From: Candidatus Saccharimonadales bacterium
GTDB taxonomy: Bacteria > Patescibacteriota > Saccharimonadia > Saccharimonadales > JAYRRP01
Reading direction: 5' to 3'
NCBI GenBank assembly: GCA_041906765.1
Contig: JAYRIP010000005.1
Location: 1,581 to 65,580, forward strand
Length of the DNA: 64,000 nt
A program made the translations under genes and the position numbers. This document shows, one piece after another, positions 1 to 64,000 of this stretch; within the stretch, counting starts at the first letter, position 1, and each line of letters begins with the position of its first letter. The notes under the pieces were generated by a model. The model saw only the letters and a program-made list of their open reading frames with translations. It was not told the DNA's origin and made no database searches.

Positions 1-120
1 ATGACATACGTTGCCTCACACAATTGTTAAGCTTTCGGTGAAAATCTAACAAATATCCCAGGAGTAACTGGGACTACTGTTACTTGTAATTTACACCAGA
101 ATATTGTACTATATTCCTCT

Positions 121-984
121 ATGTTAGAGATCCCCAACCTTACTGAGCTGAGATTAAGTAAATCTGGGTACGACACTAGGTATGAAATTGATGTTACCCA
201 TCCGTTACATAACGACCCCTTAGTGGACCCACGGGAGCCTGAATTCGGATTCGAGGATGCAAGTAGCTATTACTCGAAGCCAAATGCCATGACAGGCGAA
301 ACTTTACCTGGTGTACCTGACGCACCATTGTTGCGCTTAGATGTTGCCAAAAGAATAGTACAGGCCGAGCATTTCCTGCGAACCGATCCGGAAGTCCGAG
401 AAGTTTTGGGATCACCAGCCCGTTTACGAATAGATGATGCATTGCGCCCATATCAAGTACAAAAATTTGCCTTCGAAGTAGCTTGGCCAATGGTAATAAA
501 GGCTAAAAATCCTGATATGCCAGACGAAGAAGTAGTAAAACAAGTTCCTAATTACTGTGCCAGACCTAACGAAAACCTCACACCCACACCTCATTTAACC
601 GGAGGTGCGGTGGATGTAGCCTTAGTGAATCTACAGACTAACGAAGCTTTTGATAGAGGCCATAGAGGGGGTACGATTAAAGGAACGGCATACCCTGACT
701 TCCACGAAGGCTACCATCTGACAGAAGGCCAAAGCGACATAGAGGACTCACCCGAACAAGCGGCAGTAGCACCTAGAAATAAAGAAATAGTAATGGCACG
801 AAGAATCTTATATTACGCGATGACTGAGGTTGCAGGTTTATCTGTAAACCCACAAGAAATTTGGCATTACGGCAAAGGTGATCCTCTGTCTGAGTATGTA
901 TCAGGTAGTCACCATCCATATTATGGTATTGCCGAACTTCCTGAATGGTACGCGCAAGAAATGCAACGACTTCAAGCTGACTAA
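121..984 (+). CDS. M15-family D-Ala-D-Ala dipeptidase-like (VanX-like) zinc peptidase
   Basis: 287-aa ORF with VanX-type motifs readable: LRPYQVQ (cf. YRP), HLTGGAVDV (H-x3-G-x-A-x-D) and EIWHYG (E-x-W-H-Y). Confidence 0.6.
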   Translation: MLEIPNLTELRLSKSGYDTRYEIDVTHPLHNDPLVDPREPEFGFEDASSYYSKPNAMTGETLPGVPDAPLLRLDVAKRIVQAEHFLRTDPEVREVLGSPARLRIDDALRPYQVQKFAFEVAWPMVIKAKNPDMPDEEVVKQVPNYCARPNENLTPTPHLTGGAVDVALVNLQTNEAFDRGHRGGTIKGTAYPDFHEGYHLTEGQSDIEDSPEQAAVAPRNKEIVMARRILYYAMTEVAGLSVNPQEIWHYGKGDPLSEYVSGSHHPYYGIAELPEWYAQEMQRLQAD

Positions 985-1070
985 GAACTAAGCCACCTGC
1001 ACTTCGGTTGTTCTCCAATAACCATAAACAGCATAGATCCTTTTAAGAGATCTTTTGTTATACTCGGCAT

Positions 1071-1313
1071 GTGTACTTAGCCTTTTTCGGTACAGGGCCA
1101 TGCGACCCCAGCAAAAAGCTAAAAGAATTCTTAGCTTTTGTCGTAACAGTAGCCGGGTGGCTCATTATAATACTTTTATTACGCAAGATTAATGGATCAA
1201 AGCCTACGGCAAAGATAGGCTTGTCAATGTTACTGATCATATCTGGCGTAATAGGGACCGCACTAATATTTTTAGTAACGTGGCTCGGTTTAGCTTGTTC
1301 GGGTTATAGATAA
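1071..1313 (+). CDS. small membrane protein (2 predicted TM helices), hypothetical
   Basis: 80-aa ORF with a GTG start in the track and two long hydrophobic stretches. The antisense alternative 1058..1240 looks less protein-like. Confidence 0.3.
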   Translation: MYLAFFGTGPCDPSKKLKEFLAFVVTVAGWLIIILLLRKINGSKPTAKIGLSMLLIISGVIGTALIFLVTWLGLACSGYR

Positions 1314-1343
1314 GCCTAATGAGATTACTGATATGATAGTTAT

Positions 1344-1976
1344 ATGCAGAGGAAGCGGATCGGGGTACTAGGTTCAGGTGTCGTCGGCCAAACTTTAGCC
1401 AATGGGCTGAAGGACGCAGGTTTTGAGGTAAAAATTGGCCGTCGGACTGCTGGCAAAGTAGACAATTGGGAAGGTTCTGTCGTCACATCTGCGGAATGTA
1501 CAGGCTGGGCTGAAATAGTTATCTTGGTAGTGAAAGGCATGGCCGCCGAAGAAGTTGTCAGCAACTTAAAAAGTGAGTTGGCCGGTAAGACAGTAATTGA
1601 TACCACGAACCCGATCGCCGATGAACCTCCAGACGACGGAGTGTTGCGCTACTTTACTGATATGCACGAATCACTCATGGAACGGTTGCAGCGAAAATGT
1701 CCCGCTGCACGGTTTGTGAAGGCTTTTAACAGCGTAGGGAATGCTCTTATGGTGAAGCCGCAACTTGCCAACGGGCCACCAACTATGTTTATTTGTGGCA
1801 ACGATCAAGCCTCGAAAAAAGAAGTCACTGATATCCTTGAGAAATTTGGCTGGGAGGCCGCTGATATGGGCAGCGCAAAATCAGCCCGGGCTATAGAACC
1901 CCTTTGCATACTGTGGTGCCTGCCCGGATTCTTACGCAACGATTGGCAGCACGCTTTTAAACTAATCACTCAATAA
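1344..1976 (+). CDS. NAD(P)-binding oxidoreductase, NADPH-dependent F420 reductase / P5C-reductase-like fold
   Basis: N-terminal Rossmann motif IGVLGSGVVGQTLA. The 210-aa length and layout are typical of the F420_oxidored family. Confidence 0.6.
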   Translation: MQRKRIGVLGSGVVGQTLANGLKDAGFEVKIGRRTAGKVDNWEGSVVTSAECTGWAEIVILVVKGMAAEEVVSNLKSELAGKTVIDTTNPIADEPPDDGVLRYFTDMHESLMERLQRKCPAARFVKAFNSVGNALMVKPQLANGPPTMFICGNDQASKKEVTDILEKFGWEAADMGSAKSARAIEPLCILWCLPGFLRNDWQHAFKLITQ

Positions 1977-2072
1977 ATCTCCTTCCCCCATTAGAGCCGC
2001 TAAAAAGATAATAATGTTTGGTATTCACGCCAACAACTATTATGCTTAAGTTAATTAAATGAGGAGAGTAAC

Positions 2073-2447
2073 ATGCAAACGAGTGGTAAACCTGTACAAT
2101 TTCAGGGTGATGCAAGCGGATATTTTATCGCTACACTAGTCGGTATACTGACGATGTACATAATAATTGTCGGTTGGCCAATCGGATTCAATTACATGGC
2201 CAATTGGATAATCTCCAACACCATCGTTGACGGCAAAAGATTGAAGTACTCAGCTACCTATAGTGAAACTCTTGGATTTCTTACTCTAAACATGCTGCTG
2301 GTTATAGTTACTTTTGGTATATATTCATTCTGGTTTGTGCCTAAAGCTTACAGATTCGCATTGGACCACACCACCTATTTAGGTGCACCCACTACGCCAG
2401 CGCCTGCAACCGCAAAAAGTGCCCCTACACCAACGCCAGCTGCCTAG
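2073..2447 (+). CDS. small membrane protein, DUF898/YjgN-like half-domain
   Basis: Two TM helices and a TFGIYSFW motif resembling the TLGIYxPW signature of DUF898. The C-terminal tail is Pro/Ala/Thr-rich. Confidence 0.4.
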   Translation: MQTSGKPVQFQGDASGYFIATLVGILTMYIIIVGWPIGFNYMANWIISNTIVDGKRLKYSATYSETLGFLTLNMLLVIVTFGIYSFWFVPKAYRFALDHTTYLGAPTTPAPATAKSAPTPTPAA

Positions 2448-2935
2448 TGATGCTTGCCGTGGTGTTTGCCGCCTTTACGGTGACCTGACCATAAGAGCAA
2501 GAAACTCAATAATGCGCCACCAGCAAAAATAAGTGCTTGGTATTGGTTAAGAAGTGTCCATAATTTTTCGCTCTCCGCCAAGGATTTTGCTCCGTATGGC
2601 AAAAGAGGCACCGCCAACACTGCTACCGCCAGTCCACATATGGCCGCAGGTATGATATTGAGCAGCATTTTGGCGCCGCTTACATGTTGACGCAATAGTA
2701 AAGCAGTAATAATTGCCGGCAATAATATGATGCCTATCTCAACATAATTCTGTGAGGTTGGGCCAAGCTTAGTAACTAGGCTATTTAAGGTTTCATTGGA
2801 GCTGCTACCAACGTACTTCGCTACTACGCTGCCAGTACAAAGAGCAAGAAATACTACTGCAGCATTACTTCGCAACCAAAACAATAATATTATTGGTGCG
2901 CCTATGAGTAATGCAATGAGTATAGTGCCTGTCAT
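2444..2935 (-). CDS. integral membrane protein, hypothetical
   Basis: 163-aa ORF with 4-5 hydrophobic helices and a His/Lys-rich C-terminus (GGKHHGKHH). It overlaps the convergent upstream gene end by 4 nt. Confidence 0.5.
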   Translation of the reverse strand: MTGTILIALLIGAPIILLFWLRSNAAVVFLALCTGSVVAKYVGSSSNETLNSLVTKLGPTSQNYVEIGIILLPAIITALLLRQHVSGAKMLLNIIPAAICGLAVAVLAVPLLPYGAKSLAESEKLWTLLNQYQALIFAGGALLSFLLLWSGHRKGGKHHGKHH

Positions 2936-2959
2936 TCAGCCCATAATAGCATGAGCGTA

Positions 2960-3430
2960 TTAAAAGCTCAGCTTTTGGCCATCCGTAATACCGGCTTCAT
3001 CGCTCACGCCTGCAGAAACTTCTATGACATATTTAGCTGGCACATCCGGGCAAAACTCTTGCGGATAGGTCTCCGGCTTAAGATTCCTCTCGATGTGGAG
3101 CACTTTCTTATCCCTGTCTATCCATATGATATCAAGTGGAAATTTCATCCCTTTCATCCAAAAACATTGCGTGCCGGATTTGCTAAATACAAAGAGCATA
3201 CCCTTATCGTGGTTAAGAGTGGTATATTTCGACAATCCAATGGCTCGAGCCTCGGGTGTACGAACAATCTCAAGATTTATCCGGTTCTTTCCTAAAACCA
3301 CCGCCACACCTGTGCGCCGGTTCATCACCCACAATGAGACAGCCAAGATAATAATTACAGAGACAGCTATCGCTAAATTGCGTCGGGATTTATGCGCCCA
3401 CACGATCCTTACGCCTTTTGCCGCGGGCAT
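2960..3430 (-). CDS. DUF192 domain protein with N-terminal membrane anchor
   Basis: Readable DUF192-type motifs: ARAIGLS, GMLFVF, FWMKGMKFPLDIIWID. It overlaps the rimK 3' end by 41 nt on the same strand. Confidence 0.7.
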   Translation of the reverse strand: MPAAKGVRIVWAHKSRRNLAIAVSVIIILAVSLWVMNRRTGVAVVLGKNRINLEIVRTPEARAIGLSKYTTLNHDKGMLFVFSKSGTQCFWMKGMKFPLDIIWIDRDKKVLHIERNLKPETYPQEFCPDVPAKYVIEVSAGVSDEAGITDGQKLSF

Positions 3431-4295
3431 TTTGCTCGATGTATTCTATCACTTTTTCAGCCACGTTTTTTCCAGTTACCTGTTCGGGCGAACTAAAACT
3501 TGCAGAAGAATTAACTTCCAGAACAAGTGGCCCGTGATTAGAACGGAGCATATCTACTCCACAAATTGGTAATCCCATGGATCGGGCAGCCTTTATAGCC
3601 GCTTTTTCCTCATCCGGTTTTAGTCTCACTTTTCTGCCAACCCCCCCTTGATGAGTATTGGAGCGGAAATCATCATCTAAACTCTGTCTTTTTATACTTG
3701 CCACTACCCTTCCACCAACCACTAACACCCGAAGGTCCATGCCGGCCGATTCAGCAATATATTCCTGCACCAAAAAGCTTACACCTTCTACATAAAAAGC
3801 TTGCATTACAGCTTGAGCTGCCTTTTTGGTTTCGGCGAGTACCACACCGTTCCCATGTGTTCCTCGGGCTACCTTTATTATTACCGGAACACCTCCGGCT
3901 TGTTCTATAACATCGTTGAAGTCTGCAGTCTCACGAGCAAAAACTGTTTTCGGCACCCCGATGCCACTTTTTGCCATAAGTTGATAGGAACGTAATTTAT
4001 CACGCGAACGCGTAATGGCTATAGAGCTTGCTGTTGTAAATACCCCCCTCATTTCAAATTGCCGTACTATTGAGCTACCGTATTTCGTTAAGCTGGTAGC
4101 AATCCGGGGAATGACTGCATCTATATCACTTAAGTCTTCACCCTCATAACGGACCACCGGGTTATTACGCTCAACAGTGACATAACACTTGGCATAATTA
4201 ATAACCCACACCGTATGTCCGCGCTTTTCCGCTTCTTCTTTAAGGCGTCTCGTAGAATAATTCCCTGGTCCCTGAGATAAAATAGCTATTTTCAT
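3390..4295 (-). CDS. rimK: RimK-type ATP-grasp alpha-L-glutamate ligase (ribosomal protein S6 modification-like)
   Basis: 301 aa, alignable by eye along its length to E. coli RimK: MKIAILS, DAVIPRI, RQFEM, SRDKLRS, GTHGNGVVLAET, VQEYI, FRSNTHQGG, GVDMLRSNHGPLVLEVN. Confidence 0.9.
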   Translation of the reverse strand: MKIAILSQGPGNYSTRRLKEEAEKRGHTVWVINYAKCYVTVERNNPVVRYEGEDLSDIDAVIPRIATSLTKYGSSIVRQFEMRGVFTTASSIAITRSRDKLRSYQLMAKSGIGVPKTVFARETADFNDVIEQAGGVPVIIKVARGTHGNGVVLAETKKAAQAVMQAFYVEGVSFLVQEYIAESAGMDLRVLVVGGRVVASIKRQSLDDDFRSNTHQGGVGRKVRLKPDEEKAAIKAARSMGLPICGVDMLRSNHGPLVLEVNSSASFSSPEQVTGKNVAEKVIEYIEQNARGKRRKDRVGA

Positions 4296-4305
4296 AATTT
4301 GTATC

Positions 4306-5616
4306 CTACCCTTTCAGCTTATTCTGTAAAAACCTGGCCATTGCGGTATATTTCTCTGTTAAAAATGTCCCTGTTGCAAGTTGTGGTCCGTCGTTTACTT
4401 CAAAACAATACCACGAACCAGTTTTCTTGTCCTGTACCATATCGATACCTGCAATCTCGCGGTCTAAAAGCAAAGCTGCTTGAATACTGTCTCGTTGTAC
4501 TTTGGTGGCAATATCCTCAATATTGATAAGCTTCGCGTTGCCACCCTTTGAAGTGTTGTTCAGGTGCGAAGTATCTTTACTTTGACGATGAATTATCAGT
4601 CCGACTCTTTTACCAAACACGAGCAACCTGTAATCACCGTCATTTGGTATAAATTTTTGACCAATAAGCCGAACCTCGGCTTTGGTGGCTTTTTTTATCG
4701 CTTGTCTAAATGACTTCTCGTCTTTCACCAAAAAGTTATAATCGCCTTTTTTGCCATGAATGTCCTTCAGCACAAATGGTAGACCCAAAGCAGTAGAAAA
4801 GTCATGATACATTTGCTTTAAGCGCGGGCCAGCCACAAACAAACTATCTGGTACCGTAATCCCATTCGGACTTAATATAAAGTACTGATACAGCTTGCTG
4901 CTAGCTTGGAAGTGCAGAACAGCTTGATCGAAAAAAGGTATGTGCCGTGCAGTTAAATAGCGAGCAATCGTGGCTGCAAGGTCTTGGTAATTGGCTGTGG
5001 TTTTAAAGTACACCAGGTCGAACGTAGCCACATCCTGTCCGCTGTCATTGGTGGTTATGGAAGCTCGATTATTTTTAATCTGAAAATTAAGATCCTCGTA
5101 GGTATACACAGTAAAGCTTACGTTATTAGCAGCACTTCCTAGATTTTTTGCATACCGCTCAAGGGTCTTTGTTTTCTTCATCGACAGTATGAGTACGCGG
5201 TAGTTATCTTTAAGAGCTGACTTCGTCACATCAACCAGAAACTTACCATGCAACGTGCGACGTCCGATAAGGATAGGAAAGCGATTATTGGCACGGTTCG
5301 CAAGCGTAAACCGAACCCAGATAGTCCGTCCGCCTATGATCGTTTTGAGACGAACTTTGTAGCGGAATTCTGTCTCACCGAAGGAGTTTTTGACTGAGCG
5401 GATTTGAAAATGTCGGGTCTTCAGCTTTTTGCCGTTATAAAAAGGGGATGGTCGATCAAATAATCGAAAGGTTAACAAGCCATCTTTCTCATGAATGTCA
5501 CTAGCCCAAATAGCGGATCCATCCGCTCCGGTGTCAACCTTGGCGGGCACAGCTTTAATACCATCATTGGGCAATGAGACAAGTTCAACGTTACCGATAT
5601 GTTGTAGTTGAGGCAT
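4306..5616 (-). CDS. fusion protein: N-terminal retropepsin-like 'ATP-dependent zinc protease' (RimB-type) domain plus C-terminal RimK-like ATP-grasp ligase
   Basis: The N-terminus carries AKVDTGADGSAIWA and ILIGRRTL..FLVDV, typical of the PF05618-like family. The C-terminal half has an ATP-grasp layout (VLKD..GKKG, LIGQKFIP, DYRLLVFG, NTSKGG, GIDMV, EVNDGPQL). Confidence 0.8.
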   Translation of the reverse strand: MPQLQHIGNVELVSLPNDGIKAVPAKVDTGADGSAIWASDIHEKDGLLTFRLFDRPSPFYNGKKLKTRHFQIRSVKNSFGETEFRYKVRLKTIIGGRTIWVRFTLANRANNRFPILIGRRTLHGKFLVDVTKSALKDNYRVLILSMKKTKTLERYAKNLGSAANNVSFTVYTYEDLNFQIKNNRASITTNDSGQDVATFDLVYFKTTANYQDLAATIARYLTARHIPFFDQAVLHFQASSKLYQYFILSPNGITVPDSLFVAGPRLKQMYHDFSTALGLPFVLKDIHGKKGDYNFLVKDEKSFRQAIKKATKAEVRLIGQKFIPNDGDYRLLVFGKRVGLIIHRQSKDTSHLNNTSKGGNAKLINIEDIATKVQRDSIQAALLLDREIAGIDMVQDKKTGSWYCFEVNDGPQLATGTFLTEKYTAMARFLQNKLKG

Positions 5617-5702
5617 TGTTACTTTTCCACGTCTTTAGGCAAAATAGCATAAATTTCGTAGTCTTTTAGTTAATTATAAACTATTTGATACTTATAGTCA
5701 AT

Positions 5703-5819
5703 CTACGGAGCAGCTCTTTTGACTCGTATATAAACAAGTATAATTGCCGCTATCAAGACCGCCAAAAGCGTCAACATAAGAGGAATAAAGCCATTCTGAC
5801 CAAGACGCTTTAGTTTCAT
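5703..5819 (-). CDS. 38-aa single-TM peptide (not in ORF track), hypothetical
   Basis: Manual translation gives MKLKRLGQNGFIPLMLTLLAVLIAAIILVYIRVKRAAP, a basic N-terminus followed by one TM helix. No homology could be assessed. Confidence 0.25.
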   Translation of the reverse strand: MKLKRLGQNGFIPLMLTLLAVLIAAIILVYIRVKRAAP

Positions 5820-5859
5820 ATATACCTATTGTAAAAGACATGCGTATAAACACAACCAG

Positions 5860-5889
5860 TTGACTGACATAGGCTTTTTATGCTATAAT
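5860..5889 (+). promoter_or_regulatory. near-consensus sigma70-type promoter (TTGACT-18 nt-TGcTATAAT) for the GGDEF gene
   Basis: TTGACT lies at 5860-5865 and an extended -10 TGCTATAAT at 5881-5889. The ATG at 5896 is only 6 nt after the -10 hexamer, implying a leaderless mRNA. Confidence 0.55.
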
Positions 5890-5895
5890 ATACAC

Positions 5896-6627
5896 ATGAA
5901 TGAAGGTTTTGCCTCCGAGCGTGATTTGCATCAGCGTGCCCGTCAAGCTTCCCGCGAACGCTTAGCGAATTCTACTAAAGATATACGAGCCTTGACTACA
6001 GCTAACGCAGGTCTAAAAGCTGCGGTGCAATATCAGCAGACAGTACTTAACTGGGTAAACGCCGAGAGAGACTATTGGCATGAACAGGCTACACACGACT
6101 CCCTTACAAATCTTCTTAACAAACGTGGTCTTGATGAGCAGTTATCCAAAAAGCTTGAGCAAGCAACCGAAGAAGATAATATTGGCCTGTTTTATATAGA
6201 CCTGACTAATTTTAAGCGTGTCAATGACGAACAAGGACATCAAATGGGTGATGCAGTTTTAGTAAGTGTTGCAAATATTTTGAAATATACTTTCCGAAAA
6301 GATGATGCGCTCTCTTATGTGGGCAGGACAGGCGGCGATGAATTCATTGCACTATGCGACCTGCAACCTCGACCAGACCGAGATAATGCACTATCGGCAG
6401 AAGAAAGGATGCAGCATATTAAAGATAGGTTAGCCACCGAGTTTAATCATTTCCGTCAAGGGATAATTGAAGGGGGGCCATCTTTGGAGTCAATGAAGTT
6501 CGACGTTTCCATCGGACAGGCAATCTGGACGCCTGGCGCAAATGCCGAAGATTTTATAGCGCTAGCCGAGCATGATATGTACGAACACAAGAACCAGCAA
6601 CACGAGGCACACGGATCATATCGCTAA
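5896..6627 (+). CDS. GGDEF-domain diguanylate cyclase with N-terminal coiled-coil
   Basis: Intact GGDEF active-site motif (GRTGGDEFIAL) and upstream D-x-LT-x-L-x-NRR-like DSLTNLLNKRG. The track ORF begins at TTG 5860, but the ATG at 5896 fits the promoter better. Confidence 0.85.
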   Translation: MNEGFASERDLHQRARQASRERLANSTKDIRALTTANAGLKAAVQYQQTVLNWVNAERDYWHEQATHDSLTNLLNKRGLDEQLSKKLEQATEEDNIGLFYIDLTNFKRVNDEQGHQMGDAVLVSVANILKYTFRKDDALSYVGRTGGDEFIALCDLQPRPDRDNALSAEERMQHIKDRLATEFNHFRQGIIEGGPSLESMKFDVSIGQAIWTPGANAEDFIALAEHDMYEHKNQQHEAHGSYR

Positions 6628-8939
6628 CCGGACTTTGGTGGCGAAGGCTTTTCGTCATTCCCATGCTTTAGGAGCAAGTAAATTGCAATGCCGATTATTG
6701 TAAGCCCCACTAATGCGAGCGCGATAAACGTTAATTCCCGCAATTGGTAGAGTACTGCCAAAATAGAAGCAACCAAACCCCACTTTATTACCAATCGTCT
6801 GCCAATAGCCATACCGAGTAATACCAAACAAATTTGTTCGGCAATAAGTAGCCAACCATAACCTCCGCCTGCACTATCCAGTGCCATTATGGCGGTAGGC
6901 AGAGTGAAGGCAACCAAGGCAAGAATAGTATAAGATTCTTCTTCGTTCTTTTGGCGACGACGGGTAGCCACATACGCATAAAAGGCAAATAATGCCGCCC
7001 ACAGGTGACTATAGACAAGTACATTGTGCACTCCCCAAAAACCGATAAGCCACTGGAAAGCTGCCATGCCCAACATGCCAGCGACATACTGTGAGGCAAT
7101 ATTTTTTCGTTCCTTTGCATACACGAATAGCAGCGCCGCGGTTAGCGCAAGATCGGCAATCATTGGTACCGTTGTGTCGCCAAATACCACAACACTGGCT
7201 GCACCGGCCGCCGCACCGAATATTGCAACCTCTTGCCACTGGGCAAAATACCGGACCTTTTTAAGTTGCACCGCAACCCAGTACATAAGAAGTGCAAGCA
7301 GACCAAAACACGAGGGGACAATCAAAGGGAAATCAACATGTGACAGACTAAGAAAAGTTATAGTCGAAACAAAAATCAGCACACCAGAAGCAATCCAAAG
7401 CTCTTTTACTCTTTCATACAGGCCCAATAGGCCTACAATGAGCGCAAAACAACTACTCATTAGTGCGGCATAAAACCGCCCTCCGTTCAGAGCCACTGCA
7501 TAGGATATTGATAAGCCAATTGCATATGTTGCCTGGATAGTTTGTATGAAAAACTTGTTACTCGATCCTATCCGTAAACACAGTGCCAAGCTTGCAGTGC
7601 CAAGATACAACAGGGCAAGTTGCGCTGCCTGCATGGCTGGATGCAACCAATACACACCAACCACAGCCGGTAGCATTGTCCAGGCGATGGCCGCAACCAT
7701 TGCAGGAAATAGCTCTGCAGTCAGCCAATACACCACTAATTGCTGAAGGACAAGTACGCCCAATGAGATGCTGAAGTAGGCAGCGTCATCAACGAAAAAC
7801 AAACAGGAGAGGAGTATTGCTGCCTGTACTACCACATATACTGCCCATTCTGTTTCTAATAATGCTGCAGGTTGTTGACGAGGTTTTGCACGCAATGCAT
7901 AAATAATGCCGGTCTGTAGCAATGCAATACCACCCAGGATTGCTCCAACCACATGCGTGTTTCTCGAAATATCCCAACAAACTAAGCTTGCAGCTGTTAT
8001 CGCGCAAACATCACCAAAAACAATGAACCACATCGTCGTTAAGGAGCCGGAAGTTTTGCGGTCAGTATAGCTAAGGACAAAGTAGTATACAGACGCCAAT
8101 GTAAAAGCAGCGCTTGCCTGCAAAAACCCAAACTGCTCAATGGACATTAATGCAAAAACTAACGAAACAGGTATTAAAATGGTTGACGCAAACTCCAGTG
8201 GTCCTTGTGACTCTCTGGGCACTTTTCCAAACCGCGGCAAAAGCATAAACAAAGTGCCGCAAAGTGACATCACAATTCCGAAATAATAGACTGGTAACTC
8301 TACTATCGCCACGCCTGACATAAACAGCGACAAAAAAGCAGCCAACAAAAAGTAGACACTAAACGTATGTCGGGTACGTAGTAGTGCGTGGACGTATATA
8401 CCCATTGCAACAGCCGAGGTCATACACCACACGGCGGCCGCGTGAGTACGTCCAAACATGAATACATATGACGCAAAGCCAACAAACGGGATGAGTATCA
8501 TGCCGATCGCAATAAATGAAAGTCCAGCGGGCTTCAACCGGTGAATGTGACGGAATAAATACATGCCAAGGACATAAAACCCAGTAGCTACTAGCGCAGT
8601 TAGTACTGTCCTGGTCGTACCACCAAGGCCTGCAAATGCGATAAACAGACCAACTGCAGATGTAAACAGAAAGGCCCCCAAATAGAGAAGGATGGTTGCA
8701 TTATCCACAGGTTTTGGCGGTGGGGGAGGCGCTATGCCTGCAACAACGGCAGTATTAGCTGATATTGGACTTGCAGCTGTTACCGCAGCATTAGAGGCAG
8801 CCTGGTCTTGTCCGCCGCTGCCATATAGCATTGTGCGCAAATTCGCGTTTTCATCGTATAGTTCACGAAGGCGCTTTTTGGAGCTGTGACTCCCTACATA
8901 AGCCCCAAGTAAAAAAATTAGAATAACAAGCAAAAACAT
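6624..8939 (-). CDS. large polytopic membrane protein (about 20 TM helices), DUF2339-like architecture
   Basis: 771 aa: N-terminal TM, short coiled segment, Pro-rich linker (PPPPPKP), then many TM helices. The family assignment is from memory of the architecture only. Confidence 0.5.
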   Translation of the reverse strand: MFLLVILIFLLGAYVGSHSSKKRLRELYDENANLRTMLYGSGGQDQAASNAAVTAASPISANTAVVAGIAPPPPPKPVDNATILLYLGAFLFTSAVGLFIAFAGLGGTTRTVLTALVATGFYVLGMYLFRHIHRLKPAGLSFIAIGMILIPFVGFASYVFMFGRTHAAAVWCMTSAVAMGIYVHALLRTRHTFSVYFLLAAFLSLFMSGVAIVELPVYYFGIVMSLCGTLFMLLPRFGKVPRESQGPLEFASTILIPVSLVFALMSIEQFGFLQASAAFTLASVYYFVLSYTDRKTSGSLTTMWFIVFGDVCAITAASLVCWDISRNTHVVGAILGGIALLQTGIIYALRAKPRQQPAALLETEWAVYVVVQAAILLSCLFFVDDAAYFSISLGVLVLQQLVVYWLTAELFPAMVAAIAWTMLPAVVGVYWLHPAMQAAQLALLYLGTASLALCLRIGSSNKFFIQTIQATYAIGLSISYAVALNGGRFYAALMSSCFALIVGLLGLYERVKELWIASGVLIFVSTITFLSLSHVDFPLIVPSCFGLLALLMYWVAVQLKKVRYFAQWQEVAIFGAAAGAASVVVFGDTTVPMIADLALTAALLFVYAKERKNIASQYVAGMLGMAAFQWLIGFWGVHNVLVYSHLWAALFAFYAYVATRRRQKNEEESYTILALVAFTLPTAIMALDSAGGGYGWLLIAEQICLVLLGMAIGRRLVIKWGLVASILAVLYQLRELTFIALALVGLTIIGIAIYLLLKHGNDEKPSPPKSG

Positions 8940-9015
8940 ATTTGTTCTCTGTTGGAACTATACAGCCGCCAGACAAAACGCACAAGCTTACTTCTAGGTA
9001 ATAAGGGTTTATCCC

Positions 9016-10113
9016 TTAGTGATCGTTGTGTAATTCTTCTAAAAGCTCACGTTGTTTTCTGCTCAGCTTTGTCGGGGTATCTACTAATACGGTGACAATG
9101 TGAGCTCCGCGACTCCCGCCTCGCATGTGTGGTACACCGTGATGGGACAATTTAAAATCCGTTCCACTTTGGGTGCCAGCTGGAATCTTCATAGTCACTG
9201 GACCATCCACAGTTTCTACTTCTATATGAGTGCCCAAGGCTGCGCCTACCATATCGACATGTTCCTCACTTAAAATAAGATCGCCCTCCCTGGTAAAACG
9301 TTTGTGAGGTTTTACCCGAATATTCACGTACATGTCTCCTTTCGGTCCATTTGCGACCGCCTCGCCATGTTCCCTGAGCCGAATAGTTGCACCGTCATCA
9401 ATGCCAGCCGGAATCTTTAACCCAATTGTTTGAGACTTCATCTTTGTGCCCTTACCATGACACACGGTACAGGCTTTTTCAGGAATTTTTCCTCGGCCAT
9501 GACACTTAGGACAAATGGTGGCCTGCTGTATATTGCCAAATATCGTACGTGTTACATTGACTACCTGCCCACTCCCCTTACAGGTGTCACATGTTTTAAG
9601 TTCGTACCCTGGCTCAACAGTCGTGCCTTTACAATGTTCGCAAGTATCTTCTAGGTTGAGTTTCACATCAACTTCCGTACCAAAAACTGCTTGCTCAAAT
9701 GTAAGTTCTACGCTTGTTTCGACGTCTCGCCCTCGAGCTGAGTGAGAGCGTGCCCGCGCATTATTGCCATTAAATCCACCGCCAAAAAAACTTCCTAAAA
9801 TATCGCCAAGCCCGAGGTCACCAAAGTCAAAGTGGATCTCTTGCCCTTGCGCACCTCCAAAACCAGCAAATGGATTACCATCGCTCGCCGCACTACTGCC
9901 AATGCCAGCATGCCCAAATTGATCGTAACGTTTCCGTTTGGATTCATCCTTCAGTACTTCATACGCTTCATTGACCTCTTTGAACTTCGCTTCGTCTCCA
10001 CCCTCTTTATCGGGATGGTACTGCACAGCTAAACGCCGAAACGCCTTTTTAATCTCATCAGCGCTCGCATTTTTATTTACGCCCAGTACTTCGTAGTAAT
10101 CGCGTTTAGCCAT
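9016..10113 (-). CDS. dnaJ: molecular chaperone DnaJ
   Basis: J-domain with HPD (YHPDKE), a G/F-rich region and four CxxCxGxG zinc-finger repeats. Confidence 0.95.
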
Positions 10114-10426
10114 TGATTATTTCCTTTTCTAGCCACTTTGTAGCATCTTTGGAAATCTTTAGTATAGGAATTGCTTCTAAGACAAAAGTGTCGTAGCTAT
10201 GAAGTTCAGTAATTTCGGCCTCAATTTTACCAACTAAATCCACTCTGGACTCCATAACTAAAAGTATTTCCTTGTCATTTTCTATCTTACCCTTCCACCA
10301 ATAGTTGGCTACAATTGGAAGCTGTTTCGCGCAGGCTACTAGACGTTTCTTAAGTAACTGGGAAGTGATTGTATCGGCCTCAGTTTCATCCTTACATGTA
10401 AGCCAAAGCTGACAAAAATCAGCCAT
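10106..10426 (-). CDS. cutA: CutA1 divalent-cation tolerance protein family
   Basis: 106 aa with the CutA-like pattern (LVACA...Y.WKG.I....E..L..K). Its start overlaps the dnaK stop by 1 nt and its stop overlaps the dnaJ start by 8 nt. Confidence 0.75.
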
Positions 10427-12351
10427 TATTTTTCCTTATCGTCTACAACTTCACCTTCTACCGGCTCGTTTTTATCTGTGTCACTACCTTCCGTGTCTTT
10501 GTTCGTATCTTCTGGTGACTTTGCTTCATTTTCTTTGTTCGCTTGCTCGTACATTTTGGCACCAATAGGCATAATCTTATCATTCAAGGTCTTTGTAGCA
10601 CTCTCAAGGGTAGCCTTATCTGATTTCTCGTCTTTCGCAACCTTCTTTGCCTCGTCAATTGCCTCGTTCAAGGTTTTCATATCCTCATCGGCCAGTTTGT
10701 CCTTGTGATCATTCTTCATTTTCTCAGCGTTATAAATAGTACTGTCTAAGATATTGCGAACTTCGACAGCTTCACGCTTACTCTTGTCTTCTTCGGCATG
10801 GGCTTCAGCTTCCTTGGCCATTTTTTCGACTTCTGACTTGTCCAAATTACCACTGTTTTGAATGGTTATACTTTGTTCCTTACCCGAGCCTTTGTCTTTG
10901 GCGGTAACATTAAGGATGCCGTTGGCATCGATGTTAAATGTCACTTCGATTTGCGGAACGCCACGCGGCGCTGGTGGAATGCCGTCCAATACAAACCGTC
11001 CCAGGCTTTTATTGTCAGCTACCATTTCGCGCTCACCCTGCACCACATGGATCTCAACCTGCGGCTGGTTGTCGGCAGCTGTACTAAAGACTTCGCTTTT
11101 GCTTGTGGGGATTGTCGTGTTGCGTTCAATTAATTTTGTGGCGACACCACCGAGTGTTTCAATGCCTAAGCTTAACGGAGTTACATCAAGTAACAACACA
11201 TCTTTGACGTCACCTTGCAGCACGCCACCTTGAATGGCTGCACCGATTGCAACTACCTCGTCAGGGTTGACCCCTTTGAGTGGTTCTTTGCCAAAAATTT
11301 GTTTCACCTTTTTCTGAACCACTGGCATACGAGTCATGCCGCCAACCAATACAATTGCATCGATATCAGCTGCTTTTAATCCTGCATCGTTCAGCGCCTT
11401 CTCGCACGGTCCAGCTGTCTTTTCGATAAGATCGGCTACTAATTGTTCTAGTTTTGCACGAGTGAGCTTGTGTTCAAAATGCTTCGGCCCTTCTGCATCG
11501 GCAGTTAGGAATGGCAAATTAATATCAACTTCATTGGTTGTACTCAGTTCAATTTTGGCCTTTTCAGCTTCATCGCGTAATCGCTGCATAGCTGCTTTGT
11601 CGTTCTTGACGTCAATACCTTGTTCCTTTTTGAACTCATCAGCAAAGTAATTCACCAGCACACGATCAAAGTCAGCACCGCCTAAGTGAGTATCACCATT
11701 CGTGCTCTTCACTTCAAAGACACCATCACCAAGTTCAAGAATTGAAACATCGAACGTCCCGCCGCCAAGGTCAAAGACAGCGATCTTTTCATCTTTCTTT
11801 TCTGCTTTGTCTAATCCGTAAGCCAGGGCTGCAGCCGTAGGCTCGTTGATAATACGCTTCACTTCCAGTCCGGCAATCTTGCCTGCATCTTTTGTTGCCT
11901 GGCGCTGACTATCGTCAAAATACGCGGGGACGGTAATTACTGCTTCGGTGACAGGGCTACCCAAAAAACTCTCTGCGTCGCTTTTAAGCTTGCCGAGTAT
12001 CATGGCGCTGATTTCTTCGGAGCTGTATTCTTTGTCACCCATTTTTACCTTGACACCACTGCCACTTTTGACGATTTCGTATCCCATCAGACTAAGGTCC
12101 CGTTGGACTTCTTTGTCTTCCCAGCGGCGGCCGATAAGACGCTTTACTTCATAGACTGTATTTTTTGGATTCGTAACCTGTTGTCGGCGAGCTACCTGTC
12201 CGACTAAACGCTCGCCATTCTTATTAATAGCCACGACACTTGGGGTAGTCCGAGCGCCCTCGCTGTTAGCAATAATTTCTGGCTTTCCTGACTGCATTGC
12301 AGCCATCGCGCTGTTTGTTGTTCCTAAATCGATTCCGATAATTTTTCCCAT
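10426..12351 (-). CDS. dnaK: molecular chaperone DnaK (Hsp70)
   Basis: Readable canonical motifs: [27 protein letters not shown]. Confidence 0.98.
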
Positions 12352-12353
12352 GT

Positions 12354-12866
12354 TTACATCTCCTCTTTATTCTTTTCGTTAATTATTCTCTGCATCTTTA
12401 CTCTTACCATTGCATGGCGGATTACTTCATCACCCAACTGATACCCGGCTTGGAGTTCTTCACTGACTACCTCCGTATCACCATCCTCATTGTCATCCAT
12501 ACTGACTGCCTCGTGCAGGCGCGGATCAAAGACCTTACCCACCGTCTCTATCCGCGTCACACCAATGTCGCTTAGTGTCTTGCCGAATTGCTTAACCACC
12601 CCCTCCACTCCTTTTACATACCCATTACCTTCCAACTCCTTTGGCACATGTGTGAGAGCACGCTCTAAATTGTCGATAACTGGCAGAAGTTCCCGTACTA
12701 CGTTTGCTTTTACAAGGGTTTTAAGATTGGCAAACTGCTCATCATGACGGCGACGCATATTGTTCGCATCAGCCCGTTCACGCTGTAATGCTTCAGTTAG
12801 CTCATCAATTTGTTGTTGCAGCTTTGCTAATTTATCAGCTGATTTGGGTTTCGCAGCTTTAGGCAT
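12354..12866 (-). CDS. grpE: nucleotide exchange factor GrpE
   Basis: Coiled-coil N-terminus and GrpE C-terminal beta domain (FDPRLHEAV...GY.L.D.VIRHAMV). It sits between hrcA and dnaK. Confidence 0.9.
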
Positions 12867-13578
12867 ATAGCACCTCCTCTAACGCCTCGCCTGCCCTACG
12901 AACGAGCAACATCACATCACGGTAACTCTGTCTCGTTGGACCTAACACTCCTATATAGCTTCGGTCTGAGTAAGGACTATGGAACTTACTCACAATCAGA
13001 GAGCAGCCTGCACCTGCCCCAACTGGATTCTCGCTGCCAATATACACATTTAAAGGTTGATTCGGCGCAGCTTCACGCAGCCAAGGTTCCAAGTTATCGA
13101 GCAAACTAGCCACTTCACGTACCTGTTGGGGATGCATGAATTCCGGCTGTCCAAAAAGATTAGAAAGCCCGCTCATGTACAGTTGGTTGCCTATCGTAGC
13201 CAACCCCAAATTATGCGTTAATTCCACAAGTGTATCCACCGCATTACGAATGGTGCGCTCAGGTAGTCCGGCTCTTTCAACCCGGGCGGTTAAGGCCCGC
13301 TCAGCACGTCGCTCTGCCGGTGTCTCATCAAGATTTTCCGGTAAATTATTCACATAATACCGATACCCCTTGTCTGTGGGCACACGGCCCGCACTGGTAT
13401 GCGGCTGCTTAATCAGACCTTGGCGTTCTAGTTCGGCCATTTCGGCCCGCACGGTGGCAGAAGAAACCCCAAAAGCTTTCGCCAGCAAACTTGAGCCCAC
13501 CGGGCTCGCAACTTCGGCATATTGCTCAACGATTGCCTGTAATATCTTCTGCTGTCTTTCTGACAAATGTTCATTCAT
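12859..13578 (-). CDS. hrcA: heat-inducible transcription repressor HrcA (compact, about 239 aa)
   Basis: N-terminal wHTH (LSERQQKILQAIVEQY...PVGS..L) and the HrcA C-terminal signature GVLGPTRQSYRDVM. ATG 13578 is preferred over the track TTG at 13590. It overlaps grpE by 8 nt. Confidence 0.85.
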   Translation of the reverse strand: MNEHLSERQQKILQAIVEQYAEVASPVGSSLLAKAFGVSSATVRAEMAELERQGLIKQPHTSAGRVPTDKGYRYYVNNLPENLDETPAERRAERALTARVERAGLPERTIRNAVDTLVELTHNLGLATIGNQLYMSGLSNLFGQPEFMHPQQVREVASLLDNLEPWLREAAPNQPLNVYIGSENPVGAGAGCSLIVSKFHSPYSDRSYIGVLGPTRQSYRDVMLLVRRAGEALEEVLYA

Positions 13579-13614
13579 ATAGCACTTCAACCTACTAAGT
13601 GCTAGTGTAGCGTC

Positions 13615-13641
13615 CTAGCACTCTATAGTCAAGAGTGCTAG
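13615..13641 (-). promoter_or_regulatory. CIRCE operator (HrcA binding site)
   Basis: CTAGCACTC-N9-GAGTGCTAG is a perfect 9-bp inverted repeat matching the CIRCE consensus TTAGCACTC-N9-GAGTGCTAA at 16 of 18 positions. It lies 37 nt upstream of the hrcA ATG. Confidence 0.85.
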
Positions 13642-14390
13642 TTCGGAGCTAAATTATCTATAAATCTTAGGGTTTGTTGGTAGAGTTCCTCTGCTAAGGT
13701 ACGTGCTTTTGTTTCAGTGGTTCTGTCACGGACACTTTGATGCGCGATTCTGTGTATCATCTGCACACAATTATCAAGGTTATCATTGATAACATATACA
13801 TAATGATCATGAGAAAGTGCATCTTTGAACTCATTCGCCGCACTACGGAGGCGTCGCTGAAATTCATGCGGCTCCATCACTCCTCGCTCATGGATACGAC
13901 GTTGCCACTCATCAAAGGATGGAGGTAAAACAAATATAGCCAGCGTATCAGGCTTTAGACGCATAATATTACCAACACCAACAACTTCAATATCAGTAAT
14001 AGGGATTTTATCCTGTTCTTGGGCTTTCTCCAGTTCACATATGCTGATACCCGAAACTTGTTGTCCATGGATAATAGCTGCTTCCAGGTATCTGCCTTGC
14101 CGTAAGCCTTCTAAAAACTCATCCTCTGTCCGGAACCAATATTCTACGCCATTTTTTTCTGCCACACCGTCATTTATCCGTGGTTGACGCGTGGTGTCTG
14201 AGACGATGTAGTGATATTGGCCAGTGGCCAACAAACCCCGTATTAATGTGTTTCTGCCGCTGGAGGTAGGCGCCGCTAATAGCACTAACTTTGTCGCAGC
14301 CAGTACCTTTTTAGTTCCTTCCGAGAGATGATAATCCTGAAGTATTCGTTGAAACTCATCGAGACGATGTAAAACATTGCCGGTTTCCAT
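13638..14390 (-). CDS. guanylate kinase-like domain protein with degenerate P-loop
   Basis: The GK core is readable (SDTTRQPR..G...G..Y.F....F......G..LE......G..YG). The Walker A reads APTSSGRNT instead of GPSGxGK[ST]. The track start is TTG 14429, with an alternative ATG at 14390. Confidence 0.6.
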   Translation of the reverse strand: METGNVLHRLDEFQRILQDYHLSEGTKKVLAATKLVLLAAPTSSGRNTLIRGLLATGQYHYIVSDTTRQPRINDGVAEKNGVEYWFRTEDEFLEGLRQGRYLEAAIIHGQQVSGISICELEKAQEQDKIPITDIEVVGVGNIMRLKPDTLAIFVLPPSFDEWQRRIHERGVMEPHEFQRRLRSAANEFKDALSHDHYVYVINDNLDNCVQMIHRIAHQSVRDRTTETKARTLAEELYQQTLRFIDNLAPN

Positions 14391-14519
14391 GACACATTTA
14401 TAGCAGATAAATGTGTGTACTGGGAGCAAAATTAGAAATTATCTACTCTTTCTTCGTTGTCTTGCGTTCTACCGTGCAAAAGAGTTAGATTAAAGTGTAG
14501 CAAAAAATCGGAGAGCTAA

Positions 14520-14936
14520 ATGACTGTGGAAATTAATTACCTGGCAATTATCGCTGCAGCGGCAGTCAGTATGGCTATTGGCTTTGCATGGTATGGGCCA
14601 TTATTTGGCAAAGTGTGGGTAAAATTAGTTGGCATATCTGAAAAAGATATGCAGCAAAGTAGCACCATGCCAATGGTATTAATGGTAATCTTCAGTTTGC
14701 TTCGAGCATTTATCCTACGCCATTTTGTAGTCTACTCTACTTATTTCTACCCCTCATACTCCAAGCTCTCAGTGGGATTGATTACCGGTTTCTGGGTCTG
14801 GTTAGGGTTCGTGTTCACCGCAATAGCCGGAGCGTATGTGTTTGCCCAGCGACGGAAGAAACTCATCATTATTGATACCGGTTATAACCTCGTCAACTTG
14901 CTTGCCATTGGTGCCTTGCTGGCAGTTTGGAGTTAG
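14520..14936 (+). CDS. DUF1761 family membrane protein
   Basis: N-terminal pattern INYLAIIAAAAVSMAIGFAWYGPLFGKVW is typical of DUF1761, with 4 TM helices. Confidence 0.65.
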   Translation: MTVEINYLAIIAAAAVSMAIGFAWYGPLFGKVWVKLVGISEKDMQQSSTMPMVLMVIFSLLRAFILRHFVVYSTYFYPSYSKLSVGLITGFWVWLGFVFTAIAGAYVFAQRRKKLIIIDTGYNLVNLLAIGALLAVWS

Positions 14937-16711
14937 TCTTTTTTTAATAACACGGTGAACGCTTCAGCAGGGATATCTACTTTACCGAATCGTTTCAAAC
15001 GAGTTTTACCCTTCTTTTGTTTTGCAAGTACTTTCTTTTTACGCGTCACGTCACCGCCATAAAGTCCAGTAGTTACATCCTTGCGGTATGCGCTGAGGTC
15101 TTCCCGGGCGATGAACTTACCGCCAATAGCGGCCTGCAAACTCACCTTAAACTGCTGGCGAGGTATGACCTCTTTGAGTTTTTCAACGGTTCTGCGACCA
15201 AACGATTGTGCCTCTGTGCGGTGAACCATGACACTTAAGGCATCTACTCGTTCACCAGCTACATAAAAATCAACCCGCACTAAATCTTCCGCCCGATATT
15301 CCGCAAGCTCATAATTAAACGAACCATACCCACTAGTAATACTCTTCAATTGGTCATAAAAATCAGTGAGAAGATTGGCGAGCGGCGCCTCAAAGTCAAT
15401 CACTGCAAGCCGGGCATCCACATAAGAAAGGTTTTTCTGTACACCCCGTTTTCCGACGATAAGCTGCAAGACTGCACCTACATAATTTTTGGGTGTCACC
15501 ACTTCGCCCTTAATCCATGGCTCTTGTATCTCTCTCACTAAAGCGGCATCAGGCATGTCGGATGCGGATTTAATATCTTTGTGTATGCCACTCGTCAAAC
15601 TCAAGTGATAATCGGTAGAAGGATTGGTGACAATAAGGCTTAAATCATACTCTCTTTCCAGTCGTTCCTTAATTATATCCATGTGAAGTAGTCCCAAAAA
15701 ACCAATCCGTACGCCAAACCCTAATACCGGTGAATTTTCCGGCTCATACTGCAGAGCAGAATCACTCAAGCTAAGCTTTTCGATAGCGTCCTTCAGTTCC
15801 TGGTAAAACTCATTGCTTTCCGGAAAAAAGCCGGCGTACACGAACGGTTTCACTTCTTTATAGCCCGGTAGTGGCACATGAGAAGCATGGGCAGCTAGAG
15901 TAACCGTATCACCTACTTTTGCTTCCCTCGTACTCTTGAGATTAGTGACGATATAGCCAATTTCCCCTGTCTGAATTGAATCAGTCGGGGACATATCTGG
16001 TCTGAGTGCCCCGACTTCCAGTGCCAAGCCGTGTGCCCCAGTCGCCATCATAGCTAACTGTTCGTTCTTGCTGATCTGTCCATCCACCAAACGAACATAT
16101 AGGATAACACCACGATAATCATCATAATAACTGTCGAAAATCAACGCCCTTGTCGGCTGATCCGTTCCCCCCTTAGGCGCAGGAATATCTCTGACAATAG
16201 CTTCGAGAACTGCTTCCACGCCTTCGCCGGTTTTGGCAGAAATCAGCAGAATGTCCTCTTTTTTGCAGCCAAGTAAACTCATCACTTCAGCACTGACACG
16301 TTCCACGTCTGCCGCCGGTAAGTCAATTTTATTAAGCACCGGGATAATCTTTAGATCAGCGGCCATAGCCAAATACACATTGGCCAATGTCTGGGCTTGA
16401 ATGCCTTGGGAAGCATCCACCACCAGCAGCGCACCTTCACACGCCTCTAAGCTTCTGGAAACTTCATAACTAAAATCCACATGACCAGGAGTATCAATAA
16501 GGTTTAGTTGATAATCCCTATAGACCATTCGGACTGGTTGCAATTTGATGGTAATACCTTTTTCGCGTTCCAGGTCCATCCGGTCTAACAGTTGATCCTT
16601 CATCAACCGTTTTTCTACCGTGCCGGTTAATTCCAGCAACCTGTCAGCAAGGGTAGATTTCCCATGGTCAATATGCGCAATAATGCAAAAATTACGTATC
16701 TTCAGATTCAT
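14933..16711 (-). CDS. lepA: translation elongation factor 4 (LepA)
   Basis: IRNFCIIAHIDHGKSTLADR, DTPGHVDF, NKIDL, and the LepA-specific C-terminal domain (KRFGKVDIPAEAF). Confidence 0.95.
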   Translation of the reverse strand: MNLKIRNFCIIAHIDHGKSTLADRLLELTGTVEKRLMKDQLLDRMDLEREKGITIKLQPVRMVYRDYQLNLIDTPGHVDFSYEVSRSLEACEGALLVVDASQGIQAQTLANVYLAMAADLKIIPVLNKIDLPAADVERVSAEVMSLLGCKKEDILLISAKTGEGVEAVLEAIVRDIPAPKGGTDQPTRALIFDSYYDDYRGVILYVRLVDGQISKNEQLAMMATGAHGLALEVGALRPDMSPTDSIQTGEIGYIVTNLKSTREAKVGDTVTLAAHASHVPLPGYKEVKPFVYAGFFPESNEFYQELKDAIEKLSLSDSALQYEPENSPVLGFGVRIGFLGLLHMDIIKERLEREYDLSLIVTNPSTDYHLSLTSGIHKDIKSASDMPDAALVREIQEPWIKGEVVTPKNYVGAVLQLIVGKRGVQKNLSYVDARLAVIDFEAPLANLLTDFYDQLKSITSGYGSFNYELAEYRAEDLVRVDFYVAGERVDALSVMVHRTEAQSFGRRTVEKLKEVIPRQQFKVSLQAAIGGKFIAREDLSAYRKDVTTGLYGGDVTRKKKVLAKQKKGKTRLKRFGKVDIPAEAFTVLLKKD

Positions 16712-16774
16712 AATATCCTTTTGGTGGAATATGCGTGGCTATTATAACAGAGAAGCAATCTGACGGCTGCCGCA

Positions 16775-18367
16775 CTAAAACGGAATGCGGACAGGTTTAA
16801 GAATAATACGTTTGATACGGGCAAATACCGGCCTTGCTTCTTCAAGTCCAAATATTGATGACAAACACAGGTATACAGAGAGAGTGACGCCAGTGATAAT
16901 ACCCAATTTTGTGCCCAACGTCACAAAACCCTTGTCCCCAATAGTCAGTGGCAATATCGAAACCATAATGAATCCCGCCACCACTGCGAACCCAGTCACC
17001 GATAGTATTTTGGCACAGCCTCCCCAAAAAGCACGGTCTAATAGTTTATGGTCTTTGATGATCATGATAGTCAGCAAAATAGCTACCTCGCTCATCGCAA
17101 CGATTGACTGCGCCATAGCGAGTCCCGCCACCCCGTAAGCGGTTGGTCGTGAAAGCACATAGGCCAAAAACACATTCAAACAAATAGCGAATAGGGACAC
17201 AAACAAGGGTGTGCGGGTATCTTTCTGTGCATAAAACCACCTTGAAATCATGGTATACAGTGTGCGAAATAGAATTGCCACAACGAGATAACCAAAGATC
17301 ATGGCAATTTCGGGAGCATCCCGCGAGAAGATAAGTCGAGCTAAATAACCACGTGCAAAGTAGCTAATTACAACCACAGGAGCTACTATCCAAATCATTG
17401 CCCGCAAAATTCGCAAAAAGTCACGTCGGAACAAGTCTGGACGCCCCTGCGCAAGCCGTTCAGTCAAGCGGGGAAAAGCAGCTGTAGATATAGCAGTACC
17501 AATTAGAAGTGTCGGTGCCGTATGCAAAGTATAGGCGTTCTCATAATAACTCAAATAGCCCTCACCTAAACGACGGGCTAAATTAGTCTCAACGATACTA
17601 TTCAATGAATCAATTCCCTGATCTAATGATCGGGGAGGCAATTGACGCAGGATAAGTTTGAAATCCTTATTGCGCCAACTAATTCGCGGCCAATAGCGGA
17701 ATCCTGACCCAAAAAGACCGAGACCTGCCACACCAAGCTGCAATATTGCCCCAATCAATGCCCCGACACCAATACCGACAATACCGAGGTTATTTTTAAA
17801 TACAAAAATGCTAATAATTATAGAAAGGTTATAGAACAATGGAGCAATCGCATAAAAAAAGAACCGGCCAAAGGTTTGCTGCACACTTGTAATAATTCCT
17901 GATACTGTGAATAAGAGCGGGTTTATTGCAATCATACGCATAATGGTTGCGGCATTATGAAGCTGTTCAGGTGATAGATCAGGTGCCACTATATAGTGCA
18001 GCAATGGCTCTGCAAAAATCAGTATTATCACTGATACTATGCCCATGATAATAGAGAGTAAGTTAAGCAAACTGTCAGACAATTCCCATACACCTTTGCG
18101 ATCACCCCGTTCTAAGTGTTCTGCGAGTATCGGCATAAAGGCCACGCCCAGTGCACCAGCTGCTAAGGTGAAAAAGAAGAAATCCGGTATTTTGAAAGCC
18201 GCAAAATACGCATCGGTACTTTGTGGACCTGTAGCTGCAAAGTTTGCATTAACAATCTTGGTTCGCAAAAAACCAAGGATTTGCCCGATCATAGACGTAC
18301 CAATAAGGAGGGCAGCCGCGCCGCCTAGAGAAACGCGTTTATTAGCTCGTCTAAGAAACCGGTTCAT
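16775..18367 (-). CDS. murJ: lipid II flippase MurJ (MviN family)
   Basis: 530 aa, about 14 TM helices, with N-terminal MurJ-like motifs (GQILGFLRTKIVNANFAATGPQSTDAYFAAFKIPDFFF). Confidence 0.85.
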   Translation of the reverse strand: MNRFLRRANKRVSLGGAAALLIGTSMIGQILGFLRTKIVNANFAATGPQSTDAYFAAFKIPDFFFFTLAAGALGVAFMPILAEHLERGDRKGVWELSDSLLNLLSIIMGIVSVIILIFAEPLLHYIVAPDLSPEQLHNAATIMRMIAINPLLFTVSGIITSVQQTFGRFFFYAIAPLFYNLSIIISIFVFKNNLGIVGIGVGALIGAILQLGVAGLGLFGSGFRYWPRISWRNKDFKLILRQLPPRSLDQGIDSLNSIVETNLARRLGEGYLSYYENAYTLHTAPTLLIGTAISTAAFPRLTERLAQGRPDLFRRDFLRILRAMIWIVAPVVVISYFARGYLARLIFSRDAPEIAMIFGYLVVAILFRTLYTMISRWFYAQKDTRTPLFVSLFAICLNVFLAYVLSRPTAYGVAGLAMAQSIVAMSEVAILLTIMIIKDHKLLDRAFWGGCAKILSVTGFAVVAGFIMVSILPLTIGDKGFVTLGTKLGIITGVTLSVYLCLSSIFGLEEARPVFARIKRIILKPVRIPF

Positions 18368-18463
18368 TCAGAGGTAATTATAATGGGCTCTGCAGAGACT
18401 ATCTAGTATAAAGTCTCAATATCCATCATTTTCAATATTGAAATTGTTATAATTACGGATAAC

Positions 18464-18640
18464 ATGAGCCTAAAACTATTTAAGAAGAAACTAGTAATTT
18501 TATTGGTTGCGTTGGCGCTTATTGTCATCGGGCTGATTCTTTACATTAAAAGTATGTCACCTGTGAGTAAGAATGAGCTCCCTTGTGAGACTGGCATAGG
18601 ACCGACAAAAAAGCTGGCCCCTCCAGAAGCGTGCATATAG
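18464..18640 (+). CDS. 58-aa single-TM peptide (not in ORF track), hypothetical
   Basis: Manual translation gives MSLKLFKKKLVILLVALALIVIGLILYIKSMSPVSKNELPCETGIGPTKKLAPPEACI. It is divergent from murJ. Confidence 0.3.
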   Translation: MSLKLFKKKLVILLVALALIVIGLILYIKSMSPVSKNELPCETGIGPTKKLAPPEACI

Positions 18641-18649
18641 CAGACTTAG

Positions 18650-18790
18650 GACATAGGGGAGCGCCTCGACATTTCAGGAAGAGAAGCACCGGTTCGCATT
18701 AGCGAATCCGAATTCACTTCGGAAGGTGCGATGAGAAACCCGAACCTCTAGGATCCTGAGCCTGCGAAAGGGAAGAGGTTGGGGTGTCTC
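18650..18790. ncRNA. candidate structured RNA or convergent terminator region (class unknown)
   Basis: Nested complementarity in a 150-nt non-coding gap. GCACC 18686-90 pairs with GGTGC 18725-29, enclosing the hairpin GGTTCGC-ATTA-GCGAATCC (18691-18709) and a C-UUCG-G loop. AACCTCT 18743-49 pairs with AGAGGTT 18774-80. Confidence 0.2.
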
Positions 18791-18793
18791 ATT

Positions 18794-20662
18794 TTAGTAA
18801 AGTGTTGCTGCTTTTGGCAACACAGACCCTTTGAGAATACTTTCTACCTCGTCAGCTTCGACGGTCTCTTTTTGAAGTAATCGGTCCTTCAGTTTCTCTA
18901 ACAAATGCTGGTTGGATTTCACAACAGCGCGGGCACGTTGGGCCGCTTCAGTAATCAAGTTTTCCACTTCATCGTCAATTATCTTGGCAGTTTCATCGGA
19001 ATATTGTCGTTCATGTACGAGACGGTCAAGCATTAATCCTTCATCAACATGGAACACCTGATCCCGCAGTTTTTTACCCATACCTTGATTAATCACCATA
19101 TCCCTGGCAAGTTCGGCCGCTTTTTGCAAATCGTTACCCGCACCTGTAGTAATACGATCTTTGCCATATACTACTTCTTCGGCAATTCGGCCTCCTAACA
19201 TACGCGCTAAGATGTCCTTGTACTCAATTACTGAGTGGTAGCTCTTGTCATCGGGTGGAATAAACCATGTAACCCCACCTGTTCCGCCACGCGGAATGAT
19301 TGTCACTTTGTGCACCATATCACTATCAGGTAAGACGTGTCCGACCACTGCGTGTCCAGCTTCATGATATGCGGTCAACTCTTTTTCTTTGTCGCTCATA
19401 ATCTTACTCTTTCGTTCAGGGCCCAGTGCCACTTTCTCGAATGCATTTGTCACGTCTTCTTGCGTAATTTCACGCCGGCTATTTCGGGCAGCGATAATTG
19501 CTGCTTCATTTGCAATATTCGCGAGATCCGCACCAGATGAGCCCGCGCTCTTGCCGGCCAGTGCGTCCAAATCTACATTTTTTGCTACCGGTTTTTTGGC
19601 AAAGTGGACTTTTAGTATGGCTTTTCGATCCTTGCGATCTGGTAAGCCAATATTGACTCGGCGATCAAACCGTCCAGGCCGCAACAGTGCTGGATCGAGT
19701 ACATCTGAACGGTTTGTAGCAGCCAACACAATCACATTGGTACCTTGCTCAAAACCGTCCATCTCAACGAGTATCTGGTTTAAGGTCTGTTCACGCTCAT
19801 CATGTCCACCACCCATACCTGAGCCTCGCCGACGGCCAACTGCATCAATTTCGTCGATAAAAATAATACACGGGGCGTTTTTTTTCGCTTTGGCGAAAAG
19901 ATCTCTCACGCGACTTGCGCCTACCCCGACAAACATTTCTACGAATTCTGAGCCTGAGATGCTAAAGAACGGCGCATTTGCCTCACCGGCAACTGCACGA
20001 GCCAACATGGTCTTACCAGTCCCCGGCGGGCCAACCAATAACACTCCCTTTGGCACCTTTGCGCCGACACTCTCAAACTTTTTAGGGAAACGCAAAAACT
20101 CTACTACTTCTTGAAGGTCAATCTTTGCCTCATCACTGCCAGCAATATCCCTAAAGGTAATCTTGTCTTTCTCATTACCGTAAAGGCGTGCTCTACTTTT
20201 TCCGAAACTCAGAGCTTGATTGCCTTGACCCTGCGCGCTTCTTAACATAAAGAACAATACGAGACTAATCAGTAACACCGGTAATATAGAAATGCCTATG
20301 TTTGCCCAGGTTGAACCAGCATTTGACTCTGGTTTGACAACAACTTCAACTTCACGGTTTGTCAGCCCCTGTTCGTAAATACTCGAACCAGGTTCTTTGC
20401 GGGATTTTTCTGAAGGCTTGTCTTCGTTCTTCTTGGTTATCTCCAGACTGTCACCTTTTACAATGATCTGCTTAATTTCGCCATTATTGGCCCGATGGAT
20501 GACATCCGAAAAAGCAGTTTCTTTAAGGTTAGATTGCTGACCCATGGCAGCAAAAATCACAAGGCCAATTAATATAACCAAAGCAATAAAGCCGAAGTTC
20601 TTAAAGCTACGTCGGCCGTTTCCTCCCTGTGACTGGTTAACACGAAACGGTTTCTTATCCAT
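18794..20662 (-). CDS. ftsH: ATP-dependent zinc metalloprotease FtsH
   Basis: Walker A GPPGTGKT, Walker [13 protein letters not shown] region and zinc motif HEAGHAV, with two N-terminal TM helices. Confidence 0.97.
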
Positions 20663-20713
20663 GTAACGATGTATATTATACAGACCGTGTTTTAAGAATA
20701 CTATTCAGGCTTA

Positions 20714-21589
20714 TCACTCAAGCACTAAACTGTTATGAGTAATTTTCAAATGGTGCTGTCCGTCAATATCCATAGATTTACCTGGAGCATACGTTTTTGC
20801 CGCTGACACCAGACGTTCAATCATTGGTCGATTTAGTCCGCCTACACTTAGATTACGTAGCCAACCTGCCATTACTTCACGAGCAACAGCATGCGGCAGC
20901 ATAATGAATGTATGGCGGTCCAACACTCTAATACCCGGCTGAAGATGGAGATAGTGGGTAATCTGTTCATCAATCATGCCGTTTGTTTTGGTAATTGCAT
21001 CAACGTGTCGTGTCAGCTCTTTTTTTGCCTCATCATTAAACATGGGCAATATGACATGACGCACATAATTACGTAAATACCGCGTATCAGTATTTGTCGG
21101 ATCTTCTCTCCACACGAGTCCTTGTATTTTTGCGTAATCCACTAACTGTTTTTTGGTGATACGTAATAGTGGACGCATGACACTTGCCCGAGACTGCATT
21201 GGGCTCAATCCTTTACGACCGGTTCCTCGGATGAGATTAAGGACAACTGTCTCCAGCACATCATCATAATGATGTGCAGTTAGTATATGCGAGGCACCCG
21301 TTGCACGACGAACTGTTTGCAAGAACTCATAACGTGCTTGGCGAGCCACTGCCTCACTTGTTCCCAGACCTAATTTGCCTTCATGATACACAAAAGGCAG
21401 CCCTATATTTCGAACAGTTTCTTGCACAAACAAGCGGTCTTTCTTTGAGTCAGAACGCATGCCATGATCAAAATGTGCAACAGTAAGTTTCAGTTTTGAG
21501 TCATTACGCAGCATATGCAATAAAGCCATCGAGTCTACTCCACCCGATACTGCCACCACATGCCTGCCTGGTGGAACCGTAAAGTTCAT
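20714..21589 (-). CDS. tilS: tRNA(Ile)-lysidine synthase TilS (short form)
   Basis: PP-loop SGGVDS at the N-terminus and the classic position immediately upstream of ftsH. Confidence 0.85.
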   Translation of the reverse strand: MNFTVPPGRHVVAVSGGVDSMALLHMLRNDSKLKLTVAHFDHGMRSDSKKDRLFVQETVRNIGLPFVYHEGKLGLGTSEAVARQARYEFLQTVRRATGASHILTAHHYDDVLETVVLNLIRGTGRKGLSPMQSRASVMRPLLRITKKQLVDYAKIQGLVWREDPTNTDTRYLRNYVRHVILPMFNDEAKKELTRHVDAITKTNGMIDEQITHYLHLQPGIRVLDRHTFIMLPHAVAREVMAGWLRNLSVGGLNRPMIERLVSAAKTYAPGKSMDIDGQHHLKITHNSLVLE

Positions 21590-21606
21590 CTTATAATTTT
21601 AACAGT

Positions 21607-22116
21607 ATGCGTAAGCTGTATTTTATTCGACACGGACAGAGCACCTTAAATGCCCTTGGATTATTCTCGGGGCATTCTGATCCACCCCTGACACCACTCG
21701 GACGTGATCAAGCGAAGAAAGCCGGACAGGAAGCTATAGCTCTTAATATTGATCTTATTGTTAGCTCGCCACTTTCCCGCGCTTTAACTACGGCACAGAT
21801 TATTGCGACTGAAGTCAGGTATCCTCACGAAAAAATTATCACGCATGAGGCACTTATGGAAAGAAACTTTGGAACACTCGAGAAACAACCTTACCGGCCA
21901 CAAATGCACGTAAAACATACCGAGTTTGAAGCAGAGACTGATGATCTGTTAATAGAACGTGCAAAAGCAGTACATAAGTGGCTGCAAGAACAACCGGCAG
22001 AGATTATTTTAGTAGTCGGCCATGGAGGAATTGGCCGAGCGTTACGATATACCGTTAAACCAGAGGCTGATTTTTATGAGCCGCTCGCCAACGCGTCCCT
22101 CGTAAGGTGGCTCTAA
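21607..22116 (+). CDS. histidine phosphatase family protein (phosphoglycerate mutase-like)
   Basis: RHG motif (LYFIRHGQS) and a C-terminal GHGG catalytic-His region. Confidence 0.8.
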   Translation: MRKLYFIRHGQSTLNALGLFSGHSDPPLTPLGRDQAKKAGQEAIALNIDLIVSSPLSRALTTAQIIATEVRYPHEKIITHEALMERNFGTLEKQPYRPQMHVKHTEFEAETDDLLIERAKAVHKWLQEQPAEIILVVGHGGIGRALRYTVKPEADFYEPLANASLVRWL

Positions 22117-22163
22117 ATAATATATCTTCATTATTTTGACAAATTAGTGTAAAACATTAATTG

Positions 22164-22769
22164 ATGAGTGAAGAGTTCCCTTCTAACTATTTAATGGAAG
22201 AATTGGCTTGCCCTAGTGAACTTCCGGATATCACATACACGAAGCAAGTAGCCAGTTACGTAATAGGAATGCACGAAGAACTTCCACAGATAACTTCCAC
22301 TACCGAAGTTAAACTTGCTCAAAACGCACTACGACTAATCACATCCGACCCCAACAATGTCCATGACCAAAGAGGTGTATCGAGAATCGAGAAAAACAAA
22401 ACCATGAAAACCCGTTTCCAGGAAGTGAATGAAAATATCACCAATGCTGGTAGTCCAGTTTACCGAAGACTCAAGTTTGACCTAACCAAGCATCGTATTA
22501 GCACACAACCATTAGACGAATCGTGGAGAGAGTCTGCTGCCTGTAAGGGAATGGATGTAGAGATCTTCTATGATTCCGATAATAGAGAGAAAATAAAAGA
22601 AGCACTAAAGGCATGCAAAGCCTGTGAGGTACGCGCGGAGTGTCGCAAGTATGCAGAAGATGCAGATATAGAATGGGGTATTTGGGCCGGGGATTTAAAG
22701 GTACCAGATGGTAAGATACCAAAAAACTTTACTCGAATTAAAGAAGAAGTAGAAAAAGATCAAGAGTAA
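22164..22769 (+). CDS. WhiB-like (Wbl) Fe-S transcription factor domain protein with long N-terminal extension
   Basis: The C-terminal 70 aa carry the full Wbl signature: C-x25-C-x2-C-x5-C (AACKG...ACKACEVRAEC) followed by the turn motif WGIWAG and a basic tail. About 125 aa of unmatched N-terminal sequence precede it. Confidence 0.8.
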   Translation: MSEEFPSNYLMEELACPSELPDITYTKQVASYVIGMHEELPQITSTTEVKLAQNALRLITSDPNNVHDQRGVSRIEKNKTMKTRFQEVNENITNAGSPVYRRLKFDLTKHRISTQPLDESWRESAACKGMDVEIFYDSDNREKIKEALKACKACEVRAECRKYAEDADIEWGIWAGDLKVPDGKIPKNFTRIKEEVEKDQE

Positions 22770-22941
22770 GCCTTAAATCCTAGGCTTCTGAATTAAACGC
22801 CAGAAAATAATATAAATAAACAGGGCTTTCATTCAGGGTATCTCATAGCAAAAATGACTCAGTGAGATTCAATTAGTAAATTAGCGTGCCTTTGACGAGA
22901 TGAAACTAAAGTTAAATGTACACTAATAGCCTTCTGGCCGT

Positions 22942-23520
22942 TTAAGCGGCAGAACTTGAACCGCGGTGTCTTAGTGACAATAAGGTCATGCTTCCGTCAA
23001 AAAACATGAAGTAAATTGGGAAGATTATTAGCTTAGCAGGTTGGCTGCCACTGGCCATGACACTAAGAATGCTTGCAATAAAGAATAATGACCAGAAACC
23101 TGTACTCTCGCTACTAGGCTTTTCCCAAACACGTTTATATGTTGGTACAGCACCTACGAAGTGAGCGAATAGGCTTATAGCTACGCTTACAAGCGGAGCT
23201 TTAAACGTAATCCATACAAGTCCACTAATTACCAGAATTGCTAAGCAAATATACTCTAATTTACCTATATCCCTAGTGCCTTTCCAGAAGCTTGTTAGAC
23301 AAATTGTTGCGTTTCCAAGTAAGAATATGCCCGCCAACAACATCGAAGGCTTTGTACTATTGCTGACAACCACACCTGCGAAACTTATAACAGCAAGGAG
23401 TAACCAAACAACTCTACTAAAAACACTCGGAGCATACTTGCCGTTTAGCATTTCTTTCAAACCGACCAAGTAAGAAGCACAACCAAATAGCACGATGAGA
23501 ATATAAAGAGTCTTTTCCAT
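22942..23520 (-). CDS. integral membrane protein (about 6 TM), hypothetical
   Basis: 192-aa hydrophobic ORF with no recognisable motif. Confidence 0.5.
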   Translation of the reverse strand: MEKTLYILIVLFGCASYLVGLKEMLNGKYAPSVFSRVVWLLLAVISFAGVVVSNSTKPSMLLAGIFLLGNATICLTSFWKGTRDIGKLEYICLAILVISGLVWITFKAPLVSVAISLFAHFVGAVPTYKRVWEKPSSESTGFWSLFFIASILSVMASGSQPAKLIIFPIYFMFFDGSMTLLSLRHRGSSSAA

Positions 23521-23665
23521 TAGCTATATCATAATCATAACAAAAGAGTTGTTCTGTTCTGCGAGAGGATTCGCAGAACAGGAGAGGAAGAAACATGCAG
23601 AACCAACCTAAAAAGGCGCCACTGGATTGCGCGTTTTTATAGGTTGGTAGTAATGATTTCTGACG

Positions 23666-23686
23666 TGGTAGCAGCGGCAGGGATTG
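23666..23686 (-). repeat. 21-nt exact copy of the 3' end (T-loop to CCA) of the tRNA at 23858-23934; att-like distal repeat
   Basis: TGGTAGCAGCGGCAGGGATTG occurs identically at 23666-23686 and 23858-23878. The flanking bases differ on both sides. Confidence 0.8.
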
Positions 23687-23820
23687 CCCACGTTCCGCGG
23701 GCCCGAAACTTCACTATTGAAAACAAGTTTTCATCGGAAGGTTTCCTTGCGGAATGCCACAGGCATTCCTCACCTGGCGACCTCTACTCGGTCGCAGAAC
23801 CAGTCCTACTTATGAAAACA

Positions 23821-23857
23821 GGGCCCAGTGACAACTATAAAAGTTGTCTTCGGGCCC
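23821..23857 (-). terminator. intrinsic terminator-like hairpin immediately 3' of the tRNA
   Basis: On the minus strand: GGGCCC-GAA-GACAACT-TTTAT-AGTTGTC-ACT-GGGCCC followed by TGTTTTC. Confidence 0.6.
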
Positions 23858-23934
23858 TGGTAGCAGCGGCAGGGATTGAACCTGCGACCTCGGGCTTATG
23901 AGTCCCGCGCTCTAACCGACTGAGCTACGCTGCC
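23858..23934 (-). tRNA. tRNA with CAU anticodon, elongator type (Ile2/lysidine-type favoured over Met), CCA encoded
   Basis: Manual cloverleaf: GGCAGCG-TA-GCTC-AGTCGGTTA-GAGC-G-CGGGA-CTCATAA-GCCCG-AGGTC-GCAGG-TTCAATC-CCTGC-CGCTGCT-ACCA. Y11:R24 marks an elongator. The GAGCGC...CUCAUAAG...GAGGUC context resembles E. coli tRNA-Ile2. Confidence 0.9.
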
Positions 23935-24489
23935 TTAAGGTTGAATCGCATCGGAGATGCCATCAGGTTGGGAATATAGCATACTTCGGACTGCGGTTTC
24001 CAGTGCAGGCAGTTTAGCTGCGCTCTGCACTACCGCTGCAGCCATTTCATGATATGCAGGCTTCGTTGGAGGTTCGATGCGCCGATCTGCATGAAGACGA
24101 CGGTGGCTGGCTTCACATAGTATCTGCTTATTCTCGGGGAGCTCCCTATAGGCAACTTCTACGGGTTGACGATAGTCATTTCTCGGCCAGTATTCATGAT
24201 GCTCGGTTAAACATTCTGGCATTCGTTCGCAGCCATCACAACCGATGTTCCTACTTTCGCCCTGCTCCGCCACCAGTTTTTTTGCAACCGGTGTTACGCG
24301 TATTGTTCCTTTTTTCATTAAAAAACGGCCTAAATGTGAGGCCGCGTCTTTGGTGGGGAGTCTTCCTTCTTCATTGAGCCGCAAAAGGCGCCGCGCAAGC
24401 CCGACAAATTCTTCATGTCGGCGCTGAAATGGCGGTCCACCTTGTTTACGAGCTCTTTCCATACTTCCCCCGTAACTTGTGGTCGTCAT
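23935..24489 (-). CDS. HNH endonuclease domain protein
   Basis: The HNH pattern is readable: CDGC...EHHEYWPRNDY...N..ILCEASHRRLH. The stop codon directly abuts the tRNA 5' nucleotide. The gene looks GC-richer than its surroundings by eye. Confidence 0.6.
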   Translation of the reverse strand: MTTTSYGGSMERARKQGGPPFQRRHEEFVGLARRLLRLNEEGRLPTKDAASHLGRFLMKKGTIRVTPVAKKLVAEQGESRNIGCDGCERMPECLTEHHEYWPRNDYRQPVEVAYRELPENKQILCEASHRRLHADRRIEPPTKPAYHEMAAAVVQSAAKLPALETAVRSMLYSQPDGISDAIQP

Positions 24490-24979
24490 AGGAGTGCTGC
24501 TCAGTGGCGCACACCCCTGTTAATAGTGTAAATTATTATGCTCTATACTTCAATCACAATAGAACACAGGCCAAGTCGGCCTGTGTCACTTTATCTGCAG
24601 TTTATCTTTATGCTAGTTATTTATTAGCTCATCAAACTGAGATATTTCTTTATTGGTAGTAGGTATGAACTCATATGCCATACCCGATAACCCGTGCATA
24701 GTTTTTTATTCCTTTTTATAAACTTATTGTTTGTTTTGCTGATCAACTAAAACATGTATTATTATACATACTTTTTTGTTATTGTCAATAATATTTTGAA
24801 TTAATGTTGTGTAATTGTGCTGTGAATGTTTTAATAAGTCTGCAGGTTCTTATTGGTTCTTAACTCACTAGATGCGGCAAACGTATTTTTTCAAAAAGTA
24901 TCGTTCTTTAGTCCGGATAGGCAGAGAGAGACAGATAAGTCGGGTCGTACTTGCTAGGTAAAAGTAAAGGAAACGATAC

Positions 24980-25282
24980 ATGTACAAACTATTCGTAGGC
25001 GGTTTGCCGTTCAGCACTACTGATGAGGAACTCTCTGATGTATTTGCACCCCATGGGACGGTAAGCTCTGCGGTCGTTATCAAAGACCGTGAGACAGGCC
25101 GCAGCAAAGGGTTTGGCTTTGTAGAGTTCGAGAATGATGAAGAAGGCAAAGCCGCTGAAAAGGCATTGCATAATTCTGATCTCGGTGGCCGTACCATTAC
25201 GGTAAACGAAGCCCGTCCCCGGGAAGATCGTCCGCGTCGCGATGCAGACGGCGGCGGATCTTTCCGTCAACGCAGCTGGTAA
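24980..25282 (+). CDS. RNA-binding protein with RRM domain
   Basis: RNP-2 (LFVGGL) and RNP-1 (KGFGFVEF) motifs with an Arg/Asp/Gly-rich tail. Confidence 0.9.
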   Translation: MYKLFVGGLPFSTTDEELSDVFAPHGTVSSAVVIKDRETGRSKGFGFVEFENDEEGKAAEKALHNSDLGGRTITVNEARPREDRPRRDADGGGSFRQRSW

Positions 25283-25301
25283 GTTACTTTCCAAATGCGA
25301 A

Positions 25302-25333
25302 AATACCCCTCTTAGTATTGAGGGGTATTTTTT
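25302..25333. terminator. bidirectional intrinsic terminator between convergent genes
   Basis: AATACCCCTC-TTAGTATT-GAGGGGTATT followed by a T-run, with an A-run on the other side. Confidence 0.75.
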
Positions 25334-25348
25334 ACGAAATATTGTGCC

Positions 25349-25741
25349 CTATTTCTGTCGTTTGTCCGTGGCTCGTGCTCCCCGCTTACCGTGCCGTTCA
25401 CGCACAACTCTTTTCTCTAATTTCTTATCACTTTTTTCTTCGGCAGCAATTAAGTCTGTCTCGCGGATACCCATTTTCTTCATCATAGCGTCAAGTTTAA
25501 TATTGATAGCCAGGTTGTCGCGGTTCTGTGTGTTTTGGATAATAAACACCATCAGGAAGGTAATGATGGTGGTACTGGTGTTAATAATCAGCTGCCAAGT
25601 GTCAGAAAATCCTAATAAGGGACCGCTTAACACCCACAACACCAACACCCCTAGAGCACTCACAAAAATCCAGGGGCGACCAAGAATTGATGAAGTGCGA
25701 GTAGTAAACCGGTTAAATATATCTTCATGCTTTTCACTCAT
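25349..25741 (-). CDS. low-affinity iron permease family protein (Fet4-like small bacterial form)
   Basis: The family-typical stretch LGRPWIF...GPLLGFSDTWQLIINTSTTIITFLMVFIIQNTQNRD is readable. Confidence 0.75.
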   Translation of the reverse strand: MSEKHEDIFNRFTTRTSSILGRPWIFVSALGVLVLWVLSGPLLGFSDTWQLIINTSTTIITFLMVFIIQNTQNRDNLAINIKLDAMMKKMGIRETDLIAAEEKSDKKLEKRVVRERHGKRGARATDKRQK

Positions 25742-25882
25742 GGCTACCCCCTTGTGCTATTGAATGATATTCGGTAAGCGAATTATGTACCTGTCAAGTA
25801 ATCCAAGCAGTAAGAAATATTACATTTTTCCTATGCCGAGGTTGTATCGTAAAATAAGTAGCATAAAGCAAAAGGAGGGTGT

Positions 25883-26284
25883 ATGAGAGGACCAATTGAC
25901 TATATTATCGTTGGTTTCGAGGGAAATAAATTTAATGGCAGCATCCTTAAAGCCCTCGGGGATGCAATAGACAGTAAAGTTATTGACTTAGTAGCCCTGG
26001 CATTGATCAGCAAAGATGCAAAAGGCAACGTGACAAAAATGGATATTGCTAACCTTGGCGATAGTTATGCTGTCGAGTTTGCCGGCAAATACCAATCAAA
26101 CAACCAACTTATCTCGGATGAAGATGTAGATGAAATGTCAGATTTGCTTGAGAATAATACCTCAGCCGGCCTATTAGTGATAGAACAACTCTGGGCAAAA
26201 CCGCTCAAAAAGGCCCTATTAGACGCAAACGGAGTATTAGTAGCAGAGGGTCGGATTCACCCCGACGCTGCAGCGGAACTATAA
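25883..26284 (+). CDS. small soluble protein, DUF6325-like (family from memory), paired with a SHOCT protein
   Basis: 133-aa ORF with a good RBS (AAAGGAGGG). It starts MRGPIDYIIVGFEG, as in proteins usually found upstream of SHOCT-domain genes. Confidence 0.4.
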   Translation: MRGPIDYIIVGFEGNKFNGSILKALGDAIDSKVIDLVALALISKDAKGNVTKMDIANLGDSYAVEFAGKYQSNNQLISDEDVDEMSDLLENNTSAGLLVIEQLWAKPLKKALLDANGVLVAEGRIHPDAAAEL

Positions 26285-26302
26285 TCTAAGAAGGAGGGAA
26301 AT

Positions 26303-26554
26303 ATGCCAGGTTTATTAAGAGGAATGGCACGTACCGCAGTAATAGCAGGAACTGCAACGGCAGTTTCTAATAATGTAAGCCGACGCCAAGCACGACGTTG
26401 GTCTGCGCAAGAGCAAGAGGCGCAACCATATCAACAAGCCGAACCCGCCAACGATATGACTGCCCAACTGCAACAACTTGCACAGTTAAAAGATCAGGGG
26501 ATTCTCACCCAGGAAGAATTCGACGCCAAAAAGAAGCAATTACTTGGAATATAA
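26303..26554 (+). CDS. SHOCT-domain protein
   Basis: C-terminal SHOCT signature LQQLAQLKDQGILTQEEFDAKKKQLLG, with RBS AAGGAGGG upstream. Confidence 0.8.
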   Translation: MPGLLRGMARTAVIAGTATAVSNNVSRRQARRWSAQEQEAQPYQQAEPANDMTAQLQQLAQLKDQGILTQEEFDAKKKQLLGI

Positions 26555-26630
26555 ATTTTGCTTTCTTTCTTGCTTGTGCTAGAGTAACCGGTTAGAGTAT
26601 GAAAAAACAAAGGTTTTACGCCTGGATAAC

Positions 26631-26654
26631 ACCTCCCGAAAGGGAGGTTTTTTC
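26631..26654 (+). terminator. intrinsic terminator
   Basis: ACCTCCC-GAAA-GGGAGGT followed by TTTTTT. Confidence 0.7.
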
Positions 26655-26713
26655 TTATCTGGAGGAGGCAACTTGAAAATGAGCTTTCTCTGTCACCCAT
26701 TCACATAACGGAA

Positions 26714-26735
26714 AGCGCCAAGAGGGCGCTTTTTT
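26714..26735 (+). terminator. second intrinsic terminator, downstream of a 9-codon mini-ORF
   Basis: AGCGCC-AAGAG-GGCGCT followed by TTTTT. It is preceded by GGAGGAGG-N10-ATG (26679) encoding MSFLCHPFT. Confidence 0.6.
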
Positions 26736-26760
26736 AAAATTAAACCATAAAGGAGAACTG

Positions 26761-27465
26761 ATGCAGCAAGAAAAGGACCAACCGATACCCCCTACAGAAG
26801 CCCAAAAAATGCAACTATGTCTAGATTATTTTTCGGCACCGGAAGCATACGAGGTTGCGCAAAGGTTTTATGGAAAATATATAGACGAGATAGAGCAGCT
26901 TGATGGTGTAGCACAGCAGGTACAGCAACACGAGAAAAAGCACCAGGAAATGAAGAGATACTACTCAAACCTGGACTCAGTCATTAACGCGGCCGAAATT
27001 AAATATATCCAAAAGGTAGATATCCAAGGTTATCCTCTAGAATTAAAAAAATTTAAAGAATGCCACCTGGGCAATAAGCACCACCTTGGCGGTGTTGCAC
27101 TTGGCGCAGTATACGCTGAGATTCGTCAACACAAACAAGAATTGCATAAGACAAAAGAAGAGATGGAAGAATCCGGCGAAATTATCTCGCATGCATTTTC
27201 TACCTATATGCAAAACAGAGTATCGGGATATACCAAGGCATCTCTGGCTGGCACAACGTATGAGTGGGATCAGGGCATCGCCATTCGCCGCAGTAAGCAA
27301 GATAAGAGTGATGTATGGCATCTCTATTGCGCGCTGCCGCTCCATCACGAATTTGCCTACAAGCATCGAACCGGCCAACTTAAAAACGCCCTGTATCCGC
27401 GGCTTGCCAATACCAAGGACTGGCGACACTTTGTAGGTAACCTATCTTTGCTTGGTACACTTTGA
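26761..27465 (+). CDS. hypothetical protein (His/Lys/Gln-rich, soluble)
   Basis: 234-aa ORF with RBS AAAGGAGAA 5 nt upstream. No motif recognised. Confidence 0.5.
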   Translation: MQQEKDQPIPPTEAQKMQLCLDYFSAPEAYEVAQRFYGKYIDEIEQLDGVAQQVQQHEKKHQEMKRYYSNLDSVINAAEIKYIQKVDIQGYPLELKKFKECHLGNKHHLGGVALGAVYAEIRQHKQELHKTKEEMEESGEIISHAFSTYMQNRVSGYTKASLAGTTYEWDQGIAIRRSKQDKSDVWHLYCALPLHHEFAYKHRTGQLKNALYPRLANTKDWRHFVGNLSLLGTL

Positions 27466-27492
27466 ATACGTATGAATACTTGATGTTATTTA

Positions 27493-28386
27493 TCAATTTT
27501 TAACTTCTTTTTCTATCTTGCCATCTCTCATGTGAATGATCCGTTGGCAACGATTAGCAACTTCCGGGTTATGAGTTACAACCACAAATGTTTGCCCGGT
27601 TTTATTCAGTTTGATAATTAAGGTCATTATCTCCTTGGTCATTTTTGTATCAAGCTCGCCAGTAAGTTCGTCGCCAAATACAATTGCCGGATTATTGACG
27701 ATCGAACGAGCAATGGCGACGCGTTGTTGCTGTCCGCCGGAAAGTTCATTTGGCATATGATGCAATCTGTTATCTAGGCCGACTTGCTCCAAGGCTTGTC
27801 GAGCCATGGTGCGACGCTTTTTAAGACTGATACCGGCATATTTAAGAGGTAGCATTACATTTTCTAGTGCAGATAATGTAGTAACGAGATTGAATGACTG
27901 GAATACAAAGCCAAGCTCATGTGAGCGGATGTCGGGAATTTCATGCCTCCTAATGGCAGTAATGTTTCGGCCTTTTATAAATATTTGTCCGGCTGTCGGT
28001 TCATCCAATAGTCCCAGCATGTTGAGGAGAGTTGACTTGCCGCTGCCCGAAGGACCAACTACCGCCACCAAATCTCCCTTTTGAATTGTTAAGTCGACGC
28101 CGTTCAGCGCATGGACCACCACACCACGATCCCTTGGTCTAGCCCGCAACCGTTTGCCTGTAACTGTTTTATAACTTTCTTCAAATTTTTCTTGGGCGAA
28201 CAAAAGCTGGGCTTTCTTAAGTATTTTTTCGTCCTTTATTACCTTTTCTTGATCATGGCGTTCGCTTGCCTTTTCGTATTTGTCCTGCAGTTTTTGAATA
28301 GCTTTCTGAGCTTTTTTAGCATTTTTCCGGTTACCCATAATAAAGGTTTTGGTGAGGTTCTTTAGCTTCAAAATATCTTCCGCCAT
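27493..28386 (-). CDS. ABC transporter ATP-binding protein (MacB/LolD/FtsE-like) with about 65-aa charged N-terminal insertion
   Basis: Walker [11 protein letters not shown]-loop, signature [13 protein letters not shown], Walker [13 protein letters not shown] and H-loop VVVTHN. A Lys/Glu/Gln-rich insert sits between TKTF and VHALNGV. Confidence 0.9.
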
Positions 28387-29553
28387 TTAACCCTCCCTCA
28401 GCGCTTTCACAATGTTCACTCGCACCGCGTAATAGGCAGGGTAGATACCCGCAATGATTCCAAGCACGACTGAAAACACTATGGCAAATACCGATATCCG
28501 AGCAGTCAGTAAGAATATAACATTGCCGCTGTCCGCCATTGCCCGATTGATTATCAATATGGTTAAGGCGCCGAGCGACCAGCCAACAAGACCACCGATT
28601 AGGCCAATTAAGCCGGCTTCGGTGAGGTATTCTTGCATAATATTTCTGGTTTTTGCACCTACTGCCTTTTTAATGCCTATCTCACGAATACGTTCAGAAA
28701 TTGACATAGTCATAGTGTTGATAATAGACAATCCGCCTACAATCAAAGAGATGAGCGCCACTCCAAACAAGATGGCATTAAAGATACCCGTTGCGCTGGC
28801 AATTTGGTCCTGGAATGCTTTGGGGCCAGTTGCTTTGATACCCTTTACTTGCTGATTAATTTTTGTGGCCAATGCATCAGGGTCAACTCCAGGTTTGATG
28901 TATACGGTAAAGCCAGTGGCTATTTGATCGGGATTGGTCTGGGTTTTAATAATCTCCGGCAACGAACCATAGAGTATTTTTTGAGCATCCGATAGCATCA
29001 TTTCTACCGTACTATCTGGCGCAGTCAATGTCTTATTCATAATACCTACAACTTCATAATCTTTGCCTTTAATACGTACTGTCTTACCTACTTCAGCATT
29101 CAGTTTTTTGACCAGGTCCGCACCAATGGTAACTTTGCCTTCATCGCCAGCTTGCAGGGCTCGCCCACTGCTGTAGGTGATCTTGAAGGACTCATACTGC
29201 CGGGTATTTAAATTTTCTCCGGTAATTGAGGGAGGCGGTCCAAAGTTTACCGCATCGACTCCATCAAAAAGCGTTGTATAGACAACTGCCGAAACAGCAT
29301 TGACTCCTTCTACCTTGGCAATTTCCTCGGCCTTGTTTACATTAACGGGCGTAGGTAAGCTCGCTAGCGATGAATGTTCTTCTGCAACAGTAACTTTGTC
29401 GGAGTAATATTTTGTGCCACCGTTCACGAGCAAACTGATGCGTTCAGCCATAGAGCCCATTACCGTAAATGCAAAAATGCCAATCGTAATGCCAAAAATG
29501 GTCAATAAGGTCCTGGCTTTCCGGCGAAACATATTTTTGAATACTTCAGTCAT
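28387..29553 (-). CDS. ABC transporter permease, FtsX/MacB-like
   Basis: N-terminal TM, a large extracytoplasmic domain, then a C-terminal FtsX-type 3-TM bundle (SISERIREIGIKKAVGA motif). It is directly adjacent to the ATPase gene. Confidence 0.85.
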   Translation of the reverse strand: MTEVFKNMFRRKARTLLTIFGITIGIFAFTVMGSMAERISLLVNGGTKYYSDKVTVAEEHSSLASLPTPVNVNKAEEIAKVEGVNAVSAVVYTTLFDGVDAVNFGPPPSITGENLNTRQYESFKITYSSGRALQAGDEGKVTIGADLVKKLNAEVGKTVRIKGKDYEVVGIMNKTLTAPDSTVEMMLSDAQKILYGSLPEIIKTQTNPDQIATGFTVYIKPGVDPDALATKINQQVKGIKATGPKAFQDQIASATGIFNAILFGVALISLIVGGLSIINTMTMSISERIREIGIKKAVGAKTRNIMQEYLTEAGLIGLIGGLVGWSLGALTILIINRAMADSGNVIFLLTARISVFAIVFSVVLGIIAGIYPAYYAVRVNIVKALREG

Positions 29554-29635
29554 TACCTGGTCACTCCAACTTAACTTCTATTGTAACTGAACTAGAAAGG
29601 TTAGTTCTAATTTGCTGGACTGTAAAGTATATGGA

Positions 29636-30205
29636 CTACCAAAAACGGAAGATAATCATGCCAGCGAATAGCAATACCCACAGTACAGCTACAAAGAGAT
29701 CGCCGCCATTTTTAACAAAATTTGCAAGCTTAGCGGCTTTTTGTTTACTGAGCGGGAGCTCACGATAATGAAGCCGGAACCAGGCCCAATTCATGGCAAT
29801 TACCGCAGCGTAGCAAAACAGGCAAAAGATGCAAATATAGCCGATCCGATAAGTACTTTGCCATAAGTACCAAGCTCCGAAACCCAAGAAAAAAACTGAA
29901 AAGAAATGGAATATATAGCGTAGGCTGCGATTTAAAACGCTACCTGTGGCGCCTGCTAATGCGATTCCGGCCGTAAGCGCAAAAAACATCATGCAGACAA
30001 GAGAATTGGAAAAGCCAAAAACCCGTGATTGCCAGGCATTAAAGACATTGCTACAACTAAAAATCGCGTTAATATCGCACGTTAATGCCACCTTCGGATG
30101 CAGGGCATAATTTATACGCTCAATGGTTTGGATCAAAGAAGATGCCAACCCTGCAAACGATGCTCCGGCGATAATCCACCACAATGATCGTTCCCGAATC
30201 CTCAT
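29636..30205 (-). CDS. vitamin K epoxide reductase (VKOR) family membrane protein
   Basis: The loop Cys pair CDINAIFSC and the CxxC in a TM helix (CIFC) sit in a 4-5 TM protein. Confidence 0.75.
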   Translation of the reverse strand: MRIRERSLWWIIAGASFAGLASSLIQTIERINYALHPKVALTCDINAIFSCSNVFNAWQSRVFGFSNSLVCMMFFALTAGIALAGATGSVLNRSLRYIFHFFSVFFLGFGAWYLWQSTYRIGYICIFCLFCYAAVIAMNWAWFRLHYRELPLSKQKAAKLANFVKNGGDLFVAVLWVLLFAGMIIFRFW

Positions 30206-30274
30206 ACCTAAACTTTACCATAATCATTCTAAATAGGATGATATAGGATCAAGTAAACCGGTTAATTTGGCATT

Positions 30275-30988
30275 CTAATTTGTAAGGATCCAGCGCACCG
30301 TAAGATCTTTTAGTCTCTTATATTCAGCTTCGTCATATTGCATATTCGCAACGCAGTAGCGCTTCCCTTGCATGTTGGTACAGAACATACTATCCTGCAT
30401 ATCGCCAGTATCGTGCATAAAGAAACAATTGGTAACATTTCCAGACCAAGAAACGTTAAAGCAGTTCGTGCAGTTTCCACTATCCTCAAGCCGCATACAA
30501 AAAGTTGAATCGCCCGACCTTTGGCTGGCAGCTATAAATTCACAACCATTGAGGCCATCAGAAAATAATATGTTCTTGCTCTTACGGATATCTTGGGATC
30601 TATATACGTTTTCCGAGTAATAAACGTTGTCAGATTCAGATACGTTTACACTCTCTTTATAACGTTCAGTTGTCGTGAGATTCATTTCATTCCATGCCGC
30701 TAAAATGTCTTCCATAGAATGCAAAGCTCGTGCGGGCCGGAGATTATCGGTTTTTGGACTCGCACCGGCCAATTCAAGCCCTCGAGCATTTTGTAGCTTC
30801 ACAAATCGAGTCGGGTTAGTCGACTGGGCCCAAGTAGTAGACCCATCTGTAATATCCGTAACAGGTTGAGGCAAGCGAATATCAAAAGTAAACTTCTGCA
30901 TAAACTGTTCGAGACTCAATGGGTTTTGGTATCCAAAGACCTGGCCCACAATCTTATCCAGTAATTGTTGAGCTTCACTTTTTTTCAT
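30275..30988 (-). CDS. hypothetical protein with C-terminal Cys/Asn/Ser-rich short repeats (beta-helix-like?)
   Basis: 237 aa with no signal peptide. The C-terminal half shows a periodic x-N-[VIC]-x-x-S pattern and 8 Cys. Its start overlaps the upstream ATPase stop (ATGA). Confidence 0.55.
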   Translation of the reverse strand: MKKSEAQQLLDKIVGQVFGYQNPLSLEQFMQKFTFDIRLPQPVTDITDGSTTWAQSTNPTRFVKLQNARGLELAGASPKTDNLRPARALHSMEDILAAWNEMNLTTTERYKESVNVSESDNVYYSENVYRSQDIRKSKNILFSDGLNGCEFIAASQRSGDSTFCMRLEDSGNCTNCFNVSWSGNVTNCFFMHDTGDMQDSMFCTNMQGKRYCVANMQYDEAEYKRLKDLTVRWILTN

Positions 30989-32985
30989 TGTTCACCCTTC
31001 TTTTTATTAACTTTAGCCCTACTTGATGAATGCTGGGCCAGCAAATCACGCACACTACCAAAAATGGATGATGGAGCTTGATAAGGTTCCTGCGGATGTT
31101 CCGTTTCTTCTTGAAGAATTTTATCCATCAATTCCTTGCTAAAGGCAATCTGTCGCTTCGGCTTTTCCGCAATTTCTACGAATTTCTCGGGCAACACCTG
31201 TTCTGTACGTTTCAAATCTTCAGCTTTATGCATCTTTATCACGGGTGCATCCACCGTTCTTGCCTTAAGCGCCGGTGCAACTTGACCGTTCGACATTAAC
31301 CGTACGAGGCATTCCCTTGGATGCAGTTCCGTCATCATTTTAATTTTTATATCAGATTCTTTCGTGCCTTTAGCATGTTCGGCTTCAATGAGTTCACTGG
31401 GTAATTCAATATTTAAATTACCCTCAAGACCGCGCGCATCTTCTTCCGAGACTTTAAAAGTGTAGTAATTAAATACATTGGAGAATATTGCATCACGCAA
31501 ATCCTTTTCAACCTGTCCAAAATACTGCTGAGTAAGAATAACGGTTAAATTAAACTTGCGGGCCTCTGCCAATATTTGGGCAAGTGCAGGATTTTGGACC
31601 ACGGATACTTCGTCAATAATTAAAATGACTTTCTGACCAAATGCGCGGGCTTGCGCGAGTAGAAAGATCTGCTGGATAAGCAATCCGGCAACCGTCCTCA
31701 CGACCTTGTCGCCCATGCTGACTTTATTGAGAGAAAATACTGTCAGGAAATTTTCTTGGATAGTCCTGGCTAAAGAGATTTCACTTTCGCCGACGAGTGA
31801 GGGCTGCAACTGCATTTCATCAACCATAGAAACTAAAGGCAAAATTGTTTCATTATAATATTGGGTTCTTAACTCGTTATAATCTGCCCCAAAAAACTTA
31901 GTAACATTTGGAGGAACATAACCTTCCGTGTGTGCAACGACTTGGTTTCGATACTCAACATCTGCTAAGAATCGCTTGAGATTTTCCAGCGACATAGCCT
32001 GAGCTGTCATTAATGTAAATAAGCTGAAACGTAATAGTCTATCAAGCCGGGGGTTAAACTGATCCGCAAGAATCGACTTAAATAATGTAGCAGTCAGTTC
32101 CGTGGCTGATGTTAAATCCGTTCCAGCGCCAGGGAATAGTTCCGCGCTGTCTTGCTTATCGAACGTAATAACCTTCGTATCAGCTATATGGGTAAGATCG
32201 TCAGAAATCGATGCATGAGGGTCAATCACAATAACTCTATAGTTCATCCTTAATGCAGTTCTACTGAGACGATCTATAAAAAGACTTATGAATTTAGATT
32301 TACCACTGCCGCTCGCGCCGATAATAAAGGAGTGCTTATCGAATTCATAATTAGTCAGGCTCAAATAGCGATCCTCAGAAAAATATGGAAAGGCGTCTAT
32401 TTGGAATAAAGCGTCTGCTTTTTCGCTTGTAAGCATATGTAAGGATTTCTCTATATTCAGGTATTTTGGTGTGGTCTTCTTTAGGTAACGGGTATTGGCC
32501 GCAAAATTAATTGATAAGAGTTTTGCAGGAAATATAGTGAGCGTTTTAGTTGCTTTCGACCATCTGTCACCGGCACTTTTGAGATAAAAAGTGCTCCGTA
32601 CAATAGACTTCTCAATATTCACCGTTCTTACTCTAAAAACAACGTATTGCAAGTCTTTCGATTTTTTAACGGCAAGTTTTTCTTTTAGATCCAGCAAATT
32701 TCCCCCGGTGACGAATTGAAAAAATCTTTCCTTTGAATTGGCTTGCGGTGGTTCCAATTCTTTTTCATGGACAGGCCGCAGCACAATTCCTTCGAGATTA
32801 TTGGAAATCGAACTCAGATCTTTGGTAGAAGTGATAAAAAAGCGAAGTACATTATCTGTGCACTTAAATGTAATTTCAAACTTACCAAAAGTGCCTAAGT
32901 AGGAAAGGAGCGATTTATATAACTTTGTCCATTGCTCGGCATTTAGCTCGTCTGTAAGGATATAGATTTCAAAGTGTTGTTTCAT
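30985..32985 (-). CDS. FtsK/HerA-superfamily P-loop ATPase (DUF87 / TraD-VirD4-like core) with novel about 220-aa N-terminal region
   Basis: Walker A FIIGASGSGKSKF, VIVIDPHA, Walker B VILIIDEVS, and RKFNLTVILTQQ plus NYYTFKV resembling HerA/VirB4/T4CP C-terminal motifs. No TM helices are evident. Confidence 0.7.
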   Translation of the reverse strand: MKQHFEIYILTDELNAEQWTKLYKSLLSYLGTFGKFEITFKCTDNVLRFFITSTKDLSSISNNLEGIVLRPVHEKELEPPQANSKERFFQFVTGGNLLDLKEKLAVKKSKDLQYVVFRVRTVNIEKSIVRSTFYLKSAGDRWSKATKTLTIFPAKLLSINFAANTRYLKKTTPKYLNIEKSLHMLTSEKADALFQIDAFPYFSEDRYLSLTNYEFDKHSFIIGASGSGKSKFISLFIDRLSRTALRMNYRVIVIDPHASISDDLTHIADTKVITFDKQDSAELFPGAGTDLTSATELTATLFKSILADQFNPRLDRLLRFSLFTLMTAQAMSLENLKRFLADVEYRNQVVAHTEGYVPPNVTKFFGADYNELRTQYYNETILPLVSMVDEMQLQPSLVGESEISLARTIQENFLTVFSLNKVSMGDKVVRTVAGLLIQQIFLLAQARAFGQKVILIIDEVSVVQNPALAQILAEARKFNLTVILTQQYFGQVEKDLRDAIFSNVFNYYTFKVSEEDARGLEGNLNIELPSELIEAEHAKGTKESDIKIKMMTELHPRECLVRLMSNGQVAPALKARTVDAPVIKMHKAEDLKRTEQVLPEKFVEIAEKPKRQIAFSKELMDKILQEETEHPQEPYQAPSSIFGSVRDLLAQHSSSRAKVNKKKGEQ

Positions 32986-33060
32986 GTATGTAGTGCTTGT
33001 GCCAACTGTTCAAGTGTACACTTTATAACTCCGCAGCGGAAGTTGCATAGGAGGGGATTA

Positions 33061-33792
33061 TTACAAACCGCTGCCGCGATCTTTGAATTGTAAAATCTCT
33101 GGGTCAGCTCGTTCTGCTAGTTTGTAATAATCCATGACCAAAGCCCCAAGTTGCTCAGGAGAAGCAGGTCGGAACCCTTCCATTTCGTAGATTTTATGTC
33201 GAACGAAATCGTCAGTCGTCACTGCTGCCGTAGTGGTATCTCTCCAGGACTGATAGCCTCGAGCTCTACGATCTGCATAACGCTCTAGCGCTGCCATGAA
33301 ACATCCTATTAACAAGTCTCTCGTGAGTAACCCACCATCCACATCACTTACATACCGCAGTCTATCGTTCTCGAAACAATCAATATAATAGGCAAGCATA
33401 TGAGCATCAGCGGAATCTACTTCCCAAATAAGCTTAACGGGGTGTCCCCATAATTGTTCGTTGAGCTCCTCATCATCGCTCGTTATGCGATCACCTGGCA
33501 CGTCAAGGCATTCAATAAACCTCTCGAAACCCGAATCATGTACTACTGGACGTGCCCACATCGGAAAGTTATCTCGTTCCCATTCTGCTTCATTACGAAG
33601 AAAAAAATCCTCTGGTAAATCTTCAACGGGTATTCGCTGAAGATCAACAGGATAGCCCATTTGCTTTAGTACTGCGAACTGAATAACACGATCCTCGTAG
33701 GGGTCAAGAGGCGAGGCATTGATAATACTTTCACTTTCGGGATCAAAATAACGTTTCTCAAATGGAATATTCGCATCAGTCAACTCACTCAT
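33061..33792 (-). CDS. hypothetical acidic protein
   Basis: 243-aa ORF rich in Asp/Glu, with no motif recognised. It is the first gene after the tRNA-fMet terminator. Confidence 0.5.
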   Translation of the reverse strand: MSELTDANIPFEKRYFDPESESIINASPLDPYEDRVIQFAVLKQMGYPVDLQRIPVEDLPEDFFLRNEAEWERDNFPMWARPVVHDSGFERFIECLDVPGDRITSDDEELNEQLWGHPVKLIWEVDSADAHMLAYYIDCFENDRLRYVSDVDGGLLTRDLLIGCFMAALERYADRRARGYQSWRDTTTAAVTTDDFVRHKIYEMEGFRPASPEQLGALVMDYYKLAERADPEILQFKDRGSGL

Positions 33793-33890
33793 TTTAATAT
33801 TGTTAAATATTTTCGTATTTTTCGCAATATAATCGTTCTTTATCTCTAGCCTTTAGTGTCGGTGTCGCAGATTCGAGCCTAACCCAGCAT

Positions 33891-33923
33891 AAAAAAAAGA
33901 CCGACAAAAGTCGGTCCTTTTTT
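33891..33923. terminator. bidirectional intrinsic terminator 3' of tRNA-fMet
   Basis: A-run, then GACCGAC-AAAA-GTCGGTC, then CTTTTTT. Confidence 0.75.
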
Positions 33924-33924
33924 A

Positions 33925-33999
33925 TGGTAGCGGGGGGAGGACTCGAACCTCCGACCTTGTGGTTATGAGCCACACGAGCTGCCGCTGCTCTACCCCGCG
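33925..33999 (-). tRNA. initiator tRNA-fMet (CAU), CCA encoded
   Basis: CGCGGGG-TA-GAGC-AGCGGCA-GCTC-G-TGTGG-CTCATAA-CCACA-AGGTC-GGAGG-TTCGAGT-CCTCC-CCCCGCT-ACCA. It shows the initiator hallmarks of an unpaired 1:72 (C x U) and an A11:U24 pair. The acceptor is nearly identical to E. coli tRNA-fMet. Confidence 0.9.
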
Positions 34000-34050
34000 A
34001 TACTACGCATAAAGCGAATAAACTATACCAATCACGGTAACACTTGTCAA

Positions 34051-36609
34051 TTAAGCTGGAGGTGCAGGGGGAAACTGATTATTGTTTGGTGGAGGCGGTG
34101 GTGACCCTACCGTAGGCGGTGCCTGTGAAGGAACCTGCGTATTTGGAGGTGATGGATATGCTGTACCCGGAGCAACTACATTAGGAGCAGGGGGAACAGG
34201 CGGTTGTGGTTGCAGGTAGGGATTAGCCTGCTGCGGCATAACGTTTTGTTGTGGATATGCGTTTGGATAGCCAGCCAGTGGTGCAGGAGTAGGGTAAGGA
34301 ACCGTGTAGCCCATTTGTTTGCCGTGTTTGCGATGGCGGATCAATAGCACAACGACCACCACAATAGTAGCGGCTAGAATTCCAAATACAACGGCTAATA
34401 CAATAAATGAGCTGCTTTTGGCACTTGCGTCCTCTCCCTTGCCAATTTTCTGTTGCGCAACATCGGCAAACTGAGCCGCTAAGTAGTGAGCAGGATAAGC
34501 TGCCTGCACTTTCTTAAATAATCCCAGCGAAGCTTTATAGTGAGCTTGGGCAAATTCATCTATAGCCTTATCCCAGTTGTCACTTATTTCACTTTTTGTA
34601 TCCAGAGTTACTTTGTTATTTGCTAAGAGTTTTTTATAGTCAGCAATATCACGTATTATCCCGTTATCCGAGAACTTATCATCAGCCTCATCTTTACCTC
34701 GCATGGCATATGTAGTCAGTCCAATTACGTGGCCGTTTTCATCAAAAGCCGGACCGCCGCTATTGCCTCCTGCTATAGGCACCGACGTAGCAACCAGTTT
34801 CCGTGCACCTTCATCCTTCGAATCATCTACTATCTCTTCAACTTCGCCTTGCGTTGCAGACGGCACAGTTTTTTCCTTTTTGGTTTCTATCCCTCCGTCT
34901 ACAAATGCCGGGAAGCCGATAGCAGTTATGAGCGAACCACTTTTTAGATTATCTATGCTCCCGAGATTTACAACAGGAAATTGTTTATTGCCTTCCATTT
35001 TAAGGATCGCGACATCAGAAGTTTTTGAGTCAATCAGGTTGGAGGTTCCTTCTTTACCACTGAAGGGGTCAAAGTCGGCGGCAATAAACTTAGCTTTTAC
35101 AACTTTATCATCATACTTAAAGTTTACTTTAGAACTATTGGAAACCCTTTCGACTTTTATGGGCTCATTGCCAAGTTGAATGGCATATTCTGGATTAGTA
35201 GCTGTCACTTGATACCTGTCTGCAGGAATTAGTTCGGCAGTATAGATTAACTTCATTATGGCTGTCTCATCTTTATTTTGAACTGCTTGAAGCAATGCAT
35301 CGATTTCTTTGGCACTCATGACACCTGAATCAATAAGGTAGTTAAAATAGGCCTGTAAAGGACCCTTGTCTCCTGCTTGAAGTTTTACAAACAAGTAGTT
35401 CACAAGAGTATCGGACGGCTTAAAAGTAGTGACGTGCCCATTTGTACTCACATAACCATCCTTGGATACAATGGAACCGCTACCGGAAGAGGCCATACAT
35501 GCTTCTTTGGCAGCTATAGCTACTTTGTTGTTTGGTAATAATAAGTTGTAATCAAAGCATGTTTGTGTACCGACGCGAACCACGGCTGGCTGGTTCTTGG
35601 CAACGATTTTTAATGCCGTTCCATCAGCAAGTTTCGAAGGAGCATTCACTGAGTTATCTGGCAGTTCACCATTCTCGTTTTTATTTTGACCGCTATTTTC
35701 ACTTGTACTTGTACCCAACACATGCGAGGCCAGTACCTTTAGCGTGGCAAACGTAAACTTGGCGCTAGAGTCTGGGGCCGTATAGCTTATACTCCGGATA
35801 GTTTGTTCTAATGGTACAAGGTCGCCATGTGAAGTTTGCTTGGTGGAATCTAGTTTTACCTGGTATGGCCGGCCATTCTGGACTGTAGTATAGACAACCG
35901 TAAGCTCATTCTTGGTGGTGATAAATTCCGTATCTGTAATTTCATAGGTCGACTTTTTGTACTTCACATTATTTATGGTCACATCTTCTTGTTTAATTAG
36001 CGTCGGGGTTGAAGTATCCGTCTTCTGAGGAGCATAGTAGGTGGCTGCGACGTCTTCATCAGACTTGTCTTTGCCGTATTTCTGTCGCCCTTTTTCAAAA
36101 AAATCTTTGTTAGTCGTCGTGGTAACCCATAATTTTGGCCCCGAAAGACTACCAAAGCGCGCCATTGACTCTTCAGTGTTCCCTTCATTTTTGAGTACGA
36201 ACGTGAATATTAAGTAACCATCCTTTGCTTTATTCTTAAGTCCATCACCATAGACCACGTTGAAAGACCCGTCATCATAGCGAGTATGGCCCTCTGCTTC
36301 CAGAAGATCGGCATTATATTTCACCTTCATTCCATAGGTAGATTCTAGTGTTTGCTGGCTATCCTCAACCCGTTTTGTCGTTATAATATCTTGCAGGCTC
36401 TGTGTGGCATTATTGGTTTGTTTTTTTGTCTGTCTATACAAATAGAACGCTGTACCACCCACAATAACTGTACTCAGTACGAGAAACACTAGAAGTAGAG
36501 AAAGCTTTTTGGACTTTTTGTGGTGACGCAACGCTTGTTGGTGATGAGCCTGTTCTTGAGCAACATCCGTACGATTGCCCGAGTGACCCCTTCGGAAGCG
36601 GGTTTTCAT
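34051..36609 (-). CDS. membrane-anchored trypsin-like (S1C/HtrA-type fold) serine protease with large N-terminal ectodomain and Pro-rich C-terminal tail
   Basis: 852 aa. The catalytic triad context is readable: TNGHV (His), SDVAILK (Asp), GNSGGPAF (Ser). There are TM helices near residue 40 and near residue 750, and the C-terminal 90 aa are Pro/Gln/Asn-rich. Confidence 0.8.
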   Translation of the reverse strand: MKTRFRRGHSGNRTDVAQEQAHHQQALRHHKKSKKLSLLLVFLVLSTVIVGGTAFYLYRQTKKQTNNATQSLQDIITTKRVEDSQQTLESTYGMKVKYNADLLEAEGHTRYDDGSFNVVYGDGLKNKAKDGYLIFTFVLKNEGNTEESMARFGSLSGPKLWVTTTTNKDFFEKGRQKYGKDKSDEDVAATYYAPQKTDTSTPTLIKQEDVTINNVKYKKSTYEITDTEFITTKNELTVVYTTVQNGRPYQVKLDSTKQTSHGDLVPLEQTIRSISYTAPDSSAKFTFATLKVLASHVLGTSTSENSGQNKNENGELPDNSVNAPSKLADGTALKIVAKNQPAVVRVGTQTCFDYNLLLPNNKVAIAAKEACMASSGSGSIVSKDGYVSTNGHVTTFKPSDTLVNYLFVKLQAGDKGPLQAYFNYLIDSGVMSAKEIDALLQAVQNKDETAIMKLIYTAELIPADRYQVTATNPEYAIQLGNEPIKVERVSNSSKVNFKYDDKVVKAKFIAADFDPFSGKEGTSNLIDSKTSDVAILKMEGNKQFPVVNLGSIDNLKSGSLITAIGFPAFVDGGIETKKEKTVPSATQGEVEEIVDDSKDEGARKLVATSVPIAGGNSGGPAFDENGHVIGLTTYAMRGKDEADDKFSDNGIIRDIADYKKLLANNKVTLDTKSEISDNWDKAIDEFAQAHYKASLGLFKKVQAAYPAHYLAAQFADVAQQKIGKGEDASAKSSSFIVLAVVFGILAATIVVVVVLLIRHRKHGKQMGYTVPYPTPAPLAGYPNAYPQQNVMPQQANPYLQPQPPVPPAPNVVAPGTAYPSPPNTQVPSQAPPTVGSPPPPPNNNQFPPAPPA

Positions 36610-36662
36610 AATTATCTAAAGCTTATCATAAGCGTTATAAATCCGCTATGCTACCTGTAAAT

Positions 36663-37163
36663 TTATGAATCGTTTGTCTGGCGGTGAAGGAAAAAATTAA
36701 TCCATCCTTCAAAGTTCTTTCGATATGCAGCTTTGTGCGAAGAAGTTTTTGCCTCAGTTGCCGCCTTTTTTTCTGCCGATGGCAAATAATGGCTAAGGCC
36801 AACATTTTTGGGTATAATTATCACTTTTTCACCCGGGGCAGCTTTGCCGAATTGTCGCCGTGCAGCTAGCTCCAGAAATTCATCTGTACCAAGATACTGG
36901 TTCTTGAGCTTCAAGTTGTTATTTTCCAGTTCCTGCAATTTATTTTGCTGCTCGAGCTTAGCAATTTGTCGCTGTAGTTCGTAATTGGTCTGTATTGCCT
37001 TTATGCCACTCCAACTCACTAGCAAAGCAACAACGGCGAACACTATCATACCCAGTACCCGCACATCTTTAAGTTGGTGCGTATATGGGTGACGGATTAG
37101 AGTTTTTATTTTTTGCAGCACAGTTGTAATTATATAACTTTCTTTACAATCTGCTATACTCAT
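36663..37163 (-). CDS. septum formation initiator family protein (FtsB/DivIC-like)
   Basis: Single TM followed by a leucine-zipper-like coiled coil (QRQIAKLEQQNKLQELENNNLKLKNQ), then DEFLELAARRQFG typical of DivIC/FtsB. Confidence 0.65.
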   Translation of the reverse strand: MSIADCKESYIITTVLQKIKTLIRHPYTHQLKDVRVLGMIVFAVVALLVSWSGIKAIQTNYELQRQIAKLEQQNKLQELENNNLKLKNQYLGTDEFLELAARRQFGKAAPGEKVIIIPKNVGLSHYLPSAEKKAATEAKTSSHKAAYRKNFEGWINFFLHRQTNDS

Positions 37164-37185
37164 CCCTGTTACGCACAGCCGGCGT

Positions 37186-37261
37186 GGGGCAGTAGCTCAC
37201 CGGTTAGAGCAGGCGGCTCATAACCGCTTGGTAGTTGGTTCGATTCCAACCTGCCCCACCA
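37186..37261 (+). tRNA. elongator tRNA-Met (CAU), CCA encoded
   Basis: GGGGCAG-TA-GCTC-ACCGGTTA-GAGC-A-GGCGG-CTCATAA-CCGCT-TGGTA-GTTGG-TTCGATT-CCAAC-CTGCCCC-ACCA. It has a fully paired acceptor and Y11:R24. Confidence 0.9.
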
Positions 37262-37320
37262 TTTTGCAACAATCCGTGACCACACAAATGGTATAGTTCT
37301 ATTTCCGTTGCAACTAAAGT

Positions 37321-37710
37321 TTACACAGTGACGTGCCGGTTGGGGAGAGTAAGTAAGCGTACTAATCCCCAAGTAAGAAGGGCATAGACGAGCATCGCAA
37401 TGAGCGTCTCGAACTCAAAGCGTGAAACCCCAATCTGTTCATGATAGTTGAACATACCGAAGAACGGCTTGACGAATGGCAAGCTGGCACTATAGATAAA
37501 ATCTACCAGTACATTTCCTCTGTTTGCACCGAGCAACATAAGCAAAAACCTTAGCCCCAGTAAGGCGACTATAATCCCACCGATGAGAGATATAATTCTT
37601 GCTAACAATGTGGAACCACTCACAAAATCTGTATCTGGTTCACGAACCTCCGGCTCGTGTGTCACACGGGTTGTTTTCGTCGTGTAAGCCATAATAGAAT
37701 CCCCCCCCAT
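37321..37710 (-). CDS. YggT-like membrane protein
   Basis: Two TM helices flank LRFLLMLLGANRGNVLVDFIYSASLPFVKPFFGMF, which resembles actinobacterial-type YggT family proteins. Confidence 0.5.
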   Translation of the reverse strand: MGGDSIMAYTTKTTRVTHEPEVREPDTDFVSGSTLLARIISLIGGIIVALLGLRFLLMLLGANRGNVLVDFIYSASLPFVKPFFGMFNYHEQIGVSRFEFETLIAMLVYALLTWGLVRLLTLPNRHVTV

Positions 37711-37772
37711 TTATCACTTCCAGCTTAGTCTGATACGTGGAGTTTCCGCAGTAAGATTTATCGCTTTACATA

Positions 37773-38330
37773 TCAGTCATCTACCAAGAGTGACTGCATC
37801 TCAAGTTCAAGACGAGAACAGTTGTCAACTTCATCTCTCATGATCTCCCTAGTTGAGGCATGAGTAAGTAACTGTCGGGCTGCCCTGATTGGGCCACCAT
37901 GTGTCACGATGACAATATGTCCTTTGGGATAGCGTTTAAAAGTCTTGTTGAGAAACTGGTGCACCCTTACACACAAACTTCCCCAAGATTCGCCACCCGG
38001 AGCCCGGAGGTTCAATAAAGATCCGATACGACGGCCCCATGACACAAAAAACACCGGCAAGCCTTCGAATCGACCGAAGCTTAACTCACGCAAGTCTTGA
38101 TCGTAATGAAACGGTACATCGGGATGGCTTTGATGCAGCGGAATAGCAGTATCCTTGCATCTTTTAAGATCAGAAGAATAGATTACGTCGATTTTTTCCG
38201 CTGCCATAGCTTTTACAAGCTCGCGGACCTGCTCCTGGCCACGTCGAGATAGTGTGCCCGGACGCTGGCCCTGAATGATGCCACGCCGGTTTTCTTCTGT
38301 CTCTCCGTGCCTTATAAGTGTTATCTTCAC
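37773..38330 (-). CDS. histidine phosphatase family protein
   Basis: RHG motif (ITLIRHGETEEN) and C-terminal VTHGG. Confidence 0.8.
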   Translation of the reverse strand: MKITLIRHGETEENRRGIIQGQRPGTLSRRGQEQVRELVKAMAAEKIDVIYSSDLKRCKDTAIPLHQSHPDVPFHYDQDLRELSFGRFEGLPVFFVSWGRRIGSLLNLRAPGGESWGSLCVRVHQFLNKTFKRYPKGHIVIVTHGGPIRAARQLLTHASTREIMRDEVDNCSRLELEMQSLLVDD

Positions 38331-38357
38331 CCTCCCAGCATAGCAAAACTCATCTCT

Positions 38358-39347
38358 TTACCTAAGCAAGTCTAGAAGCTCATCTGCCGATTTCGCCTGC
38401 ATCAAATGTTCACGCAATTCTTTTGCACCATCGAAACCGTTAATGTAGACTTTGCAAAATTTGTTAAGAGTGTGTAATTTTCGCTCCCCTCCATGCCAGG
38501 TGCGGGCAAATAATTCAACGTGATGGCGGTATAAAGCTATCCGCTCTGCTTTGCTCATGTTCGCCCAAGGGCTTTTTGCGGCAAACACAAAAGGATCATC
38601 AAATACGCCCCTCCCGATCATCACCCCATCTACTCCATATTTTTGCGCCCAAGTTTCCCCTTCGGCTCGGCTATTTACGTCACCGTTGCCAACTATTGAG
38701 ATAGCAGGGGAGAGAACATCCCGGAGTTTGCGTATCTCACCAATCATGTCCCATTGTGCCGGAACCACACTGCGTTCAAAAGCTGTGCGACCATGTATAG
38801 TTAACATGTTAAGTTTGTACTCAAGCAAATATTCGTGCCAGGATAAATCTATCGTATTAAGTCCCAGTCTAGTTTTAACACTGACAGGGAAGTGGGGGCC
38901 AACCCCTTCCCTAACCGCCGTAATGATTTCTCCTGCCAGGCTACGATTATTGATTAGTGCTATACAACACCCGTTCTTTACTACCGCTTTATCAGGACAG
39001 CCCATATTAATGTCTACCCCGTCATAGCCCATTTGTACTAACTCACGGGCTACCTTGAAATAATGCTCTGGGTCTTTCCCCCATAATTGGGCAAATATTG
39101 GTCTTTGTCTGTTATCAAGCCGCAGTTTAGGCAGCAGTTTCTCCCTGCCCTGGCTACAAAGCCCATCCACATTCACAAACTCGGTAAAAAATAAATCCGG
39201 TCGCGCACAATCTGTCACAATCTGCCGGAAGACTACATCAGTTACATCATCCATGGGAGCAAGCACAAAAAATGGCTTGGGAAGCTTGGTCAGTATATTC
39301 ATATCAACTATTGCTTTGCTACTCATTAAAAAGAGCCGCCGGATCAC
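38358..39347 (-). CDS. tRNA-dihydrouridine synthase (Dus family)
   Basis: LAPMDDVTDVVFR, GVDINMGCP and a TIM-barrel layout. The true start may be an internal Met (M8 or M16). Confidence 0.85.
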   Translation of the reverse strand: MIRRLFLMSSKAIVDMNILTKLPKPFFVLAPMDDVTDVVFRQIVTDCARPDLFFTEFVNVDGLCSQGREKLLPKLRLDNRQRPIFAQLWGKDPEHYFKVARELVQMGYDGVDINMGCPDKAVVKNGCCIALINNRSLAGEIITAVREGVGPHFPVSVKTRLGLNTIDLSWHEYLLEYKLNMLTIHGRTAFERSVVPAQWDMIGEIRKLRDVLSPAISIVGNGDVNSRAEGETWAQKYGVDGVMIGRGVFDDPFVFAAKSPWANMSKAERIALYRHHVELFARTWHGGERKLHTLNKFCKVYINGFDGAKELREHLMQAKSADELLDLLR

Positions 39348-39378
39348 CGGCGGCCCCCTAAAGTAGCATCTGATCTGC

Positions 39379-39573
39379 TTATTTGCGCTTTACGGTCAAA
39401 AAGCCGTTGCGTGGGTTTTCGTTTACAACAAAACCATTTGGCAAGTCGGAAGCCTCAGGCCTCTGGTCTTTGCTGAAGTAGTAAATTGTTTGCTCTTTGC
39501 CGCCGCGAAGAGTTACTTTCTTCGAATTTAAGTGATATGTTACCCCTTTAGAGTTTGTGTGCTTGTAAGCCAT
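39379..39573 (-). CDS. small basic conserved-looking hypothetical protein
   Basis: 64-aa ORF (MAYKHTNSKGVTYHLNSKKV...IYYFSKD). No family name can be assigned from memory. Confidence 0.45.
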   Translation of the reverse strand: MAYKHTNSKGVTYHLNSKKVTLRGGKEQTIYYFSKDQRPEASDLPNGFVVNENPRNGFLTVKRK

Positions 39574-39796
39574 AGTAACAACTTCTCCCTCTCTTCATTA
39601 GTTATGGTACCCCTAACATACTCTGAGGGCTTTTGTCTTGTCAACCGTATTCAGGAGAAAAAACGGCGCTTACAGAGAATAATTTTTTCCTCCATCAAGC
39701 TTTTAAACAGATGTAATTTATGTAATTTGCTTCTTAATATGCTTATGCATTACACTGGATTGGAGTTACAACATGTTTAAACTCTAGGGAGTACGA

Positions 39797-40480
39797 ATGG
39801 ATTTTTCACGCAAAAGTAACGCCGGGAGCGGGCTAGAACCGGTAAATAAGCCCGTTCACAGTGTACCTAATATAACCCCCACAAAAGAAACGAAAAGGGC
39901 AAAACGCGAACCTCGCTGGTTACGTTTGACGAGTGTGCTCGAGTTGTTCGCCGCTACTTTATTAATAGTTTCTGTGATTGCCTTTCTAGTAGTCAACGGC
40001 AAAGACCGCAGCGAAGGAAAATATGTAGACAAATCAAAATACCAAGCCGTTTTTATGAACAGAGGAGACGTATATTTTGGCAAGATTACCCAGATGAATA
40101 GTTCATATATCCATCTGCAAGATGTATTTTCACTCAACCAGCCACAAACTGACCAAACTAAAACAGCTACTTCCCAGAAAAGCTATGACCTTATTAGCAT
40201 TACTCGACAGGTCCATTGCCCCACGAGTGAAATGGTCATTTATAAAGATCAAACTAGTTATTGGGAGAATATTCAGCCCGAAGGACAGGTGGTCAAATTA
40301 ATCAACGAATATAAGCAGCAAAACCCCGAGCAGAAATGTATCGAACCATCAGCTGACTCTAGCCAGTCTAATGCTACCCAAAGCAACGCCTCGCCAACAA
40401 CCACGCAGCAAACTACTACTCCCAATACACAAACCAACCAAACGACACCAAAAACCAATTCGAACAGTACGCAGCGCTAA
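39797..40480 (+). CDS. membrane-anchored hypothetical protein with Thr/Gln/Asn-rich C-terminus
   Basis: 227-aa ORF with one TM near residue 50 and a low-complexity tail. Confidence 0.5.
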   Translation: MDFSRKSNAGSGLEPVNKPVHSVPNITPTKETKRAKREPRWLRLTSVLELFAATLLIVSVIAFLVVNGKDRSEGKYVDKSKYQAVFMNRGDVYFGKITQMNSSYIHLQDVFSLNQPQTDQTKTATSQKSYDLISITRQVHCPTSEMVIYKDQTSYWENIQPEGQVVKLINEYKQQNPEQKCIEPSADSSQSNATQSNASPTTTQQTTTPNTQTNQTTPKTNSNSTQR

Positions 40481-40497
40481 CGACAGGAATAGCGCGC

Positions 40498-40893
40498 ATG
40501 GTGCATACCAGCCATGAGGAATTCAATCAAATTGTCGCCAATGCTATTGATGCGATACCTGAAAAGTATGCAAAGCATATCAACAATCTGGCATTTGTAG
40601 TCGAAGATTATCCGACGGATGAACAACGCCGCAAGCTACGTCTGCGCTCAGGAGAAACTCTATTTGGTTTGTATGAGGGCATACCGCTCACTAGTCGTAA
40701 TAACGGCTACAACCTGGTTTTACCGGACAAAATTACCGTCTTTAAGCAGCCTCTAGAAGCAGTAAGTCAAAATTTGTCTGATTTAAATACCAGAGTGCGT
40801 AAGACTATTTGGCATGAAGTCGCTCACTATTATGGTTTAGGCCACACCGACATGGATGCATTGGAGGCAAAGAAGCACCCAAAGAAACCATAA
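40498..40893 (+). CDS. metallopeptidase family protein (minimal zincin, DUF1025/PF06262-like)
   Basis: HEVAHYYG zinc motif near the C-terminus and family-typical N-terminal pattern (F...V..A...IP......L.N...VVED.P). Confidence 0.75.
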   Translation: MVHTSHEEFNQIVANAIDAIPEKYAKHINNLAFVVEDYPTDEQRRKLRLRSGETLFGLYEGIPLTSRNNGYNLVLPDKITVFKQPLEAVSQNLSDLNTRVRKTIWHEVAHYYGLGHTDMDALEAKKHPKKP

Positions 40894-40903
40894 TGTCCTG
40901 CCC

Positions 40904-41512
40904 TTAAGATAATGACTTTAACTCAGCTCTCACCCAACGCTCAAGCCCATAACGAAAGGCAAACAACAAGAAAAGTATTGCCGACAAAACCATGCTCCAA
41001 CCGGCTAAATCAGGTGACCAAAAGGGAGAAACAAAATCAAATTTATAGAGGCTATCAGGTATTGGCTGCTCTTGTGCCCCACCATGTGTGGTGACATATT
41101 CTTGGATACAAGGTATACGCCCGCCGCCGGATAAGCCCTGGGGGAAACGCCGCTCACAATCAGCCTGAGCTTCAGTATACAACTTCGCATTGAGCGCACT
41201 TACCCGCTCCTTCTCGGCGTTTGCCAACCTTTCGTAGCGATATTTGAGCTGAACTGGTGGACGGATGGCGTTTGGACCACTGGCAAGATTAGTGTTCATA
41301 TGTGCATAGACATATTTTCGTAGTTTTTGCAGAGCTGCTTCTACATCCTGGTTTTGCTGGTCAGCCTTTAGTACCTCATCCCGCAGCTTTATGGCAGTCA
41401 AGTTATTGTGCCTCAACGCAGACGCACAAATAAAGGCAACTATAATACCCGCTACTAACAACGCCCAATGATTCATGGGTTTCATTATCTTATGTAATCG
41501 TGCTAGTGCCAT
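40904..41512 (-). CDS. membrane protein, hypothetical (N- and C-terminal TM helices)
   Basis: 202-aa ORF with a periplasmic-looking middle region. Confidence 0.45.
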   Translation of the reverse strand: MALARLHKIMKPMNHWALLVAGIIVAFICASALRHNNLTAIKLRDEVLKADQQNQDVEAALQKLRKYVYAHMNTNLASGPNAIRPPVQLKYRYERLANAEKERVSALNAKLYTEAQADCERRFPQGLSGGGRIPCIQEYVTTHGGAQEQPIPDSLYKFDFVSPFWSPDLAGWSMVLSAILFLLFAFRYGLERWVRAELKSLS

Positions 41513-41590
41513 AGTGCTTACTTAATTGTAGCTTGTTTTGTCCCCCACAGGCATTGACTAGGGTAATTTTTCCCATGTTAGACTGAAACC

Positions 41591-42883
41591 ATGCATATTT
41601 TCTTCTCCGGCATCGGTGGCACCGCTATTGGTCCCTTAGCTCTTATTGCTCAGCAAGCTGGCTACACTGTTTCTGGTTCTGACAAACAGGACTCTCTTTA
41701 CATTGCATATCTTAAGAAGCGCGGCATAGAGACTATTCATATTGGGCAGGATACGCAGCAGATGGCCTCCGTACATGAAAAAAATCCGATTGATTGGTAC
41801 GTATATTCCTCTGCGGTGGAAAAAGAGAATCCTCACGCGCCAGAGTTACAATTTGTCCGCGATCAAAGGATTAAGATGAGTAAACGAGATGAATTGCTCA
41901 ATCTGATTTTGAAAGATCAAGGTTTGAAGCTTATCGCTGTGGCTGGCACGCATGGCAAAACTACTACCACCGCGATGATCGTTTGGCTTTTTAAGCAACT
42001 TGATCTTCCTCTCTCCTATTCAGTTGGTGCCAAAATAAGCTTTGGTGATATGGGTCACTTTGACCAAAAAAGCCAATATTTCGCTTACGAATGCGATGAG
42101 TTCGACCGCAATTTCTTAGCCTTCACTCCCTATTTAAGCCTCATCAGCGGCGTAAGTTGGGACCATCACGAAATTTTTCCAACTCGCGAAGATTATCAAC
42201 AAGCCTTCAAAGAATTTATCAGCCAAAGCCATCATACAATTGTGTGGCAAGAAGATTTTGATTATTTGAGCCTGGCTGTCCAAAGCAGTTGTACGGTCCT
42301 AGACAGTGGAAACCCGCACATTAACCAACTAAAACTTAAAGGCCAGTACAATCGATTGGATGCCTGGTTGGCCATTCAAGCTTTACACCGTGTCAGTGGT
42401 AAACCAGTTGATAAACTCATCACGCTAATGAATCAATTCCCTGGCCTGCAGCGCCGGATGGAAGCAATTATCCCCAATCTTTATAGTGACTATGCACACA
42501 CTCCAGAGAAAATCCGTGGTGCTATGAGCGTTGCGGTAGAAATGGCAACTGAGCGAGGTCAAAACCTTGTGGTAATTTATGAACCACTCACCAACCGCAG
42601 GCAGCACTATATGATGGACGATTATGGTGATTGTTTTTCAGGAGCTAAGCAAGTCTACTGGATACCAAGCTACCTAGCCCGTGAAGACCCAGCGCAACGT
42701 ATCCTTGCACCTGCAGAACTTATTAGCCACTTGGTAGATCCAAAAATAGCGAAGCCTATGAAGCGAGATGAGAAGCTGAAGGAAATAATCCAAAAACATC
42801 TCAGCGACGGAGATATGGTAGTTGGCATGGCCGGCGGTGGCGGAGACAGTCTAGACGAATGGCTACGTCAAGAATTTGCCTGA
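41591..42883 (+). CDS. Mur ligase family protein, MurC-like (UDP-N-acetylmuramate--L-alanine ligase-like)
   Basis: N-terminal Rossmann motif FSGIGGTAIGPLA, P-loop AVAGTHGKTTTT and ECDEFDRNFL (cf. EADESDGSFL of MurC). It stands apart from any dcw cluster. Confidence 0.7.
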   Translation: MHIFFSGIGGTAIGPLALIAQQAGYTVSGSDKQDSLYIAYLKKRGIETIHIGQDTQQMASVHEKNPIDWYVYSSAVEKENPHAPELQFVRDQRIKMSKRDELLNLILKDQGLKLIAVAGTHGKTTTTAMIVWLFKQLDLPLSYSVGAKISFGDMGHFDQKSQYFAYECDEFDRNFLAFTPYLSLISGVSWDHHEIFPTREDYQQAFKEFISQSHHTIVWQEDFDYLSLAVQSSCTVLDSGNPHINQLKLKGQYNRLDAWLAIQALHRVSGKPVDKLITLMNQFPGLQRRMEAIIPNLYSDYAHTPEKIRGAMSVAVEMATERGQNLVVIYEPLTNRRQHYMMDDYGDCFSGAKQVYWIPSYLAREDPAQRILAPAELISHLVDPKIAKPMKRDEKLKEIIQKHLSDGDMVVGMAGGGGDSLDEWLRQEFA

Positions 42884-42962
42884 AGCCCTGATACAAATAC
42901 GATATCTTCAATTCTACAGGCAACATTAGCATACGAAACCCTTATGCTATAGTGGAAGTTAT

Positions 42963-44342
42963 ATGGAAAGGCGAGCGCCGGCAAAAGTGCAAATACGACG
43001 CCGGATAAATCTTTTACTAATTCTCATTGCAATAGCCGGATTAGTCGGATCTGCCCTTGTGGGCTATATGGTGAATAACCGCAACAAACATTCACTATTG
43101 AAGCGCGCCCAGACAGTAGCCGATGCTTTACCGGCTGAAGAAATACTAGAGCTGAACGGTTCAGAGCAAGATCTGCAGAAACCAGCCTACCAACGCCTTA
43201 AAAGCCGCCTGGAACACATTCGCGCCGACAATAATGACATTCGTTTTGCCTATATTACTGGCCAATCCCAAGAGAACGTATTTTTCTATGCCGACTCAGA
43301 GGATCCTTCAAGTGACGATTATTCCCCACCTGGGCAGACTTACCCCGAAGCATCCGAAAAGTTTATTGCCTCATTTAGTAAAGGTGAGGCGTTCGTGGAA
43401 GGCCCTTACCGCGACCGTTGGGGCACCTGGATTTCTGCTTTGGCACCCATGAAAGATCCAAAAACAAACAAGGTAATTGCAATCGCAGGGATTGATAGCC
43501 CTGCGCAAAATTACTTTCTGCAAATTGGATTTTTAAGTTTGTTCCCCTTATTGTTAGCCGGAATTCCTTTCGTGGTGTTATGGCGGGCACGTGAATTAGA
43601 AAAGCGACAGCGTGAAATATCTGAGCTAAAGACGCATTTTTCTGCCATAATTTCTGACGAACTCAGAACCCCTTTGGGCGGTATTTTATGGGCATCACGA
43701 CAACTTGATAAAGAAGGATCAAAAGAATTTGCACCTCAGCACTTAGAGACCCTTACGCACATCAGCGAAAGTACTGAGTTATGCATTTCTACCCTGAACG
43801 AACTCACCGACAGTTCAATCTTTAATCGGCTACATTCTAGCAAGGACTTTGACACACCTGTCGATATAACCAGCCTCGTGGCCGATGTACAGAATATGTT
43901 GAGGTTAGCGGCGGCCGAAAAAGATATCAGCCTGACACAGACTGGTAGCTGGCCGAAGCAGGCACTTATCCTCGGTGATAAAGCCCTGCTAAAAGAAGCC
44001 CTTATGAGTATTGTGAACAATGCAATCCGTTACAGTTTAGAAAGTGGCGAAGTTACCCTTAATTATTCGCACACCAAATCACAGCACATCATTGGGATAA
44101 GCGATTTTGGCACAGGCATTACTACGGCTGATCAGGCCAAAGTGTTATCTGGCGAGCTTGAATCGACATCTTCGAGTCCGGCCTCCAGTGGCGTAGTAAG
44201 CCTAAGTATCGCAAAACTTATCTTTGAGCGACATAAAGGCAAACTCTGGTTTGAAAACCAGGACAACTACGGCACAGTGGTATTGGTTTCCCTGCCAGTC
44301 AGCACCAAACATCCAAGCTCAATTGAATCGGACAAGTTTTAA
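42963..44342 (+). CDS. sensor histidine kinase-like protein with Asp replacing the phospho-acceptor His (probable pseudokinase)
   Basis: TM, then a Cache/PDC-like ectodomain, then TM, then a HisKA-like helix reading SDELRTPL (GAC at 43656-43658) instead of SHELRTPL. An N-box (NAIRYS) and G1 (SDFGTGI) are present. The G2 lid is degenerate (GVVSLS instead of GxGLGL). Confidence 0.75.
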   Translation: MERRAPAKVQIRRRINLLLILIAIAGLVGSALVGYMVNNRNKHSLLKRAQTVADALPAEEILELNGSEQDLQKPAYQRLKSRLEHIRADNNDIRFAYITGQSQENVFFYADSEDPSSDDYSPPGQTYPEASEKFIASFSKGEAFVEGPYRDRWGTWISALAPMKDPKTNKVIAIAGIDSPAQNYFLQIGFLSLFPLLLAGIPFVVLWRARELEKRQREISELKTHFSAIISDELRTPLGGILWASRQLDKEGSKEFAPQHLETLTHISESTELCISTLNELTDSSIFNRLHSSKDFDTPVDITSLVADVQNMLRLAAAEKDISLTQTGSWPKQALILGDKALLKEALMSIVNNAIRYSLESGEVTLNYSHTKSQHIIGISDFGTGITTADQAKVLSGELESTSSSPASSGVVSLSIAKLIFERHKGKLWFENQDNYGTVVLVSLPVSTKHPSSIESDKF

Positions 44343-44794
44343 TTTAACCGCCACTCTTGCCGTGGCTGCTGTGGAAAGTTTACCTGATCAAATAAAACGA
44401 ATGAGGTAGGTTTAAGCTGATAAAGATGGCGTGGATTCCGACCCGAAATGATGTCTTGTAATTTCGCATGTGCAGTATACCTCTCAGCATAAGCATCAGA
44501 GATGATTTCAAGTTCTTTTGGATCTGTTACCTCTCTAGCCGTTCCAGTTACCTGTACGCCTGCTAAGGTTGTAGTTGCCTTATCCGAAGGTACTACAATG
44601 GCAGCAGACACGTATGGATTGCGTGCAATGTGCTGGGAATGGTGGGTTTGAGGGTGAGACAACCAATATAAATGGTGGAGATTATCATGGGCAAAATACA
44701 CCGTACACGCCCAAGGTCGATTATTATCGCACGTTGCTAATTGCATTAATCGTCCTTTATCCAGATAAGAAATAACTAAATCCTGCACTTTCAT
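44339..44794 (-). CDS. pyridoxamine 5'-phosphate oxidase-like FMN-binding family protein
   Basis: 151 aa with a split-barrel family pattern (LATCDNNRPWACTVYFA...YWLS). The assignment comes from general resemblance only. Confidence 0.55.
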   Translation of the reverse strand: MKVQDLVISYLDKGRLMQLATCDNNRPWACTVYFAHDNLHHLYWLSHPQTHHSQHIARNPYVSAAIVVPSDKATTTLAGVQVTGTAREVTDPKELEIISDAYAERYTAHAKLQDIISGRNPRHLYQLKPTSFVLFDQVNFPQQPRQEWRLN

Positions 44795-45123
44795 CGGTTA
44801 TCTCCACTTCCGCCCGTCTTGCCGCGAGCCTTTCTGCTTAAGACCTTCTCGAGGTTGCCGGTTGCAATTTGTTGAAAGGGAATCTCAAGCCAGTTAGCAA
44901 TCGCCTGGAGGTACCAAAGTACGTCGCCGAGCTCTTTTACTAGTTCCTGTCTGTCTGAATCGTCCAATTGACCATCTTTGTCCCGCAGTATCTTTTTGAT
45001 TTTTTCAGCTACTTCGCCGGCCTCACCAACCAAACCGAGCGTTCTATACGTCAGACTCTCGAGATTACGAACCGGCTTGAGGGCTGTGCTCATAGCCTGC
45101 TGTTGGTATTCATCAAATGTCAT
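44791..45123 (-). CDS. MazG-like nucleotide pyrophosphohydrolase
   Basis: EExE/D metal motifs in the MazG helices (GLVGEAGEVAEKIKK ... ELGDVLWYL). Confidence 0.8.
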   Translation of the reverse strand: MTFDEYQQQAMSTALKPVRNLESLTYRTLGLVGEAGEVAEKIKKILRDKDGQLDDSDRQELVKELGDVLWYLQAIANWLEIPFQQIATGNLEKVLSRKARGKTGGSGDNR

Positions 45124-45719
45124 CTCACTACTTCTCCTTTATCGTTAATATTTACTGCGCCTTTTCTCAACACTACAACCGCATCATCTATAATCCGAAT
45201 AAGTGTCGAAGGTAAATGTCCAGCTAGATCTCCGCCATCCACGTAAAAGTCTACTTGCTCATTAAATATTTTCTCAGCTTCAGCAATGGTGCCAGCTGGT
45301 GCTTCACCCGGCCAGTTCGCACTGGTTGTCAGCAATGGTCCGGTCTGGTCAAGTACACGCGACAGTAACGCATGTTCAGGCACCCGTACCGCGAGAGTTT
45401 GCAACTCTTGATGCAAATACACTAGTTTAGTTTTATCCACGGGCAGCAAAATACTTATAGCCGAAGGCCAATAATGAGTAACAGGCACAAGGTATGCATG
45501 TCGAATGCCTAACTCTTCAAGCTGCCGGGGATTAACTGCAATTACCGTACCCGGCTTTCGCTCGCGGTTTTTAAGACCGTAAAGGCGTTTCACGGCCTCT
45601 TGATCCATTGCCCGGCACGCCAATCCATATACTGTGTCAGTAGGTATCACGCCTATCATTCCTTGCAACAAACACTGCACAACTGCTTGATCTTTCAGAG
45701 AGTCAAACTTTAGCGCCAT
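45120..45719 (-). CDS. tsaC: L-threonylcarbamoyladenylate synthase (TsaC/YrdC family)
   Basis: IPTDTVYGLA, the K-x-R region (LKNRERKPGTV) and SAN..G motifs. ATG 45719 is chosen because the track ORF extends into the divergent mscS gene. Confidence 0.85.
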   Translation of the reverse strand: MALKFDSLKDQAVVQCLLQGMIGVIPTDTVYGLACRAMDQEAVKRLYGLKNRERKPGTVIAVNPRQLEELGIRHAYLVPVTHYWPSAISILLPVDKTKLVYLHQELQTLAVRVPEHALLSRVLDQTGPLLTTSANWPGEAPAGTIAEAEKIFNEQVDFYVDGGDLAGHLPSTLIRIIDDAVVVLRKGAVNINDKGEVVR

Positions 45720-45738
45720 ACCTGATATACTAGCATCA

Positions 45739-46650
45739 ATGTGGGTATATGTAGCAGCTGAAGCAACTGGTGATCTTCTGATTTCTGATCTGGTGCGGTC
45801 ATGGCTTACACTACACGGTCTGAATATACTCATAATCCTTGTCGGTGCCTGGGTACTCCGACGAATTGGCACGTTGTTTTTCAGTCAATTATTCCGTCAT
45901 ACCGTACGGCGCGACCTTTTCCCCAGTGAAGCCGAACGGAAAAAGCGCATAGACACTCTCAATAGTTTAGTCGGTGCTACCGTGAGAATTAGTGTGACGT
46001 TAATCGCCGCCATAATGATCATAGGTGAACTGGGCATTAATACTGCTCCGCTTCTTGCCAGTGCCGGGGTCTTAGGTGTTGCGCTTGGCTTTGGAGCCCA
46101 AAGTCTGATAAAAGATTTCGTCACTGGCATATTTATTATCACTGAAAACCAATACCGTGTCGGTGATATTGTGCAGATAGGCACCGTCAGTGGCATGCTC
46201 GGTACCGTAACGGGTACTATAGAAGCCATTAGTATCCGCACCACTGTGCTGAGAGATATGGATGGCAATTTGCTCCATGTGCCAAACGGGTCTATCAACG
46301 TTACCGTTAATAAGACTATCGGCCATAGTCAGATTAATGAAGATATAGTGGTCGGCCTAAACACAGATGTCGGTCAGCTCGAACACATAGTTAATCATGT
46401 GGGTGAGGAGCTAGCTACTATGCCTCAACTGCAAAGCAAAATAAAAATACCCCCTTACCTTGCACGCGTAGAAGGATTTGGTGATGATGGGCTGATAATT
46501 AAAATACAAGGCCGAACAACACCAGGCGACCAGTGGCGAGTAAAAAGTGAACTATACAAAAAGCTATTGAGCGCCTTTGCTCAACACCATATCACGGTAG
46601 CAAGCCACGACTTTACTACCTCCACACCTAAAAAAGCAAAAAACAAATAA
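45739..46650 (+). CDS. mechanosensitive ion channel protein (MscS family)
   Basis: Three TM helices and the pore-helix/beta-domain signature GFGAQSLIKDFVTGIFIITENQYRVGD. Confidence 0.85.
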   Translation: MWVYVAAEATGDLLISDLVRSWLTLHGLNILIILVGAWVLRRIGTLFFSQLFRHTVRRDLFPSEAERKKRIDTLNSLVGATVRISVTLIAAIMIIGELGINTAPLLASAGVLGVALGFGAQSLIKDFVTGIFIITENQYRVGDIVQIGTVSGMLGTVTGTIEAISIRTTVLRDMDGNLLHVPNGSINVTVNKTIGHSQINEDIVVGLNTDVGQLEHIVNHVGEELATMPQLQSKIKIPPYLARVEGFGDDGLIIKIQGRTTPGDQWRVKSELYKKLLSAFAQHHITVASHDFTTSTPKKAKNK

Positions 46651-46658
46651 TCCACTGA

Positions 46659-47222
46659 CTACAGCTGTAGAGCGCTATCTGACAGATCGGTATTGATATC
46701 AGCAGCGCCATCAGCTGCTTTTAAGCTATTATCGACTTCCTGATCTGTTTTTGTCACATCACTGGCGCTTACCTGAGGAGCTGGCTGACTACTGGTAGCT
46801 GACTGAGAAGCATTTTTGGTTGTGCTGGTTTTACCTTTAGAAAGGTAGAGAAAAACAGCGGCACCAATAAGCAGAATGGCTATAAGAGTTATTAGCACCA
46901 CAAGCGCCTTTTTACTTTTATGAGGGGTGGTCGTGGAAGGCACCGGTACATCAACTTGAGGCTCCGATGATTCAGGAGAATGAGTAGCACTTTCTTGATC
47001 TTTCTCATCAGTTTCATCAGGAGTTGTTTTGGCTTCTTTTTCGACAGCAATTTCTGATGTGGAAGGCTCTATCTCTGGTTGAGAGGGTTTGCTGTCAACT
47101 GGCTCATCACCAATCGTTGGTGCTCCTGCCGGCAACTCGTCTACTACCGACGCTGCAGTCGGTTTATCCTCTTTTGTGGCTTTGACGGCTGGCTTTATGT
47201 CATTAAAAATTTTATCATCCAT
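46659..47222 (-). CDS. membrane-anchored acidic low-complexity protein, hypothetical
   Basis: 187 aa with one central TM and Glu/Pro/Ser/Thr-rich flanks. Confidence 0.45.
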   Translation of the reverse strand: MDDKIFNDIKPAVKATKEDKPTAASVVDELPAGAPTIGDEPVDSKPSQPEIEPSTSEIAVEKEAKTTPDETDEKDQESATHSPESSEPQVDVPVPSTTTPHKSKKALVVLITLIAILLIGAAVFLYLSKGKTSTTKNASQSATSSQPAPQVSASDVTKTDQEVDNSLKAADGAADINTDLSDSALQL

Positions 47223-47225
47223 AAT

Positions 47226-47963
47226 TTAGTTTCCTGACGTCGTATTACTTGATGAGTTGTTGCCCTCTAGTTGCTGACGAATAGTCTTTAACGTTGGCTT
47301 GATACTATTTTGCACGTAATTCTTAATATCTAACGCCGCCTGAATGACTGCATCTCGCTTAGTCCGGGCAGTCTCCAAAGCCGCCTTAAAGCCAGCGGGG
47401 TCTGTTTTGCAATCCATTGCCCGAACATCGCTGAGCGCTTGTTGGTAATCAGACTGAGTCGTATTAAAGCTGGCAATTTTTCCGTCGAGCACTGTTTTCT
47501 GCTGGCTCAGAGTGGTCGTATCAATCCCTTTCGTCTTTAATTTTTCAATTAACTTGGAAAGGTGGTCTTGTAATTCGTTATAGGCTTTCACGCGCTTCGG
47601 GACATTGGCTTTCAGTCTGTCCTCACCGAGCTTAACAATGCCCTGGGCACCAATGCACCGGGCTTTCAGGCGGGCTTCCTGCACTGCAGTAAGTTTTATC
47701 TTCAGCTCAGCCTTGTGTTTTTCCACTCTCTCTTTAATTTTCTGCAAATCAACTTCAGGCTCTTTCTTAGGAGTGGTACTAGCAGTGTCACTATTATTAG
47801 AAGAAGTGGTGTCTTCAGCTATTTGTGACCCTTGGGTTGATCCCTCATGAGCCAGTGCTACTGGCGATAAAACGAGCACCGCAAAAATCAAAGCAGCGCT
47901 TATGGTTCGTGCAAAATTTCTCATATTCCTTACGCTTTTATTAAATTCCTTAATAAATCCCAT
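47226..47963 (-). CDS. secreted coiled-coil protein, hypothetical
   Basis: The signal-peptide-like N-terminus ends ...PVALAHEG. The body is helical and Lys/Glu/Gln-rich. Confidence 0.45.
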   Translation of the reverse strand: MGFIKEFNKSVRNMRNFARTISAALIFAVLVLSPVALAHEGSTQGSQIAEDTTSSNNSDTASTTPKKEPEVDLQKIKERVEKHKAELKIKLTAVQEARLKARCIGAQGIVKLGEDRLKANVPKRVKAYNELQDHLSKLIEKLKTKGIDTTTLSQQKTVLDGKIASFNTTQSDYQQALSDVRAMDCKTDPAGFKAALETARTKRDAVIQAALDIKNYVQNSIKPTLKTIRQQLEGNNSSSNTTSGN

Positions 47964-47977
47964 TTTATCACAAGCGT

Positions 47978-48853
47978 TTAGGGCAGACAGTACACACCCT
48001 TTTCACACGTTAACAACCCCTCTGTTTCTAATGCCTGCAAAACAGTGCCCAGCCGCTTGTCATTTATTTGAGTATGCAGCTCTTCCGCTGAATAAGAACT
48101 ATTGAGCAGTAAACGCAAGACTTGGCCACGCAGTTGTCGTGTCGACCCTACAAACGGACTCTGTCGGCGATAGTGCCGACTCTGTCGATGCAAAATGGGT
48201 GTAACAGACTTGAGGTAAGTGCCATAATCCATTAACGCCCAGTACCATTGCCGAATATTTTTTGTTGGTAGCGTTTGCTTGACGTAAATCTTAATATTCC
48301 TATCGGGCACATCTATTTTGTCTTGAAAAAAGTGATGAAAAAACACCGTGCGAATATTAGTCTCAACAAAGATACAAGGCTCATCAAACGCATAGACACA
48401 TACTGCTGCTGCCGTATTTTCGCCTATGCCTGGTAGTTTCTGAAGAGCTTTTACATTGTTAGGTATTCGCCCGCTATGGTCTTTTACAATCATATACGCT
48501 GCATCATGCAGAAATTTGGCTCGACGGTTATAGCCAAGCCCGCTCCAGGCAGCTAATACCTCAGATAGAGGTGCCTTAGAAAGTGTATATACATCTGGAA
48601 AAAGTTGCAGGAATTGGCTGTATTTCACCTTAACGCGCTCTACCTGGGTCTGCTGCAACATATACTCTGAAACTAAGATATGGTACGGATCAATTGTTCC
48701 GTCAGACTCGGTGTACCGCCAAGGTAGTTGGCGAGAATGATGACGGTAATACGACCACACAGCCTTCCTGAATTTGTTGATAGTAGCCGGCGTCATAGAC
48801 ACACCTCTTACCCTACCATAACTCCGAGAATCAAGGGCTAGTAGTAATACCAC
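47978..48853 (-). CDS. mutY: MutY-like HhH-GPD adenine DNA glycosylase lacking the Fe-S cluster loop
   Basis: SEYMLQQTQV (catalytic Glu context), WSGLGYNRRAKFLH, HhH LPGIGENTAAAV and LMDYG (Asp). No C-x6-C-x2-C-x5-C cluster and no NUDIX-like C-terminal domain are present. A more likely start is ATG 48796. Confidence 0.7.
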   Translation of the reverse strand: MVLLLALDSRSYGRVRGVSMTPATINKFRKAVWSYYRHHSRQLPWRYTESDGTIDPYHILVSEYMLQQTQVERVKVKYSQFLQLFPDVYTLSKAPLSEVLAAWSGLGYNRRAKFLHDAAYMIVKDHSGRIPNNVKALQKLPGIGENTAAAVCVYAFDEPCIFVETNIRTVFFHHFFQDKIDVPDRNIKIYVKQTLPTKNIRQWYWALMDYGTYLKSVTPILHRQSRHYRRQSPFVGSTRQLRGQVLRLLLNSSYSAEELHTQINDKRLGTVLQALETEGLLTCEKGVYCLP

Positions 48854-50742
48854 CGTTCTGATGAATTCGTATTGGTTACATCACGGATCTTGCGTGGCTC
48901 TCCTCCATCAACATTGACTACATAATCCGCGGTTTCTTGATCTGTATGGACACGATACACAAATGTACTATTGTTGAGCCACCGGGCTGGTGTCGACAAG
49001 CCGCTTTGGCTCTTTAAGACTTTCTCGCTCTTTTGGCTCACGTCCAATAGTACCGCCACACCTTTACCGTCTCGTTGATCCATCCACAAGCTTCGTTTTT
49101 TATCGGGACTATCCACGTAAATCCGGTTTTTCGCCTCTACAGGCGCATGGCTAAGCTTCGACAGCTTGGTATCGCCCACCTTCAATTCATACCAATCCTG
49201 CTGCACCGATATTGAGAACTTGTCATAGTCTGACCTGAAGAGATTCCAGGTTTCTTTGTCCAATAACGTTTGCTTTTTTGATCCGTCTGGTGAAATTTTG
49301 AACAACCCCGTCGCCTGATTTCCCTGGTAAGTTGCAGACGGTGCATAATAAATATCATCGCCAATTTGCACGACATCATTGAATGAATTGCTTGCAGCAA
49401 GCTCCTTTGCGTCCGCACGAGATTTGTAATCATAGGTCATAAGCCGTTGGCGCTTGGGATTGCTAGCACTGGCACCAGCCGCAATTTGGACATACGTTAT
49501 CCTGTCGCCTGACCATCCCACTACCTGAATACGTTCGGACTGCACCAAGTTCGTCACCTCATTATTTGAGAGGTTAATCAATAGTAATGCACTAAGCAGA
49601 AAACCGTCTTTATTACGAGTTCCATCACGAGTTGAAACGAGTGCTACCCAATCTGAGTCTGGGCTGGGAAAAATATCAATGTCATCTCGTTCTTTTTCTG
49701 TACCTGCCAGTACCACGGATTCATTTTTGCCGTCTGCATCGATTTTGTATACGTCAAATTTACCTGAACGTTTTGATACAAAAGCGTGTTTGCGGGCAGG
49801 TACCATTTTTACTTGTTGTTCTATTTTGCTGGCAAGATCATAAGTGAAGCTCTCATCACGGTAGTTATCAGCTTTTACCGTCACTGTCATCTCAGCTTTA
49901 TCGCTTGCTTCAACGGTAAGCACAATTTTGCCGTCTTTATCTGCAAGTGCTGAAGCTTCGCCGCTCGATGCTTCCGCCCCCTCCACTGCTTTGTCAGATA
50001 GAAAATCCTTTGCAAAAAACACATAGCGAGCTCCTACCGCCTTAAGCGGATAACCACCCAGTGGGTTGCTACCCAGACCAATCGTCACAGATTTATTGAA
50101 TTCAGCAAAAGCCCTTTTTTGGACAGTTAATTGTGAGCGACCAAGTTTTAATTTTTGGAACTGTACTTTACCTTCTTTGTCCGTCACTCCCGACTGATTC
50201 CCAAGTGTAACCTGAACATTTTTCAGCGGTAATTGGGTTCCTTCATCTACTACCTTCAGGGAAGCCTTGGCTCGCACACCCACGCTGTTCAAAAGAAAAT
50301 ATCGGCTATTTGGTATTGCCATCAGCCCGACAAGCAGAACTACCCCACCAATAATGGTGGTCCAGCGAGCAATCGGGTTGTTCCACCAACGCCGAATTAG
50401 ATCCTTTATCTTTGCTTTTAATCCTTGCGGCTCAGATTTCTGGAAGGCTTTTTGCAGTTCAGCGTCTTCAGCCTCTAACAAGGCGTCACCCTCTTTAGCT
50501 GCAATATCATCAACTGCATCCTCTGCTACCGGATCTTCTGGAATGTCATCTTCAGTCTTGCTCTCGACAGTATCATTTAAAGGAGCTTCTGCGCTTTGGG
50601 TGGGATCTATTACCTGCCCCGGAGATGGTTGCACGCCACCACCTGTAGCCGCCTCTTCTACTGTAGGTCCCATTAAGGACTCTACCCGCTTCTCTACCTC
50701 GGTTTTATCAGACGATGACGATTTATTTTTTTTATTTGGCAT
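48838..50742 (-). CDS. membrane-anchored protein with carboxypeptidase-regulatory-like and TolB/PD40-like beta-propeller regions
   Basis: 634 aa: acidic N-terminus, one TM, Ig/CarbopepD_reg-like repeats (VTLGNQSGVTDKEGKVQF), then PD40-like repeats (SPDSDWVALVS, SPDGSKK, SPDKKRSLW). Confidence 0.55.
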   Translation of the reverse strand: MPNKKNKSSSSDKTEVEKRVESLMGPTVEEAATGGGVQPSPGQVIDPTQSAEAPLNDTVESKTEDDIPEDPVAEDAVDDIAAKEGDALLEAEDAELQKAFQKSEPQGLKAKIKDLIRRWWNNPIARWTTIIGGVVLLVGLMAIPNSRYFLLNSVGVRAKASLKVVDEGTQLPLKNVQVTLGNQSGVTDKEGKVQFQKLKLGRSQLTVQKRAFAEFNKSVTIGLGSNPLGGYPLKAVGARYVFFAKDFLSDKAVEGAEASSGEASALADKDGKIVLTVEASDKAEMTVTVKADNYRDESFTYDLASKIEQQVKMVPARKHAFVSKRSGKFDVYKIDADGKNESVVLAGTEKERDDIDIFPSPDSDWVALVSTRDGTRNKDGFLLSALLLINLSNNEVTNLVQSERIQVVGWSGDRITYVQIAAGASASNPKRQRLMTYDYKSRADAKELAASNSFNDVVQIGDDIYYAPSATYQGNQATGLFKISPDGSKKQTLLDKETWNLFRSDYDKFSISVQQDWYELKVGDTKLSKLSHAPVEAKNRIYVDSPDKKRSLWMDQRDGKGVAVLLDVSQKSEKVLKSQSGLSTPARWLNNSTFVYRVHTDQETADYVVNVDGGEPRKIRDVTNTNSSERWYYY

Positions 50743-50826
50743 GTGCTTATTATAGGTCTTTACGATACCATAAAACCCGTAAAAAAGCCCGTTTTACAGG
50801 TTCATTTGTTTGGCTATTGTGCGCCT

Positions 50827-51615
50827 TTATACGCGGCGCTTATATCGCCAAATTGCTAATGGTATAAAAACAGCTAGAATGCCAGCAACCCATAGAAGTA
50901 ATTTCCAGATTGCCCCGTTACTAGGTATGCCAAGCGCTAACTCCCGAGCCGCTTGTACAGCAAAAGTAACTGGCTGGTTACGAGCAAAAGCCTGTAGCCA
51001 AGCCGGCATTGTTTGCAGTGGCACAAAAGCAGCACTTGCAAATGTCATGGGGAAAATAAACACAAAACCTGCCAATTGAGCGGTTTCCGAATCACTCGTC
51101 GTCATACCGATAAATGCAAATGCCCATGAAAGTGAGAAACTAAAAGCCAGTAAAAGTGCCACCATCCCGATTGCATTTAATACCCCATTTTGGAAACGAA
51201 AACCTAGCAGTGTACCCACAGTGAGCATTATTCCGGCAACAGAGAGATTTCGTATCATGTCAGAGAAGGTACGGCCTGCCATCACCGCGCTGCGGCTCAT
51301 CGGCAGACTACGGAAGCGGTCGATAATACCTTTGCCCATGTCTTCTGCCAGACCAATACCCGTTTGGATAGCACCAAACATCATAGTTTGGGTTAATATG
51401 CCGGGCAATAAGAAATTGATATATTTTCCGCCCGGTACACCTGTGGCGGCACCAATTGCTCCCCCAAATACATAATTAAACAACACCAAAAAAATAATCG
51501 GTTGAACTGAAGAAAAGAATAATAGCAGCGGCAAACGTAAGTAGCGAAATAAATTACGTTTTGTAATCGCCCATGTGTCGCTAGCCTGGAAATATGCTCC
51601 TTTGATAACGCTCAT
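50827..51615 (-). CDS. ABC-2 type transporter permease (DrrB-like)
   Basis: 262 aa with 6 TM helices. It overlaps the upstream ATPase gene by 4 nt. Confidence 0.8.
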   Translation of the reverse strand: MSVIKGAYFQASDTWAITKRNLFRYLRLPLLLFFSSVQPIIFLVLFNYVFGGAIGAATGVPGGKYINFLLPGILTQTMMFGAIQTGIGLAEDMGKGIIDRFRSLPMSRSAVMAGRTFSDMIRNLSVAGIMLTVGTLLGFRFQNGVLNAIGMVALLLAFSFSLSWAFAFIGMTTSDSETAQLAGFVFIFPMTFASAAFVPLQTMPAWLQAFARNQPVTFAVQAARELALGIPSNGAIWKLLLWVAGILAVFIPLAIWRYKRRV

Positions 51616-52598
51616 TGCCGACGACCTTTCTTTTCATTCTTGGGCGGCTTTTCTTTTGGCTTTTCGCCAGTTACGCTCAAAAATACATCATCAAGGGTAG
51701 GGCGGTGAAGCGAAATCGATTCGGGATTCAGCTTTGCCTCATCTAGCGCTCTTACCACTTCCACTAATTTTTTTCGGCCATCTTTGACAGACAGAGTAAT
51801 GTTGCCCATTTCATCAACCGAGGGGTTTTTGGTGGTAAATTTACGAACTACTTCGATAGCTTTGGCCTGTTGTTTTTCGTTGACCTCAAATTCAATCACA
51901 TCGCCACCCAAATGGCTTTTCAGTTGATCGCTCGTCCCCTCAATAATCAGTTTCCCTTGATCAATAACTGCGATATGATCAGCTAACTCATCCGCTTCTT
52001 CTAAATATTGTGTCGTCAAGAGGATACTAGTCCCATCCGCAACCAGCTGGCGAATAATGTGCCATAGCTCGAGGCGGGTACGCGGATCAAGGCCAGTGGT
52101 CGGTTCATCCAAAAACAATATCTTGGGTCGGCCAACCAAACTTGCGCCAAGGTCGAGTCGCCGACGCATGCCACCTGAATATGTTTTTACTTGACGCGAG
52201 GCAGCATCTTCGAGATTAAGTTCTTTTAACAATTCGAGTGCCCGCTGTTTGGATTGAGTGTGGTTCAGGTGATAAAGTCGCCCAACCATATAGATATTTT
52301 CATAGCCTGTCAGAAACTCATCTACTGCGGCAAATTGGCCAGCCAAACCGATAACTTGCCGTACCTCACCCGGTTGCTTAACCACATCCAAGCCCAGAAC
52401 TTTAGCCGATCCTTTCGTCGGCTCAAGTAATGTACTCAACATTCTTACAAGGGTAGTTTTGCCAGCACCGTTTGGACCAAGCAAGCCATATACCTTGCCC
52501 TGATCCGCTTTTAGGCTAACGCCGTCCAGTGCCTTTACCTCGCCGTAATACTTTGCGGCACGAGAGACTTCAAATGCATAATTTTTTGCCATTGCCAA
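51612..52598 (-). CDS. ABC transporter ATP-binding protein (DrrA/daunorubicin-resistance-like)
   Basis: Walker A GPNGAGKTT, signature YSGGMRRRL, Walker B ILFLDEPTTGLD, and the C-terminal accessory domain typical of DrrA-like ATPases. Confidence 0.9.
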   Translation of the reverse strand: MAMAKNYAFEVSRAAKYYGEVKALDGVSLKADQGKVYGLLGPNGAGKTTLVRMLSTLLEPTKGSAKVLGLDVVKQPGEVRQVIGLAGQFAAVDEFLTGYENIYMVGRLYHLNHTQSKQRALELLKELNLEDAASRQVKTYSGGMRRRLDLGASLVGRPKILFLDEPTTGLDPRTRLELWHIIRQLVADGTSILLTTQYLEEADELADHIAVIDQGKLIIEGTSDQLKSHLGGDVIEFEVNEKQQAKAIEVVRKFTTKNPSVDEMGNITLSVKDGRKKLVEVVRALDEAKLNPESISLHRPTLDDVFLSVTGEKPKEKPPKNEKKGRRQ

Positions 52599-52631
52599 AT
52601 AATGTACGCCATAAAACTTAACATGTAAAGT

Positions 52632-53276
52632 TTAGACAGTTATTAATTCTTCCAAGGAAGGCTTTACTAGACTCGTAAGTAATACATGGCCAGCTTCATT
52701 TGGATGTAGGCCATCCGCAAATAATTCCGGGTGGTTTTTGAAATGTTCAAATACAGGTACATGTGATATATGGGTTTCCCGGCAAAACTCTCGAAGCCTT
52801 GTTTCAAATTCCCATATCCTTTTGCTGTCATAGGATTTCTTCGTGCTACTAAACGCCCATGGATTACAAAGTTGATCATCAACAGCCGGCAACCCTACAA
52901 CCAGCAACCTTTTTGTTAGTGAAAGAGCCGTATCGGCAATAGCACGCATAGTTTCTTGATACTGTTGAGGAGAAGAACGAGTAACTTCTCGGTTCATTAC
53001 CGTATCATTCGTGCCAATTGCAACCACGATAGCCGTTTCTTCAGGATAGATCTGGCGAAAGTTAAACTCAGGTTCCAGCCGCTTTAACACTCCTGCAGCT
53101 GTATCTCCGGAAATACCGAGATTAAAGCCTTCTATCCATCGTGCATCTGGTTTGTCGCGGTCCAGATGTGATTGCCAGTGGTAATGATTAAGCAAACGAG
53201 TTGCCCACCCCCCTTGCGGATCAAAAAATCCATGCGTAATGCTGTCGCCATAAATTAAAATCCTCATGATCCCCAT
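52632..53276 (-). CDS. SGNH/GDSL hydrolase family protein
   Basis: Block I YGDSITHG, block III GTND and block V DGLHPNEAGH. Confidence 0.75.
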   Translation of the reverse strand: MGIMRILIYGDSITHGFFDPQGGWATRLLNHYHWQSHLDRDKPDARWIEGFNLGISGDTAAGVLKRLEPEFNFRQIYPEETAIVVAIGTNDTVMNREVTRSSPQQYQETMRAIADTALSLTKRLLVVGLPAVDDQLCNPWAFSSTKKSYDSKRIWEFETRLREFCRETHISHVPVFEHFKNHPELFADGLHPNEAGHVLLTSLVKPSLEELITV

Positions 53277-53304
53277 TATAGCTCTTCACCGAGGAAGCAA
53301 AGAG

Positions 53305-54162
53305 CTATTTGCAATAATCGCTGGTCGAGCCGGCTGACTGATCGCCAGGTGGCAAGGATTTTATAAGTCTAGCATCATTTGCAGATAATAAATCAAACCA
53401 ACAAACTGCATAGGCTGCCTGGGAAAGTTCATTTTGGTGCCTCGCGACATATGATTGATCTTTAGAAGCTCCATTACGCTGGCGAAGGTCATAAACTCCG
53501 AGATCGAATGACACATTATGAGTGTTCTTGAAGCCAACAGCTGTCGCAATGGTGTCACCTTTCTTTAGGGTGATAGGTTTCTCAAAATTTGTCGTGCGCG
53601 AGTCGTCGGGCTTGGCTACAGGTAACTTGTCGGCTTCGGCTTGCATAGCAGGGGAAAGTGTTAGTAAGTGGTCGAACCGCACCGACAATCCACATGGATG
53701 AGTAATACGAAGCATATATTGCACCTCACCCTGTTCAATATATCGGCTGCCTTCGACTAATTGTCCATCAATTGGAGCTTTTACTGTTATATCGCTGTTA
53801 TTTGAGTTTCGAAAAATAAAACCGCCATGAGGTTTGTAATTATTGCCTCGAACTTGCCCAGGATAAAGCACCGCGGTTGCCTTACTAATATCGGCCGGTG
53901 AGTCTATTTTCAGAGGATCGTCACAGCTAGGTGGCGTTCCACTTGCCTGCCACTTTTCACCGCCCCACATCCAGGTTACGTTTGCGTTGCTATTTGTTTG
54001 TTGGTTTGCTCTTTGACCGCTGCCGTCATTAACACTTTTTACGTCATCTTTTTTCTTGTCGTTGTTCAGCACCCGCCAACCTACAAAGCCAATTGCGGCA
54101 AAAACAACGAACGCCATTACGACTGCTACGACGTGCGAGCCTTTGGCATCCAATTTCTTCAT
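53305..54162 (-). CDS. secreted/membrane-anchored hypothetical protein
   Basis: 285 aa with an N-terminal TM or signal anchor. No confident motif was found. Confidence 0.45.
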   Translation of the reverse strand: MKKLDAKGSHVVAVVMAFVVFAAIGFVGWRVLNNDKKKDDVKSVNDGSGQRANQQTNSNANVTWMWGGEKWQASGTPPSCDDPLKIDSPADISKATAVLYPGQVRGNNYKPHGGFIFRNSNNSDITVKAPIDGQLVEGSRYIEQGEVQYMLRITHPCGLSVRFDHLLTLSPAMQAEADKLPVAKPDDSRTTNFEKPITLKKGDTIATAVGFKNTHNVSFDLGVYDLRQRNGASKDQSYVARHQNELSQAAYAVCWFDLLSANDARLIKSLPPGDQSAGSTSDYCK

Positions 54163-54233
54163 GATTTTTTCCTTTTATTTTTAGGATTCTCTTACTAAAT
54201 CTAATCCAGTTTTTTGAAATTGTAAACTGTACT

Positions 54234-55544
54234 TTATGGAGTGAGCCGGTTGATATCACGAGGAAATAGAGTCGCTTCTTTGACGTTGTTAAAGCCCACG
54301 AGTTTTTGGGTTAATCGCTCCAGGCCAAGTCCAAATCCTCCATGTGGTGGCATGCCATACTTCATAGCAGTGAGTAGTGGCCTAAAACCAGGATCTTCTG
54401 GATCACCTTTAGCCAAGGCCTTGAGTTGTGCTATTACTTTTTCGTATCTGTGCTCACGCATACTTCCAGTCGTAATCTCAACACCACGGAATAATAGATC
54501 AACGCGATCGGCAACTTCTGAATTCCTTTCATTAGCCTTATGGTAAAACTTCATCTCGCTGGCTGGCCATTCGCTTACGAAGACAGCTTCACTATCCAAG
54601 TTCTTTTTAGCATATTCGCAAATCCAACGCTCTTCATCGGGTCGTAGATCTTTTTCACCAACACTGTTTTCACCTGTAGCTTTGCTATATTTTTCATGAA
54701 TCTCGGCCATGGAAATAGTAGGGATTTCTTTGGGAAGTACTGGCTTGGTAGCATTCCATCGCTTTAGTTCAGGTTCGTGTTCTGCCCAAACGGTTTCACA
54801 AACCCGATTTAGTAGCTCTGACAAGAGAGCTTGTAAATCAGATAATGAAATAAATCCAAGCTCACCGTCTACAGATGTATACTCAGTCATATGCCTAGTA
54901 GTAGCACTAGGTTCAGCCCTATACACTGGTGCAATCTCAAATACTCGTTCAAAAACACCAACCATCATTTGCTTATAGAACTGCGGACTTTGTGCGAGAG
55001 TAGCGACTTTACCAAAATAGTCCATTTGGAATACTTCAGCACCACCTTCGGTTGGTTCGGCGAGTAGCTTTGGTGAGTGTATTTCAGTAAAACCTCGTTC
55101 ATCAAAGTACTGACGCAGTTCTCGGCAAATAGTTGCTTGAATTTTAAAGATTGCGGCTTCTTGTAGATTGCGGAGTCCTAGTGCACGATTATCAAGCAGA
55201 GTATCTAAATGCTCACTCTTATGGCTTAGGGGTTTATCAATCTCTATAGGTGGTTCGACAGTCACGGGCACTTCGACAGTAATCTCAGGTTGGTGAATTT
55301 CTGCTCCTCCTGGCGCCCGATCATCTTGGACTGATTGCCCGCTTACTGTGAGCACCGTACCAACTTGTAATCCTCGTAACTTTTCGACTTCTTCACCCTT
55401 CTCTACCAAAATCTGTACTACACCAGAGCGATCACGCAGGTTAATGAAATTTAATCCGCCAAGTAAACGCTTTTTGTGCAACCAGCCTCTTACTTGAACC
55501 TGCGTACCTATATGTTTCACAACATCGCTGTTCAGAATTCGCAT
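54234..55544 (-). CDS. aspS: aspartate--tRNA ligase, type 2 (archaeal/eukaryote-like, possibly non-discriminating)
   Basis: 436 aa with an OB-fold N-terminus and class II motifs (FRAE-like YRAEPSATTRHMTEY; GGFGLGLERL). The C-terminal ending FPRDINRLTP is characteristic of type-2 AspRS. Confidence 0.85.
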   Translation of the reverse strand: MRILNSDVVKHIGTQVQVRGWLHKKRLLGGLNFINLRDRSGVVQILVEKGEEVEKLRGLQVGTVLTVSGQSVQDDRAPGGAEIHQPEITVEVPVTVEPPIEIDKPLSHKSEHLDTLLDNRALGLRNLQEAAIFKIQATICRELRQYFDERGFTEIHSPKLLAEPTEGGAEVFQMDYFGKVATLAQSPQFYKQMMVGVFERVFEIAPVYRAEPSATTRHMTEYTSVDGELGFISLSDLQALLSELLNRVCETVWAEHEPELKRWNATKPVLPKEIPTISMAEIHEKYSKATGENSVGEKDLRPDEERWICEYAKKNLDSEAVFVSEWPASEMKFYHKANERNSEVADRVDLLFRGVEITTGSMREHRYEKVIAQLKALAKGDPEDPGFRPLLTAMKYGMPPHGGFGLGLERLTQKLVGFNNVKEATLFPRDINRLTP

Positions 55545-55581
55545 GCTCGTATTATAAACAGATTAAGGGTGATACAAGAAA

Positions 55582-56616
55582 TTACTCATCAGTTTGAGTA
55601 ACGTGCTTATGTGTTTTTTGGTCTTGGCGAGCCTCAAGCTTGGCAACTGCGCGCATATCTTCATAGCGATCAAACTCATCAAGAATTGGTTTACCGATAA
55701 TCTGTTCAAGTACATCCTCGATAGTTATGATACCGACATATTCTTCGAAATTATTCACCACAATAAACAAATGGTGCTTTGTCTTTAGGAATGCCTGCAA
55801 CGCATGTTGCAAGGGCTTTTCTTCGTTCACATAGTAAACTTTCGGGCTCATGATGTCCTTTACTTTACCGATTGATTTTGCGCCCACCAGATCGTGTAAG
55901 TATAATGTGCCAATAATATTTTCCGGTTTGCTGCGATAAACAGGAAATCGTGAGTGGCCACTGTCATGCAGCTCACCCATTAATACGGGCCCTACGCTAT
56001 CTGCTTCGTTGACTGTTTTAACTACCCGGCGCGGTATCATAACATCACGCACAAGCTTATCGCTGAACGTCAGGGCATGGCGGGCAATACGTACTTCTTC
56101 TTCACTTATCCGATTGTCAGCCTGGACTCTCTGTTGATCTATGAGTCCAATCAAATCTTCCTTTTGGTACATGCCAGTGTGGACAGCGATAGGGTGGTGC
56201 TTTTTGACAATAACAGCAACCCTGCGTAGCAAGGGATAAAGATGTCTCAGCAACCAGGTAATTCCAGGGGTAAAAATGTGCGCCAGCCATGAGCTGGGGC
56301 GGGTCAAGCGCGTACCTGGGATCCAGGCAAAACCAAACCACAACAAAGAGATGCAGCCTAAGATAGCCAGCGGTAAAGGTGCAGCGCGGCTGACAATAAC
56401 AAAAAAACCACTCGCGCAAATACCAATAATTACCCATAGCAAGATATCCAAGCTCAAATCATAGGCAACCGCACGATACAACATAGTTGCAAAAGCATCA
56501 CCCTGTTGGGCGCGGCGCTTTAACTCACGCTGAGGGATATGATAGTAAGTTTTTTGTAATGAAATAGCTGCCAAGGTAAAGATTGCAAGGACCAGGATTA
56601 CAAAAAGCGTAAGCAT
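55582..56616 (-). CDS. CNNM/DUF21 transmembrane domain plus CBS-pair protein (HlyC/CorC-family transporter, no CorC_HlyC domain)
   Basis: Four N-terminal TM helices, then two CBS motifs (VRDVMIPR... ; IITIEDVLEQIIG). Confidence 0.8.
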   Translation of the reverse strand: MLTLFVILVLAIFTLAAISLQKTYYHIPQRELKRRAQQGDAFATMLYRAVAYDLSLDILLWVIIGICASGFFVIVSRAAPLPLAILGCISLLWFGFAWIPGTRLTRPSSWLAHIFTPGITWLLRHLYPLLRRVAVIVKKHHPIAVHTGMYQKEDLIGLIDQQRVQADNRISEEEVRIARHALTFSDKLVRDVMIPRRVVKTVNEADSVGPVLMGELHDSGHSRFPVYRSKPENIIGTLYLHDLVGAKSIGKVKDIMSPKVYYVNEEKPLQHALQAFLKTKHHLFIVVNNFEEYVGIITIEDVLEQIIGKPILDEFDRYEDMRAVAKLEARQDQKTHKHVTQTDE

Positions 56617-56749
56617 ATATCCATCTTACCAGACAGTTAATTGCGAAAGCCCAAGCAGCTTAATTTAAAGAGTTAACGACCACCTTCTGTTAAAGGCTAA
56701 GGACTTAGTGCTATGGACTAAGGAGTTACGACTATGTACTATTATCCTT

Positions 56750-57406
56750 ATGAGTAAACGATTTCTATTGATCTTAGTGGTATGTGCTCTAGCTTTAGGT
56801 GGACTATTTTGGTTTACACGAGATAAGTCCAGTGCGCCAAATCAGAACAATCAGACGCAAGTAAAGCCATCAGAGCATGTATTCGGAGAAGGCAAAAAAA
56901 ACGTAACGTTAGTGGAATATGGTGACTTCCAGTGTCCGGCTTGTAGTGGTTATTTCCCAATAATCAAATATGTGAAAGATAAATATAAATCAGATATTAC
57001 CTTTCAGTTCCGCCACTTCCCACTAATTCAAATACACCGTAATGCAATGGCTGCTCACAGAGCCGCTGAAGCCGCTGCAAAGCAAGGAAAATTCTGGGAA
57101 ATGCATGACATGCTTTATCAGCAACAAAAAGATTGGGAGCAAAGCAGTAAGCCAGATATTATCTTTGAAACTTATGCAACACAGCTAGGCCTAAACTTAC
57201 AAAAATACAAGCAAGACACAGCCAGCAGTGAAGTGAACGCCATCATCAACGCTGATTCAAACGAAGGCAAACGCCTCGGAGTAGAAGCTACGCCTACGTT
57301 TTTTCTTAATGGCAAAAAGATAACTGATCCACCACGTGATGTAGAGGGCTTCTCCAAATTAATTGAAGATACAATAAAATCATCCCAGCCCCAAAACAAC
57401 CAATAG
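56750..57406 (+). CDS. DsbA-family thiol:disulfide oxidoreductase (membrane-anchored/secreted)
   Basis: Signal anchor plus thioredoxin-fold active site FQCPAC and PTFFLNG (cis-Pro region). ATG 56750 is preferred over the track GTG at 56708. Confidence 0.8.
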   Translation: MSKRFLLILVVCALALGGLFWFTRDKSSAPNQNNQTQVKPSEHVFGEGKKNVTLVEYGDFQCPACSGYFPIIKYVKDKYKSDITFQFRHFPLIQIHRNAMAAHRAAEAAAKQGKFWEMHDMLYQQQKDWEQSSKPDIIFETYATQLGLNLQKYKQDTASSEVNAIINADSNEGKRLGVEATPTFFLNGKKITDPPRDVEGFSKLIEDTIKSSQPQNNQ

Positions 57407-57416
57407 TATAAAGATC

Positions 57417-57509
57417 TTAATACTTAATGAATTGCTGCCAAACCGGGCGTTTCACGCGAACGGGAACAAGGCTTGGCTTGGAATTAAAAACCTTAACTTT
57501 GACGGGCAT
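57417..57509 (-). CDS. 30-aa basic peptide ORF with strong Shine-Dalgarno (not in ORF track), hypothetical
   Basis: GGAGGT lies 11 nt upstream of the ATG at 57509. Translation is MPVKVKVFNSKPSLVPVRVKRPVWQQFIKY. It sits in an otherwise empty 310-nt intergenic region. Confidence 0.3.
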   Translation of the reverse strand: MPVKVKVFNSKPSLVPVRVKRPVWQQFIKY

Positions 57510-57716
57510 ATTGCTCGTTACCTCCGGGCAAGCAAGCAAACAATCGCTGCTTGTGCCTTTTATGATTTGTTATATTTTTGTTTTGTCTTCGAGGGTGACT
57601 AGGGCCACCAAAAAGAAGTAGCATCAGTCTGACATAAGCATAAGTAGCTTGTCAACATAATTTTTGTGCTTTAAAGATATCTTTAGTAAAATGTGCCTTA
57701 GTAAAGTAAAACAAAA

Positions 57717-59408
57717 ATGCATTTAAGTATCTTTGCTGAGCTAAGTCTAATAATCGCCCTCGCCGCTTTTATTTCGCTGATTATGCGTCTTATTCGGCAG
57801 CCGTTAATTATCGGGCATATCCTAACGGGTATTATCGTTGGCCCGTCAGTTTTGCACTTGATAAAATCGCCCGAAACAATTGAGATTTTTGCAAGTATCG
57901 GCATTGCCCTACTGCTTTTTATTATCGGTTTGGGATTAAACCCACAGGTTATTAAAGAAGTCGGCAAAGTATCCACGATTACTGGAGTATTGCAAGTGGC
58001 CGGCGTTACGGTGCTCGGTGGGGCTGTCGGTATAGTGCTGGGCTTTGGTAAAACAGAGTCACTCTTTTTCGGTCTTGCGCTTGCCTTCAGTAGCACGATT
58101 ATCATCCTGAAACTTCTCAGCGATAAAAAGGAACAGTCTCGGCTTTATGGCAAGGTGGTAATTGGTTTGTTATTAGTCCAAGATATTATCGCGGTCTTTG
58201 CTTTACTGCTTGTTACCTCCAAAGCAAACGGTGGCATCCAACCCGCACAGCTCGGGGCATTACTGGCAAAAGGAACACTTATTTCTGTGCCCATTTTGTT
58301 TTTTGGCGGGGTTCTGCTTCCCAAACTCCATAAACTCATAGCCGGCAGTCCGGAATTTTTATTTCTCTTCGCACTTGGCTGGGGTTTCGGCGCAGCGGCT
58401 TTGTTTGAACAAGCCGGCTTTTCTCTAGAGATCGGTGCTTTACTTGCCGGCGTATCACTTGCTTCTTTGCCCTACGCCCAAGAAATCAGTGCGCGGTTAC
58501 GGCCGTTAAGAGACTTTTTTATTATCGTATTCTTTATTACCTTAGGCGCTCGCCTTACATTTGGCCATATCTCACTGCTCATACCAACTATCCTGATGGG
58601 ATGTTTTATAGTTATTGTTCTTAAGCCCATAGTAGTGCTGTCAATCATGGGACTGTTGGGCTATACCAAGCGAACAAGTTTTAAGGCAGCATTGTCTACT
58701 GCTCAAATTAGTGAATTTTCCTTAGTATTGCTATTGCTGGGTAATAGCCAGCATCTTGTCTCAAACGATTTAGTGGTTATTATTACTGTTATTGCGCTCG
58801 TATCGATTGCTTGTTCAGCATATCTGATTATTTATTCGGATGGTTTGTTCAAATTTGCCGACAAATACTTTACCTTATTTGAACGTCGTAAAACCCATTT
58901 CGAACAAGATGGGCGACACCATTATGACATGGTACTTTTTGGTTACCGCAAAGGTGGCCATGAGTTTATGAAAGCTTTTCAGGCAATTGGCAGACGGTTT
59001 GTCGTGGTTGATTATGACCCCGAGGTTATCGATATGTTGGAGCAACAAAAAGTTAATTATCTATATGGCGACGTAGGTGATATTGAGTTACTCGAAGAAA
59101 TCGGATTAGAAAAAGTAAGGCTGGTTGTTTCCACTATTACCGACTTCCCCACTACCCATGTGTTAGTGTCGCAACTACTTAATCGAAATCCACATATGGT
59201 CATTGTTTGTCACGCCGATTCGCTACAACAAGCCGAACAGCTTTATGATGCCGGCGTCAGCTATGTCATGATGCCACATTATCTTGGTAGTGAAAAAATC
59301 AGTGCCTTCATTAAACGCAGTGGCATTAAAAAGAGCGAGTTTAAGAAATTCCGTGAAAAACACCTAGCCTATCTCCATAGTCATTATGAAGCGGATAACG
59401 AAGAGTAA
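57717..59408 (+). CDS. cation:proton antiporter (CPA2/Kef-type) with C-terminal RCK/TrkA-N domain
   Basis: About 12 TM helices with an N-terminal Kef-like motif (QPLIIGHILTGIIVGP). The C-terminal Rossmann-like region reads VLFGYRKGGHEF. Confidence 0.85.
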   Translation: MHLSIFAELSLIIALAAFISLIMRLIRQPLIIGHILTGIIVGPSVLHLIKSPETIEIFASIGIALLLFIIGLGLNPQVIKEVGKVSTITGVLQVAGVTVLGGAVGIVLGFGKTESLFFGLALAFSSTIIILKLLSDKKEQSRLYGKVVIGLLLVQDIIAVFALLLVTSKANGGIQPAQLGALLAKGTLISVPILFFGGVLLPKLHKLIAGSPEFLFLFALGWGFGAAALFEQAGFSLEIGALLAGVSLASLPYAQEISARLRPLRDFFIIVFFITLGARLTFGHISLLIPTILMGCFIVIVLKPIVVLSIMGLLGYTKRTSFKAALSTAQISEFSLVLLLLGNSQHLVSNDLVVIITVIALVSIACSAYLIIYSDGLFKFADKYFTLFERRKTHFEQDGRHHYDMVLFGYRKGGHEFMKAFQAIGRRFVVVDYDPEVIDMLEQQKVNYLYGDVGDIELLEEIGLEKVRLVVSTITDFPTTHVLVSQLLNRNPHMVIVCHADSLQQAEQLYDAGVSYVMMPHYLGSEKISAFIKRSGIKKSEFKKFREKHLAYLHSHYEADNEE

Positions 59409-59980
59409 AGCCAGTGATCACCTATATATTTTTCGACACTATTGAGTAAACCAGAGGGTTGCTTTCCCTTCTCAACTGATGAACGGATGGACGAAGAAGC
59501 TAGGCTCGGATGTCCACTTTCTACTATATGCAATTCCTTTGGCGAGCCGGGCAAGGACTTAGCGGAAGCAAGTACATGAGGGAGTTCGTGATGGCTGCGG
59601 ATTGCCACTACCAAACCAGTTTGTGCCAACAAACTTTCGATAAAAGCCCACTTATGCAAGTTGGCAAATACATCCGACCCCATCAGCATTACTATACGTG
59701 AGTGTGAAAACTTCCGCCGAAGACGTGGTAATGTCACGCCTACTGAAAATTGTTTGTCTGGCAACTCAATGGTAGCAAGGTTCCGATGCGGCTTGACTGC
59801 CAATCTTAGCATCGCTATCCGGTGTGCAAAATGGGTAACGTGCGCTTTGCCTCGGGGCATAATATCAGGCAAAAAATATACCTTATCCAGCTCAGCCAGT
59901 TCTTTCGCTTTCAGCGCAAAATCAATGTGCCCGATATGCACAGGATCAAATGTTCCAGAATAAACACCGATTTTATTCAT
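59384..59980 (-). CDS. nadD: nicotinate-nucleotide adenylyltransferase NadD
   Basis: GVYSGTFDPVHIGH (HxGH nucleotidyltransferase motif) and a C-terminal SSS.IR-like SSSIRS. ATG 59980 is preferred. The 3' end overlaps the convergent kef gene by 25 nt. Confidence 0.85.
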   Translation of the reverse strand: MNKIGVYSGTFDPVHIGHIDFALKAKELAELDKVYFLPDIMPRGKAHVTHFAHRIAMLRLAVKPHRNLATIELPDKQFSVGVTLPRLRRKFSHSRIVMLMGSDVFANLHKWAFIESLLAQTGLVVAIRSHHELPHVLASAKSLPGSPKELHIVESGHPSLASSSIRSSVEKGKQPSGLLNSVEKYIGDHWLYSSLSAS

Positions 59981-60137
59981 TCGCTGGCAAACCCTCGCAA
60001 CATTTGGTTGGCATATGACACGCCAGGCAAACATAATGCCCATGTAATGGCGTTATAGGATAATGACCACACGAGTCACACAATAATTCCAAACACATAT
60101 TTATTACTTTGTCGTTTGTGCTTCCCATATATTTATT

Positions 60138-61259
60138 TTACTTCAGTTTTATGTCACATGCCCGGCAGATCCCACATGGTCCACACATCTTTTTTGATTC
60201 ATCTTTTTTTGGAGGAGCTTGGCATACTACGCAATGCATATATTTGTTAAAACTATAGCCGCCTTCTTTGTCATCTATTTTATTTCCATAACCCTGCATT
60301 TCAAGCTGGTCGGCTAATGAATCAGCTCCTCCACCGCCAAGGCTCATACCGCACCCGCTAAACGTCACGCCACCTAACTTGGCTGCGCGACCGGCGGCAG
60401 ACATCTCCTTCAGCGCCCTCTCCACATCAGTTAGTTCAGGCAAAGGCAAGCCATGGTTTGAGAATATATCACCTTGATAGCGAGCCTGCAATGCTGCAGC
60501 TAATTCATATAAGTGTGACTGTAGCCCTCCCGTGCAGGCAGCAAGCAAATCTCTCTGCGCAAGGACAAACTGGTAAGTATTGTCATCTCTGATAGTTCCT
60601 GACTGCCGTCCCGCGAACCACTCACCTTCATAACGAGCCGCGAGCGATTGATCGTACACTTCAGTTAAATGGTCGGTCAGTACGCTTTGCGTCTCTTCGT
60701 CAAGATTGAGGTGCATTCGCTGCCCTAATAACTCGGTTTCCTGGGGGCAAACGTTAAGTTCATGATACAGCTCTTCTAAGGCCACACGATCACTGCCATC
60801 AAGACTTTGTGTGGTAACCTCCAGCTGTCCCTCCGTGTCTCTCGTGATAATCCTTAACATTGTTTGCTTACGGCGAGCGTTATATCCACCTACGTCTATC
60901 GGGCTGTCCATGAGCTCGGCGGGAAAGTCTGATACCACCACCATCGTATTTGGCAACTCTCCGCGTGCCATTGCAAGCATCTCTTCATATTCATTCATTT
61001 CGTGGTACCGTCGGCGCAATTCAAAAGCAGTGTTTGGACTAGTCTGGGCAAGCTGCTCGGCTTCCATCAAGGCATTCAAAAATATAGGTTTCAGCGCCCC
61101 GCCGTCCTGTGCATACAAATCTTCTCCTGAAAAAGTGTAGGTAAATTTGGTACGCATCGCACCGTCCAATGCCTCAGCCAGCCAGGTGGTAGTATCATCA
61201 AATAGACGTTGTTCAGCGTCGAGAGTTGTTTGCATTTCTACTGGCTGGCATGTCTCCAA
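60138..61259 (-). CDS. hypothetical protein with C-terminal Cys-rich zinc-ribbon (CxxC-x13-CxxCxxCxxC)
   Basis: 373-aa ORF (TTG start in the track; first in-frame ATG at 61235). The C-terminus reads HCVVCQAPPKKDESKKMCGPCGICRACDIKLK. No family was recognised. Confidence 0.5.
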   Translation of the reverse strand: METCQPVEMQTTLDAEQRLFDDTTTWLAEALDGAMRTKFTYTFSGEDLYAQDGGALKPIFLNALMEAEQLAQTSPNTAFELRRRYHEMNEYEEMLAMARGELPNTMVVVSDFPAELMDSPIDVGGYNARRKQTMLRIITRDTEGQLEVTTQSLDGSDRVALEELYHELNVCPQETELLGQRMHLNLDEETQSVLTDHLTEVYDQSLAARYEGEWFAGRQSGTIRDDNTYQFVLAQRDLLAACTGGLQSHLYELAAALQARYQGDIFSNHGLPLPELTDVERALKEMSAAGRAAKLGGVTFSGCGMSLGGGGADSLADQLEMQGYGNKIDDKEGGYSFNKYMHCVVCQAPPKKDESKKMCGPCGICRACDIKLK

Positions 61260-61295
61260 AACAAAAACCCTGCTTTCTAAAGTCCAAGCAAGGTT
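61258..61295 (-). terminator. strong intrinsic terminator abutting the start of the downstream gene
   Basis: On the minus strand: AACCTTGCTT-GGACTTTAGA-AAGCAGGGTT (10-bp stem) followed by TTTGTTTTG. The U-tract overlaps the TTG start candidate at 61259. Confidence 0.75.
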
Positions 61296-61480
61296 CTAAA
61301 ACGACACGAAATCAGAAGGATCCTGCTCGGGATTTCACTAATTACTGCTGTATCTGGCTTATCCGGTTCTTAATAGAAACGGAATTACAGTTGCGGCACA
61401 GCGCCGGAATTTTCTATCGTGGGGCAAATAAACTCCCTAGATAAGAAGCACCGGCTTCCAGCATAAATTGTTAAAAGTGT
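61296..61480 (-). ncRNA. candidate cis-regulatory leader or small RNA (class unknown)
   Basis: A non-coding stretch between the uppP stop and the terminator, with nested helices. CTTATC (61445-61440) pairs with GATAAG (61363-61358). These enclose ATAGAAA (61417-61411) paired with TTTCTAT (61379-61373) and an inner CGGC-GCTGT-GCCG hairpin. There is also a 5' hairpin GGAAGC-CGGT-GCTTCT. Confidence 0.3.
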
Positions 61481-61496
61481 CCCTATCATAGCACGC

Positions 61497-62291
61497 CTAG
61501 CGGGCTATCGTGAGCAAAACAATAATGGCAAGAACAATCCGGTAGTAGGCAAAAAAAGCTAAGCTATGCCGGGAAAGGTATCGAAGCAAGAATCGAATAG
61601 CAAAAATGCCAGACAAAAATGCAGTAGCCACTCCCACAATGAATACAGCCCGTTCACTTTGCACTTGGTGCCATGTACCATGACTCACCATTACTTTCGC
61701 AGCCGCACCAAGGGTAATCGGGATAGCCAGTAAAAAAGAGAACCGCGTGGCAGCCACTCGTTCCATGCCACTGAATAAACCTGCGGTAATTGTAACTCCT
61801 GAACGTGACACTCCTGGTATCAGTGCAACTGCCTGAGCAGTTCCCATAGTGACAGCTTGCCCAAATCCCACTCGCTCAATTGAAGTTCGTGTCCGGCGGC
61901 GGGCACTATACTTTTCAGCAGCAAACATTACGAATGCCATCAAGAGTAGGGCAACACTAACGAGCTTCACTGAGCGAAAGGTTGTCTCAGCTGCAGACTC
62001 CAGCAGCATACCAGCAACTACTGCGGGTAATGTCGCAACCACTAATAATATCGCTAAGCGGGTTTGTTGGGATTTTCTAAATAATGCGAGTGCTAGGTTT
62101 ATGAGATCTTTGTGAAAATAAACGAGGAGGGCAGCAAGTGTCCCTACATGCAATGCCACATCAAAGCCGAGTCCTGTTGTTGAAATGCCCAGCACCCGAT
62201 GCATAATCACAAGGTGCCCCGAGCTGGAAACTGGAATAAATTCAGTGAGTCCCTGCACCAAGCCTAAAATAAGAGCCTGTAGTATGGTCAT
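61497..62291 (-). CDS. uppP: undecaprenyl-diphosphate phosphatase (UppP/BacA)
   Basis: N-terminal LGLVQGLTEFIPVSSSGHL and PGVSRSG motifs, with 8 TM helices. Confidence 0.9.
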   Translation of the reverse strand: MTILQALILGLVQGLTEFIPVSSSGHLVIMHRVLGISTTGLGFDVALHVGTLAALLVYFHKDLINLALALFRKSQQTRLAILLVVATLPAVVAGMLLESAAETTFRSVKLVSVALLLMAFVMFAAEKYSARRRTRTSIERVGFGQAVTMGTAQAVALIPGVSRSGVTITAGLFSGMERVAATRFSFLLAIPITLGAAAKVMVSHGTWHQVQSERAVFIVGVATAFLSGIFAIRFLLRYLSRHSLAFFAYYRIVLAIIVLLTIAR

Positions 62292-62767
62292 TGTTTCCTC
62301 CTTGATTTACTTGTTGGTTGCACAAGATGTTTTTTTAGTGCGGAAAGACGTGGAATAAATGATTGGGCAGCACCTTCCAGTCCAAGTACTTTCAGTGCAC
62401 CAATTAACACATAGAGTCCATCAACCGTTGTTCCATCTAGAGTCGATTGCTGCTCAGCTTGATCAAAGTAAAAATTCACTTGTTCAACCAGCCATTTTTC
62501 TTCAGTGGCATCGATTTGATTCGTGGCAATTTTCACTTCACGGTTTGCATCTACTACCTCAAGTGACCGAGCTGAATTATCTCTTTTTATCAGATGGCCA
62601 CGTTTCACTAAGCTGTTGACATGAAGAGCGACAGTGGCAACAGAATTGTATTGCAACCCAGTCATAATTTCGCGGTAGCTTGGACTGTACCCATGTTGTT
62701 GAATGAAATTCTCAATGAATGTCAAAAGCTCACGTTGCTTTTTAGTTGGCCGAATTGTTTCTGTCAT
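62288..62767 (-). CDS. LexA-type winged-helix DNA-binding protein without S24 peptidase domain
   Basis: The N-terminal 70 aa match the LexA_DNA_bind pattern (KKQRELLTFIENFIQQHGYSPSYREIMTGL...SVATVALHVNSLVKRGHL). The C-terminal 85 aa have no Ala-Gly cleavage site or Ser/Lys dyad motifs. It overlaps the uppP start by 4 nt. Confidence 0.6.
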   Translation of the reverse strand: MTETIRPTKKQRELLTFIENFIQQHGYSPSYREIMTGLQYNSVATVALHVNSLVKRGHLIKRDNSARSLEVVDANREVKIATNQIDATEEKWLVEQVNFYFDQAEQQSTLDGTTVDGLYVLIGALKVLGLEGAAQSFIPRLSALKKHLVQPTSKSRRKQ

Positions 62768-62770
62768 ATG

Positions 62771-63268
62771 TTATCCCATCCTATTATACGCACTGTGTCC
62801 GTGGGCCCGATGAGCCACGATTCGAGCCGGTGTTACCTTGGCAGCACGACGCGTCGACCGCGTGAACTTCTCTGGAAAAACCCAAAATCGATACCATATA
62901 TAGTTCCATATGGTAAAGAAACCTGAGGAAATAAACTGTCCAATATATGGTGTAATCCCTAGCCCCTTTAGGAACTTCACTATAGTAAAGTCAAGAACAA
63001 AATCAATAAGAGTAATTGTAACGTATCGGCTGGTGACTTCGGTCTGGTGGCGAGCAAGTGCAGGATTGCGGAAGACCCAATAACGTTGTAATAGATAATT
63101 TACTATCCATCCAAAAGTGTTGGCAACCAACTTTGCCCACCATAAATTGAAGTGAAAGATTTGGTCGCAAACAAAGAACATCGCGTAACCAGACCAAAAA
63201 TATGCACCACCACTCAAAAGATATTCAGCGATCCGTTTGACTTCTCGTTGTTGTTTTGATCGTCGCAT
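62771..63268 (-). CDS. GtrA family membrane protein
   Basis: 165 aa with 4 TM helices and a GtrA-like pattern (NYLLQRYWVF ... FFTIWNYIWYRFWVF). Confidence 0.7.
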   Translation of the reverse strand: MRRSKQQREVKRIAEYLLSGGAYFWSGYAMFFVCDQIFHFNLWWAKLVANTFGWIVNYLLQRYWVFRNPALARHQTEVTSRYVTITLIDFVLDFTIVKFLKGLGITPYIGQFISSGFFTIWNYIWYRFWVFPEKFTRSTRRAAKVTPARIVAHRAHGHSAYNRMG

Positions 63269-63336
63269 AGTGAATGCATACGGGCGGATAAAAGCGTGGA
63301 AGCCACCGCCAAGTGCTACAATCTAGTATAGCGAAG

Positions 63337-64000
63337 ATGAAAAATAATGCCTCATTTGTATACAATATTTTCTTAGTCGCAGGAGACTTTTTAGCACTTG
63401 TGGCGGCTTTTGTGGGGGCTTATGTTTTACGAGTCACCTTAGACGCTCGCCCGCTTATAGAAGCAATACCGGCCCGCACTTACTTAGGTATTTTTCTCAC
63501 ACTGTTGCCGTTTTGGATCATTATTTTTGCGCTTTTAGGACTGTATAACAGTAACGTTTACGAGAAACGATTTTCGGAGCTTAGTCGTTTACTCGTGGGC
63601 TCGTTTATAGGGCTATTATTTGTCATTGGTTATGATTTTGTAAGTAAACGCCCAATCTTTCCAGCTCGCTTAGTACCACTATACGGTTTCATTCTTGCCT
63701 TCATATTCTTAGTTATATTTCGAAACCTTGCGCGACTAATCAAAACTGTAATGTTTCGTTATAAAGTCGGCCTTACTAATATTTTGATTATTGGCGATAC
63801 CCCTGTAAGCAAAGAGTTAATTGAGAATCTGCATGATAGTCGCCACTCAGGTTATCGCGTTCTCGGGTATGTAAGTCACTCTGCTTTGTCCGACCAGCTT
63901 CACGCGCGCCGTTTCGACACTTACGAAGAAGCCTTCAAACACTTAGGCGCCGACAAAATACATAGTATTGTGCAAACAGAACTGTATCCCCAAAGTGAAA
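63337..64000 (+). CDS. polyprenyl glycosylphosphotransferase (WbaP/exopolysaccharide sugar transferase family), N-terminal part, truncated by window end
   Basis: Manual translation from ATG 63337 gives MKNNASFVYNIFLVAGDFLALVAAFVGAYVLR... It has 4-5 TM helices followed by ILIIGDTPVSKELIENL (Rossmann-like CoA-binding-type domain), as in the N-termini of bacterial sugar transferases. The frame is open to position 64000. Confidence 0.65.
   Translation, partial: MKNNASFVYNIFLVAGDFLALVAAFVGAYVLRVTLDARPLIEAIPARTYLGIFLTLLPFWIIIFALLGLYNSNVYEKRFSELSRLLVGSFIGLLFVIGYDFVSKRPIFPARLVPLYGFILAFIFLVIFRNLARLIKTVMFRYKVGLTNILIIGDTPVSKELIENLHDSRHSGYRVLGYVSHSALSDQLHARRFDTYEEAFKHLGADKIHSIVQTELYPQSE

Follow-up and report, generated by a model that had tools for sequence, protein, structure and literature searches.

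Among the closest described relatives of the locus analyzed here is the rimABK system of Pseudomonas (Little 2016, Grenga 2020; PMC4741518, PMC7343187). Proteins in which RimB and RimK are joined are also known. Among the RimBK hybrids described and assayed (Little et al. 2025, PMC11957791) is Desulfotalea psychrophila DP2392, a single polypeptide in which a RimB domain, active as a poly-Glu protease, precedes an ATP-grasp domain of the RimK family. In vitro, the D. psychrophila hybrid failed to add glutamate to Pseudomonas RpsF; it may be, therefore, that ligase domains in such fusions do not act on S6. In the same survey, rimBK with an extra rimK was found in 0.9% of rim-positive accessions, and the sole Saccharibacterium, TM7x, was scored as having rimK only. 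RimK of Escherichia coli (4IWX, 5ZCT, 5ZK6) works without a RimB partner and restricts the length of the tail itself.

The window, a 64,000-nucleotide stretch of DNA, comes from a Saccharibacterium (TM7, Patescibacteria), an organism with a small, reduced genome. The ORF list contained four genes exactly where a first-pass annotation had placed them, and a Pfam search revealed all four proposed domains in these genes above thresholds. The proposed Rim-type module, a canonical RimK accompanied by a RimB-like retropepsin fused to a second ATP-grasp ligase (hereafter grasp2), was thereby recovered (Table 1). As in Pseudomonas, a RimK orthologue adjoins a RimB-type retropepsin with a DTG motif, and the chemistry to be expected is ATP-dependent addition of alpha-glutamate, counteracted by an endopeptidase specific for poly-Glu. 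Unlike in Pseudomonas, there is no RimA (EAL) gene and the sole nearby c-di-GMP gene is a non-conserved synthase; in addition, RimB is joined to a further ligase, the locus includes membrane genes and the host is a Patescibacterium with a reduced genome.

Table 1. Positions of the rim genes, their domains and neighboring features in the window
Feature	Position	Strand	Details
TM163, predicted 5-TM membrane protein	2444-2935	-	163 aa (HRKGGKHHGKHH); basic, His-rich C-tail
DUF192 protein	2960-3430	-	156 aa; N-terminal membrane anchor; PF02643, 104.9 bits
rimK, alpha-L-glutamate ligase	3390-4295	-	301 aa; PF18030 and PF08443
Fusion gene	4306-5616	-	436 aa; RimB-like domain followed by grasp2
grasp2, second ATP-grasp domain	4306..5202	-	residues 139-436 plus stop codon; PF08443
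RimB-like retropepsin domain	5212..5616	-	residues 1-135 of the 436-aa protein; PF05618
Sigma-70-like promoter, putative	5673..5701	-	TTGACT-17-TATAAT; 11/12, consensus match only
Small ORF	5703..5819	-	38 aa (MKLKRLGQNGFIPLMLTLLAVLIAAIILVYIRVKRAAP); single-pass membrane peptide, basic C-tail; heads conserved unit
Stand-alone GGDEF diguanylate cyclase	5896..6627	+	243 aa from ATG 5896; divergent; PF00990, 108.8 bits

The arrangement recurs, with gene order kept, across 80 species-level genome loci of Saccharibacteria/Patescibacteria that were fetched from at least 466 confirmed matches, which argues that it is more than chance. Median intergenic gaps within the unit are 9-35 nt and many genes overlap. 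Saccharibacterial genomes may be broadly syntenic, so some of the adjacency may be inherited rather than functional. Within the four-gene neighborhood, the three same-strand genes, with their operon-like spacing, are conserved, but the GGDEF gene is not.

The product of rimK matched PF18030 with 125 bits and PF08443 with 195 bits. It scored 247 bits against TIGR00768 (cut-off 143) and 318.5 bits against the NCBIfam model NF007764, just under the S6-ligase equivalog cut-off of 331. The match to P. aeruginosa RimK (7QYR) covers residues 1-290 with 312.8 bits; E. coli RimK is aligned end to end with 281 bits, and all of its ATP/Mg residues as well as R211, N213 and H215 are present. The ATP/Mg and catalytic positions are all invariant in 76 Saccharibacterial orthologues. 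Six of seven poly-Glu-contacting residues of P. aeruginosa RimK (PMC10092738) are kept (S7, S14, R64, S68, R189 and N262), while R8 is replaced by Gln. Neither the window and its flanks nor any of the fetched loci contained rpsF.

In the fusion protein, PF05618 was detected at residues 7-136 (56.7 bits, Pfam cut-off 27) and PF08443 at residues 239-414 (68.1 bits, cut-off 21). The RimB-like domain scored 54.9 bits against the RimB model NF052261, under its cut-off of 200, and matched PDB 9G59 in sequence. In an AF2 model of the whole fusion (mean pLDDT 93.3), residues 5-128 are all-beta. The domain contains a catalytic D28-T29-G30-A31 motif and an I-L-I-G118-R motif; across 115 homologues of the fusion, D28, T29, G30, A31 and G118 are invariant and the G118-R motif as a whole is so or nearly so. 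The catalytic Asp of RimB falls in the same DTG motif (PMC11957791). No signal peptide was found in the retropepsin domain. RimB and grasp2 are encoded as one protein in either order (RimB::grasp2 or grasp2::RimB) or by separate genes, with about 40-45 clusters (50% identity) for each form, which argues for joint working. The fusion reported in the first-pass annotation is thus real but not new in kind, since RimB–RimK hybrids have been published and assayed (PMC11957791). It differs from them in that the fused ligase is a divergent paralogue rather than the RimK of the genome, an orthodox rimK starts 10 nt past the fusion stop and the pair is also fused in reverse order.

Judged by its sequence, grasp2 is a divergent RimK paralogue. 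It is about 27% identical to the neighboring RimK and scored 91 bits against TIGR00768 (rimK_fam), under the cut-off of 143. Foldseek returned RimK (5ZCT, 7QYS, 4IWX) as top matches, followed by ArgX and LysX, ligases of the RimK-family fold (3VPD, 3VPB, 5K2M) that act with LysW. In line with its first description as a ligase, the ATP/Mg residues of grasp2 are all kept: positions equivalent to E. coli RimK K100, K141, R189, R203, D248, E260 and N262 are retained in 65-66 of 66 sequences, whose overall identity is 28-57%. In contrast, the R211 position is occupied by Leu in 64/66 sequences and never by Arg, the H215 position by Ser in 48/66, and the N-domain poly-Glu contacts of RimK are absent. 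A hydrophobic residue (Ile) also occupies the R211 position of LysX (3VPD), an active ligase whose N-T-x-x-G-G loop resembles that of grasp2 (…WITNTARGG compared to …HLNNTSKGG in grasp2). Grasp2 is, therefore, probably not dead but a ligase whose specificity has changed. It differs from LysX in its score of 57 bits, far below the LysX equivalog cut-off of 275.6; the cluster lacks a LysW-like carrier whose C-terminus is acidic (the small ORF ends basic), and lysine/arginine pathway genes are absent nearby.

Two same-strand conserved members, TM163 and the 38-aa peptide, had been omitted from the first-pass annotation. The small ORF is placed 87 nt before the fusion, with the promoter-like site between its stop and the fusion ATG. 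Its positional homologues, with an N-Q-x-G-F-I-P-L-L-I…Y-x-R-V-H-H pattern, are found in 35/82 loci no more than 400 nt upstream of the rimB-bearing gene and were independently annotated by gene callers in two loci (L002, L089); no Pfam/NCBIfam match to the peptide was found. At the other end of the unit the DUF192 gene overlaps rimK by 41 nt. It lies between rimK and TM163 in 28/80 loci, with start-stop overlaps in 11 of the 28, and is an accessory member. The protein matches PDB 3M7A and 3PJY (both of unknown function), and an N-terminal hydrophobic segment is present in 23/29 DUF192 homologues. TM163 begins 24 nt after DUF192. In 40 loci, tblastn placed it as the next same-strand gene behind rimK or DUF192; an iterated HMM search found it in 69/80 genome loci, making it the most conserved downstream partner, and synteny breaks immediately past it. 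TM163 had no Pfam/NCBIfam match, and its AF2 model (pLDDT 71) gave no fold match.

We consider it fairly probable that the locus encodes the Rim poly-alpha-L-glutamate "writer/eraser" module in a Saccharibacterial form, organized as an operon, with grasp2 as an altered ligase, the membrane proteins as accessories and the GGDEF cyclase excluded. Transcription of the operon would begin at the putative promoter directly preceding the 436-aa gene. RimK would act as an ATP-dependent alpha-L-glutamate ligase lengthening C-terminal glutamate tails of proteins (S6, by homology) and/or would produce poly-alpha-glutamate in free form. At the N-terminus of the 436-aa protein, a cytoplasmic RimB-type retropepsin would trim poly-glutamate; this domain would have to pair with a second copy to form a two-aspartate active site. 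The grasp2 domain, predicted to bind ATP/Mg and to have an acceptor loop remodeled to a LysX-like form (R211→L, H215→S), would most likely be an active ligase with different acceptor or donor specificity; it might, for example, add the first residue where RimK by itself cannot use the C-terminus. A further role would be to link protease and ligase machinery physically. The three membrane proteins (38-aa peptide, anchored DUF192 protein and 5-TM protein) would be lineage-typical accessory gene products.

The loss of R211, H215 and the N-domain poly-Glu contacts, which are RimK-invariant features in the case of the two residues, fits a non-catalytic ATP-binding scaffold too. Grasp2 would then be a pseudo-enzyme that binds ATP without ligating, whose only role is to oligomerize with RimK and to dimerize or position the RimB protease, the fusion replacing the non-covalent RimB–RimK contact of Pseudomonas, where RimB binds RimK and alters its ATPase activity (PMC10092738, PMC7343187). 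Such a role agrees with fusion to RimB in either order and with the 15/80 loci that have plain rimB and rimK and no grasp2, so that the domain is dispensable for the basic system. We nevertheless regard it as unlikely, since near-universal retention of the Mg/ATP ligands together with R189 and R203 is more typical of a working enzyme and the change from R211 to a hydrophobic residue is common to active LysX. The conserved link with three membrane or extracytoplasmic proteins is unexpected for a purely ribosomal modification. In an alternative reading, the module would not act on S6 but would make poly-alpha-glutamate (or another short peptide), free or attached to a carrier, for handling at the membrane or for export, with the 38-aa peptide, the anchored DUF192 protein and the 5-TM protein serving as anchor, exporter or receptor. 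The tight spacing of the 5-TM gene behind the ligases and the synteny break right after it, the translational overlap of DUF192 with rimK and the membrane peptide heading the unit in at least 35/82 loci are consistent with this, and the basic, His-rich tails of the 5-TM protein and the small peptide could bind a polyanion. Free poly-alpha-Glu is made by RimK and stimulated by RimB (PMC11957791). A loose parallel is RloABC of P. aeruginosa, a locus that likewise combines genes for a retropepsin-like protease, an ATP-grasp protein of the cytoplasm and a protein of the inner membrane (PMC12239564). However, RloA is secreted while the retropepsin domain here has no signal peptide, RloC belongs to a different ATP-grasp subfamily, and neither an RloC-type ligase nor a counterpart of RloB, a 7-TM inactive transglutaminase, is present. 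The 5-TM protein has no transporter fold or family match, and lineages associated with the gut retain rimB-rimK but not these membrane genes, so the ligase/protease pair works without them. We regard this reading, too, as unlikely.

The model of the first-pass annotation is a c-di-GMP-regulated two-ligase peptide-tailing system, in which the signal of the neighboring diguanylate cyclase would modulate RimK as c-di-GMP does in Pseudomonas rimABK. The gene has an intact GGDEF signature and, as had been estimated (about 280 bp), lies close to the fusion, at 279 bp when ATG 5896 is used; short stand-alone GGDEF genes recur at this junction in diverse relatives, probably above random placement of a rare class. 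Yet among the 58 loci with dnaJ visible only eight (~13%; L005, L006, L013, L019, L021, L038, L077 and L090; the contig of one is identical to the window) have a GGDEF gene there; it is missing in the other ~87% and in two of the three closest relatives. It always lies outside the unit, beyond the leading small ORF in the direction of dnaJ, mostly on the opposite strand, and in the window has its own promoter-like site. Two orthologues have degenerate signatures, PMGDEF (L005) and HGDEY (L021), and neither a RimA-type EAL gene nor a c-di-GMP riboswitch was found. The c-di-GMP link is, therefore, not supported. We judge regulation by the cyclase to be very unlikely; the GGDEF gene is a variable neighbor and not a component of the Rim unit.

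The promoter-like site of the cyclase gene (5860-5889, an 11/12 consensus match) ends just before the ATG at 5896. The TTG at 5860 falls inside this site. The ATG is the most likely start codon, and the corresponding start was called by gene callers on three other contigs.

ORF analysis found the four genes of the first-pass annotation at the positions it had given, and all of the domains proposed there scored above the Pfam gathering thresholds. The RimB::grasp2 fusion, in which a RimB-like retropepsin domain is followed by a second ATP-grasp domain (grasp2), matched PF05618 with 56.7 bits and PF08443 with 68.1 bits. The 301-aa product of rimK matched PF18030 (125.2 bits) and PF08443 (195 bits), the 156-aa protein PF02643 (104.9 bits) and the divergent plus-strand gene PF00990 (108.8 bits). 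The distance between the fusion and the GGDEF gene, annotated as about 280 bp, is 279 bp when counted from an ATG at 5896. The locus is identical on three metagenome contigs, and the earlier impression of a reduced genome agrees with the assignment to Saccharibacteria (TM7). On balance, we read the locus as a likely Rim-type operon for writing and erasing glutamate tails, in which the eraser is tethered to an additional ligase whose specificity has changed.

Features of the rim locus and other elements of the window
Feature	Position	Strand	Remarks
RimB::grasp2 fusion ORF, 436 aa	4306-5616	-	PF05618 at residues 7-136, PF08443 at residues 239-414
rimK ORF, 301 aa	3390-4295	-	PF18030 and PF08443; starts 10 nt past the fusion stop
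DUF192 ORF, 156 aa	2960-3430	-	PF02643; 41-nt overlap with rimK
GGDEF ORF	ends 6627	+	PF00990; divergent
38-aa ORF	5703-5819	-	single-pass membrane peptide; 87 nt upstream of the fusion
5-TM membrane protein gene, 163 aa	2444-2935	-	
DUF898/DUF6693-like gene	2073-2447	+	small membrane protein; converges on the 5-TM gene, stop codons overlap by 4 nt
Near-consensus promoter-like site	5701-5673	-	TTGACT-17-TATAAT; between the stop of the 38-aa ORF and the fusion ATG
Promoter-like site	5860-5889	+	11/12 match with TG extension; ends 7 nt before the ATG at 5896
771-aa polytopic membrane protein gene	6624-8939	-	tail-to-tail with the GGDEF gene, 4-nt overlap
Heat-shock operon hrcA-grpE-dnaK-cutA1-dnaJ	from 12859-13590 down to 9016-10113		
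CutA1-like gene	10106-10426		between dnaK and dnaJ
CIRCE (HrcA operator) inverted repeat	13615-13641		CTAGCACTC-N9-GAGTGCTAG; immediately 5' of hrcA; single copy in the window
Antisense ORFs, 114-159 aa	2951-3295, 3093-3572	+	antisense to the DUF192 and rimK genes; almost certainly not genes
Na+/H+ exchanger–TrkA_N protein gene	57717-59408	+	product ends …YEADNEE
202-aa protein gene	22161-22769	+	product ends …EEVEKDQE

The 301-aa protein aligned with RimK of P. aeruginosa (312.8 bits, residues 1-290) and of E. coli (281 bits, residues 1-291). It scored 247.2 bits against the subfamily model TIGR00768 (rimK_fam, cut-off 143.4) and 318.5 bits against the S6-ligase equivalog NF007764, 12 bits under the cut-off of 331. 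RimK structures 7QYR, 5ZCT and 4IWX were used for alignment, and residues S7, R64, K100, K141, E178, D187, R189, R203, R211, N213, H215, D248, E260 and N262 (E. coli RimK numbering) were found to be invariant in 76 Saccharibacterial RimKs, including that of the window. Six of the seven poly-glutamate contacts of the P. aeruginosa structure (PMC10092738) are kept in the window protein. Given the alignments, the invariant residues and the retained contacts, the window RimK is regarded as a predicted orthodox alpha-L-glutamate ligase. Its annotation as canonical rimK stands, with both Pfam domains present and the catalytic residues invariant in the 76 orthologues.

The retropepsin domain of the fusion carries both retropepsin signature motifs, D28-T29-G30-A31 and G118 (I-L-I-G-R), which are invariant in 115 homologues. 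The catalytic aspartate of RimB is part of the DTG motif, and RimB no longer cleaves when this residue is mutated conservatively (PMC11957791). The DTGA motif and the PF05618 match bear out the proposal that a RimB-like domain is fused to the ligase; with 54.9 bits against the RimB equivalog model NF052261 (cut-off 200), it is by that standard a predicted divergent relative of RimB and not an equivalog. The N-terminus of the fusion, MPQLQHIGNVELVSLP, has no hydrophobic leader, and the retropepsin domain should therefore be cytoplasmic.

The AlphaFold model of the fusion was confident throughout (mean pLDDT 93.3, pTM 0.83), and the best structural matches of its C-terminal 300 residues were RimKs (E about 1e-17), with ArgX and LysX next. 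grasp2 is about 27% identical to the neighbouring RimK, and TIGR00768 gave 91 bits on it, below the cut-off of 143.4. The residues at K100, K141, R189, R203, D248, E260 and N262, a set that in fusion numbering includes K284, D392, E406 and N408, are conserved in 65-66 of 66 grasp2 sequences. At R211 there is Leu in 64 of the 66 and Arg in none, at H215 there is Ser in 48, the E178 position varies, and the N-domain poly-Glu contacts are lost. Loss of the catalytic arginine as the mark of a dead ligase was ruled out, because active LysX has Ile there. When the loop of T. thermophilus LysX (…W-I-T-N-T-A-R-G-G) was aligned to that of RimK (…F-R-S-N-T-H-Q-G-G), the grasp2 loop (…H-L-N-N-T-S-K-G-G) was very close to LysX. 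Taken together, the strict conservation of the nucleotide/Mg set and the uniform remodelling of the substrate loop point towards an active enzyme that acts on another substrate, in keeping with the second ATP-grasp ligase claimed earlier. If grasp2 were instead a purely structural, non-catalytic scaffold within the same operon, the replacement of R211 and H215 would be accommodated, but the retention of the nucleotide/Mg set is more typical of a working enzyme, and we consider such a role unlikely.

More than 700 database relatives of the 436-aa protein were found. Nearly all of the best 120 have lengths of 433-455 aa, share both Pfam domains and are 45-57% identical, and the named ones among these 120 belong to Saccharimonadia, Saccharimonadales or Patescibacteria. 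A scan of one genome per species gave at least 466 confirmed relatives. From that scan 80 genome loci, almost all from Saccharibacterial MAGs, were fetched and compared with the window proteins by tblastn and by iterated HMMs on all ORFs. The extra remodelled ligase is present in 63 of the 80 loci, and RimB::grasp2 is the majority arrangement. The reversed fusion, grasp2::RimB, occurs in four loci (L067, L068, L070 and L077), separate genes for the two domains in three (L059, L061 and L082), and plain rimB and rimK without grasp2 in 15. Single tblastn HSPs suggested a retropepsin fused to canonical RimK in many loci; ORF analysis gave separate genes with a stop between them, and a true RimB::RimK fusion was found in L066 only. 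When 1.84 billion cluster representatives were searched exhaustively with a profile, 878 matches fell below 1e-30; the best 150 included roughly 40 RimB::grasp2 fusions and roughly 45 each of reversed fusions and stand-alone grasp2 proteins. Fusion in two opposite orientations is good evidence that the RimB protease and grasp2 act together.

In Pseudomonas, RimK and RimB form a pair with opposing activities on RpsF, and RimB stimulates the synthesis of free poly-alpha-glutamate (PMC4741518, PMC7343187, PMC11957791). RimBK hybrids have been described; that of D. psychrophila cleaves glutamylated RpsF and did not glutamylate Pseudomonas RpsF (PMC11957791). A survey of rim-positive accessions scored rimBK in 12% and rimBK with an extra rimK in 0.9%, and the single Saccharibacterium in it, TM7x, was scored for rimK only (PMC11957791). 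The window fusion resembles the RimBK hybrid (Little et al. 2025) in combining RimB and a RimK-family ligase domain in one 436-aa ORF but differs in that its ligase is not a RimK orthologue (~27% identity, 91 bits with TIGR00768, Leu at R211). Compared with RloABC, whose proteases are secreted (PMC12239564), the window retropepsin is without a signal peptide; the cluster contains no transglutaminase-like protein, whereas RloB is a 7-TM inactive transglutaminase; and the RloABC ATP-grasp model TIGR02291 did not match the fusion and gave 27.7 bits with the window RimK. The LysX/ArgX–LysW systems differ as well: grasp2 scored 57.3 bits against TIGR02144 (cut-off 275.6), and the LysW-type carrier has an acidic C-terminus, while the sole small ORF of the cluster ends in …RVKRAAP. 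A literature search found no paper joining RimK and Saccharibacteria. What is new, then, is that the RimB-fused ligase is not RimK but a separate, remodelled paralogue, that the RimB/grasp2 arrangement is the norm across a phylum-level lineage of minimal genomes, and that both fusion orders occur, with conserved membrane genes alongside. The variant is no surprise in kind; it is well defined, widely conserved and unreported, and lends itself to clean tests by comparison and by biochemistry.

With genomes of about 1 Mb, Saccharibacteria rely on host bacteria and are not known to make their own amino acids. A Rim-type module, which consumes ATP and glutamate, is nonetheless retained by at least 466 species-level genomes. 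Its retention in small host-dependent genomes, together with the extra ligase in 63 of 80 loci, argues that the Rim system is important for Saccharibacterial physiology, for example in responses to stress or to attachment to the host. For research on RimK, the lineage supplies a naturally occurring "second ligase" variant, two protease–ligase fusions independent of each other, and plain rimB+rimK lineages for comparison. If grasp2 does have a new specificity, C-terminal protein tailing in bacteria would be chemically broader than is now known.

The conserved gene order is dnaJ, a variable gap, the small ORF, the RimB/grasp2 gene or genes, rimK, optionally DUF192, and a membrane protein of 160-170 aa. 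In 76 loci the gene next after the retropepsin-bearing one encodes a canonical RimK (60-77% identical); the median gap between the two is 9 nt, and in 15 cases they overlap. Homologues of the 163-aa 5-TM protein lie directly downstream in 69 of the 80 loci (40 by direct tblastn), and its gene, unlisted in the first-pass annotation, is a conserved downstream member. The 5-TM protein has 14 word-based homologues and no Pfam or NCBIfam match, and a Foldseek search of the PDB with its AF2 model (pLDDT 71) returned nothing below E = 1. Synteny ends right after its gene. The converging DUF898/DUF6693-like gene is kept in one related locus only (L019) and thus marks the downstream end of the unit. 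A DUF192 gene occurs in 28 of the 80 loci. It invariably sits between rimK and the gene for the membrane protein, and overlap with the rimK stop is frequent; an N-terminal hydrophobic anchor is present in 23 of 29 homologues. Structures of this family have been solved, and a literature search found no functional study.

The 38-aa ORF stands at the head of the rim unit. In 35 of 82 loci the rimB-bearing gene has, just 5' of it, an ORF for a 36-45-aa peptide with the motif N-Q-x-G-F-I-P-L-L-I…Y-x-R-V-H-H; several other loci have such an ORF farther 5', with inserted genes in between. The ORF was called independently by gene callers on two contigs and is a conserved gene, without a family assignment for its product. 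The peptide is prepilin-leader-like around G-F, but without Glu at +5. Tight spacing downstream of the fusion fits a single predicted transcript running from the fusion through the 5-TM gene, and a near-consensus promoter-like site lies ahead of the fusion. The unit comes after the hrcA-grpE-dnaK-cutA-dnaJ operon, and its start is less than 350 nt from dnaJ in about half of the loci. Heat-shock co-regulation of the rim genes was ruled out, as the only CIRCE operator of the window lies upstream of hrcA.

For the GGDEF gene, gene callers on three other contigs chose the ATG at 5896 (243 aa). With a promoter-like site ending just before this ATG, a start at the TTG at 5860 is very probably incorrect; the 7-nt distance suggests that the mRNA may be leaderless or nearly so. 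The 771-aa membrane protein encoded tail-to-tail with this gene gave a sub-threshold match to MASE6 (18.3 bits, cut-off 27.4), a sensor domain typical of c-di-GMP enzymes; its homologues lie between dnaJ and the rim unit in L011 and L055 only.

The first-pass annotation had interpreted the locus as a Rim-type two-ligase module, which stands, and had placed it under c-di-GMP regulation, which is not supported, as the GGDEF gene is not conserved and has its own promoter-like site. Of the 58 loci with dnaJ visible, 8 have a GGDEF gene between it and the unit, one of the eight being a contig identical to the window, so that the proposed four-gene neighbourhood is not a conserved one; in the three relatives whose fusions are most similar to that of the window (54-57% identity), the gene is present once and absent twice. 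When present, the gene always comes between dnaJ and the small ORF, in most cases on the opposite strand; the signature is [GS]GDEF or GGEEF in most copies and degenerate in two. Its recurrence at this junction is probably above random placement, and is accounted for equally well if an ancestral neighbour was retained patchily within a syntenic region. A rimABK-type system requires a c-di-GMP gene as a conserved operon member. Here there is no EAL gene near the unit in the window, and the one GGDEF gene of the whole 64 kb is divergent with a promoter-like site of its own; an Rfam search of the window gave three tRNAs only and no c-di-GMP riboswitch. The c-di-GMP binding site of RimK is not known even in Pseudomonas (PMC10092738). 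The connection seen there should not be extrapolated to Saccharibacteria from one neighbouring gene, and we judge c-di-GMP control of the module very unlikely.

According to the first-pass annotation, the target may be other than, or additional to, S6. In tblastn searches with S6 of E. coli, B. subtilis, T. thermophilus and M. tuberculosis and with S18 and SSB, rpsF was not found in the window, in the sequence beyond both of its ends or in 90 fetched loci; weak matches were GrpE or antisense artefacts. Acidic C-termini were seen in two window proteins, the Na+/H+ exchanger–TrkA_N protein and the 202-aa protein, both weak candidates outside the rim cluster that could serve as Glu-tail acceptors in a formal sense, with no link to the cluster. 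A membrane- or export-directed role other than on S6 would suit the membrane genes that travel with the unit, but the gut-associated lineages L075 and L078 retain rimB and rimK alone, so that these genes are typical accessories and not obligatory parts; we regard such a role as improbable. More elaborate still is a joint reading in which grasp2 would initiate tails by placing the first residue on a C-terminus unusable by RimK, RimK would elongate them and the fused RimB erase them, as a machine for a "C-terminal tail code" whose labour is divided as among the tubulin enzymes. Its target, instead of S6, would be either a polymer directed to the surface or a co-encoded membrane-associated protein (the 5-TM protein or the 38-aa peptide), and in some relatives a MATCAP/DUF1704-like carboxypeptidase and a cyanophycin-synthetase-like ligase would extend the system. 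We give this combination little credence.

In about 16 Saccharibacterial loci a MATCAP/DUF1704-like ("QEGLA") putative carboxypeptidase of ~450 aa is encoded between dnaJ and the rim genes (L076:4543-5928, L044:4447-5961, L011:4586-5980 and about 13 other loci); the L076 protein matched PF08014 with 68.5 bits. Often beside it is a third ATP-grasp gene (L011:3546-4493, L044:3482-4438, L047:4891-5826, L059:4931-5884), whose product resembles the ligase domain of cyanophycin synthetase (221 bits). The two are a further add/remove pair for C-terminal residues, which the window is without. In L075 (7826-9260, minus strand) and L078 (7799-9235, minus strand), rimK is followed on the opposite strand by genes for small basic proteins of 75, 115, 64 and 187 aa, which, judged by size, look like infC-rpmI-rplT and one more.

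Follow-up and report, generated by a model that had tools for sequence, protein, structure and literature searches.

The WhiB-like (Wbl) proteins have been stated to occur "exclusively in Actinobacteria and actinobacteriophages" (PMC13013590, 2026). The presence of a Wbl-like gene in a Candidatus Saccharimonadales bacterium, on the 64,000-nucleotide stretch of contig JAYRIP010000005.1 analyzed here (the window), raises the question of what this protein is, how long it has resided in the lineage and what it may do there. In full-text literature searches that combined WhiB with Saccharibacteria, Patescibacteria or similar names, no paper reporting a Wbl in these organisms came up; judged by title and abstract, the papers containing both terms deal with the actinobacterial host or with unrelated topics. 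The ORF list and the sequence report an uninterrupted reading frame on the plus strand that starts with ATG and encodes 201 residues plus a stop codon. A TTG located one codon before this ATG is not kept in the relatives. Residue M11, which aligns with the start of the relative P0003, is a possible true start, and the picture would be unchanged if it were used. No second Wbl was found within the 64-kb window. The features of the locus are collected in Table 1.

The C-terminal 60 residues carry the Wbl sequence signature and the predicted Wbl fold, in agreement with the initial annotation. Pfam assigns PF02467 (WhiB; InterPro IPR034768) to residues 121-176 (E 2.4e-14, 54.1 bits for a gathering score of 23.6 bits), and 11 PHROG WhiB families match the same C-terminal stretch, PHROG 472 at E 3.9e-16. 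By sequence, the best solved relative is the Streptomyces venezuelae WhiB (8dy7_H, E 1.2e-9, residues 119-176), and Mycobacterium tuberculosis WhiB1, WhiB3, WhiB4, and WhiB7 rank next, with E-values from 1e-4 to 0.06. The AlphaFold2 (AF2) model, built with a 25-sequence alignment, exhibits a mean pLDDT of 77, and of 80-91 in its Wbl part. The Wbl fold consists of four helices that surround the cluster pocket, and Foldseek analysis of this predicted model against the PDB reports solved Wbl structures as the sole significant matches (TMt 0.57-0.73), with a probability of 1.00 for WhiB1, WhiB3, WhiB7, and WhiB, and of 0.80 for WhiB6.

Several details of the motif set out in the initial annotation could be made more precise. 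The loss of cysteine ligands, which it had named as a possible outcome of re-inspection, is not what is observed: all four are present (residues 127, 151, 154, and 160) and invariant in 4/4 clade members as well as in the 25-sequence alignment, a fifth cysteine at position 16 being not conserved. Their spacing is C-x23-C-x2-C-x5-C, and not C-x25-C-x2-C-x5-C as first given. The G[V/I]WGG-type turn was correctly located as WGIWAG (residues 171-176, with the core GIWAG at 172-176), except that its fourth position is an Ala where the canonical motif has a Gly. This Ala is found in all clade members, the turn reading GIWAE in the 83% orthologue P0002 and GVWAG in P0003 and P0167, while G172 and W174 are retained; a β-turn is still predicted in the AF2 model, between strands 172-174 and 177-179. 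The tail beyond the turn, which had been called basic, comprises 6 K/R versus 7 D/E and is therefore acidic (net charge -1). A basic tail, a putative non-specific DNA contact, is not essential in bona fide Wbls: some WhiB3 members are devoid of basic residues there, and activation does not require it (PMC10245118). Alignment to WhiB1 identifies W121, F135, Y136, and W174 as the counterparts of WhiB1 W3, F17, F18, and W60, the aromatic patch (AP1-4) that mediates binding to region 4 of sigma-A (PMC13013590). W121, F135, and W174 are invariant in 4/4 clade members, and position 136 is either Y or F.

Judged by sequence, ligands, patch, and predicted fold, the protein is a member of the Wbl family, closest to WhiB/WhiB2. 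The S. venezuelae WhiB (8DY7/8DY9, chain H) possesses the same four cysteines, with a first gap of x22 versus x23 here, and shares the aromatic patch and the "ACEVR.EC" core. However, it is an actinobacterial protein of 87 residues whose N-terminus is short, whose turn reads GIWGG, and whose tail is basic, and it works with WhiA, whereas the Saccharimonadales protein has a novel N-terminal domain of 118 residues, a GIWAG turn, and an acidic tail; Pfam analysis of about 50 ORFs of the window found no sigma-70, WhiA, or Suf gene. Equivalents of AP1-4 and the presumed [4Fe-4S] pocket are also shared with M. tuberculosis WhiB1 (6ONO), WhiB3, WhiB4, WhiB6, and WhiB7. In contrast with the Wbls known bound to sigma-A region 4, it has neither the AT-hook of WhiB7, nor the Arg-rich motif of WhiB3, nor a basic C-terminal tail; the AT-hook sequence RGRP, a feature of the WhiB7 subfamily, is absent from the protein, whose match with WhiB7 is weak (E 0.05). 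Actinophage Wbls (PHROG 472, 1333, and 12112, among others; e.g., gp59 of Mycobacterium phage LilSpotty) match the domain as well as cellular Wbls do, and none of them covers the N-terminal domain. In the literature a Wbl is a small single-domain protein of about 75-140 residues, as compared with 201 residues and two domains here; this size and the confinement to Actinobacteria and actinophages describe the family as known and do not define its structure. Extended Wbls do occur in metagenomes, 20 of the 190 collected matches having at least 100 residues ahead of the domain. Among them, P0037 (191 residues), P0012 (272 residues), P0016 (161 residues), and P0064 (391 residues) likewise carry the Wbl domain at their C-terminus, but their extensions do not resemble the N-terminal domain described here, with the tentative exception of P0064, and an HMM of this domain matched nothing in 16 other extended Wbls. 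The protein departs from the family on four counts: its turn has Ala for Gly, its tail is acidic, its length accommodates two domains, and, most notably, it belongs to another taxon.

Regarding the N-terminal part, the initial annotation had reported an unrelated extension of 125 residues with no recognisable motif. It is indeed unrelated, its length being about 118-126 residues according to the domain start that is chosen, and the N-terminal 118-120 residues have no match in Pfam, NCBIfam, or PHROG. Foldseek analysis of the isolated domain against the PDB returned no match either (best E 3.3). Three helices (residues 21-34, 46-61, and 79-95) are predicted with pLDDT values of 82-92, whether the protein is modelled in full or the domain by itself; folded alone, the domain reaches a pLDDT of 68.5 in a model built on 4 sequences only. 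Residues 1-19 and 108-119 are disordered in the AF2 model. The conserved motifs QVxxYV, PQ[IV]T, AQxxL, and RFxx[VM]NxxI contain residues invariant across the 4 members. Comparison with the 83% orthologues of loci L004/L011 yields a dN/dS of 0.28-0.30 for the whole protein, 0.27-0.31 for residues 1-118, and 0.32-0.35 for the Wbl domain, all segments falling within 0.27-0.35. Since the N-terminal part is conserved in four members and displays such a low dN/dS, the extension must be translated and constrained. The ~118 N-terminal residues hence form a conserved, selected domain, predicted to fold into three helices and seen only in a small clade.

Table 1. Features of the wbl locus, in window coordinates, with the evidence on which each assignment is based.
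Feature	Position	Strand	Evidence
tilS	20714-21589	-	Pfam
Left flank, conserved	20714-22116	both	Pfam; synteny common to L001-L012
Histidine-phosphatase gene	21607-22116	+	Pfam
Upstream intergenic region (47 nt), candidate promoter/operator	22117-22163	+	comparison with L004/L011
Two-domain long Wbl protein, complete ORF	22164-22769	+	sequence; orthologues; dN/dS
N-terminal domain core, aa 21-95, three predicted helices	22224-22448	+	alignments, AF2, dN/dS
Wbl domain ([4Fe-4S], predicted), aa 121-176	22524-22691	+	PF02467, 54.1 bits; Foldseek; WhiB1 alignment
Cys ligand (predicted) C127	22542-22544	+	alignment
Cys ligand (predicted) C151	22614-22616	+	alignment
Cys ligand (predicted) C154	22623-22625	+	alignment
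Cys ligand (predicted) C160	22641-22643	+	alignment
C-terminal tail, aa 177-201, net acidic	22692-22766	+	charge count; AF2 helix 187-199, pLDDT about 80-85
Right flank: variable slot, then conserved genes	22942-25282	both	Pfam, comparison
192-aa membrane ORF in variable slot	22942-23520	-	Pfam, comparison
tRNA-Met	23858-23934	-	recurs in L004, L010
184-aa Cys/His-rich ORF	23935-24489	-	recurs in L004, L010
RRM protein gene	24980-25282	+	recurs in L004, L010
VirB4/TrwB-like ATPase gene, 8 kb from wbl	30985-32985		Pfam

How widespread is this protein? It is identical to P0001, which is present on 3 further contigs, and its orthologues are P0002/P0152 (83% identity), P0003 (37%), and P0167 (28%). 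An 83% orthologue of the P0002 type is carried by contig JAYRRP010000003.1 of the Candidatus Saccharimonadales bacterium isolate XM1_ASGE3bin.32, where the flanking FtsH, MurJ, and LepA share 89-95% identity with their window counterparts (FtsH and MurJ 90-95%) and keep the same order (full synteny). This orthologue, together with the syntenic FtsH and MurJ in a Saccharimonadales MAG, supports the Saccharibacteria-type (CPR-like) genome proposed in the initial annotation and places the window in the Saccharimonadales, class Saccharimonadia. It is also the single relative detected by a GTDB scan with one genome per species. Among 1.84 billion representatives, searched exhaustively with HMMER, 3,860 Wbl-domain matches were reported but only two full-length relatives, P0002 and P0003; profile searches added P0167, and the JGI metagenome scan returned no full-length relative. 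The wbl gene lies at the end of the conserved block dnaK-grpE-hrcA-gmk-lepA-murJ-ftsH-tilS. It adjoins tilS, away from which it is transcribed, in four lineages (the window, L004, L010, and L012), with a histidine-phosphatase gene between the two in some of these lineages and none in others. Identity among the four amounts to 88-95% for FtsH, 80-89% for LepA, and 50-67% for TilS, as compared with only 28-37% for Wbl in the two more distant lineages, down to 28% for Wbl versus 88% for FtsH. The 47-nt leader of the gene is near-invariant between species (44/47), with a TTGACA at 22136-22141; a consensus scan of this upstream region reports no complete sigma-70 hexamer pair, and a promoter and terminator scan around the gene returned nothing usable.

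Scanning the JGI metagenomes with a TilS profile yielded 80 loci with the tilS-ftsH(-murJ) arrangement, from more distant Saccharimonadales, in which FtsH is 68-82% identical to that of the window. The sequence upstream of tilS extends over at least 1 kb in 59/80 loci and at least 3.5 kb in 37/80. HMM analysis identified no Wbl in any of the 80, a count that concerns this slot and not whole genomes. No credible Wbl-type cysteine motif was found in them either, the lone regex match, in L102, being devoid of Wbl HMM support. Three of the 80 loci reach the RRM gene and the tRNA-Met, thus covering the whole interval, and the other genes found there include NUDIX/HD and CNNM. Therefore, the gene in the tilS slot is confined to a narrow clade, which argues against an ancient CPR-wide Wbl clade, the outcome that the initial annotation had put forward as contrary to its own proposal. 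One observation may place the architecture further back. P0064, from a contig that probably belongs to Saccharimonadales, harbors the motif PxIxxTxxLKxAxNAL...RYxxxNxxI just upstream of its Wbl domain. Its match with the N-terminal domain is weak (hhalign E 0.01; 3/3000 shuffles attain its HMM score), and the divergent gene next to it, of the CNNM/CBS type, shares 64-71% identity with the tilS-adjacent CNNM of four Saccharimonadales loci. On the basis of this motif and this neighbour, the two-domain architecture may, tentatively, be older and patchily retained within the order.

Searches outside the clade returned the Wbl domain only. Phage records (50,697) gave 103 matches, the best with 46.6% identity over 58 residues in tblastn and all from phages of actinobacterial hosts; plasmids (72,556) gave 59, all actinobacterial, and IMG/VR gave 4, at 31-36% identity. 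The N-terminal domain is absent from every phage, plasmid, or IMG/VR match, and the best outside matches in all collections do not exceed about 50% identity over about 60 residues. When 180 Wbl domains (67 columns) were compared by neighbour-joining tree and distance ranking, outsiders came no nearer than 0.47-0.55, and the clade's own distant members at 0.44-0.55. As outsiders are as distant as the far members of the family itself, no donor clade can be named from this 60-residue domain. The gene surroundings of close domain matches (P0016, P0102, P0012, P0009, P0005, and P0004) gave no clue to their taxa. An amino-acid "GC proxy" for sorting the matches into Actinobacteria and CPR was dropped, as low-GC Actinobacteria would confound it.

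Two explanations would deprive the gene of its standing as a resident two-domain Wbl. If the protein were in fact a short classical Wbl translated from an internal start (e.g., M81 or M130), the extension would be an untranslated leader annotated by error; the lack of a Shine-Dalgarno sequence ahead of the ATG at 22164 and the first ~20 residues, poorly conserved and poorly modelled, could be read in this way. However, four lineages with 28-83% identity have an open frame of comparable length, invariant residues are spread over positions 19-118, dN/dS is as low in the N-terminal part as in the Wbl domain, and the helices are confidently predicted, leaving room for a shift of the start to M11 at most; we regard such an artefact as extremely unlikely. 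The second explanation, by which the gene would be a newcomer in an integration hotspot, recently acquired by horizontal transfer from an actinobacterial host or from an actinophage, follows from the host- or phage-derived acquisition suggested in the initial annotation. Annotated Wbls do come overwhelmingly from Actinobacteria and their phages, as the phage and plasmid matches illustrate, the gene sits at the edge of a conserved block beside a variable slot and a tRNA, and the slot is devoid of Wbl in the 80 more distant relatives. Yet four lineages share the gene at one position, with copies diverged to 28-37% identity, and no close donor emerges from the outside matches, none of which carries the N-terminal domain. 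The comparison of composition that the initial annotation had called for gives native values, a GC content of 41.6% (z -1.5) and a GC3 of 37.1% (z -1.1), within the spread of the 61 window genes but on its low side; lying below the genome mean, they are opposite to the trace expected from a recent high-GC donor. Finally, the supposed tRNA/att-like/HNH hotspot turns out to be mostly conserved core and no island, since relatives share the tRNA-Met, the 184-aa ORF, and the RRM gene and differ only in the one gene position that separates wbl from the tRNA, which harbors RidA or an M23 peptidase in L004 and L010. Recent capture is thus largely refuted already, and we hold it to be very improbable. 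The best reading is that the Wbl module was gained, by entry or by assembly within the lineage, at or before the base of a narrow clade of Saccharimonadales and has since been inherited vertically while diverging fast, the gene being a clade-restricted long resident, neither a recent capture from host or phage nor a CPR-wide heirloom. Because the Wbl family is concentrated in Actinobacteria and actinophages, the ultimate source of the module is plausibly one of these.

As for function, we consider a role in regulation fairly probable: the protein would carry a [4Fe-4S] cluster, associate with region 4 of the sigma-70-type factor made by the same cell, and adjust transcription to the condition of its cluster. 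The Wbl domain would dock onto this region, and transcription would be altered when the cluster meets O2 or NO or suffers redox damage, by analogy with WhiB1, WhiB2, WhiB3, and WhiB7. Because the tail is acidic instead of basic and an extra domain is conserved, promoter or partner specificity would probably be provided by the new N-terminal domain, much as WhiB relies on WhiA and WhiB7 on its AT-hook. To our knowledge, all studied Wbls use a His-Pro pair of sigma region 4. No sigma-70 gene was found by an rpoD regex in any Saccharimonadales locus retrieved. The only rpoD among all loci is that of L019, a contig without taxon assignment that also bears two extended Wbls, and the encoded sigma factor ends with ...RKHKDA... 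and not with ...RHPSRS.... Wbl-sigma pairing outside Actinobacteria may therefore differ, which would also suit a sigma-independent redeployment of the fold, as a redox or Fe-S enzyme, a chaperone, a thiol reductase, or a sensor serving the N-terminal domain. The GIWAG/GIWAE turn and the acidic tail, which depart from the classical pattern and speak against the sigma-binding reading, point in the same direction, as does an N-terminal domain without DNA-binding signature. Against such a redeployment, which we judge unlikely, the four sigma-contact aromatics are kept under selection; among 995 representative Wbls, 98.7% retain the patch, through which each of the seven Wbls of M. tuberculosis binds sigma-A region 4 (PMC13013590).

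The same intact aromatic patch would also serve a protein directed at the host: the epibiont might deliver it into an actinobacterial cell, where the Wbl domain would bind region 4 of the host sigma-A. The N-terminal domain, lineage-specific and without known fold match, would then act as an export, delivery, or targeting module, and the protein as an analogue of the actinophage Wbls that hijack host transcription. The very fast divergence among close relatives, the VirB4/TrwB-like ATPase gene 8 kb away, and the known life of Saccharibacteria as epibionts of Actinobacteria are consistent with this proposal. However, the protein contains no signal peptide or hydrophobic segment, such systems have no known export signal, an Fe-S protein that is labile to oxygen is ill suited to export, and a dN/dS of about 0.3 reflects purifying and not diversifying selection. 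We therefore find delivery to the host, including the part it assigns to the N-terminal domain, highly unlikely, and retain regulation of the cell's own transcription as the preferred reading.

Taken together, the protein is best described as a selected and stably inherited Wbl in a CPR lineage, fused to a domain whose predicted structure has no match in the PDB. This description applies to a small clade, and the function ascribed to the protein is a prediction. Database curators may already have in view matches to PF02467 from taxa other than Actinobacteria. Cultivated members of this CPR lineage live on Actinobacteria, and the gene is a tangible candidate for an ancient exchange of genes between these hosts, or their phages, and their epibionts. 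It also offers one of the few ways to approach transcriptional and redox regulation in bacteria for which hardly any regulator is understood. Were the effector reading true, Saccharimonadales would reprogramme the sigma-A-dependent transcription of their hosts. In the preferred reading, the Wbl-sigma mechanism can probably operate outside Actinobacteria, and if Saccharimonadales possess their own patchy subfamily of long Wbls working with a non-actinobacterial sigma factor, the family could no longer be called exclusive to Actinobacteria and their phages.

The 47-nt spacer (22117-22163) separating the histidine-phosphatase gene from wbl, the gene of the two-domain Wbl protein, is identical at 44 of 47 positions in L004 and L011, the two loci with an 83% orthologue, while the synonymous divergence of the flanking coding DNA is ~0.3. 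A TTGACA hexamer lies at 22136-22141, whereas the spacer lacks a Shine-Dalgarno sequence; this stretch may represent a conserved promoter, operator, or leader.

On the other side of wbl, the initial annotation interpreted a Cys/His-rich 184-aa ORF as an HNH element. This ORF returns no match in Pfam or PHROG, and shares 80% identity with its counterpart in L004 and 53% in L010, the wbl locus of a more distant lineage. Because it is conserved in both beside the same tRNA-Met and RRM gene, this ORF is a core gene of the clade and not a mobile element. The sole variable slot between wbl and tRNA-Met is filled in the window by a multi-pass membrane ORF for which a family match was not found; among the relatives, L004 has a RidA gene there and L010 an M23 peptidase. 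Of the three tRNAs with a CAT anticodon in the 64-kb window, one is probably tRNA-Ile2, the substrate of the TilS encoded beside wbl. The VirB4/TrwB-like ATPase is pertinent to any proposal that the epibiont delivers proteins or DNA.

Features of the window and of related or metagenomic loci
Feature	Sequence	Coordinates	Strand	Remarks
GGDEF diguanylate cyclase	window	5860-6627	+	
192-aa membrane ORF	window	22942-23520	-	multi-pass
tRNA (CAT)	window	23858-23934		
184-aa ORF	window	23935-24489	-	CDGCERMPEC...HH...C...H..LH
Low-affinity iron permease	window	25349-25741		in place of the L004 sigma-70_r2/GerE-like gene
VirB4/TrwB-like ATPase	window	30985-32985	-	DUF87 + TrwB_AAD_bind
tRNA (CAT)	window	33925-33999		
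tRNA (CAT)	window	37186-37261		
Sigma-70_r2/GerE-like gene	L004	12637-13317	-	226 aa; directly past RRM gene
P0064	L024	9943-11118		391-aa Wbl; divergent from CNNM/CBS gene
P0064	L025	9862-11037		as in L024
P0004	L107	8001-8534		adjoins type I restriction-modification operon
Extended Wbl	L018	726-1187		153 aa; directly upstream of rplJ-rplL; 35.6% GC contig

Among the metagenomic Wbls, P0064 carries a possible copy of the wbl N-domain motif. The CNNM/CBS gene beside it is 64-71% identical to the CNNM genes adjoining tilS in four more distant Saccharimonadales loci (L065, L091, L092, and L101), and the two P0064 loci probably belong to a second Saccharimonadales lineage, with a long Wbl at another locus. 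P0004, P0010, and P0024 each comprise two complete Wbl domains in tandem within one polypeptide, and the extended Wbl of L018 exhibits the GIWAG turn of the window protein. Lastly, at 7029-10819 of L019 (1.26-Mb contig, 44.6% GC), a tandem pair of Wbl genes with N-terminal extensions is preceded by dnaG, rpoD (345 aa), and two other genes, in that order, and followed by polA; the Wbls comprise 167 residues with a WhiB2-like core and 272 residues (P0012). Primary sigmas carry ...LRKLRHPSRS... at the corresponding end, and to our knowledge their His-Pro pair is the contact of all studied Wbls. Since the L019 sigma factor ends instead with ...LAKVRKHKDARTLHEY, this pair is shifted or absent.

Follow-up and report, generated by a model that had tools for sequence, protein, structure and literature searches.

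The gene studied here lies on the forward strand of a 64-kb window (the whole stretch of DNA analysed, 64,000 nucleotides) and encodes a 459-aa sensor that resembles a histidine kinase. Upstream it is flanked by a MurC-like Mur ligase gene and downstream by a convergent PNPOx-like gene, whose stop codon overlaps that of the sensor gene. The features to which we refer below, with the evidence on which each was placed, are the following.

41591..42883, + strand: MurC-like Mur ligase gene, conserved to the left of the sensor gene and used to define its syntenic orthologues
42963..44342, + strand: whole gene, stop codon included, for the 459-aa histidine-kinase-like sensor, a probable histidine pseudokinase (ORF list, Pfam, AF2 model)
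43005..43073, + strand: TM1, residues 15-37, INLLLILIAIAGLVGSALVGYMV (sequence; inside the long AF2 helix 7-55)
43074..43520, + strand: extracytoplasmic single-Cache/PDC-like sensor domain, residues 38-186 (AF2, Foldseek, conservation)
43515..43583, + strand: TM2, about residues 185-207 (sequence; single AF2 helix 181-252)
43587..43835, + strand: DHp (HisKA) helical hairpin, residues 209-291 (Pfam HisKA over 223-281; AF2 helices 181-252 and 258-291)
43635..43637, + strand: codon CAT for His225, which shares a helix face with Asp232 and precedes it by seven residues, or two helical turns (family alignment)
43638..43676, + strand: H-box FSAIISDELRTPL, residues 226-238 (sequence and alignments)
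43656..43658, + strand: codon GAC for Asp232, at the position of the phospho-acceptor His (codon check, alignments)
43836..44303, + strand: catalytic/ATP-binding-like (HATPase_c, CA) domain, residues 292-447 (Pfam HATPase_c over 338-447)
44007..44036, + strand: N-box SIVNNAIRYS, residues 349-358, with Asn353 retained and N349S and K356R altered
44103..44117, + strand: G1 box DFGTG, residues 381-385, intact (alignment)
44151..44207, + strand: degenerate F-box, ATP lid and G2 box GELESTSSSPASSGVVSLS, residues 397-415 (alignment)
44339..44794, - strand: PNPOx-like gene, convergent, its stop overlapping the kinase stop (ORF list, locus comparison)

The window protein consists of a transmembrane helix, a single-Cache ectodomain, a second transmembrane helix, a HisKA DHp hairpin and a HATPase_c domain. 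This is the sensor-kinase architecture that a sequence-only reading of the locus had proposed, and Pfam, AF2 and Foldseek agree on it. The cytoplasmic N-terminus before TM1 is rich in Arg and Lys, as judged from the sequence, and TM2 runs straight into the DHp helix with no HAMP domain between them. The Pfam HATPase_c model scored 51.6 bits on the protein, above its cut-off of 26.4, and the HisKA model 26.1 bits, marginally below its cut-off of 26.9. The AF2 model had a pLDDT of 89 and its structure matches were WalK, HK853, GacS, RetS and DivL. By both Pfam and AF2 the protein has the DHp hairpin with a HATPase_c domain downstream that functional HisKA kinases require. A scan for promoters and terminators around the gene gave counts that were not above the shuffled expectation and we therefore make no operon claim.

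No Pfam Cache or CHASE model matched the ectodomain even at E <= 10 and its fold was therefore assigned by structure. The AF2 model of this region (pLDDT 94) is a single-Cache/PDC fold, with an N-terminal helix, a five-stranded antiparallel sheet and flanking helices placed between the two transmembrane segments. Foldseek matched it to Tlp3, KinD, CitA, DcuS and the WalK ectodomain with a probability of 1.00 and TM-scores of up to 0.77.

The H-box is conserved (E233, R235, T236 and P237) apart from the His itself, which is replaced by Asp232. This residue aligns with the phospho-acceptor His of solved kinases (isDElRTPL against msHEiRTPL in GacS and sHELRTPL in VicK and HK853), which together with the codon bears out the Asp that had been called at 43656-43658. 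A histidine-kinase fold is thus combined with the absence of the acceptor His that a functional HisKA kinase requires, as in histidine pseudokinases. Because His holds this column in 210 of the 217 family members with an aligned H-box, the Asp lies far beyond chance; His was lost independently at least two more times within the same family. An alternative alignment register was ruled out, as the S-x-E-L-R-T-P-L motif fixes the register unambiguously against the solved kinases. His260 and His266 in the DHp domain were rejected as acceptors, being unconserved even in the P0002 lineage, and a metal site made of His225 and His291 was dropped because the His291 equivalent is Arg in most P0003-cluster members.

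The window gene is identical (0 nt differences) in four independent SRA assemblies (L001-L004), all of which have the same base call at 43656. Syntenic orthologues in two related clusters carry Asp as well, P0002 at 80% identity (L005, codon GAC) and P0003 at 47% identity (L007, codon GAT), and Asp is found in all nine sequence variants (7+2) from these clusters. Conservation of the Asp among orthologues, which the sequence-only reading had named as a check, is therefore confirmed. The three Asp-bearing lineages form a monophyletic clade in neighbour-joining trees of the kinase (bootstrap 0.98-1.00), of the neighbouring MscS (0.98) and of MazG (1.00). The Mur ligase tree, whose internal branches are very short, did not recover this Asp clade (bootstrap 0.04), and with such a poorly separated and mildly conflicting topology the Mur ligase was set aside as a species-tree marker.

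The PNPOx-like gene sits where His-bearing orthologues carry a stand-alone response-regulator gene. A receiver gene lies directly downstream in 7/7 His-bearing Mur-syntenic orthologues with downstream sequence, and in six of the seven it is conserved, convergent (on the opposite strand), stand-alone and 120-129 aa long, with the canonical DD, D and K residues. In contrast, none of the three Asp lineages has a receiver downstream. Our search covered 64 kb of the source genome and about 20 kb per related genome, and found no receiver-domain ORF adjoining the gene, in the 64-kb window or at the orthologous loci L005 and L007. The adjacent cognate response regulator that is usual for functional HisKA kinases is thus missing from the locus, as had been noticed from the sequence. 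In a partial test for a relocated receiver, a six-orthologue profile was run against the protein database, and none of the best 120 homologues was on the Asp-clade contigs (175 kb, 371 kb and 56 kb).

The ATP site of the window protein is degenerate. The family alignment bears out the sequence-only description of a kept N-box and G1 box with a decayed lid and a G2 box that reads GVVSLS, against GTGLGL in the family. The invariant residue kept in the N-box is Asn353. The changes in the F-box, lid and G2 box are R400E, G409S, G411V and G413S, and the lid is two residues shorter. Beyond that description, contacts to the ATP phosphates are also altered at the first N-box Asn (N349S), at K356R and at the F-box Arg (R400E). 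The complete set of N, G1, F and G2 boxes required of a functional HisKA kinase is therefore absent. Out of 19 family-conserved positions in the CA domain, 12 are kept and seven changed in the window protein, against a single change in P0003. The decay is confined to the window/JAYRRP branch, in which P0002 likewise lacks the F-box Arg and the G2 glycines. In the P0003 lineage every ATP-binding motif of the CA domain is present and dN/dS for this domain is 0.05, which suggests that nucleotide use persisted after the loss of the His.

None of the three Asp lineages has a disrupted ORF, although their synonymous sites are saturated. Between the window gene and L005 or L007 pS is 0.78-0.92, a saturation at which the dN/dS ratio is uninformative, and pN was compared with that of neighbouring genes instead; at this saturated synonymous divergence pN of the kinase gene is 0.133 against 0.109-0.150 for housekeeping neighbours. 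For the unsaturated pair L007 and L094 of the P0003 lineage, dN/dS over the whole gene is 0.27 (p = 3e-4). The distribution of constraint along the protein has been inverted. The best-conserved domain is the DHp in pairs of His-bearing relatives and the ectodomain in pairs from the Asp clade, the ratio of DHp to ectodomain identity having a median of 1.16 in the former and values of 0.68-0.77 in the latter. All 31 of the 31 family-conserved ectodomain positions are retained in the window protein. The DHp is the fastest-evolving domain of the Asp clade (68% identity between P0001 and P0002), with five nonsynonymous changes to one synonymous change within the P0003 lineage. E233, R235, T/S236 and P237 are nevertheless held across the clade, though the DHp is only 41% identical overall. 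By these sequence comparisons the gene is under purifying selection, strongest on the ectodomain, and is not a dead gene. With an Asp that recurs in three lineages and every cluster variant, and with purifying selection on the gene, the case resembles that of histidine pseudokinases.

The window protein has neither the canonical acceptor nor a neighbouring partner nor an intact ATP lid, yet it is maintained by selection. Our preferred reading, to which we give a probability of about 0.6, is that of a lineage-specific histidine pseudokinase of the DivL, PsmA and RetS kind, which would have kept its ligand sensing and would signal by binding a partner. The ancestor was probably a canonical HisKA histidine kinase with a transmembrane single-Cache sensor, accompanied by a stand-alone (CheY-like) receiver. 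In the common ancestor of a small clade of Candidatus Saccharimonadales a single-nucleotide change (CAY to GAY) would have turned the acceptor His into Asp, and the receiver gene that went with the kinase would have been deleted. The residues that hold the phosphates (first Asn of the N-box, Arg of the F-box, glycines of the G2 box) would have decayed later, on the window branch. The window protein presumably no longer autophosphorylates. Its ectodomain would still bind an extracytoplasmic ligand, which the 31 retained positions would predict to be shared with the His-bearing relatives, and pass this information along the TM2-DHp helix as a conformational change. As with DivL or RetS, a protein partner would read that change on the surface of the DHp and CA domains. 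That partner could be a receiver encoded elsewhere, which might be bound or dephosphorylated; dephosphorylation is conceivable because the E-x-x-T phosphatase motif beside residue 232 is intact.

The sequence-only reading had likewise suggested a protein that cannot be phosphorylated and signals by conformation or partner binding. This fits the evidence, and is strengthened by the loss of the receiver together with the His and by the shift of selection to the ectodomain; it had, however, overlooked the clade-specific His225 as a possible acceptor. Its further ideas, of Asp as a constitutive phospho-mimic and, on about 64 kb of sequence, of a genome poor in two-component systems, are conjecture. 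Some observations count against the pseudokinase reading. The fast evolution of the DHp would not be expected of a conserved binding surface, the CA domain of the P0003 lineage is constrained and complete in its motifs, and the Mur ligase tree lacks the Asp clade.

A doubtful but conceivable alternative is that the protein is a dedicated response-regulator phosphatase, which has lost kinase activity but would keep docking, and under the control of the Cache ectodomain dephosphorylate, a receiver encoded elsewhere in the genome that is phosphorylated by another kinase or by acetyl phosphate. The E/D-x-x-T/N motif has a role in the phosphatase activity of HisKA proteins (PMC3510030) and is found here as D232-E233-L-R-T236, and as E-L-R-S in P0003. 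All three Asp lineages preserve this determinant (Thr/Asn at His+4) along with the remainder of the H-box, the family's two further His-less lineages, P0268 and P0213/P0219, preserve xRTPL as well, and a phosphatase role would account for the intact and strongly constrained CA domain of P0003. However, the cognate receiver is gone from the locus, no receiver is encoded in the 64-kb window, and the partial test described above placed none of the best 120 receiver homologues on Asp-clade contigs. Conservation of the DHp is moreover relaxed, the window protein has lost the ATP lid, and in PleC loss of the His abolishes the phosphatase activity too.

It is improbable that the protein remains a kinase with a non-canonical acceptor, either the clade-specific His225 or Asp232 as an acyl phosphate. 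His225 occurs in 3/3 Asp lineages but in only two of 210 His-bearing relatives, where the residue is usually Glu, and it is invariant within the P0003 cluster, in whose lineage strong purifying selection maintains the full set of ATP-binding motifs. The window protein and P0002, however, no longer have the F-box Arg or the G2 glycines with which to hold the ATP phosphates, and the cognate receiver is lost as well. His225 is not followed by an acidic general base, the next residue being Phe226, a His at -7 is absent from the other His-less lineages of the family, and the sharing of His225 represents a single evolutionary event in one clade. If this alternative were true, kinase chemistry would have been rewired and not lost, with an acceptor that is relocated or chemically different, on a scaffold that works without a conventional adjacent response regulator.

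The view that the gene has no function left, being a kinase orphaned by the loss of its response regulator and now turning into a pseudogene, is strongly disfavoured. The successive loss of receiver gene, acceptor His and lid motifs, and the accelerated evolution of the DHp, are what such a course could produce, but three lineages carry an undisrupted ORF, with 80% amino-acid identity and a pN equal to that of housekeeping neighbours, and the P0003 lineage shows a dN/dS of 0.27 for the whole gene and of 0.05 for the CA domain; 31/31 conserved ectodomain positions are kept. That the Asp stems from faulty sequencing or assembly, or is a mutation private to one strain, as GAC being one nucleotide away from CAC might bring to mind, is refuted by the identical gene from four different sequencing runs and by Asp in orthologues at 80% and 47% identity, with differing codons (GAC and GAT) and in all cluster variants.

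To our knowledge, bacterial histidine pseudokinases are represented by few studied cases (DivL, PsmA and RetS-like signalling), and we know of few instances in which the route from kinase to pseudokinase has been traced. On the pseudokinase reading, one syntenic gene of Saccharibacteria would provide a naturally ordered series of stages: a canonical kinase with a stand-alone receiver, then the P0003 lineage with His changed to Asp, the receiver gone and the ATP site intact, and finally the window protein, in which the ATP lid has decayed too. At all three stages the Cache ectodomain is conserved at least as well as in any active relative, which implies that the sensor is still of use to a host-dependent bacterium of ultra-small size and that the sensor's output may be independent of phosphotransfer. 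The repeated independent loss of the His (at least two more times) makes the family useful for asking what such proteins do. Practical value will be modest until a partner or ligand is found.

Compared with known systems, the window protein shares its layout of TM, sCache, TM, DHp and CA with CitA and DcuS and with the wider Patescibacteria family, the ectodomain matching with a TM-score of up to 0.77. Its His-bearing orthologues, P0004 and P0011 among them, are each an ordinary kinase paired with a receiver, and in contrast to canonical single-Cache kinases the window protein has neither acceptor His nor F-box Arg, and lacks the G2 box as well as a partner receiver. RetS of Pseudomonas aeruginosa (PDB 6dk7/6dk8), which matches in sequence and structure, is likewise a sensor in the membrane, whose ligand-binding domain is periplasmic; its kinase core acts by binding another kinase, GacS, without phosphotransfer of its own. 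Unlike the window protein, RetS retains the His and has receiver domains; no second kinase, a possible heterodimer partner, was seen in the 64-kb window. PsmA (SCO4009, Streptomyces) lacks the H-box His family-wide and has Asp in the S. coelicolor orthologue. Across PsmA proteins the acceptor position is taken by Glu, Asp, Gln, Val or Tyr, and PsmA was shown to have no autokinase activity (PMC12963549). PsmA is, however, a cytoplasmic hybrid kinase with PAS and receiver domains, in which the residue at the His site varies and the E/DxxT/N motif is lost, whereas in the window clade Asp is fixed and the motif intact. DivL of Caulobacter crescentus (PDB 4q20) has Tyr at the His site, shows neither kinase nor phosphatase activity and uses its DHp as the docking site for DivK~P (PMC4211667). 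It differs in having Tyr and not Asp, in being a cytoplasmic, polar protein with PAS domains and not a transmembrane Cache sensor, in the absence of orthology, and in that its partner DivK is known and retained whereas the neighbouring receiver of the window lineage is lost. Like the window protein, however, and with a match in both sequence and structure, DivL combines a HisKA and HATPase_c fold with a non-His residue at the acceptor site of an otherwise conserved H-box (x-E-L-R-T-P-L), a substitution conserved across its lineage.

The gene in question and its conserved upstream neighbour are listed here.

42963-44342, + strand: intact kinase-like ORF encoding 459 amino acids (ORF listing)
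41591-42883, + strand: MurC-like ligase, conserved upstream neighbour of the kinase gene

Judged by its sequence, the window protein (the product of 42963-44342) belongs by descent to the HisKA sensor-kinase superfamily. Pfam gave an HATPase_c match of 51.6 bits and a HisKA match of 26.1 bits, slightly below the 26.9 cut-off, and NCBIfam returned many sensor kinases through generic similarity only, every score being far under cut-off. The H-box reads FSAIISDELRTPL, with codon GAC (43656-43658) at residue 232. In pairwise alignments to the solved kinases GacS, VicK and HK853, Asp232 stands opposite the phospho-acceptor His (isDElRTPL versus msHEiRTPL in GacS and sHELRTPL in VicK and HK853). Because the motif around it is otherwise canonical the register is not in doubt, and the alternative register that could have undone the sequence-only reading was not seen. 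An AlphaFold2 model built with 65 relatives as input (pLDDT 89) shows TM1, a mixed alpha/beta ectodomain, TM2 and the DHp (HisKA) helix as one unbroken helix, the hairpin and the CA (HATPase_c) domain, with no HAMP domain between TM2 and DHp. Foldseek matched the full model to WalK, YF1, HK853, GacS, RetS and DivL. The CA domain keeps G1 (DFGTG) and the invariant Asn353, and its G2 box is GVVSLS versus the expected GTGLGL; R400E (F-box Arg), N349S (first N-box Asn) and K356R (N-box Lys) are also found. Pfam, the alignments and the model therefore bear out the layout first read from the sequence, a sensor kinase with Asp at the acceptor His and an altered G2 box. The degenerate ATP lid described in that reading is also real, and the ATP site as a whole has decayed slightly further, the latter three substitutions having been left out there.

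A sequencing or assembly error was excluded: the identical protein is encoded on contigs of four different sequencing runs, with 0 of 1380 nt differing from the window, and Asp recurs in the related cluster representatives P0002 and P0003 and in their cluster variants. Database searches identified about 48 full-length relatives, all from Patescibacteria and mostly Saccharibacteria. Among the aligned proteins, Asp replaces the acceptor His in just three, namely the window protein (GAC), P0002 (80% identity, GAC) and P0003 (47% identity, GAT). The residue is retained in 2/2 sequence variants of the P0002 cluster and 7/7 of the P0003 cluster, which answers positively the question of conservation among orthologues raised by the sequence-only reading. 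When 1.84 billion cluster representatives were searched and the family was aligned by profile, His stood at the acceptor column in 210 of the 217 members whose H-box could be aligned.

Modelled alone, the ectodomain (window 43074-43520) reached a pLDDT of 94, and Foldseek matched it to the Cache/PDC sensors Tlp3, KinD, CitA, DcuS and the WalK ectodomain (best TM-score 0.77). Its motif DSE..S.DYSPPGQ.Y.E...DRWG.W is very common across genomes: YSPPGQxYxE alone matched 595 or more genome loci. These belong to Patescibacteria, Proteobacteria, Synergistota, Verrucomicrobiota and methanogenic archaea, where the ectodomain is joined to kinase, PAS, GGDEF/EAL or HD-GYP outputs. Since none of the Pfam Cache models matched, this widespread ectodomain appears to represent a single-Cache sensor family that has yet to be described at the sequence level, with a probably common ligand. 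In an alphaproteobacterial MAG, a kinase at L068:2748-4085 (+) has Asn at the phospho-acceptor position (SNEIRAPM); it is the second of a tandem pair, both genes carrying the window-type ectodomain.

The three Asp-bearing genes are positional orthologues, with the MurC-like ligase upstream and a convergent PNPOx-MazG-Sua5 block and MscS downstream. His-bearing relatives (42-46% identity) occupy the same position at L009, L010, L012, L013, L014, L015 and L034. A receiver-domain gene directly follows the kinase in 7/7 His-bearing syntenic orthologues with downstream sequence. Six of these receivers are convergent, stand-alone and 120-129 amino acids long, with the canonical acidic pair, phospho-acceptor Asp and Lys; the exception, at L015, is co-directional and of a different subtype. 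No equivalent gene is present in any of the three Asp lineages (0/3). A receiver profile found no receiver ORF in the 64-kb window, in agreement with the initial observation that no response regulator gene is adjacent, or in the 18-21 kb around P0002 and P0003. As a partial relocation test, none of the best 120 matches of a profile built from the six orthologous receivers was placed on a contig whose length equals that of an Asp-clade contig. In the wider family 20/49 His-bearing members likewise have no receiver next to the kinase, so a missing receiver carries meaning only when read together with synteny. The kinase gene and the convergent PNPOx-like gene share 4 bp at their stop codons (window 44339-44342), as do receiver and kinase at L009; the deletion thus re-formed an equally tight convergent junction. 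Relative to L009, a glyoxalase gene went with the regulator.

The MurC-like ligase scored 212 bits, well short of the NCBIfam MurC cut-off of 335. In all syntenic orthologues it stays next to the kinase, 0-80 bp away, a constant linkage suggesting that the sensor may have a role related to the cell wall. Three nearby ORFs, 39797-40480 (+), 46659-47222 (-) and 47226-47963 (-), each have one TM/signal-like segment and a long low-complexity tail rich in Ser/Thr/Gln/Pro. They had no domain matches in orthologous loci and may encode surface proteins.

The Asp proteins form one clade when the kinase is analysed by neighbour joining (bootstrap 0.98 with 32 taxa, 1.00 with 9), and the trees of the neighbours MscS (0.98) and MazG (1.00) bring these three genomes together as well. 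For the Mur ligase (window, L005, L007, L009-L019, L034) the tree is star-like and fails to recover the Asp clade (bootstrap 0.04). It mildly joins the window lineage to L009, L012 and L015, not L007, in conflict with the other three trees; short internal branches or recombination are possible causes. Parsimony points to one His-to-Asp substitution, by a single nucleotide, and to deletion of the receiver gene, both in the common ancestor. P0003 keeps 18/19 family-conserved CA positions, K356R being the sole change, and the window protein and P0002 have changed 7/19, all at phosphate-contacting elements. Lid decay followed the loss of His.

When the window is compared with P0002, synonymous sites have reached saturation in every neighbourhood gene (pS 0.78-0.92), and the kinase pN of 0.133 is on par with the 0.109-0.150 of its housekeeping neighbours. 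An unsaturated comparison was available within the P0003 lineage.

Selection on the kinase gene, L007 versus L094 (dS 0.06)
Whole gene: dN/dS 0.27, p = 3e-4 versus neutrality
CA domain: dN/dS 0.05, p = 8e-6
Ectodomain: dN/dS 0.27
DHp: dN/dS about 1.6, 5 nonsynonymous versus 1 synonymous, not significant

The pN on par with neighbours and the dN/dS of 0.27 therefore indicate that the gene is maintained. Constraint has nevertheless shifted in the Asp clade from DHp to ectodomain. Among His-bearing relatives (171 pairs) conservation is usually highest in DHp (median DHp/ectodomain identity ratio 1.16), whereas in Asp-clade pairs the ectodomain is best conserved (89%, 61% and 57% versus 68%, 41% and 41% for DHp; ratios 0.68-0.77). 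The window protein keeps 31/31 family-conserved ectodomain positions. Measured against the His-bearing consensus, it reaches an identity of 0.66 in the ectodomain, at the top of the range, and 0.46 in DHp and 0.43 in CA, under every syntenic His-bearing relative.

The window protein has no canonical phospho-acceptor, phosphate-holding ATP-site residues or neighbouring receiver and is still under purifying selection; its predicted ligand-binding ectodomain is intact. We infer that it is a histidine pseudokinase, in which the ectodomain would still sense an extracytoplasmic ligand and a conformational change along the TM2-DHp helix would carry the signal to a protein partner. A precedent is PsmA, in which the His is replaced by Glu, Asp, Gln, Val or Tyr and which shows no autokinase activity (PMC12963549). 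The leading alternative is that the window protein works solely as a phosphatase, on a receiver whose gene lies elsewhere in the genome; E233, R235, T236 and P237 beside position 232 are conserved despite 41% DHp identity across the Asp clade. The phosphatase determinant of HisKA kinases is Thr/Asn at His+4, and the His itself is dispensable for phosphatase activity in EnvZ and CrdS and needed in PleC (PMC3510030). Pseudokinase signalling and phosphatase-only activity are inseparable on present evidence.

Phosphorylation may, with low probability, still take place on a non-canonical acceptor. His225 (window 43635-43637) is found in all three Asp lineages and in 2/210 His-bearing relatives, Glu being usual there. 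Asp232 follows seven residues (one heptad) further on, which puts both residues on one face of the helix. Acid and His seem to have exchanged places on this face (His225/Asp232 versus the usual Glu/His). This clade-specific His and the intact, strongly constrained CA domain of P0003 leave some room for such an acceptor. Against it stand the degenerate lid of the window protein, the lack of an acidic residue after His225 and, in the other His-less lineages, the lack of a His at -7. The selection data speak against a decaying relic.

At least two more independent His losses occurred in the same Patescibacteria family. P0268 (L091:190-1467) represents a second His-to-Asp lineage (H-box VTDNVRTPL), with a badly degenerate CA domain and no Pfam domain recorded. 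A canonical stand-alone receiver lies adjacent and convergent (L091:1468-1869, -), a partner status opposite to that of the window clade. P0213 (L092:6001-7356) and P0219, two cluster representatives less than 50% identical, form a third lineage with Gln at His and His+1 (AAQQLRTPL); it retains G1 and G2, has a degraded F-box and shows no adjacent receiver, the gene downstream being of another kind.

Three features that define an active kinase are missing from the window protein (the acceptor His, a full ATP site and a receiver partner), and it fits the class of histidine pseudokinases. The case is solidly real, with a clear evolutionary trajectory. In contrast to DivL, PsmA and RetS, the window protein is a transmembrane single-Cache sensor, Asp is fixed throughout its clade, and its lineage has lost rather than kept the receiver partner.
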